The notes below the pieces were generated by a model. That model was not told the origin of the DNA. It saw nothing but the letters and a program-made list of their open reading frames with translations, and made no database searches. Shown here piece after piece: positions 1 through 29,248 of a DNA stretch of 29,248 bases. The stretch spans positions 1 to 29,248 of the forward strand of contig JAAZFB010000489.1 of NCBI GenBank assembly GCA_012511915.1, given 5' to 3'. Each line of letters begins with the position of its first letter. Within the stretch, counting starts at the first letter, position 1. The DNA comes from Clostridiaceae bacterium (GTDB lineage: Bacteria; Bacillota; Clostridia; Monoglobales; Firm-18). The position numbers were made by a program, and so were the translations under genes.

Positions 1-1
1 G

Positions 2-100
2 GAATATTATTGCCTCAAAAATAATGTTACAGGTGGTTTGCGTTGGATCGATGAAGTTAAAGAATATGAAGATAAGGTTCTGCGCTTAAGGGAGGTATAA
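2..100 (+). CDS. rhaA: L-rhamnose isomerase, C-terminal fragment (5' end outside the window)
   Basis: Hand translation gives EYYCLKNNVTGGLRWIDEVKEYEDKVLRLREV*, which resembles the RhaA C-terminus (W.YYC..........W..EV..YE..VL..R). It lies directly upstream of a class II aldolase. Not in the ORF track. Confidence 0.75.
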   Translation, partial: EYYCLKNNVTGGLRWIDEVKEYEDKVLRLREV

Positions 101-103
101 GGT

Positions 104-1216
104 ATGGCATTAGCTGATTTGGTTAAAATCTCGAATTACTACGGGTGCAAAGAGGATGTAGTTTTAGCGGGCGGTGGAAACACGTCTTATAAAGATAAAG
201 ATAATCTATACATAAAAGCATCCGGAACAACACTTGCAACAATAACGGACAGTGGTTTTGTCAAAATGAACAGACAAAAGCTAAATGATATAATGACAAA
301 AAAATATTCGTCTGATTTTCAAAGCCGTGAGACTGAGGTGTTACACGACCTGATGAATGCTCGTGAGCAAACCGAGCTATCCAAAAGGCCGAGCGTTGAA
401 ACAACACTTCACAATTTGTTTCCGCAGCATTATGTGGTGCATACGCATCCTGCTATGGTTAACGGTTTAACATGCTCAAAAGAGGGGGAACATTACGCCA
501 AGGAAATATTTGGCAACAGTGCAGTTTGGATAGAGGTTACAATGCCGGGGTATGTTCTTGCAAAAGAAGTTGAAGAAAAGCTTAATTGTTATAAAAGGGA
601 TAATTGCAAAACGGCCAACATTTTACTTTTAGAAAATCATGGTCTTTTTGTGGCGGCAGACTCAACAGACGAAATAAAAAGACTTATGGATTATGTTTTT
701 GAAAAAATCAAGGAAAATATATCGCACTATCCTAATTTCGGTACTATAGAAACTGATGCTGATATAGACTATATATCCGGCAAAATAGCAAACACAATTT
801 CAGATAGAACATGTAAAGTAATACACCTTAACAACATTCAAATAAAGGCTTTGACAGAAAATAAACAGGCTTTTGCAGATGTTAATTATGCGTTTACGCC
901 GGATCATATGGTTTATTACAAACACACACCTCTTTTTCTGGACAACATTTCGGACATTGATTTGTCAGTTAAAACATATAAAGAAACATTTGGCTTTACA
1001 CCAAAGATTATTGCTGTTGCCGGTGTTGGGGCATTTGCTGTCGGAAATGATGAAAAAGATGCACAGACAGCCAAAGCATTATTTTTGGATGCCGTTAAGA
1101 TATCGGTTTATGCTAAAAGTTTCGGTGGGGGTAGGTTTATGCCTGATTGGCTTGTAAATTACATCAACAATTGGGAGGCAGAAACGTACAGAAAAGGTGT
1201 TGGAGAAAATAAGTAA
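104..1216 (+). CDS. Class II aldolase/adducin family protein, probable rhamnulose-1-phosphate aldolase
   Basis: 370 aa with GGGNTSYK, IKASG, RPSVET, VVHTHP and LLENHG (Zn-binding His) and FTPDH motifs. SD GGGAGGT at about 90-96. Follows rhaA. Confidence 0.85.
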   Translation: MALADLVKISNYYGCKEDVVLAGGGNTSYKDKDNLYIKASGTTLATITDSGFVKMNRQKLNDIMTKKYSSDFQSRETEVLHDLMNAREQTELSKRPSVETTLHNLFPQHYVVHTHPAMVNGLTCSKEGEHYAKEIFGNSAVWIEVTMPGYVLAKEVEEKLNCYKRDNCKTANILLLENHGLFVAADSTDEIKRLMDYVFEKIKENISHYPNFGTIETDADIDYISGKIANTISDRTCKVIHLNNIQIKALTENKQAFADVNYAFTPDHMVYYKHTPLFLDNISDIDLSVKTYKETFGFTPKIIAVAGVGAFAVGNDEKDAQTAKALFLDAVKISVYAKSFGGGRFMPDWLVNYINNWEAETYRKGVGENK

Positions 1217-1274
1217 TACTAATCCTCAATTAAAAGACAAGTTTTTTGTTGTTATTTTGATTGGATATTAGTAT
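1216..1274. repeat. Mini palindromic element with ATACTAA...TTAGTAT ends
   Basis: 1216-1235 matches the reverse complement of 1255-1274 at 16/20 positions. 1214-1227 is the exact reverse complement of 23141-23154. Confidence 0.65.
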
Positions 1275-1276
1275 AA

Positions 1277-1330
1277 AATATCAATGGATATTCGCGCCTC
1301 CTTCCGCCTTGCCTGATGCAAAAATGACCG
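1277..1330 (-). repeat. Partial GCAAGGCGG-type palindromic repeat module
   Basis: The minus strand reads ATTTTTGCATCAGGCAAGGCGGAAGGAGGCGCG then the hairpin AATATC-CATT-GATATT. It resembles 22820-22844 ATTTTTTGCAAGACAAGGCGGAGGA. Confidence 0.55.
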
Positions 1331-1405
1331 GCGTGCCAATCCTAACATCTAACTGTGCCACGGCACTAGGGCCTTGCGAAAAAAGCGAAAAAATAATAAA
1401 AAATC

Positions 1406-1434
1406 TTGACAAACCAGCGGATATATCTTAAAAT
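1406..1434 (+). promoter_or_regulatory. Sigma-A promoter for tRNA-Arg
   Basis: TTGACA (1406-1411), 17 bp spacer, TAAAAT (1429-1434), with an A-rich upstream tract. Confidence 0.75.
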
Positions 1435-1474
1435 AGTTTGGTAGTGCCGAACTATCAAATCTTGTTTTTTGTGT

Positions 1475-1551
1475 GCGCCCGTAGCTCTGTCGGATAGAGT
1501 GGCAGACTTCGAATCTGTTTGTCGGGGGTTCGAATCCCTCCGGGCGTGCCA
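1475..1551 (+). tRNA. tRNA-Arg (anticodon UCG)
   Basis: Cloverleaf with acceptor GCGCCCG/CGGGCGT, anticodon arm GCAGA-CTTCGAA-TCTGT, T-loop TTCGAAT and encoded CCA. Confidence 0.93.
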
Positions 1552-1575
1552 AATAAATAAACAAATAAATAAAAT

Positions 1576-1627
1576 AAATCCCGTAAATTTTAAATAAAAA
1601 CAAATCCCCGAAAATTTTAAATAAAAA
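1576..1627 (+). repeat. Tandem 25/26-bp imperfect direct repeat
   Basis: AAATCCCGTAAATTTTAAATAAAAA (1576-1600) and AAATCCCCGAAAATTTTAAATAAAAA (1602-1627). Confidence 0.8.
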
Positions 1628-1631
1628 GCTG

Positions 1632-1660
1632 TTGACATTGCCGATAAGCTATGTTAATAT
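1632..1660 (+). promoter_or_regulatory. Sigma-A promoter for tRNA-Thr
   Basis: TTGACA (1632-1637), 17 bp spacer, TAATAT (1655-1660), 15 nt upstream of the tRNA. Confidence 0.75.
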
Positions 1661-1675
1661 ATTTAAGCGTAAGTC

Positions 1676-1751
1676 GCTGGTGTAGCTCAATTGGCAGAGC
1701 AGCTGATTTGTAATCAGCAGGTTGCGGGTTCGAGTCCCATCACCAGCTCCA
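1676..1751 (+). tRNA. tRNA-Thr (anticodon UGU)
   Basis: Acceptor GCTGGTG/CACCAGC, anticodon arm GCTGA-TTTGTAA-TCAGC, TTCGAGT loop and CCA end. Confidence 0.97.
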
Positions 1752-1797
1752 ATAAATTCTCTTGGCAGTTTATTTTTTTGATGTTTGACATTTGTGT

Positions 1798-1852
1798 ATA
1801 CTATTTTTAAGTAATTTGCGTATAATACTAATTCGCGTTAGGAAAATAGTAT
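1798..1852. repeat. Mini palindrome with ATACTA...TAGTAT ends
   Basis: Perfect 10-bp inverted repeat ATACTATTTT (1798-1807) / AAAATAGTAT (1843-1852). Confidence 0.45.
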
Positions 1853-1903
1853 CGAATTGAATTAATTTCAATTAAATCTTGTGTTTAATTGAAGTTAATA
1901 TAC

Positions 1904-1988
1904 GGAGGGGTTCCCGAGTGGCTAAAGGGGGCAGACTGTAAATCTGTTGTCAACGACTTCGATGGTTCGAATCCATCTCCCTCCACCA
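1904..1988 (+). tRNA. tRNA-Tyr (anticodon GUA)
   Basis: Acceptor GGAGGGG/CTCCCTCC region, anticodon arm GCAGA-CTGTAAA-TCTGT, long variable arm, TTCGAAT and ACCA end; 85 nt. Confidence 0.97.
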
Positions 1989-2066
1989 AAATTTATGCGC
2001 CCCGGAATATTCACGAGGCGCTTATTCATTTAATCAGATGGCAACAGCAATGGGAGAAGGAAGAAA

Positions 2067-3005
2067 ATGAATATAAGACGGTACTTAATGATAATATTTT
2101 GCGTACTTGGAGTTTGCCTTGCTGTATTAAGCGGAATTATCGTGGCATCTAAGCGCATTTCTGCGTTACCCGGTATTGAACCGAGTGAAACAGTCGATTT
2201 GCCAAAGGCGTCAAAATCGCGGGCTAATGTTGTTATAATGGGATTAGATAAACAAAAGATACACACTGATACAATAATGCTGGTTTCACTTGACAATATT
2301 AATAAGAAAGTGAGTATACTCTCCATACCCCGTGATACAAGGGTTATTTTTGAAGGACAATACGATAAAATCAATCATTTATATGGTTATAAAGGCAAAG
2401 AAGCGAATGTTATAAAGGCTGTAACACAAGTAACCGGTATTCCTGTTCATTATTATGCGGTTGTAGATTTTGCGGGTTTTCGCAATATAATTGATATTTT
2501 GGGCGGAGTAGAATTTGATGTGCCTAATGTTAATAATACCGGTGGAATGTTTTACAGCGATCCATATCAAGACCTGAAAATTAATTTAAAGGCCGGTATG
2601 CAGCGTTTAAACGGCAAACAAGCTGAAGGACTTGTCAGATTCCGCAGTGGCTATCCCGAGGCTGACTTGGCAAGAATTAAAGTACAGCAGCAATTTGTAA
2701 AAGAACTTATTAAACAAAAACTTCGATTAAAATACATTACAAAAGCTTTTGATATTTACGGCGAAATAGCAAAGAATATAAAAACAAATTATTCGATTTC
2801 CGACGCGGCTTATCATGCGCTGGTTGCAAAGTCCATCGATGTTGACAATATTGAGAATTTTTCTTTGCCCGGTTACGGTACCCAAGCGTATACACGATAT
2901 GGTTATATGTCTTGTTTTATTGTTAATGACGCGGAGACGGACGCTATTATATCAGAACATTTTTCTGTTGTAACGCCAAATGAGACAAAGAAAGATAATG
3001 AATAA
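2067..3005 (+). CDS. LCP (LytR-CpsA-Psr) family cell-wall glycopolymer transferase
   Basis: N-terminal TM helix, then GLD..TDTIMLV, LSIPRDT, KINH.Y, LNGKQAEGLVRFR and DLARIKVQQQF motifs. Confidence 0.93.
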   Translation: MNIRRYLMIIFCVLGVCLAVLSGIIVASKRISALPGIEPSETVDLPKASKSRANVVIMGLDKQKIHTDTIMLVSLDNINKKVSILSIPRDTRVIFEGQYDKINHLYGYKGKEANVIKAVTQVTGIPVHYYAVVDFAGFRNIIDILGGVEFDVPNVNNTGGMFYSDPYQDLKINLKAGMQRLNGKQAEGLVRFRSGYPEADLARIKVQQQFVKELIKQKLRLKYITKAFDIYGEIAKNIKTNYSISDAAYHALVAKSIDVDNIENFSLPGYGTQAYTRYGYMSCFIVNDAETDAIISEHFSVVTPNETKKDNE

Positions 3006-3070
3006 ACTGCCTCTTAAATGATGGGCAGATTGCATTGCATTATTCATATAACAAAATTAGTAAAAAGTAC

Positions 3071-3099
3071 TTGACGGATATAAAATTTTATTATAATAT
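3071..3099 (+). promoter_or_regulatory. Putative sigma-A promoter upstream of acpP
   Basis: TTGACG (3071-3076) with TATAAT at 3092-3097 or TAATAT at 3094-3099 (17 bp spacer). Confidence 0.6.
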
Positions 3100-3220
3100 T
3101 AATTCGTAAATGAAAAGCATAAATTTGCTAGGTAGTTATCCATGCCATATTCGGCTCATGATATGCGCGTGAGGCAGTTAATAATATTTTGTGAGCCAGA
3201 AAGGTTAATGGTCAACAATA

Positions 3221-3451
3221 ATGGAACTTGAAAAGATTAGAGAAATACTTGTAGAGCAACTTGGGGTTAGTGAAGATGAAATTGATTTAAATTCTTCTTT
3301 GACGGATGATTTAGGCGCTGATTCTTTAGATTTAGTTGAGCTGGTAATGGCTATGGAACAGGAGTTCGACATTGAAATACACGATGAGGATGCCGAAAAC
3401 ATTCAAACTGTCGGGGATGCAGTAAATTACGTAAAAGAAAAAGCCCTTTAG
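3221..3451 (+). CDS. acpP: Acyl carrier protein
   Basis: 76 aa, acidic, with the [12 protein letters not shown] phosphopantetheine-attachment motif. Confidence 0.97.
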
Positions 3452-3459
3452 GGCTTTTT
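3438..3459 (+). terminator. Intrinsic terminator-like hairpin overlapping the acpP stop
   Basis: AAAAAGCCC-TTTA-GGGCTTTTT, a perfect 9-bp stem with a T tract. Confidence 0.75.
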
Positions 3460-3482
3460 GTATATTTAGGGAGTTGCAATAA

Positions 3483-4169
3483 GTGCACAAGTTAATGAAA
3501 AAAATTCAATATGTTTTTAATGATACGAGTCTGCTTACCCAGGCCCTTACCCACAGTTAATATTCTAACGAACACAAAAAAACAAGCAAAAGTTATGAAC
3601 GTTTGGAATTCCTTGGTGACAGTGTGCTTTCGCTTATTGTCAGCACTTATATTTACAACGATTTTAAAAACTTACCCGAAGGCGGGCTTTCAAAGTTGCG
3701 TGCATCGTTAGTTTGCGAAAGAAGCCTTGCAAAGTGTGCAGAGCAGCTTTGCTTGGGCAAATATCTATTACTGAGCAAGGGTGAGGAATCTACCGGCGGC
3801 AGAACTCGTCCGTCAATTCTTGCGGATGTTTTAGAAGCGATCATCGCTGCAATATATTTGGATGGCGGTATAGCAGAGGCAGAGCGATTTACTATTAGTA
3901 TTTTATCAGAGAGTATAAATCAAGCTAAGGATGGCAAAGGCGTTTTTAAAGATTATAAAACCGCATTACAAGAGCAAATACAACAGCTTGACGGTTCTAT
4001 CGAATACGTCCATGTAAAAGAATATGGCCCCGAGCATAAGAAAGTTTTTACGGTTGATGTGTGCTCAGGGGGCAAAGCACTTGCACGAGCAGACGGCAGA
4101 AGCAAAAAAGAGGCTGAACAAAAGGCTGCGCACAAGGCACTAAAGAAAATCGGTTATGAAAAAATATAA
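3483..4169 (+). pseudogene. rnc: Ribonuclease III interrupted by an in-frame TAA at 3558-3560 (nonsense allele or sequence error)
   Basis: From GTG 3483 (SD AGGGAG at about 3468): ...LLTQALTHS*YSNEHKKTSKSYERLEFLGDS, continuing in frame into ORF 3603..4169. That ORF has ILADVLEAIIAAIYLDGG and a dsRBD (DYKTALQE...GRSKKEAEQKAA). Confidence 0.9.
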
Positions 4170-4977
4170 AATAATCCCAATTTTTGTACCACATAGCGGT
4201 TGCCCGCATTGTTGCTCTTTTTGTAACCAGCGGCATATTACCGGACAGCATTCGGAAACAACACCTGCTGCTGCACAAAGTGTTATTGAAAAATATCTTT
4301 CGACAATAGACAGCGAAAAAAATCATGTAGAGGTTGCTTTTTACGGAGGCAGTTTTACCGCAATTGATATAAATAAGCAAAATGCTTTGCTTGATGTTGC
4401 TTTGCAATATAAAAAACAAGGCAAAATACATGGTATACGGCTTTCAACACGCCCTGACTGCATAACAGTTGAAATTCTTGAGAACTTGAAAGCAAGGGGA
4501 GTTACCGAAATTGAGCTTGGCGTGCAGAGTATGCGAGATGTGATATTAAAAAAGAACAATAGGGGTCATACAGCAGAGCATGTTATTAATTCGGTTGCAC
4601 TGATTAAGAAGTATGATTTTGAAATTGGGTTGCAAATGATGGTTGGGCTTATAGGCGATTCTAAAGAGGATGTTATTTACACAACACATGAGATAACGAG
4701 ACTTAAACCCGATTTTGTAAGGATATATCCAACGCTTGTTTTTAAGAACACCAAATTGCATGAGCTTTATTTAAAGGGTGAATATACCCCGTTGACGGTC
4801 GAACAGGCAGTTGAAATATGCGCATCTGCTTTAAAAATATTTAATGATAATAACATTAAGGTTATACGCCTTGGGCTTTTGCTTGATGGTGAAGATGCGA
4901 AGAATAATTATGTTGCAGGCCCGTACTATCCAAGGTTTAGTGAAGTGGTAAGGAGCAGGGTGTTTAATGTATCTTAA
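4156..4977 (+). CDS. Elp3-like radical SAM protein
   Basis: CPHCCSFC (CxxxCxxC), AFYGGSFT, IRLSTRPD, IELGVQS and VRIYPTLV motifs, in the rnc-smc position usual in Clostridia. Confidence 0.88.
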   Translation: MKKYKIIPIFVPHSGCPHCCSFCNQRHITGQHSETTPAAAQSVIEKYLSTIDSEKNHVEVAFYGGSFTAIDINKQNALLDVALQYKKQGKIHGIRLSTRPDCITVEILENLKARGVTEIELGVQSMRDVILKKNNRGHTAEHVINSVALIKKYDFEIGLQMMVGLIGDSKEDVIYTTHEITRLKPDFVRIYPTLVFKNTKLHELYLKGEYTPLTVEQAVEICASALKIFNDNNIKVIRLGLLLDGEDAKNNYVAGPYYPRFSEVVRSRVFNVS

Positions 4978-7900
4978 AAATTTACAAATACAAGGGTTTA
5001 AATCTTTTGTAGACAAGATTAACTTAGATTTTACATCCGGAATAACGGCTATCATAGGGCCAAACGGCAGCGGCAAAAGCAATATTTCTGATGCTATTCG
5101 CTGGGTAATGGGTGAGCAAAGTGCAAAATCGCTACGCGGTGGCAATATGCAAGATGTAATTTTTGCCGGCACAAAAAAGCGTAAACCTTTGGGTTTTGCC
5201 GAGGTTTCGCTCGTTATAGACAACTCACAAAAGAAATTGCCCATAGATTACGAAGAAGTAATGGTTACGCGTCGGGTTTTCCGATCCGGCGAAAGTGAAT
5301 ATTATATTAACAAGTCGCAGTGTCGTCTTAAAGATGTGCACGAGCTTTTTATGGATACAGGAGTTGGTAAAGACGGCTATTCAGTTATTGGGCAGGGTAA
5401 AGTGTCTGAAATAGTTTATTGCAGGCCTGAAGATAGACGTCAAATCTTTGAAGAGGCTTCCGGCATCACAAAATACCGATACAGAAAAGAAGAGGCCCAG
5501 CGAAAGCTTAGCCATACCCAAGAAAATATATTACGTGTATCCGATATAATCGGCGGAATCCAAACACAACTTGAGCCTTTAAAGCTACAAGCCGAAAAAG
5601 CAAAGAAGTTTTTAAATTTAAAAGAACAGCTAAAAACTCTTGAAGTTAATGTATCCCTTGAAGAGACGGCTAAACATAAAAAAGTTTTAGAAGAAATTGA
5701 CGATGTATACCACAACAACCAACAGCAGCTTGATGCGATTGGGGCAGAAATAGGGCTTATCGAGAAAAAGAATAACGTTATGTTTGACGAAATTCGACAA
5801 ACAGAAGAAGAGGCTGAGCAAAGGCGTAATCAGCAACAACAGAGCACTGAGCTTTTGTCGGACATACAGCGGGATATCGCCGTTTTAAATAATAGAATTG
5901 AGCAGAACCGTGAAAGTATAATTAAAATCCAAGATGAAACAAAAGAACTCACAGAAAAAATGTATCAGCTTGATGATGCATTATCCGAACAGGACGAGGG
6001 TATAACTTCCTTTTTAGAAAAAGATGAACAACTTAAGACCCAAATTACTGCTTTACAAAATGAACTGTTAGGTATTGAACAAGAAAAAACCACGTTTGAG
6101 CAGTCGGTTGAGAAAATCAATAACGAAATAGCCAATACACAAACTCAAATAGCCTCACAAAAGTCGTTAATTGACAATTGCGATACGCTTGTTGATAGCA
6201 TCAGTACTCGTGTTTTAGATATAGAAAAAGAAATATCCGACAAAAAAGATTTGTTTGAACAAGCAAAACAAAAACTGCAGCAGCTACAAACGCAGCAAAA
6301 ACAAATGTCGCAAAATGAGCAACTGTATATAAACAAATCGAGGGAAATATCCGCTAAAACTAACAAAGCAGAGCAATCATTGCAACAGGCAGTTGATAAG
6401 CATAGGGATTTACAGTTAAACCTACAGCAGGCGAAAACAAGGCAAAAGCTGCTGAGAGACATGGAAAAATCATTTGATAACTATGCATATAGTGTAAAGG
6501 CGGTAATGCAAGCAAAGCAAAAAGGTTTGTTAGACGGTCTGTTTTCTACAGTAGCACAACTTATTAATGTACCCGAAAAATATGCCGTCGCAATAGAAAC
6601 TGTGCTTGGCGCATCAGCGCAAAACATTGTTGTACAAACAGAAGAAGACGCAAAACAAGCGATTGCATTTCTTAAAAAAACCAAGGCCGGTCGTGCGACA
6701 TTTTTACCTATCAGCGCAGCACAAGGCGGATTATTAAAAGAAAATGATCTTAAAAACCAAAAAGGGGTTTTAGGGATTGCATCTAATCTTGTGGAAACCG
6801 AGCCGATGTTTGTAAAAATTGCTCAAAACCTTTTGGGGCGTGTTGTGGTAGTCGACAATATAGATAATGCCATTGCTACGGCCCGAAAATATAATTATCG
6901 ATTTCGGATAGTAACCCTGGATGGTGATTTGATAACCCCCGGCGGTGCGATGTCCGGCGGCAGTAAAGATAGTAAAACAGGCTTTATTACTTTAGCGAAT
7001 GAGCTGTTAAGGCTAAATACATATGTAGCCGAGCTTGAAAAAACTGTAGAAAGTGCAAAAGCTGAAGAACTATCATGTCAATCACAGCTTATTGATTTGA
7101 AAGAGCAAGCAAGAAAAGCATCAGATGATTTAACTGCTTTGCAGCAAAAATATGCGGTATTGTCGGCAGAGATAAACCATTCAAAAGATTTCTTGCAGTC
7201 CGCACAGCAAGCGCAGGATACTTTATTTACAGAAAAAAAGCAGCTTAACGAAAAAATTATTTCTATGCAGCAAGATGCAAGGCACAGTGCTCAAACTATT
7301 GAGACATTAAGAGCAAATGCTGAACGTTGTAATGATGAGTTGACAAAACAAAAAGAAGGGTTATCAGCTCTTGTAAATGTTATCGAGCAAAAAAATGCAG
7401 AAATAATAACTTGTAAGATTGAACACAATAATGTTGAAAAGGATATCGAGCTATACCACGAGCGGGTAGAGACGGTTAAAACAAGAAAAAAGGAGTTACA
7501 GCAAGCAATTGAGCAAAAAGATATAAGCAAAGAAGAAATTAAAGACAGAAATGAAGACTTAACAGAAGATATAGAATTCAAAACACATCAGATACAAGAA
7601 ACGCAAAACGATATAACAGAACATAAGCAACAGATTGCCCTACTTGTTGAGCACGGAAGGAAATTACAAGAAAGACTTAAAACGATGCAAGCTCAAATCA
7701 CCGAAAAAAGGGAAATGCAACTTGTGTTGCAACAAGAACAAGGCAGGACTGAAGCAAAAAAAGCAAAAGCTGAATCAGAGCTTGAGAGCATAATTAATTA
7801 TTTATGGGAAGAATATGAATTAACAATATCTACTGCCAATCAGTATAAAACAGAAATAGGCAGTATTACAAAAGCGCAAAAAGGTATTACCTTATTAAAA

Positions 7901-8524
7901 AACCAAATAAGGGATTTGGGGAATATCAATGTCGACGCTATTGGTGAGTACGCGAACATAAAAGAACGGTTTGACTTTCTTACAAGTCAAAAGAATGATT
8001 TAGCGCAAGCCGGCAAAAACCTCGAAAAGGTTATTTCTGATATGGAACAAATAATGGAAAACCTTTTTGCTACTAAGCTTGAAGAAATTAACAAACAGTT
8101 TGCTGAGGTGTTCGCCGACCTTTTTGGCGGGGGCACAGCTAAATTAGTATTAACACGGCCTGACGATGTTTTGTCAAGCGGGGTGGAAATCGATGTCCAA
8201 CCGCCGGGAAAAGCTGTAAAAAACATGTTGCAACTGTCCGGCGGTGAGCAAGCTTTTGTATCAATTGCGCTGTTGTTTGCAATTTTGAAAGTAAAACCAT
8301 CCCCCTTTTGTATATTTGATGAAATAGAGGCCTCTCTTGACGAAGTAAACGTATATCGGTTTGCGGATTATCTTAAAAAGTTTTCCGCAATTTCGCAGTT
8401 TATAGTAGTTACGCATCGGCGCGGGACAATGGAGGCTGCGAATATGCTTTACGGGGTTACAATGCAAGAGCAAGGTGTTACAAGTCTAATATCACTAAAC
8501 ATAGACGATATTCAGCTTGCATGA
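4967..8524 (+). CDS. smc: Chromosome segregation protein SMC
   Basis: Walker A GPNGSGKSN, coiled coils, hinge GRATFLP, signature LSGGE, Walker B FDEIEASLD and VVTHR; 1185 aa. Confidence 0.98.
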   Translation: MYLKNLQIQGFKSFVDKINLDFTSGITAIIGPNGSGKSNISDAIRWVMGEQSAKSLRGGNMQDVIFAGTKKRKPLGFAEVSLVIDNSQKKLPIDYEEVMVTRRVFRSGESEYYINKSQCRLKDVHELFMDTGVGKDGYSVIGQGKVSEIVYCRPEDRRQIFEEASGITKYRYRKEEAQRKLSHTQENILRVSDIIGGIQTQLEPLKLQAEKAKKFLNLKEQLKTLEVNVSLEETAKHKKVLEEIDDVYHNNQQQLDAIGAEIGLIEKKNNVMFDEIRQTEEEAEQRRNQQQQSTELLSDIQRDIAVLNNRIEQNRESIIKIQDETKELTEKMYQLDDALSEQDEGITSFLEKDEQLKTQITALQNELLGIEQEKTTFEQSVEKINNEIANTQTQIASQKSLIDNCDTLVDSISTRVLDIEKEISDKKDLFEQAKQKLQQLQTQQKQMSQNEQLYINKSREISAKTNKAEQSLQQAVDKHRDLQLNLQQAKTRQKLLRDMEKSFDNYAYSVKAVMQAKQKGLLDGLFSTVAQLINVPEKYAVAIETVLGASAQNIVVQTEEDAKQAIAFLKKTKAGRATFLPISAAQGGLLKENDLKNQKGVLGIASNLVETEPMFVKIAQNLLGRVVVVDNIDNAIATARKYNYRFRIVTLDGDLITPGGAMSGGSKDSKTGFITLANELLRLNTYVAELEKTVESAKAEELSCQSQLIDLKEQARKASDDLTALQQKYAVLSAEINHSKDFLQSAQQAQDTLFTEKKQLNEKIISMQQDARHSAQTIETLRANAERCNDELTKQKEGLSALVNVIEQKNAEIITCKIEHNNVEKDIELYHERVETVKTRKKELQQAIEQKDISKEEIKDRNEDLTEDIEFKTHQIQETQNDITEHKQQIALLVEHGRKLQERLKTMQAQITEKREMQLVLQQEQGRTEAKKAKAESELESIINYLWEEYELTISTANQYKTEIGSITKAQKGITLLKNQIRDLGNINVDAIGEYANIKERFDFLTSQKNDLAQAGKNLEKVISDMEQIMENLFATKLEEINKQFAEVFADLFGGGTAKLVLTRPDDVLSSGVEIDVQPPGKAVKNMLQLSGGEQAFVSIALLFAILKVKPSPFCIFDEIEASLDEVNVYRFADYLKKFSAISQFIVVTHRRGTMEAANMLYGVTMQEQGVTSLISLNIDDIQLA

Positions 8525-8547
8525 TTATTAGTGGAAGGGCTATTGAA

Positions 8548-9456
8548 ATGAATTTTTTAAATAGATTAAAAAACGGTTTAGGCAAAACAAGACAACAATT
8601 TTCTTCACGGACAGCGGATGTATTAAAACTGTTTTCTAAAATAGATGATGCACTCTTCGAGGAACTTGAAGAAGTGCTCATAATGTCTGATATTGGCTTT
8701 GAAACATCCGGTGAAATAGTAGAGCGTTTGCGTCAAAAAGCGCGTGAAGAGAAAATTCGAGACCCGGAGACGCTGCAGAAAGCATTAGAGGCGATAGTGC
8801 TGGACATGATGGGCACTGACGATAAATACGAATTAAGAAATCCCACTGTTATGTTGATTACTGGGGTTAACGGGGTTGGGAAAACCACTAGCATCGGGAA
8901 ATTGGCACATTATTACAAAGAACAGGGAAAACAAGTAATTATTGCAGCAGCGGATACTTTTCGTGCAGCAGCTTCAGAACAGCTTGAGGTATGGGCAAAC
9001 CGTGCCGGCGTAAAACTTGTTATGCAGCAAGAAGGTAGTGACCCTGCTTCTGTTGTTTATGATGCAATTTCTGCCGCAAAAGCACGTGGGGCAGATCTGC
9101 TGATTTGCGATACTGCCGGCAGGCTTCATAACAAACAGAATTTAATGAACGAACTTGCTAAAATAAACAGAGTAATTGATAGGGAATTTCCGGATGCACA
9201 AAAAGAAGTTCTACTTGTGTTGGATGCCACTACAGGGCAAAATGCCCTTTCACAAGCAAAAAGCTTCACCGGTGTGGCAGATGTTAATGGAATAATACTT
9301 ACAAAACTTGACGGAACGGCAAAAGGCGGCATAGTAATCGCGATAAAGAAAGAACAAAATATTCCGGTGCGATTTATCGGCATTGGTGAGGGCATGGATG
9401 ACTTGCAACCATTTTCACCGTCCGATTTTGTTAACGCTTTGTTTGACAGGCAATAA
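8548..9456 (+). CDS. ftsY: SRP receptor FtsY (start moved from 8521 to ATG 8548)
   Basis: GVNGVGKTT, AAADTFRAAA, DTAGR and TKLDGTAKGG motifs. MNFLNRLKNGLGKTR is a typical N-terminus. Confidence 0.96.
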   Translation: MNFLNRLKNGLGKTRQQFSSRTADVLKLFSKIDDALFEELEEVLIMSDIGFETSGEIVERLRQKAREEKIRDPETLQKALEAIVLDMMGTDDKYELRNPTVMLITGVNGVGKTTSIGKLAHYYKEQGKQVIIAAADTFRAAASEQLEVWANRAGVKLVMQQEGSDPASVVYDAISAAKARGADLLICDTAGRLHNKQNLMNELAKINRVIDREFPDAQKEVLLVLDATTGQNALSQAKSFTGVADVNGIILTKLDGTAKGGIVIAIKKEQNIPVRFIGIGEGMDDLQPFSPSDFVNALFDRQ

Positions 9457-9476
9457 CGCAAAGGGAGGTGGGGTAA

Positions 9477-12179
9477 ATAAAAAAAATATCGATAAAAAGG
9501 CTTAATGCTATTGTCTTGATAGTCTTGATTGTGTTGGCAGTTGTATATCTCCTCGGCATATATACCGATTATATTGAACTTAGTGAAATCGGCGATAATT
9601 ATACCGAAGTTTTTTGGCGCGATTTTAACGTTAATATCTTTACATCCATCAGCATATTTCTTGTATTCTTTACTCTTATATTGTCTAACCTTTTAATTGT
9701 CAGAAACAACTTATTACCTTTCGATGCGTCCTTTTCATATTTAAAGCGCGTATCCCCGATAATAATAATAAGTGTTATACTTGGGGCTATTTTTACTGCT
9801 TTTTCAAGGCGGTTGATTGCACCTACTTTTTTACCCTTTTTGACAAGCGAATGGTTTAATTTGGGCGATCCATTATTCCATAAAGATGTTGGATATTATG
9901 TTTTCCAACGCCCGTTTTATATAGGGATAATAAATACTCTATTATCGTTTTTTGTATTTATAACGTTTTTAACCGCCGCATCTTACATATTTTTATATGG
10001 CCGATTCGATTTCTACAATATGAAAAGGCTGTTAAGGTCAAAAGCGATTGTATGCCATCAACTTATCAGCATAGTATTGTTGTTCATAGTTGTGGCTGCA
10101 TCATACCGATACAAAGCCGAAAATATTTTGTTCACACCGAACGAAGAATTTGTTGGTGGTAGTTATATGGATGTAAATGTATGGATAAAATATTATCGGC
10201 TACTGCCAATATTGCTCGCGGTTATTGCAGTTTTAGTGATTGTGTTTGCTCTGAATTCAAAATACACTCAGGCAATTTCGCTAACGCTGTTATATCCGCT
10301 ATCTATGTTGATTGTAGTGTTGGTGGTTCAAATAATGCAGGTTTTAGTGGTAGACCCGAATGAAATTTCCATTGAATCATCATATATACAAAACAATATC
10401 AATTTTACTCGTGCTGCATACGGGCTTGACAAAGTAGCCTATTATGATTTTGATGTCCGGTATAATTTAACCGGCAAAGATATTATGGAAAATTTGGGCA
10501 CAATTAATAATATTCGGTTAATAGATGACAACCAATTAATAAGCACTGCAAACCAAATACAGTCGTTGCGGAATCAATATCAGTTTTCTAATTCCGACGT
10601 AGTACCGTATGATATAGATGGTCAACCCACGGTGGTTGCGTTAGCTGCAAGGGAAGTAATAACGGATAGGTTAGAGGGCGCGGCAAATAATTATGTTAAT
10701 ACAAAAATGAAACACACCCACGCCAACGGTGTTGTTATGAGCCCTTTAAACAGCGTTACAGAACAAGGTCAACCATATTTTGTTATACGGGATATTCCGC
10801 CCCGCTCACAAGAGGGTGCGCCCGTAATTACCGAGTCAAGAATTTATTTTGGCGAGCATATTAAGGACTATGTAATAGTCGGTACAAAAGATAAAGAGCA
10901 AGACGATGTTTTATCATCAGGATATTCATATAAAGGTGATGCCGGCATACCACTTACTTTTTTGAACAGATTGCTTTTTACAGTAAAATATAGCGATATT
11001 AAGCTACTAGCTTCAGATCAAATTACCAGCGAAAGCAAGCTGCTTACCAATAGAAGTGTACTCTCACGAGTTCAAAAGGCGGCACCGTTTTTAACCTTTG
11101 ACAGTGATGCTTATATTCTGATAGACGATGCCGGAAAACTAAAGTGGGTGATTGACGGTTATACTACTTCACCCTGGTTTCCTTATTCCCAGTATAACGG
11201 AGATATTAACTACATTAGAAATTCGGTTAAAGCAGTAATTGATGCTTATAATGGCAGTGTAGATTTTTATATTGTCGATAAACAAGACCCTATTATTCGC
11301 AGTTACAATAGAATTTACCCCACACTTTTTAACCCTGCACCTTTCCCCGAGGATTTAGCAAAACATTTACGCTACCCCGGTACAATATTTAGAATGCAAT
11401 CAGATTTGTTAAAAAGATACCACGTAGACAATGTTGCCGTCTTTTACGAAAAACGTGATGCGTGGGCAACACCACAAGAAAAACAAAGCCCAGATAAAGA
11501 CATTAATGTAGAACCCTATTACGGTATGATAAAAATGCCTGACAGTAAAAAAGAAGAATTCGTACTTATGCAGCCATATACTTCTGCGAACAAATCCAAT
11601 ATGAAGTCATTGTTAGCGGCAAGCTGTGAGGGTGAAGGGTTTGGCAAGCTTATAATATATAACTTTTTGAATAATGATAATATTAGCGGTCCCTATCAAA
11701 TAGACAATAAAATTAGCAGTGATGAGGCAATTACCAAAGAAATAGCCCAAATAAAACAAGCCGATTTATCGGTAACGCAAGGTAAGATAATAATTGTGCC
11801 TATTAATAACAGCATTTTATATATCAAGCCTATCTATGTTACACAAACCAAAAATAGCGATAAGACACCGGAACTTAAAAAAGTCATTGTAGCCTATAAC
11901 GATAAATTGGCTTCAGAGCCAACCTTGGACGAAGCATTAAACACATTATTTGGGGTTAACCGTCCGGCGGTTGTTATATCAAACGAAGAGTCGATAGAAG
12001 ATATAGTGAATAATGTTGTCGATAGTTTTGAGGAGATGACTGGTTTTTCCAAACAGGGAGATTGGGAGAACTATGGCAAGGCTCTTAAAAAGCTTGAGGG
12101 CTTTATTCAGGTGTTAAAAGAAAAAAATGAGAAAAATGCTGAAATAAATGAGCTCCCCCCCTTGACAAAAGAACAGTGA
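9477..12179 (+). CDS. UPF0182 (COG1615) multi-pass membrane protein; start uncertain (ATA 9477 or TTG 9516)
   Basis: N-terminal TM bundle with DPLFHKDVGYYVFQRPF, YIQNNINFTRAAYGL, HTHANGVV, IYFGE, YIRNSVKAVIDAYNGSV and LLYIKPIY-like motifs. Perfect SD GGAGGTG at 9464-9470. Confidence 0.85.
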   Translation: MKKISIKRLNAIVLIVLIVLAVVYLLGIYTDYIELSEIGDNYTEVFWRDFNVNIFTSISIFLVFFTLILSNLLIVRNNLLPFDASFSYLKRVSPIIIISVILGAIFTAFSRRLIAPTFLPFLTSEWFNLGDPLFHKDVGYYVFQRPFYIGIINTLLSFFVFITFLTAASYIFLYGRFDFYNMKRLLRSKAIVCHQLISIVLLFIVVAASYRYKAENILFTPNEEFVGGSYMDVNVWIKYYRLLPILLAVIAVLVIVFALNSKYTQAISLTLLYPLSMLIVVLVVQIMQVLVVDPNEISIESSYIQNNINFTRAAYGLDKVAYYDFDVRYNLTGKDIMENLGTINNIRLIDDNQLISTANQIQSLRNQYQFSNSDVVPYDIDGQPTVVALAAREVITDRLEGAANNYVNTKMKHTHANGVVMSPLNSVTEQGQPYFVIRDIPPRSQEGAPVITESRIYFGEHIKDYVIVGTKDKEQDDVLSSGYSYKGDAGIPLTFLNRLLFTVKYSDIKLLASDQITSESKLLTNRSVLSRVQKAAPFLTFDSDAYILIDDAGKLKWVIDGYTTSPWFPYSQYNGDINYIRNSVKAVIDAYNGSVDFYIVDKQDPIIRSYNRIYPTLFNPAPFPEDLAKHLRYPGTIFRMQSDLLKRYHVDNVAVFYEKRDAWATPQEKQSPDKDINVEPYYGMIKMPDSKKEEFVLMQPYTSANKSNMKSLLAASCEGEGFGKLIIYNFLNNDNISGPYQIDNKISSDEAITKEIAQIKQADLSVTQGKIIIVPINNSILYIKPIYVTQTKNSDKTPELKKVIVAYNDKLASEPTLDEALNTLFGVNRPAVVISNEESIEDIVNNVVDSFEEMTGFSKQGDWENYGKALKKLEGFIQVLKEKNEKNAEINELPPLTKEQ

Positions 12180-12190
12180 TATATTATAAT
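12162..12190 (+). promoter_or_regulatory. Consensus sigma-A promoter for the ylxM-ffh operon
   Basis: TTGACA (12162-12167), 17 bp spacer, TATAAT (12185-12190). Confidence 0.9.
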
Positions 12191-12191
12191 G

Positions 12192-12212
12192 TGTAAGGTG
12201 ATTTACTTTACA
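12192..12212. promoter_or_regulatory. Operator-like palindrome at the transcription start
   Basis: TGTAAGGT-GATTT-ACTTTACA, 7/8 arms, immediately after the -10 box. Confidence 0.55.
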
Positions 12213-12268
12213 TTCGTTTTGCGCTGATATTAATGCATCAGTAAAATAAATGGTAGGGGGTATGAGTT

Positions 12269-12628
12269 GTGGCTAAAGATTTAAATATGACATTACTATT
12301 TGATTTTTATCATAATATGCTTACCGATAAGCAGGCTGACGTAATTGATTTATATTATAATCATGATTTATCACTTGCGGAAATTAGTGAACATTTACTT
12401 ATAACCCGCCAGGGTGTTCGCGATGCTATTAAGCGTGCTGAAATGATAATGAAAGATGCCGAGGATAATTTGGGTATTGCCAAGCGTTACATAACTATAA
12501 GGAACGCTGCAGAAAAAATTCAAAAAGAGATAGACGAAATTGAATTATCAGAACAAGTATCTTCATTGCCATGGCTTTCTTCAAGATTAAAGAGAATCCG
12601 AAATCACTTGAATGATATAAAAGAATAG
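12269..12628 (+). CDS. ylxM: YlxM/p13 family HTH protein
   Basis: LLFDFYHNMLTDKQ...DLSLAEISE...TRQGVRDAIKRA, GTG start, upstream of ffh. Confidence 0.93.
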   Translation: MAKDLNMTLLFDFYHNMLTDKQADVIDLYYNHDLSLAEISEHLLITRQGVRDAIKRAEMIMKDAEDNLGIAKRYITIRNAAEKIQKEIDEIELSEQVSSLPWLSSRLKRIRNHLNDIKE

Positions 12629-12661
12629 TTGTAATTTAAGCAGAAAGGGTATTAATATAAC

Positions 12662-13996
12662 ATGGCTTTTGAAAGTCTATCAGAAAAGCTACAAAATGCT
12701 TTTAAAAAGCTACGCGGCAAAGGTAAGGTCTCTCAAGCTGATATAAAAGAGGGGATGCGCGAGATTAAATTAGCCCTTTTAGAGGCGGATGTAAACTTTA
12801 AAGTTGTTAAAGAGTTCATCGAAAAGACATCCCAACGTGCAGTAGGCGCTGAAGTTATTGACTCACTGACACCGGGGCAACAGATAATTAAAATAGTCAA
12901 TGAAGAGCTTACCGAGCTGATGGGCACCGAAGCTACAACTATAAAAATATCCCCAAAGCCGCCTACCGTTATAATGATGGCTGGTCTTCAAGGCGCAGGA
13001 AAAACAACAACAGCAGCCAAATTAGGCGGATATTTGAAAAAACAGGGCAAACGACCTCTACTTGTTGCGTGTGATGTATATCGACCTGCAGCACAGCTTC
13101 AACTGCAAGTTGTCGGCGACAAATTGGGAATTCCCGTTTTCAAGAGGCAAGACAGCAATGATGCTGTTGCAATCAGCACTGAAGCAGTATCTCATGCGCA
13201 AAAAAATGGCAATGACATTGTAATAATAGATACCGCAGGCAGGTTGCATATTGATGAAGTGCTTATGGGGGAGCTTCAGAATATTAAACGCCGGGCAAAT
13301 GTCTCCCAAACACTGCTGGTTGTCGATTCCATGACAGGCCAAGATGCGGTAACTGTTGCAAAAAGCTTTAATGAACAACTCGGAATTGACGGTGTTATTT
13401 TAACTAAGTTAGACGGCGATACCCGTGGTGGGGCAGCCATTTCGGTGCGTTATGTTACGGGCAAACCTATCATGTTTGTCGGAACCGGCGAAAAACTTGA
13501 TGATATAGAATCTTTTTATCCCCAACGTATGGCAAGCCGTATACTTGGTATGGGTGATATGCTCTCATTAATAGAGAAGGCCGAACAGGCATTTGATATA
13601 AAAAAGGCTGAACAGCTTGAACAAAAGCTGAAAAAACAGCAGTTTGATTTAAACGATTTTTTAGATCAATTAGAGCAAGTGAACAAAATGGGGCCAATGG
13701 AAAATATTATTGGTATGATACCGGGGATAAACGCTAATGCCTTAAAAGGGGCGCAGATAGACGAACGAAAAATGCTGAGGGTTGGGGCGATTATAAAAAG
13801 CATGACCCAAAAAGAGCGCAGTAATCCGTCAATCATTAATTCAAGCCGAAAACGGCGAATATCATTAGGAAGTGGCACAAAAGTACAAGATGTGAATTTG
13901 CTCTTAAAGCAATTTGAGCAAATGAAAACTGTATTTAAACAGTTTGGAAATGCTAAGAAAAGCGGCAGGGGGAAAATGCGTTTTCCTTTTGCATAA
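12662..13996 (+). CDS. ffh: Signal recognition particle protein Ffh
   Basis: MAFESLSEKLQ, GLQGAGKTT, DTAGR, TKLDGDTRGGAA, RMASRILGMGD and a Met-rich M domain. Confidence 0.98.
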   Translation: MAFESLSEKLQNAFKKLRGKGKVSQADIKEGMREIKLALLEADVNFKVVKEFIEKTSQRAVGAEVIDSLTPGQQIIKIVNEELTELMGTEATTIKISPKPPTVIMMAGLQGAGKTTTAAKLGGYLKKQGKRPLLVACDVYRPAAQLQLQVVGDKLGIPVFKRQDSNDAVAISTEAVSHAQKNGNDIVIIDTAGRLHIDEVLMGELQNIKRRANVSQTLLVVDSMTGQDAVTVAKSFNEQLGIDGVILTKLDGDTRGGAAISVRYVTGKPIMFVGTGEKLDDIESFYPQRMASRILGMGDMLSLIEKAEQAFDIKKAEQLEQKLKKQQFDLNDFLDQLEQVNKMGPMENIIGMIPGINANALKGAQIDERKMLRVGAIIKSMTQKERSNPSIINSSRKRRISLGSGTKVQDVNLLLKQFEQMKTVFKQFGNAKKSGRGKMRFPFA

Positions 13997-14041
13997 ATGC
14001 TAATAAATAAGTGGAGACTTTAAATTGGAGGTGGAATGTAA

Positions 14042-14284
14042 ATGGCTGTTAAAATTAGGCTCAGGAGAATAGGCGCAAAAAAGGCACCATTTTATCGAGT
14101 GGTAGTTGCAGATTCAAGGTATCCCAGGGAGGGACGGTTTATCGAGGAGATTGGTACTTACAACCCGTTAGTCGAACCTGCCCAGATAAATATCGATGCG
14201 GAAAAAGCAAGTAAATGGATTAAAAACGGGGCACAACCTACTGATATCGTCAGAAAACTGCTAAAAAAAAGCGAGATTTATTGA
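14042..14284 (+). CDS. rpsP: 30S ribosomal protein S16
   Basis: [26 protein letters not shown]...[12 protein letters not shown]. Confidence 0.98.
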
Positions 14285-14301
14285 AAGGTTGATTAAACAC
14301 A

Positions 14302-14529
14302 ATGAAAGAATTATTGGACTACATTGCAAAATCACTTGTCAGCAATCCCGATGAGGTAATTGTTTCACAAGTTGAAAGCGATTCTTCGATTATGCTTAAT
14401 TTGCATGTTGCACAAAGCGATATGGGAAAGGTAATCGGTAAACAGGGTAAAATTGCAAGGGCAATCCGTTCCGTTATCCGTGCTGCATCGTCTCAGGAAA
14501 AGAGAAGAGTTATTGTAGATATTGATTAG
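14302..14529 (+). CDS. khpA: KH-domain RNA-binding protein KhpA/YlqC
   Basis: DMGKVIGKQGKIARAIR KH motif; 75 aa; follows rpsP. Confidence 0.93.
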   Translation: MKELLDYIAKSLVSNPDEVIVSQVESDSSIMLNLHVAQSDMGKVIGKQGKIARAIRSVIRAASSQEKRRVIVDID

Positions 14530-14530
14530 A

Positions 14531-14567
14531 ATAAAAGGGAGGGTGCTTTTCGCGCCTTCCCTTTTAT
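14531..14567 (+). terminator. Intrinsic terminator (potentially bidirectional)
   Basis: ATAAAAGGGAGGGTGC-TTTTC-GCGCCTTCCCTTTTAT, a 16-bp stem with G-U pairs. Confidence 0.85.
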
Positions 14568-14584
14568 GCATTGCAAAGTATTAT

Positions 14585-14664
14585 ATACTATTCGATTAGA
14601 GATTAAATGCAATATAGTATTGAAAGCTCTCATACTATTCCTCATTTTATAAGTTCGATAGTAT
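14585..14664. repeat. Two consecutive ATACTAT...ATAGTAT mini palindromes
   Basis: ATACTAT 14585 / ATAGTAT 14614-14620 and ATACTAT 14632 / ATAGTAT 14658-14664. Confidence 0.45.
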
Positions 14665-14687
14665 TAGTAACCGGAGGAAGATGTATT

Positions 14688-15170
14688 TTGCCACTTGAGA
14701 TAGGGAAAATAGTAAACACTCATGGTCTAAAAGGTGAAGTGAAAATTATGCCTTGGTGTAACAGCGCTTCAACCTTTTTGCTTTTGGACACCTTTATAAC
14801 AAAGGAAAAATCACTAAAGGTTGAAAAAGCGAGACTTCATAAAAACACTGTAATAATCAAGTTTTTTGGTGTCGATTCCATTGACGATGCAAATAAATTA
14901 CGCGGTGAAATACTTTATGTCAATAGGGAACAACTTGGGGAGCTTTCACAGGGCACATATTATATTGCAGACCTTATCGGTGCGAAAGTTTTCGAACAAG
15001 ATGAGTTTATCGGTTTGTTTGAGGATTGTTTTAATACAGGCAGTAACGATGTTTACCTTATTCGAAAAGAAGACGGTTCAGAACTTTTAATTCCGGCGCT
15101 TTCAAGTGTAATAAAAAGTATAGACGTTGATAACCGTAGAATTGATATCTATCCTTATAGCACAAATTGA
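14688..15170 (+). CDS. rimM: Ribosome maturation factor RimM (start moved to TTG 14688)
   Basis: IGKIVNTHGLKGEVK, YYIADLIG, TGSNDVY and LIPAL motifs. SD GGAGGA at 14673-14678. Confidence 0.93.
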   Translation: MPLEIGKIVNTHGLKGEVKIMPWCNSASTFLLLDTFITKEKSLKVEKARLHKNTVIIKFFGVDSIDDANKLRGEILYVNREQLGELSQGTYYIADLIGAKVFEQDEFIGLFEDCFNTGSNDVYLIRKEDGSELLIPALSSVIKSIDVDNRRIDIYPYSTN

Positions 15171-15219
15171 CAAAGTATGTAATTCGTGCCGACCCGAAAT
15201 CGATGGGGGGTCATTATAA

Positions 15220-15921
15220 ATGAAAATTGATATTCTTACGCTTTTCCCGGAAATGGTTGAACATGCTTTGTGCCAGAGCATTATCGGTAGGGCACAGAAA
15301 AAAGGGATTTTGGAGTTTGGTTTTATTAATATTCGCGATTATTCACAAGATAAGCATAGAAGAGTGGATGATTATCCTTATGGGGGCGGCAATGGTATGA
15401 TCATGCAACCCGGGCCGATATACAGAGCGTATAAAAGCGTTTTAGATACTGCGGCAGTTAAGCCATTCGTAATATATATGTCGCCACAGGGTAAAGTACT
15501 AAATCAAAGCTTGGCAAATCAATTATCAAAAAATGAGCATATAGTAATATTGTGCGGACACTATGAGGGTATCGACGAAAGGCTAATTGAAGAAATTGTG
15601 GATTTGGAAGTTTCTATCGGCGATTATGTGTTAACGGGCGGTGAAATACCGGCGCTGGTACTTTGCGATACTGTTTGCAGGCTTGTGCCTGGTGTACTTT
15701 CTTGCGAAGAAAGTTTTGCTGACGAATCCCATTACAGCGGTTTGTTGGAATATCCGCAATATACACGTCCATTAGTATTCAGAGGCAGGGAGGTGCCTGA
15801 TGTACTGCTTTCAGGGCACCACGCCAATATAGAAAAGTGGCGGCTTGAGCAATCTATAGAACGCACAAGGAAAAGGCGCCCCGATATGTTGGAAAAAGGG
15901 AGGGAAGCTGCTGATGAATAG
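15220..15921 (+). CDS. trmD: tRNA (guanine37-N1)-methyltransferase
   Basis: DDYPYGGGNGM, LCGHYEGIDER, SIGDYVLTGGE and LLEYPQYTRP motifs. Confidence 0.98.
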   Translation: MKIDILTLFPEMVEHALCQSIIGRAQKKGILEFGFINIRDYSQDKHRRVDDYPYGGGNGMIMQPGPIYRAYKSVLDTAAVKPFVIYMSPQGKVLNQSLANQLSKNEHIVILCGHYEGIDERLIEEIVDLEVSIGDYVLTGGEIPALVLCDTVCRLVPGVLSCEESFADESHYSGLLEYPQYTRPLVFRGREVPDVLLSGHHANIEKWRLEQSIERTRKRRPDMLEKGREAADE

Positions 15922-16516
15922 AATCGGGTTAATAGGAGGCACCTTTGACCCAATACACTACGGGCATCTATTTATAGCGGAAAATGCCAAACACTTGTTT
16001 GAACTGGATAAGGTTTTATTTATCCCAACCGGCTTGTCCCCACACAAATCTAAAAAAGATGTTACCGATAAACGGCATCGTTTTAACATGACACAGCTTG
16101 CAATAGTAGAAAATGACGGTTTTGAGATATCAGATATCGAATACGAAAACCCGGAAATATCATATACCATCGATACTGTAGGTGCACTGAAAGCACAATA
16201 TCCTAACACTGATTTATATTATATTACCGGCACCGACTGGCTCTATGGAATAACAAGTTGGAAGAACTTCCGGGCTCTTGCTGGTATGATTGAATTTATT
16301 TCATTCAACAGAAAAACTAAAGATGATAGGAATATTGGAAAAGTATCAAAACAAATAGCAGATGACTATGGTGCTAAAATTCATATTTTAAAGGCGCCTA
16401 TAATAGAAGTGTCATCTACCGAAATACGCCGAAGGATAAAACAAAACCTTCCGATTAGGTATATGTTGCCCGACAATGTTGAACAGTATATTAACAGCAA
16501 TAAATTATATAAATAA
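15914..16516 (+). CDS. nadD: Nicotinate-nucleotide adenylyltransferase
   Basis: GGTFDPIHYGH, SYTIDT and VSSTEIR motifs. Confidence 0.95.
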   Translation: MNRIGLIGGTFDPIHYGHLFIAENAKHLFELDKVLFIPTGLSPHKSKKDVTDKRHRFNMTQLAIVENDGFEISDIEYENPEISYTIDTVGALKAQYPNTDLYYITGTDWLYGITSWKNFRALAGMIEFISFNRKTKDDRNIGKVSKQIADDYGAKIHILKAPIIEVSSTEIRRRIKQNLPIRYMLPDNVEQYINSNKLYK

Positions 16517-16531
16517 GGGATGTATAATTTT

Positions 16532-17098
16532 ATGGACTTTGAGCAGATAAAAGATGACCTTGAGAAAAAGCTATCCAAAAGCCGCTTTGAGCACAGTTTA
16601 GCGGTTAGTAATACCGCAGTAACGCTTGCACGTTATTACGGAGCGGATGAACAGAAAGCGGCGCTTGCCGGGCTTGTCCATGATTGCGTGAAAGAAATTG
16701 ACCGCGATAAATTGTTAAAAATGTGCACTGATTTTCAGTTGAAAATGGACAAAGTCTTGTTGGAAGAAACTAAACTGATTCACGCCCGTGTCGGCGCGTT
16801 CTATGCCAAACATTACTATGGTATTGATGACGAAGAGGTTTTTGACGCAATTTATTATCACACCACAGCAAAGGCAAATATGTCGTTGCTTACAAAAATA
16901 ATTTATGTTGCCGATTATATTGAGCCAAACAGAACTTTTGAATGCGTTGATCAAATACGAACCATTGCATTTGAAAATATAGACCTTGCGATACTTGACG
17001 GGCTCAATTATACTATAAAAAAAACAGTCGCAAAAAAAAGAATGTTACATCCGGAGACGGTTAATGCAAGAAACTATTTAATATATAAAATGAGATAG
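16532..17098 (+). CDS. yqeK: HD-domain Ap4A hydrolase YqeK (start ATG 16532 preferred over 16520)
   Basis: RFEHS, AGLVHDCVKE, HARVGA, HTT and IYVADYIEPNR motifs; follows nadD. Confidence 0.9.
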   Translation: MDFEQIKDDLEKKLSKSRFEHSLAVSNTAVTLARYYGADEQKAALAGLVHDCVKEIDRDKLLKMCTDFQLKMDKVLLEETKLIHARVGAFYAKHYYGIDDEEVFDAIYYHTTAKANMSLLTKIIYVADYIEPNRTFECVDQIRTIAFENIDLAILDGLNYTIKKTVAKKRMLHPETVNARNYLIYKMR

Positions 17099-17108
17099 GA
17101 GAGAATGT

Positions 17109-17465
17109 ATGTCATTTGAAACTGCAAAAAAAATAGTGAAAATATTGGACGATAAAAAAGCGCAGGATATTACTGTTATTGATATACAAAAGGTGAGCCA
17201 ACTTGCAGATTATTTTGTTATTTGCAGCGGAACATCCTCAACCCATGTAAAGGCGCTTGCCGATGAGGTGGAATATAAAGTAGGCGACAGGGGAAGTGAT
17301 ATCGCATATCACAAAGAGGGTTATGGTGGCGCGACTTGGGTATTGCTTGATTATCGCGATGTAATTGTTCACATCTTCCATGGGGAAACACGCGATTTTT
17401 ATAACCTTGAACACTTATGGGTGGATGGTGATAAAATAGATACAAACTTATTACTGGGGGATTAA
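17109..17465 (+). CDS. rsfS: Ribosome silencing factor
   Basis: [17 protein letters not shown] and [14 protein letters not shown]...[10 protein letters not shown] motifs. Confidence 0.95.
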
Positions 17466-17467
17466 AG

Positions 17468-19879
17468 TTGAGGTACAATTTTAGAGAAACAGAAGAAAAG
17501 TGGCAATCGTTTTGGCAGGAAAACGAAACATTCAAAGCAGAGGATGACTTAACAAAACCTAAGTTTTACGGTTTAGTCGAGTTTCCTTACCCATCTGGGC
17601 AAGGGCTGCACGTTGGACACCCGCGCGGGTATACGGCTATAGATATTATTTCCAGGAAAAAACGTATGGAAGGATATAACGTATTGTTTCCTATGGGTTG
17701 GGATGCCTTTGGATTACCCACTGAAAACTATGCTATTGCTAATAAAATACACCCTGCAATTGTTACCGAAAAGAACATTGGGGTTTTTAAAAGACAGCTT
17801 AAAATGCTCGGTTTTTCTTTTGATTGGTCAAAAGAAATTAATACAACCGATCCAAGGTATTTTAAATGGACACAATGGATTTTTCTGAAATTGTTTGAGA
17901 AAGGGCTTGCGTATAAAACAACTATGCCAATAAACTTTTGCACAGGGTGCAAAGTCGGACTTGCAAATGAAGAAGTGGTTAGTGGTTTGTGCGAGCGTTG
18001 TGGCAGTGAAGTTGTGCAACGTGAAAAAAGTCAATGGATGCTTAAAATCACAGAGTATGCCGAGCGACTTATTGACGACCTTGACCCGCTTGATTATATA
18101 GAAAAAGTAAAGATTCAACAAAAAAACTGGATCGGGCGTTCAGAGGGTTTGCTTGTTGATTTTAAAATTAAAGATACCGATGATTCTATTACCGTTTTTA
18201 CTACCCGACCTGATACGCTGTTCGGTGCGACATATATGGTGCTGTCTCCTGAGCATAAGTTTGTTGAAGATTATAAAAACATGATAAAAAATTATGCAAA
18301 AGTTAAAGAATACAAAACTTTGACAGCAAAGAAAACCGAGTTTGAAAGGACAGAATTGTCAAAAGAAAAAACGGGTGTTGCACTTGAAGGGGTTTATGCA
18401 ATAAACCCGGTAAACGGCAAAGAAATACCTGTATGGATTTCCGATTATGTGCTTGTAACATACGGAACAGGCGCAATAATGGCGGTGCCGGCGCATGATG
18501 AAAGGGATTGGGAGTTTGCGACAAAGTTTAACCTGCCAATTATAGAAGTTGTTGCAAGTGATATTGACGTTACCAAGCAACCTAATTGTAGTGTGGATGA
18601 TGGCGTAATGGTTAACTCCGGGTTTATTACCGGAATGCAGGTTAAACAGGCAATAGAGGCAATGATAGAGGATCTCGAACAAAAAAATATCGGCAAAAGA
18701 AAAACAAATTACAAGCTTCGTGATTGGGTTTTTTCTCGTCAACGCTATTGGGGTGAACCTATTCCGATTGTGCATTGTGAAAAATGCGGTTATGTGGCAT
18801 TATCCGAAGATGAACTGCCTCTTTTGTTACCTGATACCGATAACTTTGAGCCGGGCGATGACGGGGAATCTCCTTTGGCGAAGCAAATAGATTGGGTTAA
18901 CACAACTTGCCCGAAATGCAAAGGCGCTGCACAGCGCGAAACTGATACAATGCCCCAATGGGCGGGCTCGTCGTGGTATTTTTTAAGATATATAGACCCG
19001 AATAATGACAGTTGTATTGCCGATACAGAAAAACTTAAATACTGGCTGCCGGTTGATTGGTATAACGGAGGTATGGAACATACCACATTGCATATGCTGT
19101 ATTCGCGCTTTTGGCACAAGTTTTTATTCGATATAGGTACGGTGCCTACAAAAGAGCCGTATCAAAAGCGTACTTCCCATGGTATGATTTTAGGCGAAAA
19201 CGGCGAAAAAATGAGCAAATCACGTAATAATGTCATAAATCCGGACGATGTTGTACATGAGTTCGGGGCGGATACTTTCAGAACATACGAAATGTTTATC
19301 GGTGCTTTTGATCAAGCAACACCATGGTCAATGCAGGGTGTTAAAGGCTGCTATAACTTTTTAGAACGCGTATGGCGGCTTGGAAATATTCTATCACAAG
19401 ATTATGAATATTCATCCGCATTGGAAAGCACTGTTCATAAAACCATTAAAAAGGTAACCGAAGACATTGACAGGATGAAATTTAATACTGCCATTGCTAC
19501 ACTTATGAGTTTTATAAACGAAGTTATGCGTATTGGCTCTATTACAAAACGCGAGTTAAAAACCTTTTTAATTTTATTAAATCCGTTTGCACCTCACATA
19601 ACTGAAGAACTTTGGCAGTCCTCAGGCTTTGACGGCTATTTGCATCAAAGTGAGTGGCCGGTGTATGATGCCGCAAAAACGTTAGATGATGAAATAGAAA
19701 TAGCAATTCAAGTAAACGGTAAGGTGCGGGACAAAATTATTATTAATGCCGATGCGGACAACGATAGCATTAAAGAACAGGCCCTTGCGTGTCAAAAGGT
19801 CAATGAGTTTATAGGTGATAAACAAATCGTTAAGGTTGTTGTAATCCCTAAACGGCTTGTTAATATAGTTGCAAAATAG
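17468..19879 (+). CDS. leuS: Leucyl-tRNA synthetase
   Basis: [50 protein letters not shown] and KMSKS motifs; TTG start. Confidence 0.98.
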
Positions 19880-19928
19880 GTCATTTTAAATTTCAGGATA
19901 TGAGTTTTTATAAGGGGGAGACAACAAT

Positions 19929-21479
19929 ATGGCACAGGTGCAACAAGTTACACTTTATGCATTAATACTGTTTTCGGCGTTAATGGTTTTTATTGGCGTG
20001 TCAGCATTTAAAAAAACCACCACGTTAGAAGGATATTTGCTTGGAGGGCGTAGAATAGGTCCGTGGGTTAGTGCCTTTGCATATGGTACAGCTTATTTTT
20101 CAGCTGTTATTTTTATCGGGTATGCCGGTCAAATCGGTTGGAAAGCCGGGTTCGCTTCAATGTGGATAGGTATCGGCAATGCGTTGTTGGGTAGCCTCGC
20201 TGCATGGCTTATACTTGCAAAAAGGACACGTCGCATGACACAAGTTCTTGGCTCAAAGACAATGCCGGAATTTTTTCAAGAACGATTTGACAGCGTTCAC
20301 ATGAAAGTTTACTCTGCCGCAATAATATTTATTTTTTTAGTACCTTATTCTGCTGCAGTATATAAGGGTTTAGGGTCGCTTTTTGTAACAATATTCCCGA
20401 CAGCGAATATTAATGTATGCTTGGCGATTGTAGCAATATTAACTGCTATCTATGTAGCTTTTGGCGGCTATTTTGCTACCGTATACACCAACTTTTTTCA
20501 AGGCATTATAATGATTGTCGGTGTTGTTATTATGGTTATTTACATTGTAGCAAACCCGGCCGTATCCGGTATTGCAAATGGCATGGCAGAAGTGAACCGT
20601 CTTGGGATTTTGGCGGGGAATAATGATTTAACAAGTTTTTTTGGCGGCAGTAATTTTAAGTTTTTGGCATTTAACATAATGCTGACAAGCTTCGGAACAT
20701 GGGGGATGCCCCAAATGATTACCAAATATTATTCTATAAAAGATGAAAAAAGCATCACCCAAGGTGCCGTCATCTCTACTGCTTTTGCTTTGATAATAGG
20801 CGTGGGTGCGTATTTTATAGGCTCACTTGGCAGAATATTTGTACCTGTTGAAAACGGCTTACCCCAGGGTGGCTATGATATGGTTGTCCCGAAGATCTTG
20901 GTACAAACACTTGGGCTTGACGGCAAAATATTATCAACTGTCGTGCTCGCGATATTTATGTTGCTTCTGCTTTCGGCATCAATGTCGACGCTTGCTTCAA
21001 TAGTACTAACATCTAGCAGTGCAGTATCAGTTGACCTTATACCGTCTGTTTATGACAAGTTTAAAGAAAAATATATGATATTTGCAATGAGAATATTCTC
21101 AATTATTTTTGTTGGATTGTCATTTTTATTTGCTACAACGAAAATAACTTTTATCGTTAATTTAATGTCCTTTTCTTGGGGTGTTGTTTCAGGTTGTTTT
21201 ATCGGGCCTTTAATTTGGGGACTGTATTATAAAAAAACCACCAAAACAGGAGCGTGGGCAGGTCTGATAAGTGGGGTTACAGTTGTTGGTATTTTGACGG
21301 CAGTACATACACTTACATCAAACAGCTTCGCTTTTGCTATGAGTATGTCACCGGAATCGGGTGTTGCGGCAATGGCAGTTTCTATGGTCGTAGTGCCTGT
21401 TGTCAGCTTGTTTACTAAGGATGTGCCGGTGGAGAATACAAAAAAAGCTTTCGCGGTTATGGAGGTGCAAGAGGGATAA
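19929..21479 (+). CDS. Sodium:solute symporter (SSS) family transporter
   Basis: About 13 hydrophobic segments, YLLGGRRIGPW, TMPEFFQERF and LLLSASMSTLAS. TAATG overlap with the next gene. Confidence 0.88.
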   Translation: MAQVQQVTLYALILFSALMVFIGVSAFKKTTTLEGYLLGGRRIGPWVSAFAYGTAYFSAVIFIGYAGQIGWKAGFASMWIGIGNALLGSLAAWLILAKRTRRMTQVLGSKTMPEFFQERFDSVHMKVYSAAIIFIFLVPYSAAVYKGLGSLFVTIFPTANINVCLAIVAILTAIYVAFGGYFATVYTNFFQGIIMIVGVVIMVIYIVANPAVSGIANGMAEVNRLGILAGNNDLTSFFGGSNFKFLAFNIMLTSFGTWGMPQMITKYYSIKDEKSITQGAVISTAFALIIGVGAYFIGSLGRIFVPVENGLPQGGYDMVVPKILVQTLGLDGKILSTVVLAIFMLLLLSASMSTLASIVLTSSSAVSVDLIPSVYDKFKEKYMIFAMRIFSIIFVGLSFLFATTKITFIVNLMSFSWGVVSGCFIGPLIWGLYYKKTTKTGAWAGLISGVTVVGILTAVHTLTSNSFAFAMSMSPESGVAAMAVSMVVVPVVSLFTKDVPVENTKKAFAVMEVQEG

Positions 21480-22789
21480 TGTGGAACGAACAAATTGAGA
21501 CAATGTCGCGCGATGATATGCGCACATTGCAACTTGCCAGGCTAAAGCAAACATTAGAAAGAGTGTATAAAAATGTGCCGTTTTATAAAAAACGATTGGA
21601 CGATGTCGGCATTGTTCCTGATAAAGTAAATTCGCTTGAAGATTTACAGCATATACCGTTTACAGTAAAAGATGATTTAAGGGATAATTATCCGTTTGGT
21701 CTTTTTGCAGTGCCTATGAAAGAAATTGTACGAATACATGCCTCGAGCGGTACCACAGGTAAACCGACTACGGTTGGATACACCCGTGCAGACTTGGACA
21801 TGTGGAGTGAGTGTGTTGCCAGAATAGCGACGATGGCAGGGGCAAGCGAAAATGATATTGCACAGATTGCGTTTGGATATGGACTGTTTACCGGGGCGTT
21901 CGGCTTGCATTATGGTCTTGAAAAGATAGGCGCGGCAATCATCCCAATGTCGAGTGGAAATACCGAAAAGCAGGCAATGATAATGCAAGACTATGGCAGT
22001 ACTATTTTGGTAAGTACACCATCTTATGCGCTTTATATGTCTGAGGTAATGCAAGAGCAAGGGATAAAAAAGTCTGATATAAAGCTAAAAATCGGATTGT
22101 TCGGTGCGGAAGGCTCTACAGAGGAAATGAGGAGCCAACTTGAAAACCGGTTCGGCATAATTGCAACAGAAAATTACGGTATGAGTGAGCTTATTGGTCC
22201 CGGTGTTTCGGGAGAGTGTATTCATAAAACAGGTATGCATATTAACGAGGATTATTTTATTCCGGAAATAATCGATTCCCAGACCGGAAAAGTTTTGCCC
22301 TATGGGCAAAAGGGTGAACTTGTTATTACCACCATTTCAAAGCAGGGCATACCACTTCTAAGATATCGCACAAAAGATATAACATATCTGATACCCGAAA
22401 AATGCAAATGCGGCAGAACTACAATTCGCATGGCTAAGATTCAGGGCCGTAGTGATGATATGCTGATTATTAGGGGTGTAAATGTATTCCCTTCACAGGT
22501 TGAAAGTGTATTGTTGGGAATGCCGCATATCAGCCCGCATTATCAGCTTGAAGTCAGCAGGGTGGGTTATTTGGACAATTTAAAAGTGATTGTTGAGCTT
22601 GAGGACGAAAGCTTGTTGGAATCATTTTCGCAATTGGAGCAGCTTGAAAAAAACATCAAGCAAAAACTGCATATTGTACTTGGGCTTGATGCAAAAGTTC
22701 ATCTTGCCGAGCCTAAGACAATAGAGCGCTCCCTTGGCAAAGCAAAACGTGTAATAGATTTGCGAAATAATTCTACAAGTACACTGTAA
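21479..22789 (+). CDS. paaK: Phenylacetate-CoA ligase family protein (paralogue 1)
   Basis: [36 protein letters not shown] and [18 protein letters not shown] motifs. Confidence 0.9.
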   Translation: MWNEQIETMSRDDMRTLQLARLKQTLERVYKNVPFYKKRLDDVGIVPDKVNSLEDLQHIPFTVKDDLRDNYPFGLFAVPMKEIVRIHASSGTTGKPTTVGYTRADLDMWSECVARIATMAGASENDIAQIAFGYGLFTGAFGLHYGLEKIGAAIIPMSSGNTEKQAMIMQDYGSTILVSTPSYALYMSEVMQEQGIKKSDIKLKIGLFGAEGSTEEMRSQLENRFGIIATENYGMSELIGPGVSGECIHKTGMHINEDYFIPEIIDSQTGKVLPYGQKGELVITTISKQGIPLLRYRTKDITYLIPEKCKCGRTTIRMAKIQGRSDDMLIIRGVNVFPSQVESVLLGMPHISPHYQLEVSRVGYLDNLKVIVELEDESLLESFSQLEQLEKNIKQKLHIVLGLDAKVHLAEPKTIERSLGKAKRVIDLRNNSTSTL

Positions 22790-22810
22790 ACACTAAAATT
22801 ATAATATAAT

Positions 22811-22905
22811 GGCGAGGATATTTTTTGCAAGACAAGGCGGAGGATTGAGGCATACTGTATGTATACCGATTGACGACAACGCAGTATTACAGAAAATAGA
22901 CCGCC
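22811..22905 (+). repeat. Inner palindromic module A (CAAGGC...ACAACGC type)
   Basis: Arms GGCGAGGATATTTTTTGCAAGAC / GTATTACAGAAAATAGACCGCC, with an inner ATAC-TGTAT-GTAT hairpin. Confidence 0.65.
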
Positions 22906-22915
22906 AGTATACATG

Positions 22916-23077
22916 ATACTAAATTCAATCAAATATTGCGCAATCTTTCCGGCTGATTTTCCACTGAGCATTGTTATGGAACCGTTTTGAATGCAAAAAG
23001 CATTCAAAAGAACCCATGCCTTGCTCAGCAAAAAATCATCTTGCAAATATAACACTATATTTGATTGAATTTAGTAT
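22916..23077 (-). mobile_element. Inner MITE-like module B with perfect 21-bp TIR
   Basis: ATACTAAATTCAATCAAATAT (22916-22936) is the exact reverse complement of 23057-23077. Nested stems at 22954-22970/23022-23038 and TTTTGAATGC-AAAAA-GCATTCAAAA (22985-23009). Confidence 0.8.
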
Positions 23078-23116
23078 GAGATTTAGTGTTGACAGTGTAC
23101 TAGTCCAAAATAGAAA

Positions 23117-23154
23117 TAATACGATTTCTTATTAAAATACGAGGATTAGTATTA
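23117..23154. repeat. Mini palindrome of the TAATACTAATCCTC family
   Basis: The right arm GAGGATTAGTATTA is the exact reverse complement of 1214-1227. The left arm TAATACGATTTCTT matches at 10/14. Confidence 0.6.
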
Positions 23155-23180
23155 ATAGTACAGAAAGGTTGTATGCGTAA

Positions 23181-24923
23181 ATGAAAAAACTTATGCTTGG
23201 TAATGCAGCTGTTGCAAGGGGAGCTTATGAGGCGGGGGTAAGTGTTGTATCATCATATCCCGGAACACCCAGCACAGAAATAACACAGGAAATAGCCAAG
23301 TTTGATGAAATAGATTCAGAATGGGCACCGAATGAAAAGGTTGCTTTGGAAGTTGCAATAGGCGCCTCATTTGCAGGCGCAAGGGCTATGTCATGTATGA
23401 AGCATGTGGGACTTAATGTAGCTGCAGATCCGCTTTTTACAGTTTCCTACACAGGAGTAAGCGGAGGTCTGGTCATTTGTGTTGCCGATGACCAAGGCAT
23501 ACACAGCAGTCAGAATGAACAGGACAGTCGGCTTATGGCTATTGCGTCAAAGGTCCCGATGCTCGAACCGGCCGATAGTGCAGAATGTAAGCATTATGTA
23601 AAGACTGCTTTTGAGCTCAGTGAAAAATACGATACGCCGATATTAATTCGTTTGTCCACAAGGGTATCCCATTCACAAAGTCTTGTACAATTAAGCGAGA
23701 GGCAAGATATCAGTTTAAGAGAATATGCTAAAGATACTGCAAAACGTGTTATGATGCCGGCAATGGCAATATCACGTCATAAATATGTCGAACGACGGCT
23801 TGACGATATGAGGGATTTTGCAGAGCAATGCGAGTTTAACACAATCGAGAAAAAAAGTAAAAAAATCGGTGTAATAACAGCCGGAATTGCATATCAATAT
23901 GCTAAAGAAGCATTTCCTGAGGCATCATTTTTAAAACTCGGCTTAATAAATCCTCTGCCGGAAAAATTAATTAAGGATTTTGCATCGCAAGTTGAGCAGC
24001 TTTATGTTATAGAAGAACTGGAGCCGGTAATTGAAAATCACTGTAAAGCGATTGGACTTAACATACATGGGAAAGACATTTTACCAAGGACTGGTGAATA
24101 TAATTCCGGTATGATTAGGAAAGCGGTTTTTGGCGAACAAATCGAAACACACAATATCGAGGAAGATATACCCGGCAGACCGCCGGTTATGTGTGTCGGC
24201 TGTCCGCATAGAGGTGTATTTTATCTGTTGAAAAAGCTGCGTTTTATTGTTAGCGGCGATATCGGTTGTTATACGCTAGGGGCGTTGGCACCGCTTAACA
24301 GTATGGATTTATGCGTTTGTATGGGTGCGAGTATAGGTATGGCGCATGGCATTGAAAAGGCAAGAGGAGATAGTTTTCGGAAAAAGACTGTTGCGGTTAT
24401 AGGCGATTCGACCTTCATTCATAGCGGCATCACCGGACTTATAGATATAGTATATAACAAAGGCAACAGCACAGTTATTATTCTTGACAATTCGATAACT
24501 GCAATGACGGGCCATCAGGATAATCCGGCTACAGGCTATACTATTAAATCAGAACCTACAAAATCGTTGGATTTGGTTGGGCTTTGTAAAGCTATAGGGG
24601 TTAATAGAGTTACGATTGCCGACCCGTTCGACCTTTCGGGATTTGAAAAGATTTTAAAAGAAGAAACACAAGCCGATGAGCCCTCTGTTATTATTGCACG
24701 GCGACCATGCGCTTTGTTAAAAGGTGTCCGCTACCCGGGTGCTCTCAGAATAAATGAAAACTGCGTAACCTGTAAGAGCTGTTTAGGGTTGGGTTGCCCT
24801 GCCATTTCGGTTAAAGACAGTAAGGTAACCATAGATGCCACTCAATGTGTTGGTTGCGGGCTTTGCCTTAAAGTATGCAAATTCAATGCAATCGGAGGTA
24901 TAAAAGATGAATCAATCAACTAA
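23181..24923 (+). CDS. iorA: Indolepyruvate:ferredoxin oxidoreductase alpha subunit
   Basis: SSYPGTPSTEI, MKHVGLNVAAD, HSSQNEQDSR, MCVGCPHR, SGDIGCYTLG, GDSTFIHSG, TAMTGHQ and two C-terminal CxxCxxC [4Fe-4S] motifs. Confidence 0.95.
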   Translation: MKKLMLGNAAVARGAYEAGVSVVSSYPGTPSTEITQEIAKFDEIDSEWAPNEKVALEVAIGASFAGARAMSCMKHVGLNVAADPLFTVSYTGVSGGLVICVADDQGIHSSQNEQDSRLMAIASKVPMLEPADSAECKHYVKTAFELSEKYDTPILIRLSTRVSHSQSLVQLSERQDISLREYAKDTAKRVMMPAMAISRHKYVERRLDDMRDFAEQCEFNTIEKKSKKIGVITAGIAYQYAKEAFPEASFLKLGLINPLPEKLIKDFASQVEQLYVIEELEPVIENHCKAIGLNIHGKDILPRTGEYNSGMIRKAVFGEQIETHNIEEDIPGRPPVMCVGCPHRGVFYLLKKLRFIVSGDIGCYTLGALAPLNSMDLCVCMGASIGMAHGIEKARGDSFRKKTVAVIGDSTFIHSGITGLIDIVYNKGNSTVIILDNSITAMTGHQDNPATGYTIKSEPTKSLDLVGLCKAIGVNRVTIADPFDLSGFEKILKEETQADEPSVIIARRPCALLKGVRYPGALRINENCVTCKSCLGLGCPAISVKDSKVTIDATQCVGCGLCLKVCKFNAIGGIKDESIN

Positions 24924-25491
24924 TATAATGATTGTAGGCGTTGGCGGGCAAGGAACGCTGCTTGCAAGCAGAATACTTGGCAATGTTGCAATAAACAGCG
25001 GTTATGATGTTAAAGTGTCCGAGGTACACGGTATGTCCCAACGAGGCGGGAGTGTTGTTACATACGTAAAATACGGTAAAGAGGTATTTTCACCTGTTAT
25101 TTCCGAGGGAGAAGCGGATATAATCTTAGCATTCGAACAGCTTGAAGCATACAGATATTTTAAATTTCTTAAAAATAACGGCGTAATGTTAGTAAATATT
25201 CAAAAAATAGACCCAATGCCGGTTATTACAGGTGCCGCGAGGTACCCGGATGAAATTATAAATAAATTAAAAAACACCGGTGCGGATATAACGGAAGTGG
25301 ATGCACTCCAAGCGGCAAACAAGGCGGGGAATGCAAAGACAGCAAATGTTGTGTTAATAGGACTCTTGGCAAGCAAGACAAATATACCAAAAGGTGTTTG
25401 GGAAAATGCGATACAGCAGACAGTGCCACAAAATTTCTTGGATGTAAACAAAAAAGCGTTTGAAATTGGGTATAATGGAGGGGTAGAGTAG
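24907..25491 (+). CDS. iorB: Indolepyruvate:ferredoxin oxidoreductase beta subunit
   Basis: [11 protein letters not shown] and [13 protein letters not shown] motifs; overlaps iorA. Confidence 0.95.
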
Positions 25492-25492
25492 T

Positions 25493-26800
25493 GTGAAAGG
25501 TTTTTGGGATCAAAAGAGCGAATGTATGTCGCGTGAGCAAATACATGATTTACAGTCAAAAAAACTTGCAAAGCTGATTAAACGAGTGTATACCAATGTG
25601 CCTTATTACAGGGATAAAATGCAAGAAAAAGGTGTGCTCCCGGAGGATATAAAAACAATGGAGGACATTGAAAAACTCCCCTTTACAACAAAGCAGGACT
25701 TGCGCGAAACGTATCCTTTTGGCATGTTTGCAACGCCTATGGAGGAAATAGTAAGAGTGCATGCCTCCAGCGGAACGACAGGTAAACAAACTGTTGTAGG
25801 CTATACACAAAACGATATTGCCACATGGTCAGAACTTATGGCAAGGTGTTTTACAATGGCGGGGGCAGATCGCTCGTCTATTTTTCAGGTTTCTTACGGA
25901 TATGGGCTTTTTACAGGCGGTTTAGGTGCGCATTACGGTGCAGAGCGAATTGGTGCTGCAACAGTGCCTACCTCGTCCGGCAATACCCAGCGTCAAATTA
26001 ACATTATGAAGGATTTCGGCGTTACTGTTTTGTGCTGCACCCCATCATATGCTTTGTATTTAGCTGAGGCAATAGAGGAGGCAGGACTTTCACTTGACGA
26101 TTTTAAATTGACTGCAGGCATTTTCGGGGCGGAGCCTTGGACGGAAAATATGCGTGGAGAAATTGAGAAAAACTTGAGAATTAAGGCGTTTGATATATAT
26201 GGGCTAAGCGAAGTTATGGGACCCGGTGTGTCAATGGATTGCCAGTATAAAAACGGACTGCATATTTGGGAAGACCATTTCTATCCCGAAATTATTAATA
26301 GCCAAACTTGTGAAGTTTTGCCGGCAAATACGGATGGTGAACTGGTTTTTACTACTCTGACAAAAGAGGGCTTCCCACTTATCAGATATAGAACAAGAGA
26401 TGTCTCATCGATAAGTTATGAAAAATGTGCATGTGGCAGAACTATGGCACGAATGTCAAAACCAAGCGGAAGAACAGATGATATGCTTATCATTCGGGGT
26501 GTAAATGTGTTCCCGTCACAAATTGAAAGTGTATTGCTTGATGTGGGCGAAACTTCGCCGCATTATATGATAATAGTTGACAGGGTAGGTACGCTTGATA
26601 CGCTTGAAGTGCAAGTCGAGCTTACTGCGGATATGCTCTCTGATGAGGTGAAAAAACTTGAGGACACCGAAAATAAAATAAGAAAAGGCATAGAGACCAC
26701 TCTTGGATTGTCGGCAAAAATTACATTAGTTGAATCAAAAACAATAATGCGAAGTGAGGGCAAAGCAAAAAGAGTTATAGATAAACGAAAATTTAAATAA
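25493..26800 (+). CDS. paaK: Phenylacetate-CoA ligase family protein (paralogue 2)
   Basis: [30 protein letters not shown] and [18 protein letters not shown] motifs; GTG start. Confidence 0.9.
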
Positions 26801-26815
26801 GGAGGAGACCACGTC

Positions 26816-27250
26816 GTGCTATTAAAACAAATTTCGATTTTTATAGAAAATAAGTCGGGCAGATTGGCGGAAATTACAAAACTATTTGGGGAAAAAGGTG
26901 TTAACATCCTTGCTTTGTCGATTGCGGATACAACAGATTTCGGGATTTTACGTCTTATAGTATCAGATTCAGACAAGGCGGAAAAAGCGGTCAAAGAAAG
27001 CGGACTTACCGCAAAAATTACCGATGTAATCGGTATTTCAATTTCTCATGTGCCTGGCGGGCTTGCCACTGCACTCAGTGTTTTGCATGAAAAAGGTATA
27101 AGCATTGAATATATGTATGCTTTTGCGACAAGGTCGGAGGAAAATGCAATGGTTATCCTTAAAGTGGAGGATAATTATTCCGCAATAAAGCATCTGACGG
27201 ACGCGGGTATAAAAATCCTTGACAAAGAAGATATTTCATTACTTTTTTAG
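26816..27250 (+). CDS. Tandem ACT-domain protein
   Basis: QISIFIENKSGRLAEI...NILALSIADTTDFGILRLIV and a second repeat PGGLA.ALSVL...ISIEYMYAF. SD AGGAGGAG. Confidence 0.9.
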   Translation: MLLKQISIFIENKSGRLAEITKLFGEKGVNILALSIADTTDFGILRLIVSDSDKAEKAVKESGLTAKITDVIGISISHVPGGLATALSVLHEKGISIEYMYAFATRSEENAMVILKVEDNYSAIKHLTDAGIKILDKEDISLLF

Positions 27251-27301
27251 TTTGAGTTGATGCGTTGCGTTATCCGTTATGTGAAAGGAGTAGATTAATA
27301 A

Positions 27302-28378
27302 ATGGAAAATGAGCTAAAAAAGACGCCGTTATATAATTGGCATAAACAAGCGGGTGGGAGGATTGTACCTTTTGCAGGTTATCTTTTGCCTGTACAATAT
27401 ACAAGTGTGATTAACGAGCACTCTGCAGTCAGAAGCAATGCCGGATTATTTGATGTTTCTCACATGGGAGAAATTATTATTCAGGGCGGCGATGCTTTAG
27501 ATAACATAAATAATTTGATGACGAATGACTTTACAAATTTTCACACCGGTTGCGCACGGTACAGCCTTATGTGCAATAACCAAGGCGGGATAGTTGACGA
27601 TGTAATTGTGTATAATGTAGGTGACAACAAATACCTTATTGTTGTAAACGCATCTAATAAAGATAAGGACTACAATTGGATTATAAATAACGTGCGCGGG
27701 AACGTAGAAGTTTTGGATAAAAGCGATGAAACAGCCCAAATTGCACTGCAAGGCCCAAACACAACCAAAATACTTTCTCGGCTGACAGACGATATACCAC
27801 AAAAAAGGTTTACTGCTATTTTAGACGGTAGCATACAAAATATTAAATGTTTAATTTCACGCACCGGGTATACAGGTGAAGATGGCTTTGAAATATATTG
27901 CAAAACGGATGATGCAACCAAACTATGGCAGATGTTGATAACTGCAGGTGAAACCTTTGATATAGTGCCATGTGGCTTGGGTGCGAGAGATACCTTAAGG
28001 TTTGAGGCGACATTACCGCTTTACGGACATGAAATGAACGATAATACAACCCCCCTTGAAGTGGGATTAGGTTATTTTGTTAAACAGCAAAAAGAAGATT
28101 TTATCGGTAAAAGGGCAATGTTCGAAAAAACCAACAATAGAAAAAGAATCGGGTTAAAACTGATAGACAAAGGAATTGCACGCGAAAATGCCGAGGTATA
28201 TGTGGATAACATAAAGGTCGGGGAAACAACTTCGGGTACATTTTGTCCGTCATTAGGCGGTGCATACGCAATGGCGCTTGTTGAGAACCGTGATTACAAC
28301 TTTGTAGAAATAGATGTTCGCGGTAAACGCCTTAGCGCACAAAAAGTGGATATGCCATTTTATAAAAGGAGTGAGTAA
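27302..28378 (+). CDS. gcvT: Glycine cleavage system aminomethyltransferase T
   Basis: KKTPLY, GLFDVSHMGE, SRTGYTGEDGFE and GLGARDTLRFEA motifs. Confidence 0.97.
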   Translation: MENELKKTPLYNWHKQAGGRIVPFAGYLLPVQYTSVINEHSAVRSNAGLFDVSHMGEIIIQGGDALDNINNLMTNDFTNFHTGCARYSLMCNNQGGIVDDVIVYNVGDNKYLIVVNASNKDKDYNWIINNVRGNVEVLDKSDETAQIALQGPNTTKILSRLTDDIPQKRFTAILDGSIQNIKCLISRTGYTGEDGFEIYCKTDDATKLWQMLITAGETFDIVPCGLGARDTLRFEATLPLYGHEMNDNTTPLEVGLGYFVKQQKEDFIGKRAMFEKTNNRKRIGLKLIDKGIARENAEVYVDNIKVGETTSGTFCPSLGGAYAMALVENRDYNFVEIDVRGKRLSAQKVDMPFYKRSE

Positions 28379-28380
28379 AA

Positions 28381-28743
28381 ATGTCAGAAATTAAATTTAC
28401 CAAAACGCATGAATGGGTGAAGTTCCTTGACGAGACAACTGCGTATATCGGAATTACCGACTATGCCCAAAAAGAATTAGGTGATGTTGTGTATATACGA
28501 TTACCGGAAGTCGGTGAAACACTTGCAAAAGGTCAGGCTTTTACAGACGTAGAATCGGTAAAGGCGGTTTCGGAAATATTCAGCCCGTTTGACGGTACAA
28601 TTTCTGAAGTGAATGAGAAACTTGATTCTGCACCTGAACTCATTAACCAAGCGCCTTATGATAATTGGATAATAAAAGCAGAGGGTATCACGAACATATC
28701 TGATTTGTTGGATGAACAACAGTATAATACTAATTCACATTAA
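28381..28743 (+). CDS. gcvH: Glycine cleavage system H protein
   Basis: FTKTHEW, GITDYAQKELGDVV and lipoyl-Lys motif VESVKAVSEIFSP. Confidence 0.97.
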   Translation: MSEIKFTKTHEWVKFLDETTAYIGITDYAQKELGDVVYIRLPEVGETLAKGQAFTDVESVKAVSEIFSPFDGTISEVNEKLDSAPELINQAPYDNWIIKAEGITNISDLLDEQQYNTNSH

Positions 28744-28744
28744 A

Positions 28745-28881
28745 TAGACCTGTCCGAAAATTCAATCACGGCGGCGTAACCGGTCTTTTTTCCGTGTGGA
28801 CGCACGACCGGAACCCATCCGCACGCCCACGCGAAAAAAATCCTCGGTTTTCCACTCGCGTTGAATTTCCGGACAGGTCTA
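28745..28881. mobile_element. MITE-like palindromic element between gcvH and gcvPA
   Basis: 21-bp TIR TAGACCTGTCCGAAAATTCAA / TTGAATTTCCGGACAGGTCTA (20/21) with TA at both ends and a nested inner stem. About 54% GC by hand count, against AT-rich flanks. Confidence 0.8.
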
Positions 28882-28882
28882 A

Positions 28883-28926
28883 TATATAACCATAATAATC
28901 AGAAACCATAAAGAAAGGTTAGTATA
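28883..28926. repeat. Decayed mini palindrome (TATA[C]TAACC...GGTTAGTATA)
   Basis: TATATAACC (28883-28891) against the reverse complement of GGTTAGTATA (28917-28926), one 1-nt gap. Confidence 0.4.
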
Positions 28927-28930
28927 AAAT

Positions 28931-29248
28931 ATGTCAAATTACATTCCAATTACCAATACGCATAAACAAGAAATGTTAAGGAAAATCGGTATTAATAGTG
29001 TTGAGGAGTTATTCTGTGATATACCCGGGCAAATTAAACTGAATAAATTACTTGATATACCAGCCGGACTATCAGAACAGCGAGTACTCGAAAAAATGTC
29101 TTGTTTGGCGGATAAAAACAAGGTTTATCGAAGTATTTTCCGCGGTGCCGGAGCATATCGGCATTATATACCGGCAGTTGTGGACAGCGTAGCGGGAAAA
29201 GAAGAGTTTGTTACAGCGTATACACCATATCAGCCGGAAATAAGTCAA
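28931..29248 (+). CDS. gcvPA: Glycine dehydrogenase subunit 1, N-terminal part (runs off the window end)
   Basis: Hand translation gives MSNYIPITNTHKQEMLRKIGINSVEELFCDIP...FRGAGAYRHYIPAVVD...EFVTAYTPYQPEISQ. Not in the ORF track. Confidence 0.95.
   Translation, partial: MSNYIPITNTHKQEMLRKIGINSVEELFCDIPGQIKLNKLLDIPAGLSEQRVLEKMSCLADKNKVYRSIFRGAGAYRHYIPAVVDSVAGKEEFVTAYTPYQPEISQ

Follow-up and report, generated by a model that had tools for sequence, protein, structure and literature searches.

The spacer between a gene for a PaaK-family phenylacetate-CoA ligase and iorA contains two nested repeats that are best explained as MITEs in the usual bacterial sense. They are two elements rather than three: an inner one has inserted, in opposite orientation and with duplication of a TGA target, into an outer one. 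We assign a probability of roughly 0.85 to this joint reading, in which nested MITEs of about 160 bp belong to one superfamily and were moved in trans by a DDE transposase. The repeats lie in a 29,248-nucleotide stretch of DNA from a Clostridiaceae bacterium (the window), whose genome assembly comprises 2.63 Mb in 630 contigs. An earlier note on the window had described three levels of inverted repeat, an outer repeat enclosing a module A and a module B, and had suggested a composite non-autonomous element built by successive insertion or by modular assembly. Successive insertion of non-autonomous elements with terminal inverted repeats is borne out by empty sites, but for two levels of nesting only.

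Two elements in the paaK–iorA spacer

The genes on either side are those named in the earlier note. The ligase gene (21479–22789, plus strand) matches NCBIfam model TIGR02155 (E 6e-168), and iorA (indolepyruvate ferredoxin oxidoreductase alpha; 23181–24923, plus strand) matches TIGR03336 (E 4.5e-220); iorB and then a second paaK follow downstream of iorA. The paaK–iorA spacer is 416 nt long in the window versus 33 nt in a relative of the same genus (G001) and 24 nt in a relative from another genus of the same family (G007). Both relatives lack the two elements at the orthologous locus. The G001 spacer is too diverged (about 79% identity) to show precisely where the outer element inserted.

The end of the ligase gene differs as well. 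The TIGR02155 model stops at residue 429 of the 436-residue window protein, and the orthologues in G001 and G007 terminate in ...KAKRVIDLR*, where the window protein continues via NNSTSTL. These last seven codons and the stop codon (22787–22789) are located in and beside the left end of the outer element, the stop itself falling in its left repeat. The sole open reading frame across the elements (118 aa, minus strand, 22699–23055) has no NCBIfam match, in agreement with the earlier statement that no transposase lies inside.

About 50 nt remain between the outer element and the ribosome-binding region of iorA, with GAGGATTAGTA at their end. They include a probable degenerate mini-element of 33 bp (TACGATTTC...GAGGATTAGTA; 23120–23152) with TAA and TTA flanks, judged by eye only. 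Its right end, GAGGATTAGTA, is the right terminus of a subfamily found on contigs C432 and C589; BLAST with 23120–23152 returned short matches only. This mini-element probably makes up the greater part of the extra spacer beyond the outer element.

The inner element and its target duplication

The inner element (22917–23076, conserved core on the minus strand) is 160 bp long, is bounded by TACTAAATTCAATCAAATAT and its inverse (TAC...GTA) and scores 154 bits with a covariance model of the superfamily described below. It corresponds to module B, which is a real unit, although its precise bounds are narrower than the 22916–23077 first given and TGA stands on both sides (22914–22916 and 23077–23079). 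The perfect 21-nt terminal inverted repeat was recovered as described, at 22916–22936 and 23057–23077; the repeat finder places it as the core of longer arms (22905–22948 and 23045–23088).

We then asked what the corresponding sequence looks like elsewhere. A search with positions 22770–23110 gave 85 matches in the window's own genome. The lack of further copies, which the earlier note would have counted as a refutation, is thus not observed. Query positions 6–147 and 307–334 are contiguous in two of the matching contigs, C99 (1892–2057) and C106 (2167–2331), at 96–98% identity. Both have a single TGA, within ...ACATGAGATT..., where the window has TGA–insert–TGA, and they thus show the exact site of the inner element in its empty state. 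Moreover, in a digester, a compost and a landfill metagenome, independent of one another, contigs too short to span the full nest run directly from 22912 to 23076, omitting 163 bp; they are the uninterrupted outer form. The composite of outer and inner element has one occurrence only, that in the window. We infer that the outer element came first and the inner second: a non-autonomous hairpin MITE of about 160 bp (22780–23099) would have inserted into a short paaK–iorA spacer, and a second MITE (22917–23076) would later have inserted at a TGA inside it, in opposite orientation.

The inner element belongs to a large family. In a census of its 21-nt terminal repeat, inverted pairs numbered 10 at 162 bp and 31 at 47–48 bp; a further 51 copies were solo or at a contig edge, and about 20 of these are 160-bp copies cut by contig ends. 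Since more than 20 contig ends stop in the inner element, the repeats explain part of the fragmentation of the assembly. The 10 complete internal copies of the 160-bp form share 95–97% identity. The shorter form, of 46 bp, consists of both terminal repeats joined via a 6-nt centre; a deletion between the two CAAATAT repeats in the 160-bp form explains its origin. It carries duplications of its own and has therefore moved.

Among the 41 complete copies of the family (the 160-bp form together with its 46-bp deletion derivative), 36 have identical 3-bp TNA flanks: TAA in 20 cases, TTA in 12, TGA in three and TCA in one. As a control, the next three bases outward match in none of the 41. The flank logo shows Y at -4 and R at +4. 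Because T-N-A with a matching middle base lies just outside TAC...GTA, the inner element is 160 bp long and has a 3-bp duplication.

The exact 20-mer terminus of the inner element had nine chance-like single matches in 185,579 GTDB species genomes, and nearly all its matches in public metagenomes came from one assembly, in short forms only. It is essentially confined to the source organism, which is present in metagenomes from anaerobic digesters, compost, landfill and bioreactors.

The outer element

The outer element spans 22780–23099 in the window and would be about 160 bp long without the inner insert. Its left part (TACACTGT...; 22780–22916) is 98% identical to the C99 and C106 copies, where it runs on into the right part, and has nhmmer and covariance-model matches; its right end (...ACAGTGTA; 23080–23099) was placed by the repeat finder and an alignment of outer copies. 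The conserved core strand is the plus strand. The outer repeat, reported earlier as 20 bp with 19 matches, was found as 23-nt arms (22775–22797 and 23082–23104) with 21 of 23 positions (91%) complementary. Outer copies terminate in TACWCTGTCAAC and its inverse; the family has at least four copies in one subfamily and five in a second, about 80% identical.

In an alignment of nine outer-family copies with their flanks, the window has a degenerate CAAG at the left (22776–22779), where most other copies have CTAG, and CTAG at the right (23100–23103), which may be a 4-bp duplication or contain a duplicated TA. The copies in C106 and C196 have CTAG on both sides; further copies have it at the right, with the left flank degenerate or cut by a contig end. 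Since CTAG is both constant and palindromic, a 4-bp duplication, a TA within CTAG and an extended repeat fit the outer copies alike.

The C-TA-G flanks on both sides would suit a TA duplication made by a transposase of the IS630/Tc1-mariner type, yet we regard such an origin of the outer element as unlikely. The assembly contains no match to DDE_3 (PF13358), homologous families clearly make 3-bp TNA duplications, and CTAG is equally compatible with a 4-bp duplication of the IS5 type. For the inner element, the idea is not supported by the duplication itself, which is 3 bp long with a variable middle base.

Module A (22811–22905) was contiguous with the outer ends in every other copy and never occurred alone, so that it is the interior of the outer element and not a separate unit. 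This bears directly on whether modules A and B could have recombined inside a frame of outer repeats, in the manner of BOX. The several levels of inverted repeat in the window invite that comparison, and a 129-bp composite of a 43-bp palindrome with an 86-bp element has been amplified at other places in the genome. However, besides the dependence of module A on the outer ends, module B is framed by a target duplication and its exact empty site is known, which indicates insertion rather than module shuffling, and its combination with the outer element was found only once. We therefore consider BOX-like assembly highly improbable.

A shared core in a superfamily of repeats

A scan for motifs shared by the two elements revealed a common interior in many of this genome's roughly 160-bp repeat families, consisting of a T-run, CAGGCAAGGCGGAAGG, a short hairpin and then AACGCAGYATGRYGGAAAA, with differing termini. 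Alignment confirms this shared interior for both window elements, with the core on the plus strand of the outer element and on the minus strand of the inner. The two are accordingly distant homologues in opposite orientation. Their relationship also accounts for the pairing between the ends of A and B noted earlier. Such pairing was indeed found (22805–22838 with 23018–23051; 34 nt, 71%), but its two arms occupy identical columns in the alignment of the inverted homologues, and it is a by-product of their homology, not a third level of nesting.

A profile search of the genome with nhmmer found 60 members, 26 of them near full length and one a partial copy at 1278–1360 of the window. Copies are intergenic in 58 of 60 cases and, in tandem gene contexts, show no preferred orientation relative to the neighboring genes (5 sense, 9 antisense). 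When the taxonomic family was searched with a covariance model derived from the alignment, 10 of 22 genomes, representing 9 of 13 genera, gave matches, with 35 in G007, 33 in G009, 9 in G004 and 8 in G010. The subfamilies of these relatives have the same core but quite different termini (AGACTTCTTGCAAAACC, GAGCCTGTCTAAAATC, ATACTAATCGTTGATG and others). The flanking triplets of these copies are ANT or TNA: one subfamily has ANT, and another has termini in GAGCC and duplicates TTA. In a set of 28 diverse members, the mean majority fraction is 0.71 in the core versus 0.61 in the terminal helix. Conservation of the core over the termini is unusual, being the reverse of what simple recognition by a transposase predicts.

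Folding and covariation

Either strand of the 341-nt stretch folds far better than its shuffled versions, with z of -8.9 and -11.7. For 24 members drawn from various subfamilies plus one further genus, RNAalifold predicted a single long imperfect hairpin, in which 34 of 45 predicted pairs show compensatory double changes. In this structure 89.9% of cells are paired versus 70.2% after shuffling, a level reached by none of 500 shuffles, and pairing falls to 36–46% when the partners are slid by one to three columns. Covariation is as good in the internal helices as in the terminal one. Moreover, 17 sequences from other genera, outside the set from which the structure was derived, are 92% paired.

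One interpretation of the fold is a conserved cis-regulatory RNA of the paaK–ior operon, such as a riboswitch or attenuator, present in a single copy. The strength of the predicted fold is in its favor, but relatives lack the region at their orthologous locus, and it is multi-copy in the source genome; a conserved single-copy structured RNA is also what the earlier note had named as the finding that would speak against its proposal. Searches of Rfam with the window region and 20 family members gave nothing at the gathering score, only sub-threshold matches to microRNA-precursor models, which are typical of long hairpins. An assembly artefact is contradicted by the presence of the same sequences in independent metagenomes. 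Both explanations can practically be dismissed. Two specific candidates were also tried and set aside. A core-only relative in G003 matched the c-di-GMP-I-UAU riboswitch model (E 0.022), but neither the G001 locus, scanned at that threshold, nor any of 20 MITE copies did so, and ARAGORN was negative for tRNA or tmRNA on core-only loci.

A different possibility, which would complement the MITE reading, is a mobile module of structured RNA or single-stranded DNA, its core hairpin selected for a function of the folded strand and its termini serving as interchangeable adaptors. Possible functions are stabilization or processing of transcripts, action as a small RNA, and the role of a folded intermediate in transposition. 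The conservation of the core above the termini across at least nine genera points this way, as do the compensatory changes in internal helices as well as terminal repeats, and a U-G pair kept at one position in 21 of 24 sequences. The core strand also folds better than its complement, by a mean of 15 kcal/mol and in 25 of 26 copies, although 4–10 kcal/mol of this advantage is compositional, as judged by shuffled means. G-U pairs outnumber A-C mismatches 75 to 18, a count that is circular because the structure was predicted on the core strand. On the other side stand the lack of orientation bias relative to flanking genes and of a matching Rfam family; promoter and terminator scans were at background level, and none of the RNA sequencing runs searched contains the locus. 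Overall, we hold the structured module to be a minority possibility.

A broader proposal is, in our view, similarly tentative: that these repeats form an undescribed superfamily of an uncultured lineage from anaerobic digesters, in which a core of about 80 nt and a 160-nt hairpin geometry are kept by compensatory change across at least nine genera, and the termini and duplication type (TNA, ANT, CTAG) are exchanged. If true, it would imply selection on a folded single strand, whether RNA or a DNA intermediate, and a mobile structured module that swaps transposase adaptors, not a simple deletion derivative of one IS.

Search for a partner transposase

Returning to the reading as nested MITEs, both elements are gene-less and would be moved in trans by a cut-and-paste enzyme. 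The fixed 3-bp duplication at a palindromic Y-TNA-R target points to a DDE transposase, which would make a 3-bp staggered cut at T-N-A, preferably in the context Y-TNA-R. An enzyme of the IS5/PIF-Harbinger type might be the partner, at somewhat less than even odds, because the TNA duplication resembles the targets of that group. The partner IS would be bounded by TACTAAATTCAATC... or TACACTGTCAAC... ends. On the other hand, IS5-family elements have G-rich ends and the window elements terminate in TAC, which counts against such a partner. A hallmark of the PIF-Harbinger/IS5 superfamily is the duplication of 3 bp at TWA, C|TNA|G or ANT targets (PMC4482050).

We looked for this partner in several ways. 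In the 630-contig assembly, no matching pair of terminal repeats encloses more than 170 bp, and exact 20-mer scans of GTDB representatives and public metagenomes found no autonomous partner. Pfam searches with DDE_Tnp_1, DDE_Tnp_4, DDE_3, DDE_Tnp_1_2 and DUF4096 did not lead to a partner IS either; DDE_Tnp_4 (PF13359) had no match in the assembly. The transposases that the assembly does contain are IS4, ISAs1, IS1380, two IS1634, an IS1182-like fragment and a 691-bp IS5 remnant (on C43). The IS5 and IS1182 relatives that the earlier note had proposed to compare are thus present, but their ends are unrelated; on inspection, the ends of none of these transposase copies match the termini of the nested elements. 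The terminal repeats of relatives, sought in G007, G009, G010 and the whole family, yielded short forms or solo ends only, and the solo repeats in G010 revealed no IS. As a 630-contig assembly could easily miss a repeated IS, the absence of a partner is weak evidence.

A single-strand transposase of the Y1 type (RAYT or IS200-type) moving REP/REPIN-like palindromes would also fit the hairpin shape and the strand-asymmetric fold. The assembly has a Y1 transposase gene, on C556, and on C601 a fragment is found 170 bp away from a copy of the inner family. However, the gene on C556 is an ordinary IS200 TnpA with unrelated G+C-rich hairpins on either side, and the inner family has consistent 3-bp target duplications; to our knowledge, Y1 enzymes do not make target duplications. 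This route is very unlikely.

Consequences for the locus

At a junction that relatives keep tight, the insertions have stretched the paaK–ior spacer from about 30 to 416 nt and added seven residues to PaaK. They would place a very stable predicted hairpin in any read-through transcript, and we infer that paaK–iorA expression may be affected, which could alter the coupling of genes for aromatic amino-acid catabolism. More generally, a lineage-wide repeat superfamily with a core better conserved than its transposase-binding ends raises the question of what maintains MITE interiors.

Relation to known systems

As expected of MITEs, the elements are small and non-coding, have terminal inverted repeats and a fixed-length duplication (in the inner family), and occur in many dispersed copies with empty sites; a cognate autonomous element was found neither in the 630-contig assembly nor in GTDB representatives or public metagenomes. 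Named bacterial MITE families are known for TA or longer target duplications, versus the 3-bp TNA duplication seen here. Bacterial MITEs reviewed to date include Correia (Neisseria), RUP (S. pneumoniae), ERIC, bcr1 (B. cereus group) and QMITE2 (Coxiella) (PMC10969869). Our elements resemble them in their length of 100–200 bp, lack of an ORF, terminal inverted repeats, short duplications, location at AT-rich sites between genes, copy numbers in the dozens and the prediction that a transcript of the entire element forms a stable hairpin (PMC10969869). They differ in that their sequence is unrelated, Rfam has no match for them, and members share a core but carry different terminal repeats, with no partner IS known.

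With Tourist-like MITEs and the PIF-Harbinger/IS5 (PHIS) superfamily they have in common the 3-bp T-N-A duplication, here in a palindromic Y-TNA-R context. PHIS targets are TWA in PIF/Harbinger, C|TNA|G in NuwaII and ANT in IS5 (PMC4482050). The 3-bp target of TNA/ANT type thus agrees with IS5/PIF-Harbinger, but neither a matching transposase nor matching termini were found. The window elements terminate in TAC, and the link consists in the type of duplication only.

Compared with REP/REPIN elements and their RAYT enzymes, the inner family differs in having a target duplication, and the Y1 gene of this genome is IS200-like. The BOX elements of Streptococcus pneumoniae consist of boxA, boxB and boxC modules in variable number and are not known to have target duplications. 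The repeats studied here share with BOX their short length, intergenic location, hairpin potential and apparent modularity, but each unit is a complete element with terminal inverted repeats, and module A is not independent.

Another parallel comes from plants: Jiang and Wessler reportedly described nested MITE insertions in maize and rice in 2001. As in those genomes, a MITE lies within a MITE of a related family, an arrangement recognized from the duplication and from uninterrupted copies. The present case differs in its bacterial host, its site in an operon spacer and a composite that has not been amplified, and it provides a clean bacterial example of a MITE within a MITE.

Short derivatives and insertion sites of the inner family

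The 160-bp inner element has given rise to a much shorter form, in which a 6-nt centre, present in either orientation, lies between two 20-nt terminal repeats. This 46-bp derivative is found at 31 loci of the window's own genome, G000 (e.g. C391:1141-1186, C570:1267-1312 and C256:9920-9965), and most of the copies have TNA duplications of their own. The derivative thus appears to have been mobilised despite its unusually small size.

In 5 of 41 inner-family copies in G000, the 46-bp form included (e.g. C265:2127, C484:5 and C610:6084), the TNA duplication falls on the stop codon that closes a frame open for 80 codons or more, a coincidence seen for 12% of copies as opposed to 2% of random TNA sites. 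At such sites, the insertion restores the stop codon.

Copies of the inner element also form the termini of more than 20 G000 contigs, each of which ends inside one (C107, C125, C151, C203, C312, C330, C363, C369, C469, C471, C481, C532, C597 and others). The repeats therefore directly cause fragmentation of the assembly.

Other repeats and transposase remnants

G000 harbors additional repeat families with TACTA-type ends. One is a palindrome of 43 bp with 36 full copies, and another is an 86-bp element with the ends ATACTATTTTCC...GGAATAGTAT; the two are also joined in a 129-bp composite, which has about 25 copies. Representative loci of these repeats are C541:2750-2878, C612:7552-7677 and C265:3191-3317. 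The 129-bp composite is a two-unit compound that has been amplified as such. Some of the 43-bp palindromes are abutted by TAGGGTATCCTTAAAAACC, the sequence that, at another site, makes up the perfect 19-nt terminal repeats of a 691-bp IS5-family remnant (C43:1792-2482, equivalent to L047:1422-2112). The transposase of this remnant is reduced to its C-terminal DDE_Tnp_1_2 part.

On G000 contig C601, a Y1 transposase fragment with an internal stop (19320-19484, minus strand) and a copy of the inner family (19652-19811) lie about 170 bp apart. In decaying mobile DNA, such closeness is probably coincidental.

Partial members and core-only relatives of the superfamily

The window itself contains a partial superfamily member (1278-1360, minus strand), which corresponds to profile positions 6-88 and lies between two ORFs near the window start. 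In G010, another genome of the taxonomic family, the terminal repeat of one subfamily, GAGCCTGTCTAAAATCTC, occurs in numerous solo copies (e.g. C15:2419, C166:6257, C268:2425, C14:2334 and C138:3614). The triplet before these copies is TTA, TAA or CAA, and the sequence after them is unique; they are remnants with one end only and not the ends of an IS.

Relatives of the superfamily core that lack terminal repeats are present at L123 (G001:C19:16569-16670), L124 (G005:C79:2148-2256), L125 (G003:C108:5527-5680) and around 7400-7530 of G000 contig C612. These core-only loci adjoin sequence similar to a tRNA 3' end (GGTTCAACTC...), and ARAGORN detected no tRNA in them. One showed a weak, below-threshold match to the c-di-GMP-I-UAU riboswitch (E = 0.022).

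Gene neighborhood

The genes at window 19929-26800, in the order sodium/solute symporter, paaK-like gene, iorA, iorB and second paaK-like gene, constitute a cluster for aromatic amino-acid fermentation, the synteny of which is kept in the same-genus genome G001.
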